From an uncultured Erysipelotrichaceae bacterium (GTDB lineage: Bacteria; Bacillota_I; Bacilli_A; Erysipelotrichales; Erysipelotrichaceae): a stretch of 5,024 nucleotides of DNA. The stretch is taken from positions 1-5,024 of the forward strand of contig CAYWGS010000109.1 of NCBI GenBank assembly GCA_964457525.1, read 5' to 3'. Shown here in pieces: positions 1 through 5,024 of the stretch. Numbering within the stretch: position 1 is the stretch's first letter; every line of letters starts with the position of its first letter. The position numbers were made by a program, and so were the translations under genes. The notes beneath the pieces are model-generated. The model did no database searches, was not told the DNA's origin, and was given only the letters and a program-made list of their open reading frames with translations.

Positions 1-95
1 ATAGATAATCAGTAAAATACGCTTTAATATAATGCTTTTAAGCGAATTTACTTAGAAGTAGTTTGTTAAGATTTCTTCATAAATAAGTATTGTTG

Positions 96-124
96 TTGAA
101 GTAAAATGAATCCTTTTGTAATAT
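96..124 (+). promoter_or_regulatory. Putative sigma-70/SigA-type promoter for arsC and downstream genes
   Basis: TTGAAG (96-101), a 17-nt spacer, then TAATAT (119-124), with TG at 117-118 just upstream. It lies about 38 nt upstream of the arsC ATG. Each hexamer matches consensus at 4/6. In AT-rich DNA such matches arise by chance. Confidence 0.3.
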
Positions 125-161
125 ATAGACAAACATCAATATGTGATAAGGAAATAGAACA

Positions 162-590
162 ATGAGAAATATATTATTTGTATGTATCCATAACTCAGCA
201 CGTAGTCAAATGGCAGAAGCATTCCTCAATCGTTTAGGTGAAGGAAAATTTATCTCTGAAAGCGCAGGGATCGAAGCAGGCAATTTAAATCCGCTTGTTG
301 TGAAGGCAATGGCTGAAATTGGATATGATTTAAGTCAGAATAAAACCAAATCTGTATTCGATTTCCATAAACAAGGAAAAACGTATTGGTCAGTTATAAA
401 GGTATGTGATCAAGCCAATGGAGAAAGATGTCCTATCTTCCCAGGTACAGTAAATAATTTCAATTGGAACTTACCGGATCCTTCCGCATTACAAGGAACT
501 GAGGAAGAAAAGATGGTTGAAATCCGTAAGATTCGTGATCAAGTTAAATTAAAGGTAGAAGAATTTATTCGTGATTATGAATCTGTTTAA
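162..590 (+). CDS. arsC: Arsenate reductase, thioredoxin-coupled LMW protein-tyrosine-phosphatase family (ArsC)
   Basis: 142-aa ORF. The N-terminal P-loop C8-IHNSA-R14-S15 fits CX5R(S/T), within 'ILFVCIHNSARSQMAE'. A downstream cysteine pair C82/C90 ('VCDQANGERCP') matches the Cys82/Cys89 relay of the S. aureus pI258 type ArsC, and 'LPDP' supplies the catalytic Asp. AAGGAA SD at 148-153 lies 8 nt before the ATG. Stop is TAA. Confidence 0.9.
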   Translation: MRNILFVCIHNSARSQMAEAFLNRLGEGKFISESAGIEAGNLNPLVVKAMAEIGYDLSQNKTKSVFDFHKQGKTYWSVIKVCDQANGERCPIFPGTVNNFNWNLPDPSALQGTEEEKMVEIRKIRDQVKLKVEEFIRDYESV

Positions 591-915
591 AAAAACAATG
601 TATGAAGCGATAGGAACTGGATTACTATCGCTTCTTATTAGTGCTTCAGGTTATGTTGGTTATACTCTTTCAAATGGAAATATTGGATTTTCACTTCTAG
701 TGAATAGTATTATTACAGGCATTGGTCTCTATAGTTTAATTGTATACTTTAGACCATTAAGTGGTGCAGAGTTTAATCCATTGGTTAGTTTTCTATTAGT
801 AATCAAAGGAAAGAATTCTCTTCTTGAGGCAATCTTAAAGAGTTTAGGACAAGTTGTTGGGGCTGTTGTTGGAGTAATATTTATGCATCTTCTATTTGAT
901 CTTGCCATCATATAA
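571..915 (+). CDS. MIP/aquaporin-family channel, N-terminal hemipore (TM1-TM3 plus loop-B re-entrant helix); ends at an in-frame TAA
   Basis: The ORF contains 'AIGTGLL' (compare the AEF.GT TM1 motif) and 'SGAEFNPLVSF' (compare the canonical SGxHxNPAVT loop-B signature). It has three hydrophobic TM-length segments. The start is uncertain: GTG571 or ATG577 (both overlapping the arsC 3' end) or ATG598 (7 nt after the arsC stop). None has a good SD, which suggests translational coupling to arsC. TAA at 913-915 is in the same frame as the next ORF. Confidence 0.75.
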   Translation: MIMNLFKKTMYEAIGTGLLSLLISASGYVGYTLSNGNIGFSLLVNSIITGIGLYSLIVYFRPLSGAEFNPLVSFLLVIKGKNSLLEAILKSLGQVVGAVVGVIFMHLLFDLAII

Positions 916-921
916 TCTTCA

Positions 922-1233
922 ATGACAATTCGTTCATCGTATACACTCTGGATAAGTGAATTACTTTCTTCAATTATCCTTCTCATCGTTATTTTAAGAA
1001 CATTTGAATTGAATGATCATCAAACAGGAATGTTTATTGGAAGTATTGTAATGATTGGGTATTGGATAACACCTTCCACATTCTTTGTTAATCCTGCACT
1101 AACCTTCGCAAGAACGCTTACGAATACGTTTGTTGGAATACGATTGATCGATGCATTTATTTTTATTTTATTTCAATGTTTAGCTTTACTCTTATTTGTT
1201 GGGTTAAAAAAGAAGTTAAAATCAACTCAATAA
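922..1233 (+). CDS. MIP/aquaporin-family channel, C-terminal hemipore (TM4-TM6 plus loop-E re-entrant helix)
   Basis: Same reading frame as 571-915, since (922-571) is divisible by 3. Only TAA-TCT-TCA separates them. The ORF has three hydrophobic segments and the second NPA box 'FFVNPALTFAR' (N57-P58-A59, nt 1090-1098), then a basic C-tail 'GLKKKLKSTQ'. There is no SD upstream of ATG922. The two ORFs read together give about 220 aa, the normal MIP length. Confidence 0.75.
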   Translation: MTIRSSYTLWISELLSSIILLIVILRTFELNDHQTGMFIGSIVMIGYWITPSTFFVNPALTFARTLTNTFVGIRLIDAFIFILFQCLALLLFVGLKKKLKSTQ

Positions 1234-1267
1234 ATAATTATTCGGTATAATACAAGAGAGGTGTATT

Positions 1268-3602
<2,335 letters not shown>

Positions 3603-3607
3603 AAAAT

Positions 3608-3635
3608 AGGCGGACTCTTAAAGTCCGTCTATTTT
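3608..3635. terminator. Bidirectional rho-independent terminator shared by the convergent bglA and ATPase genes
   Basis: Stem AGGCGGACT (3608-3616) pairs with AGTCCGTCT (3622-3630), giving 9 bp including one G.U, around the loop CTTAA. It is followed by ATTTT on the + strand. AAAAAAT (3601-3607) precedes it, which reads as AUUUUUU on the minus-strand transcript. The right arm overlaps the ATPase stop codon (3629-3631). Confidence 0.75.
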
Positions 3636-4828
3636 AATAAGAAATCAATTATGTGTATTATTTCAATGCCATCAATATTTCCGGTTGCCATTCTATTTGC
3701 GGTAATTAGAACTTTCTTGTATGAGTCAGGTATTTTAAGCAAATTACTTGTTTCACGATTACTATTGTGTGGAATATCAAATGCTACCTGATAATACACA
3801 GTCTCATTCGGTTTTGTACATACAAAGTCAATTTCCAATGAATCCAATTTTCCGACAGAAACTTCATATCCTCTTCGAATTAACTCCAAATATACAATAT
3901 TTTCAAGAATTGACCCAAAATTACCTCTGTTTCTTCCAATTGAGACATTTCTAAGTCCAATATCAATACAGTAGTATTTATGTTGGCTTTTTAAATGTTC
4001 TTTACCGCGTATATTGAATCGTTTTGCTTTATAAATAATAAATGAGCTTTCAAGTAATTGTAAATAAGCATCAATTGTTTCATTTCGAGTCTTAAAACCA
4101 TTTGAACTTAATGTGTTAGCAATCGAATTGCTTGTGACTGAATTACCAATATTATCAAATATAAACGCAACTAATTTCTCAAGAAGATTTCCATCCTTTA
4201 TATTACCTCTTAACATGACATCTTTTAAAATAATACTGTTATAAATTCCTTTTATTACATCATCTACAATGCTCTCATTATTCAATAGTGCGACAGAAGG
4301 GAATGAGCCATTTCGTATATATTCTTCATAATACATATCAACTTTAGTGGGATCATTATAGTTTTTAAAAACCAAAAATTCTTTAAATGAAAGAGGCATA
4401 ACTTTGATTTCTACATATCTGCCTGATAGATAAGTGGAAAGTTCTCCTGAAAGTAAATTAGCATTTGAACCTGTGATATAGATATCACAATCCAATTTTA
4501 CTCTCAATCCATTGATTAATTTTTGCCAAGCATTTACTTCTTGGATCTCATCAAACAAAAAATAATATCGTTGACTTACTTCTGTGTACTTAAGTAAGTA
4601 CTCATACAAACTTTTATCGTTTAAATAATTTTGAAAATCAGGATGTTCAAAATTTATGAAAATTATCTGGCTTTTATCAATGTTTTCGCTAAGTAAGTAC
4701 TTTTCAAATAATCTTAAGATGCTAGATTTACCCGATCGTCTTACTCCGGTGATGACTTTTATAAAGTCAGTATCTTTAAACTCAATTAGCTTATCCAAAT
4801 AAATGTTTCTGTTCAATTGTGTTTCCAT
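3629..4828 (-). CDS. AAA+ superfamily ATPase with C-terminal DUF4143 / PD-(D/E)xK-like domain (COG1373-type, AAA_14 + DUF4143 architecture); function unknown
   Basis: 399-aa ORF. Walker A 'GVRRSGKSS' spans residues 28-36 (nt 4721-4747) and Walker B 'FLFDEIQ' spans residues 90-96 (nt 4541-4561). The N-terminus 'NIYLDKL..F....IKVITG.RR.GKS' is characteristic of this family. The C-terminal block 'LENIVYLELIRRGYEVSVGKLDSLEIDFVCTK..VYYQVAF' (residues about 306-349, nt 3782-3913) matches the family's restriction-endonuclease-like core. Here the third motif reads QVA rather than ExK. Stop is TAG. Confidence 0.9.
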   Translation of the reverse strand: METQLNRNIYLDKLIEFKDTDFIKVITGVRRSGKSSILRLFEKYLLSENIDKSQIIFINFEHPDFQNYLNDKSLYEYLLKYTEVSQRYYFLFDEIQEVNAWQKLINGLRVKLDCDIYITGSNANLLSGELSTYLSGRYVEIKVMPLSFKEFLVFKNYNDPTKVDMYYEEYIRNGSFPSVALLNNESIVDDVIKGIYNSIILKDVMLRGNIKDGNLLEKLVAFIFDNIGNSVTSNSIANTLSSNGFKTRNETIDAYLQLLESSFIIYKAKRFNIRGKEHLKSQHKYYCIDIGLRNVSIGRNRGNFGSILENIVYLELIRRGYEVSVGKLDSLEIDFVCTKPNETVYYQVAFDIPHNSNRETSNLLKIPDSYKKVLITANRMATGNIDGIEIIHIIDFLLK

Positions 4829-4834
4829 ATTGAT

Positions 4835-4863
4835 ATTCTAAATGAAAATTGTTAAAAAGTAAA
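4835..4863 (-). promoter_or_regulatory. Putative promoter positioned for a leaderless ATPase mRNA
   Basis: On the minus strand: TTTACT (4863-4858), a 17-nt spacer, TAGAAT (4840-4835), then 6 nt (ATCAAT), then ATG (4828-4826). A start 7 nt after the -10 coincides with the A of the start codon. No purine-rich SD occurs in the 25 nt upstream of the ATG. Confidence 0.4.
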
Positions 4864-4870
4864 TATATAT

Positions 4871-4962
4871 GCGGATATAACCGCATAAATGTAATTAAAT
4901 ATAAAAAATTCGGATATAAACGCAATAAAACAATAAAAACAAAATTATGCGGATAAATCCGC
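4871..4962. repeat. Three phased copies of a short palindromic motif (consensus about KCGGATAWAWMCGCA), candidate operator/iteron array
   Basis: Copy 1 is GCGGATATAACCGC (4871-4884). Copy 2 is TCGGATATAAACGC (4910-4923, degenerate). Copy 3 is GCGGATAAATCCGC (4949-4962), a perfect 6-bp inverted repeat GCGGAT-AA-ATCCGC. Start-to-start spacing is 39 bp in both cases. Each copy is followed by CA(A/T)(T/A)A and AT-rich filler. Copy 1 begins 7 bp upstream of the putative -35 of the ATPase promoter. Confidence 0.7.
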
Positions 4963-5024
4963 AATATACTAAAACACTATATTAGAGTAATTAGTAATCG
5001 ACTTTATAACAAGCAGCTCAATGA

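Follow-up and report, generated by a model that had tools for sequence, protein, structure and literature searches.

A segregating nonsense allele of an arsC-coupled MIP channel gene in an uncultured Erysipelotrichaceae bacterium

The locus and the interrupted channel gene

The window, by which we mean the whole stretch of 5,024 nucleotides that was analysed, is part of contig CAYWGS010000109.1 (assembly GCA_964457525.1) from an uncultured Erysipelotrichaceae bacterium. Its plus strand carries a gene for a channel of the MIP (aquaporin) superfamily that is cut by an in-frame stop codon. The features on which the analysis draws are listed here in order of position.

162..590, plus strand: arsC-like gene for an LMWP-type arsenate reductase, overlapping the MIP start by 14 nt
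577..915, plus strand: N-terminal half of the MIP channel (TM1-TM3 and the NPL re-entrant helix), 112 codons; GTG571 may serve as the start instead
589..595, plus strand: poly-A tract (A7) in the first MIP codons; some haplotypes have A8, which frameshifts the ATG577 start
775-783, plus strand: first NPx motif (Asn-Pro-Leu), residues 67-69, with N67 and P68 invariant in the family alignment
911..916, plus strand: TATAAT hexamer, made by the same C-to-T change as the stop where intact alleles read TACAAT; it lies 5 nt before ATG922
913..915, plus strand: in-frame TAA that ends the reading frame prematurely; a C-to-T transition at 913 produced it from CAA (Gln113)
918..924, plus strand: site of a 7-bp deletion (TTCAATG) found in other haplotypes, in which ATG922 is lost and the frame shifted
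922..1233, plus strand: C-terminal half of the MIP channel (TM4-TM6 and the NPA re-entrant helix), 103 codons, beginning at a pre-existing in-frame ATG without a Shine-Dalgarno sequence
1090-1098, plus strand: second NPx motif (Asn-Pro-Ala), residues 172-174, with N172, P173, A178 and R179 invariant
1268..2107, plus strand: gene for an alpha/beta hydrolase homologous to macrolide esterases of the EstT/EstX type (Pfam Abhydrolase_1, 94.1 bits)
2142..3602, plus strand: bglA, 6-phospho-beta-glucosidase of family GH1 (Pfam GH1, 441 bits), the last plus-strand gene before the hairpin
3611-3627, minus strand: terminator-like hairpin, listed by the scan as a minus-strand terminator

The arsC-like protein matches Pfam family LMWPc at 53.6 bits and has a CX5R motif (CIHNSARS) with two Cys residues downstream of it; its score against the NCBIfam model arsC_pI258_fam is 112.9, below the cutoff of 174.3. 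The hydrolase likewise scores 311.8 bits against NCBIfam NF052610, below the cutoff of 420. The window contains no arsR, and no ars gene of any kind besides the arsC-like gene. In a plasmid search bglA alone found matches, at 65-67% to Bacillota. The bacterium has a low GC content, and its bglA, together with PTS and MurNAc genes among the neighbours of the locus, suggests Bacillota.

The two MIP open reading frames, GTG571 or ATG577 through 915 and ATG922 through 1233, are read in one frame (positions 571, 577 and 922 each leave a remainder of 1 on division by 3) and are set apart by TAA (913-915), TCT (916-918) and TCA (919-921), the layout described in the initial annotation, which had recognized the read-through product as a MIP channel. 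Joined, the halves give a protein of 218 aa that scores 42.7 bits against the Pfam MIP model (PF00230), above the cutoff of 25. The N-terminal half by itself scores 36.6 bits over profile positions 7-110 of 222, while the C-terminal half (922-1233) by itself has no Pfam MIP match. Against TIGR00861, whose cutoff is 171, the joined protein reaches only 35.7, and it must therefore be viewed as a divergent member of its superfamily. No Arg directly follows the second NPA motif, where the selectivity-filter Arg (NPAR) would be expected; the family signature is NPA-x-T-x-A-R, in which the invariant R179 is displaced by 5 residues.

The intact allele was modelled with AlphaFold2 on the basis of a family alignment of 30 sequences. 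The model shows the aquaporin fold (pLDDT 94.7, pTM 0.90) with eight helices in the expected order, at residues 3-31, 36-62, 68-76, 82-106, 122-144, 147-164, 173-179, and 190-217. Foldseek aligns this model to AQP3, AqpM, AqpZ, and NIP2;1 with TM-scores of 0.7-0.79. Both the stop (codon 113) and Met116 fall in the middle of loop C, residues 107-121 of the model, and an alignment to AQP0 agrees; the model helices and this alignment concur with the proposal that each reading frame holds one complete hemipore repeat. The charges of both halves, judged from the Lys and Arg residues in the sequence together with the model helices, are compatible with separate insertion into the membrane, again as proposed.

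TAA had also been taken to be a genuine stop in this genome, and that view holds. The codon terminates arsC (588-590), the second MIP half (1231-1233), bglA (3600-3602), and the minus-strand AAA14 gene (3629-3631), four other reading frames that end at family-typical C-termini, and the hydrolase gene terminates with TGA. Pfam coverage extends to the C-termini of the window genes. That the intact alleles differ by a single base, and that the ancestral residue is Gln, would suit either an artefact of sequencing or assembly, or a stop that is recoded or read through with TAA as Gln. However, T913 recurs in many independent assemblies that come from many samples and pipelines, which rules out sequencing error. 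An alternative genetic code or read-through is ruled out by the TAA codons at the other gene ends and by the sister alleles of the same species, which use CAA for Gln113; in addition, TAA followed by T is a context that terminates translation strongly. An explanation by artefact or recoding is already effectively refuted, and we assign it almost no probability.

Ancestral codon and the single-chain norm

The state of the codon was compared within the species by aligning 39 loci to the window. At position 913, 20 loci with intact alleles have C, and 17 loci have T, as does the window itself. Intact alleles encode two proteins of the same cluster. One of them (P0001, 31 index blocks) is a single chain of 218 aa with 99% identity over the full length, and the other (P0038, 27 index blocks) equals the window protein except for Gln at the position of the stop. 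The CAA haplotypes encoding these proteins have 98.3-99.7% DNA identity to the window, and the outgroups inspected carry Gln. Throughout the family alignment the codon-113 column is always sense, with Gln in 17 of the 30 sequences. Both repeats lie on one polypeptide, which is a criterion of the MIP superfamily, in P0001, in P0038, and in all relatives examined; in the window allele they lie on two.

More distant comparisons give the same picture. The 33 homologues returned by a first-pass protein search are single reading frames, either of 213-279 aa or in the form of a 375-aa MIP-ArsC fusion, with two short exceptions, P0006, which probably comes from a chimeric contig, and P0033, a 149-aa sequence on a contig of 666 bp. 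Relatives at 60% and 44% identity have an uninterrupted, single-chain MIP. In GTDB genomes we found 80 loci through the patterns YWITPSTFF and SGAEFNP, which are unmatched in the window species; these loci belong to distant Pseudomonadota, Actinomycetota and similar groups, and all 80 show one continuous match over residues 100-130 with no stop. A profile search reached at least 7,999 clusters, and the best 120 are all 218-250 aa long. No split member of the family was found among the 33 close homologues, the 80 genome loci, and the best 120 of at least 7,999 profile matches, and on these three sets a conserved split architecture is rejected.

CAA is the ancestral codon and the split a derived state; in its normal form the gene encodes a single-chain MIP channel of roughly 218 aa. 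The initial annotation had offered two readings, a nonsense pseudogene and a natural heterodimer of half-channels, and had suggested comparison with relatives as a way to choose. Every relative examined has an intact single reading frame with a sense codon at the position of the stop, which is largely the result that had been named as the refutation of the two-chain form. The ancestral CAA, the 99%-identical intact alleles, and the single-chain relatives together favour the nonsense pseudogene.

Allele frequencies and further lesions

The exact half proteins encoded by the window recur on many contigs, half 2 (P0034) on 40 and half 1 (P0035) on 36, and a variant of half 1 with Ile87 is present on 6 further contigs. 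Half 2 of the TAA allele is found in 63 index blocks, versus 58 or more for the intact alleles. The TAA allele comes from metagenomes of wastewater or sewage that several projects have sampled. TAA haplotypes make up about half of the sampled haplotypes and intact haplotypes about half, with other lesions rarer. One of the two initial readings took the stop to be very recent, but it is no one-off event: it is a common allele that occurs in dozens of wastewater metagenomes and on several backgrounds. Among the 39 aligned loci it is seen on three of the four 708/835 backgrounds, a distribution that reflects either recombination or some chimeric contigs.

Nucleotide diversity in the genes flanking the stop is substantial in TAA haplotypes yet below that of CAA haplotypes, with values of 0.0148 and 0.0170, respectively, for arsC, 0.0073 and 0.0173 for the hydrolase gene, and 0.0033 and 0.0082 for bglA. 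In neighbour-joining trees most TAA haplotypes group together in a clade that also takes in one intact haplotype, and one TAA haplotype falls outside it. The diversity pattern fits a derived allele at intermediate frequency that has since recombined. In the MIP gene, overall diversity is 0.0026 and there are 6 segregating sites, 4 synonymous and 2 nonsynonymous including the stop, in a set of loci that is biased against nonsynonymous variants because it was retrieved by exact protein sequence. The only site private to TAA haplotypes is one synonymous change, and the changes are too few for dN/dS. Low diversity in the MIP gene was considered as a possible signal and set aside, because the AAA14 gene is still less diverse.

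The stop is not the only lesion of this gene. The 7-bp deletion is carried by contigs L038 and L039, was seen in five samples, and belongs to a lineage about 2% diverged. Its product (P0044) ends in IIQSQFVHRIHSG followed by a stop codon, and since the allele retains none of the start codons ATG, GTG, and TTG ahead of TM4, it cannot yield a complete second half. In loop C no more than 4 codons separate the stop from the deletion, a proximity that simple random loss does not predict. The A8 form of the poly-A tract is carried by contigs L127-L129, where gene callers then start at ATG598 and report 211-aa proteins (P0040 and P0042), and some A8 haplotypes also carry S24P at a Ser that is invariant in the family. 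C-terminal variants represented by P0006 (contig L021) and P0046 (contig L129) were rejected as probable products of chimeric low-coverage contigs, their tails matching no other sequence compared.

The first description of the locus had reported no other visible decay. This is correct for the TAA haplotypes, in which no further damage was seen in either half and whose half proteins do not differ between dozens of contigs, but it does not extend to the species, in which the 7-bp deletion and the poly-A frameshift with S24P occur. Because the intact alleles are equally invariant, the absence of decay in the TAA halves carries no statistical power in either direction. Because the 7-bp deletion and the A8 frameshift with S24P are independent of the stop, the MIP channel looks dispensable in the window species.

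The C-to-T change has a second consequence, the TATAAT hexamer at 911-916. It might have been selected as a -10 box that raises transcription of half 2, the hydrolase gene, and bglA, with loss of the channel as a by-product. The hydrolase downstream resembles the EstT/EstX macrolide esterases, a plausible target of selection in sewage, and the scan found no plus-strand terminator-like site between the MIP gene and the hydrolase gene. However, no -35 element better than 2 of 6 matches accompanies the hexamer, there is no TG extension, the site is absent from the output of the promoter scan, and the 7-bp deletion allele has no such box. We consider selection for a promoter to be very improbable.

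A different possibility is that the split is tolerated because it is functional, in which case ribosomes would terminate at TAA913 and re-initiate at ATG922, the two hemipores would assemble as a working two-chain channel, and the change would be nearly neutral. A stop-to-start spacing of 6 nt permits termination-reinitiation (translational coupling), and ATG922 lies at just this distance from the stop. Half 2 would have to insert with its N-terminus outside, and its distribution of Lys and Arg is compatible with that orientation. The interruption is placed centrally in an extracellular loop of 15 residues, with a structurally complete repeat on either side. The halves are perfectly conserved in the TAA haplotypes seen, and the allele is common, geographically widespread, and has persisted; against this, the intact alleles are as invariant, so that conservation of the halves says little. 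Among the 99 single-base changes that could create a stop in the intact gene, just 3 fall in loop C upstream of ATG116, or 1 of 10 if transitions alone are counted. A clean split is a 3-10% outcome of random nonsense change, and a chance of this size is unremarkable since the finding was picked for looking clean.

Translation signals and comparative evidence speak against a two-chain channel. ATG922 has no Shine-Dalgarno sequence, its best anti-SD duplex being +1.4 kcal/mol versus -9.6 for the hydrolase gene, -5.9 for bglA, and -5.1 for arsC. Met116, the residue encoded by ATG922, predates the stop, since it is present in the intact alleles, and it is not conserved, being T, S, or V in three relatives inspected. 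No other split member was found among the members examined of a family that counts at least 7,999 clusters. The deletion allele that destroys ATG922 still circulates, which shows that the species tolerates losing half 2. The literature searched yielded no half-size or two-chain aquaporin, natural or engineered, in keeping with the initial statement that such a form is undescribed for MIPs, and one review uses aquaporins to illustrate inverted symmetry within one polypeptide (PMC3962082). The heterodimer finds no support in conservation, in translation signals, or in the second lesion, and we judge a functional split to be unlikely.

The more specific proposal, that the TAA allele encodes a functional two-chain arsenite channel whose second half is produced through re-initiation or from a leaderless transcript started at the TATAAT hexamer, appears quite unlikely. 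If true, it would explain the worldwide spread of the allele with both halves untouched, and the allele would be the first extant case of the half-size stage that is presumed to have come before the internal duplication of MIPs. In any case, nature has supplied in the TAA allele a ready construct with which to ask if the two aquaporin repeats, made as separate chains, are able to fold and assemble; such assembly, if true, would bear on the origin of the MIP fold.

Arsenic link and comparison with known systems

The pairing of this channel with an arsenate reductase extends well beyond the window. The overlap of arsC and MIP genes is found also in the relatives at 60% and 44% identity, an LMWP-type arsC lies within 3 kb of the MIP gene at 46 of the 80 genome loci, and the 375-aa protein P0026 is a fusion of a MIP domain to an LMWPc domain. 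The family is a very large group of short MIPs that lie beside, overlap, or are fused to an LMWP-type arsenate reductase. By analogy, the window protein is a predicted arsenite channel, coupled to arsC and AqpS-like. AqpS of Sinorhizobium meliloti, an aquaglyceroporin of the ars operon that works with ArsC, gives resistance to arsenite made internally from arsenate, and sensitivity to external arsenite, and MIPs such as GlpF are known routes of arsenite uptake (PMC6205960).

We regard it as probable that the window allele, a derived and segregating nonsense allele of an arsC-coupled MIP, is a loss-of-function allele. By analogy with AqpS, the intact channel would let arsenite made by ArsC out of the cell and external arsenite in. 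The TAA codon would end translation after TM3 and most likely abolish or strongly reduce the channel; half 2 has no ribosome-binding site, and its synthesis would depend wholly on inefficient re-initiation at the ATG 6 nt further on. Such an allele may be tolerated, the channel being dispensable, or may be favoured, if loss of the pore protects against external arsenite or antimonite. The arsenite behaviour of AqpS and GlpF implies that a null allele could be neutral, or could be advantageous where arsenite dominates, and either would fit the observed frequency and the recurrent lesions.

For annotation, the locus is best described as a disrupted arsC-linked MIP gene rather than as two novel small membrane proteins; the gene is of a known kind and its nonsense allele an ordinary one. 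A null allele at roughly 50% across global sewage metagenomes, together with independent lesions, suggests a trade-off at an arsenite-permeable channel, which may be useful against arsenate and harmful under external arsenite.

SemiSWEET dimers and paired small multidrug resistance proteins resemble the window in that each of its two reading frames makes up one inverted-repeat unit. Their halves are separate genes that have translation signals of their own and are conserved in many species; the split in the window, in contrast, is a within-species polymorphism, conserved nowhere else tested. Another likeness is the disruption of glpF in Escherichia coli, which confers antimonite resistance (Sanders et al. 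1997, as summarised in PMC6205960), inactivation of a MIP permeable to As(III) and Sb(III) being a known route to metalloid tolerance. Unlike glpF, the window channel belongs to an arsC operon and not to a glycerol regulon, and the advantage of its loss is a presumed one. The actinobacterial MIP-ArsC channel-enzyme fusions (Wu, Song and Beitz 2010, as cited in PMC6205960) show the same functional pairing as the window, and P0026 is exactly such a fusion; the window differs from them in having two separate, overlapping genes, with the MIP gene cut.

In comparison with the AqpS system, the partner in the window is different: it is an ArsC-like protein of the LMWP/thioredoxin type that scores below NCBIfam cutoffs, and the channel is a short, divergent MIP with NPL and NPA motifs, an Arg displaced by 5 residues, and an interrupting stop. 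As with AqpS, however, the MIP gene is co-oriented and coupled with an arsenate reductase gene, and the logic expected of the intact pair would be the same: As(III) made by ArsC would exit by way of the channel, and the price would be sensitivity to As(III) from outside.

Two lesions in loop C

The MIP gene carries a second lesion besides the nonsense codon (TAA at window 913-915, Gln113stop). It is found in two related metagenome contigs, L038 and L039.

Window 918-924, forward strand: MIP allele that independently lost 7 bp (L038 5001-5372; L039 1548-1919)

The deletion lies just 3 nt 3' of the nonsense codon, placing the two lesions no more than four codons apart in loop C. The clustering may be coincidental, may mark a hotspot, or may reflect a preference for truncation after a complete first repeat.

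The same mutation that makes the stop also converts TACAAT to TATAAT, the consensus -10 hexamer, at window 911-916. The hexamer sits 5 nt 5' of ATG922, and neither a -35 element nor a TG motif accompanies it in the window. A transcript started at about 922-924 would be leaderless or near-leaderless.

Gene start and divergent tails

The window has seven adenines (A7) in a poly-A tract near the start of the MIP gene (589-595), and several other contigs (L127-L129) have eight (A8). A8 frameshifts the ATG577 start, giving the product MNLFKKNNV*, and the gene is therefore called from ATG598, with 211 aa. Some A8 haplotypes also have S24P, at a serine that is invariant in the family.

L021 259-1245 and L129 about 1825-1898: short low-coverage contigs with unrelated tails

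Both are identical to the MIP gene as far as window 1177 or 1186, after which the sequence is unrelated; in L021 it is higher in GC and includes an HD-domain gene. The two are probably chimeras produced in assembly.

Variation in neighbouring genes

Diversity over window 1-5024 is strongly mosaic among the 39 aligned loci (arsC 0.020, hydrolase 0.014, bglA 0.007), with low values in MIP (0.0026) and AAA14 (0.0009). Either local sweeps or recombination imports restricted to genes that diverged relatives also carry may account for this pattern. The alpha/beta hydrolase (1268-2107), which most resembles EstT/EstX-type macrolide esterases (311.8 bits, under the 420 cutoff), is far more polymorphic than any other gene here. 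Of its segregating sites, 24 are nonsynonymous and 40 synonymous. Short blocks of clustered SNPs within it resemble recombination imports.

In loci L001-L023, genes upstream of the window region also vary in length between haplotypes: PTS EIIBC has 506 or 472 aa, MupG has 355 or 350 aa, and the PRD antiterminator has 275 aa, or 189 aa in L023. Truncated genes seem common in this population.

Window 4868-4963: 18-nt palindromic repeat TATGCGGATATAACCGCA, three copies at exact 39-nt spacing

The repeats are intergenic, upstream of the minus-strand AAA14/DUF4143 gene, and two of the three copies also reach a terminator-like hairpin score.

The second NPA motif

Throughout the family to which this MIP belongs, the stretch at window 1090-1113 (residues 172-179) reads NPA-x-T-x-A-R, which places the invariant Arg five residues past the second NPA, whereas the canonical motif is NPAR. 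These arsC-linked MIPs may have a selectivity filter that is differently built.
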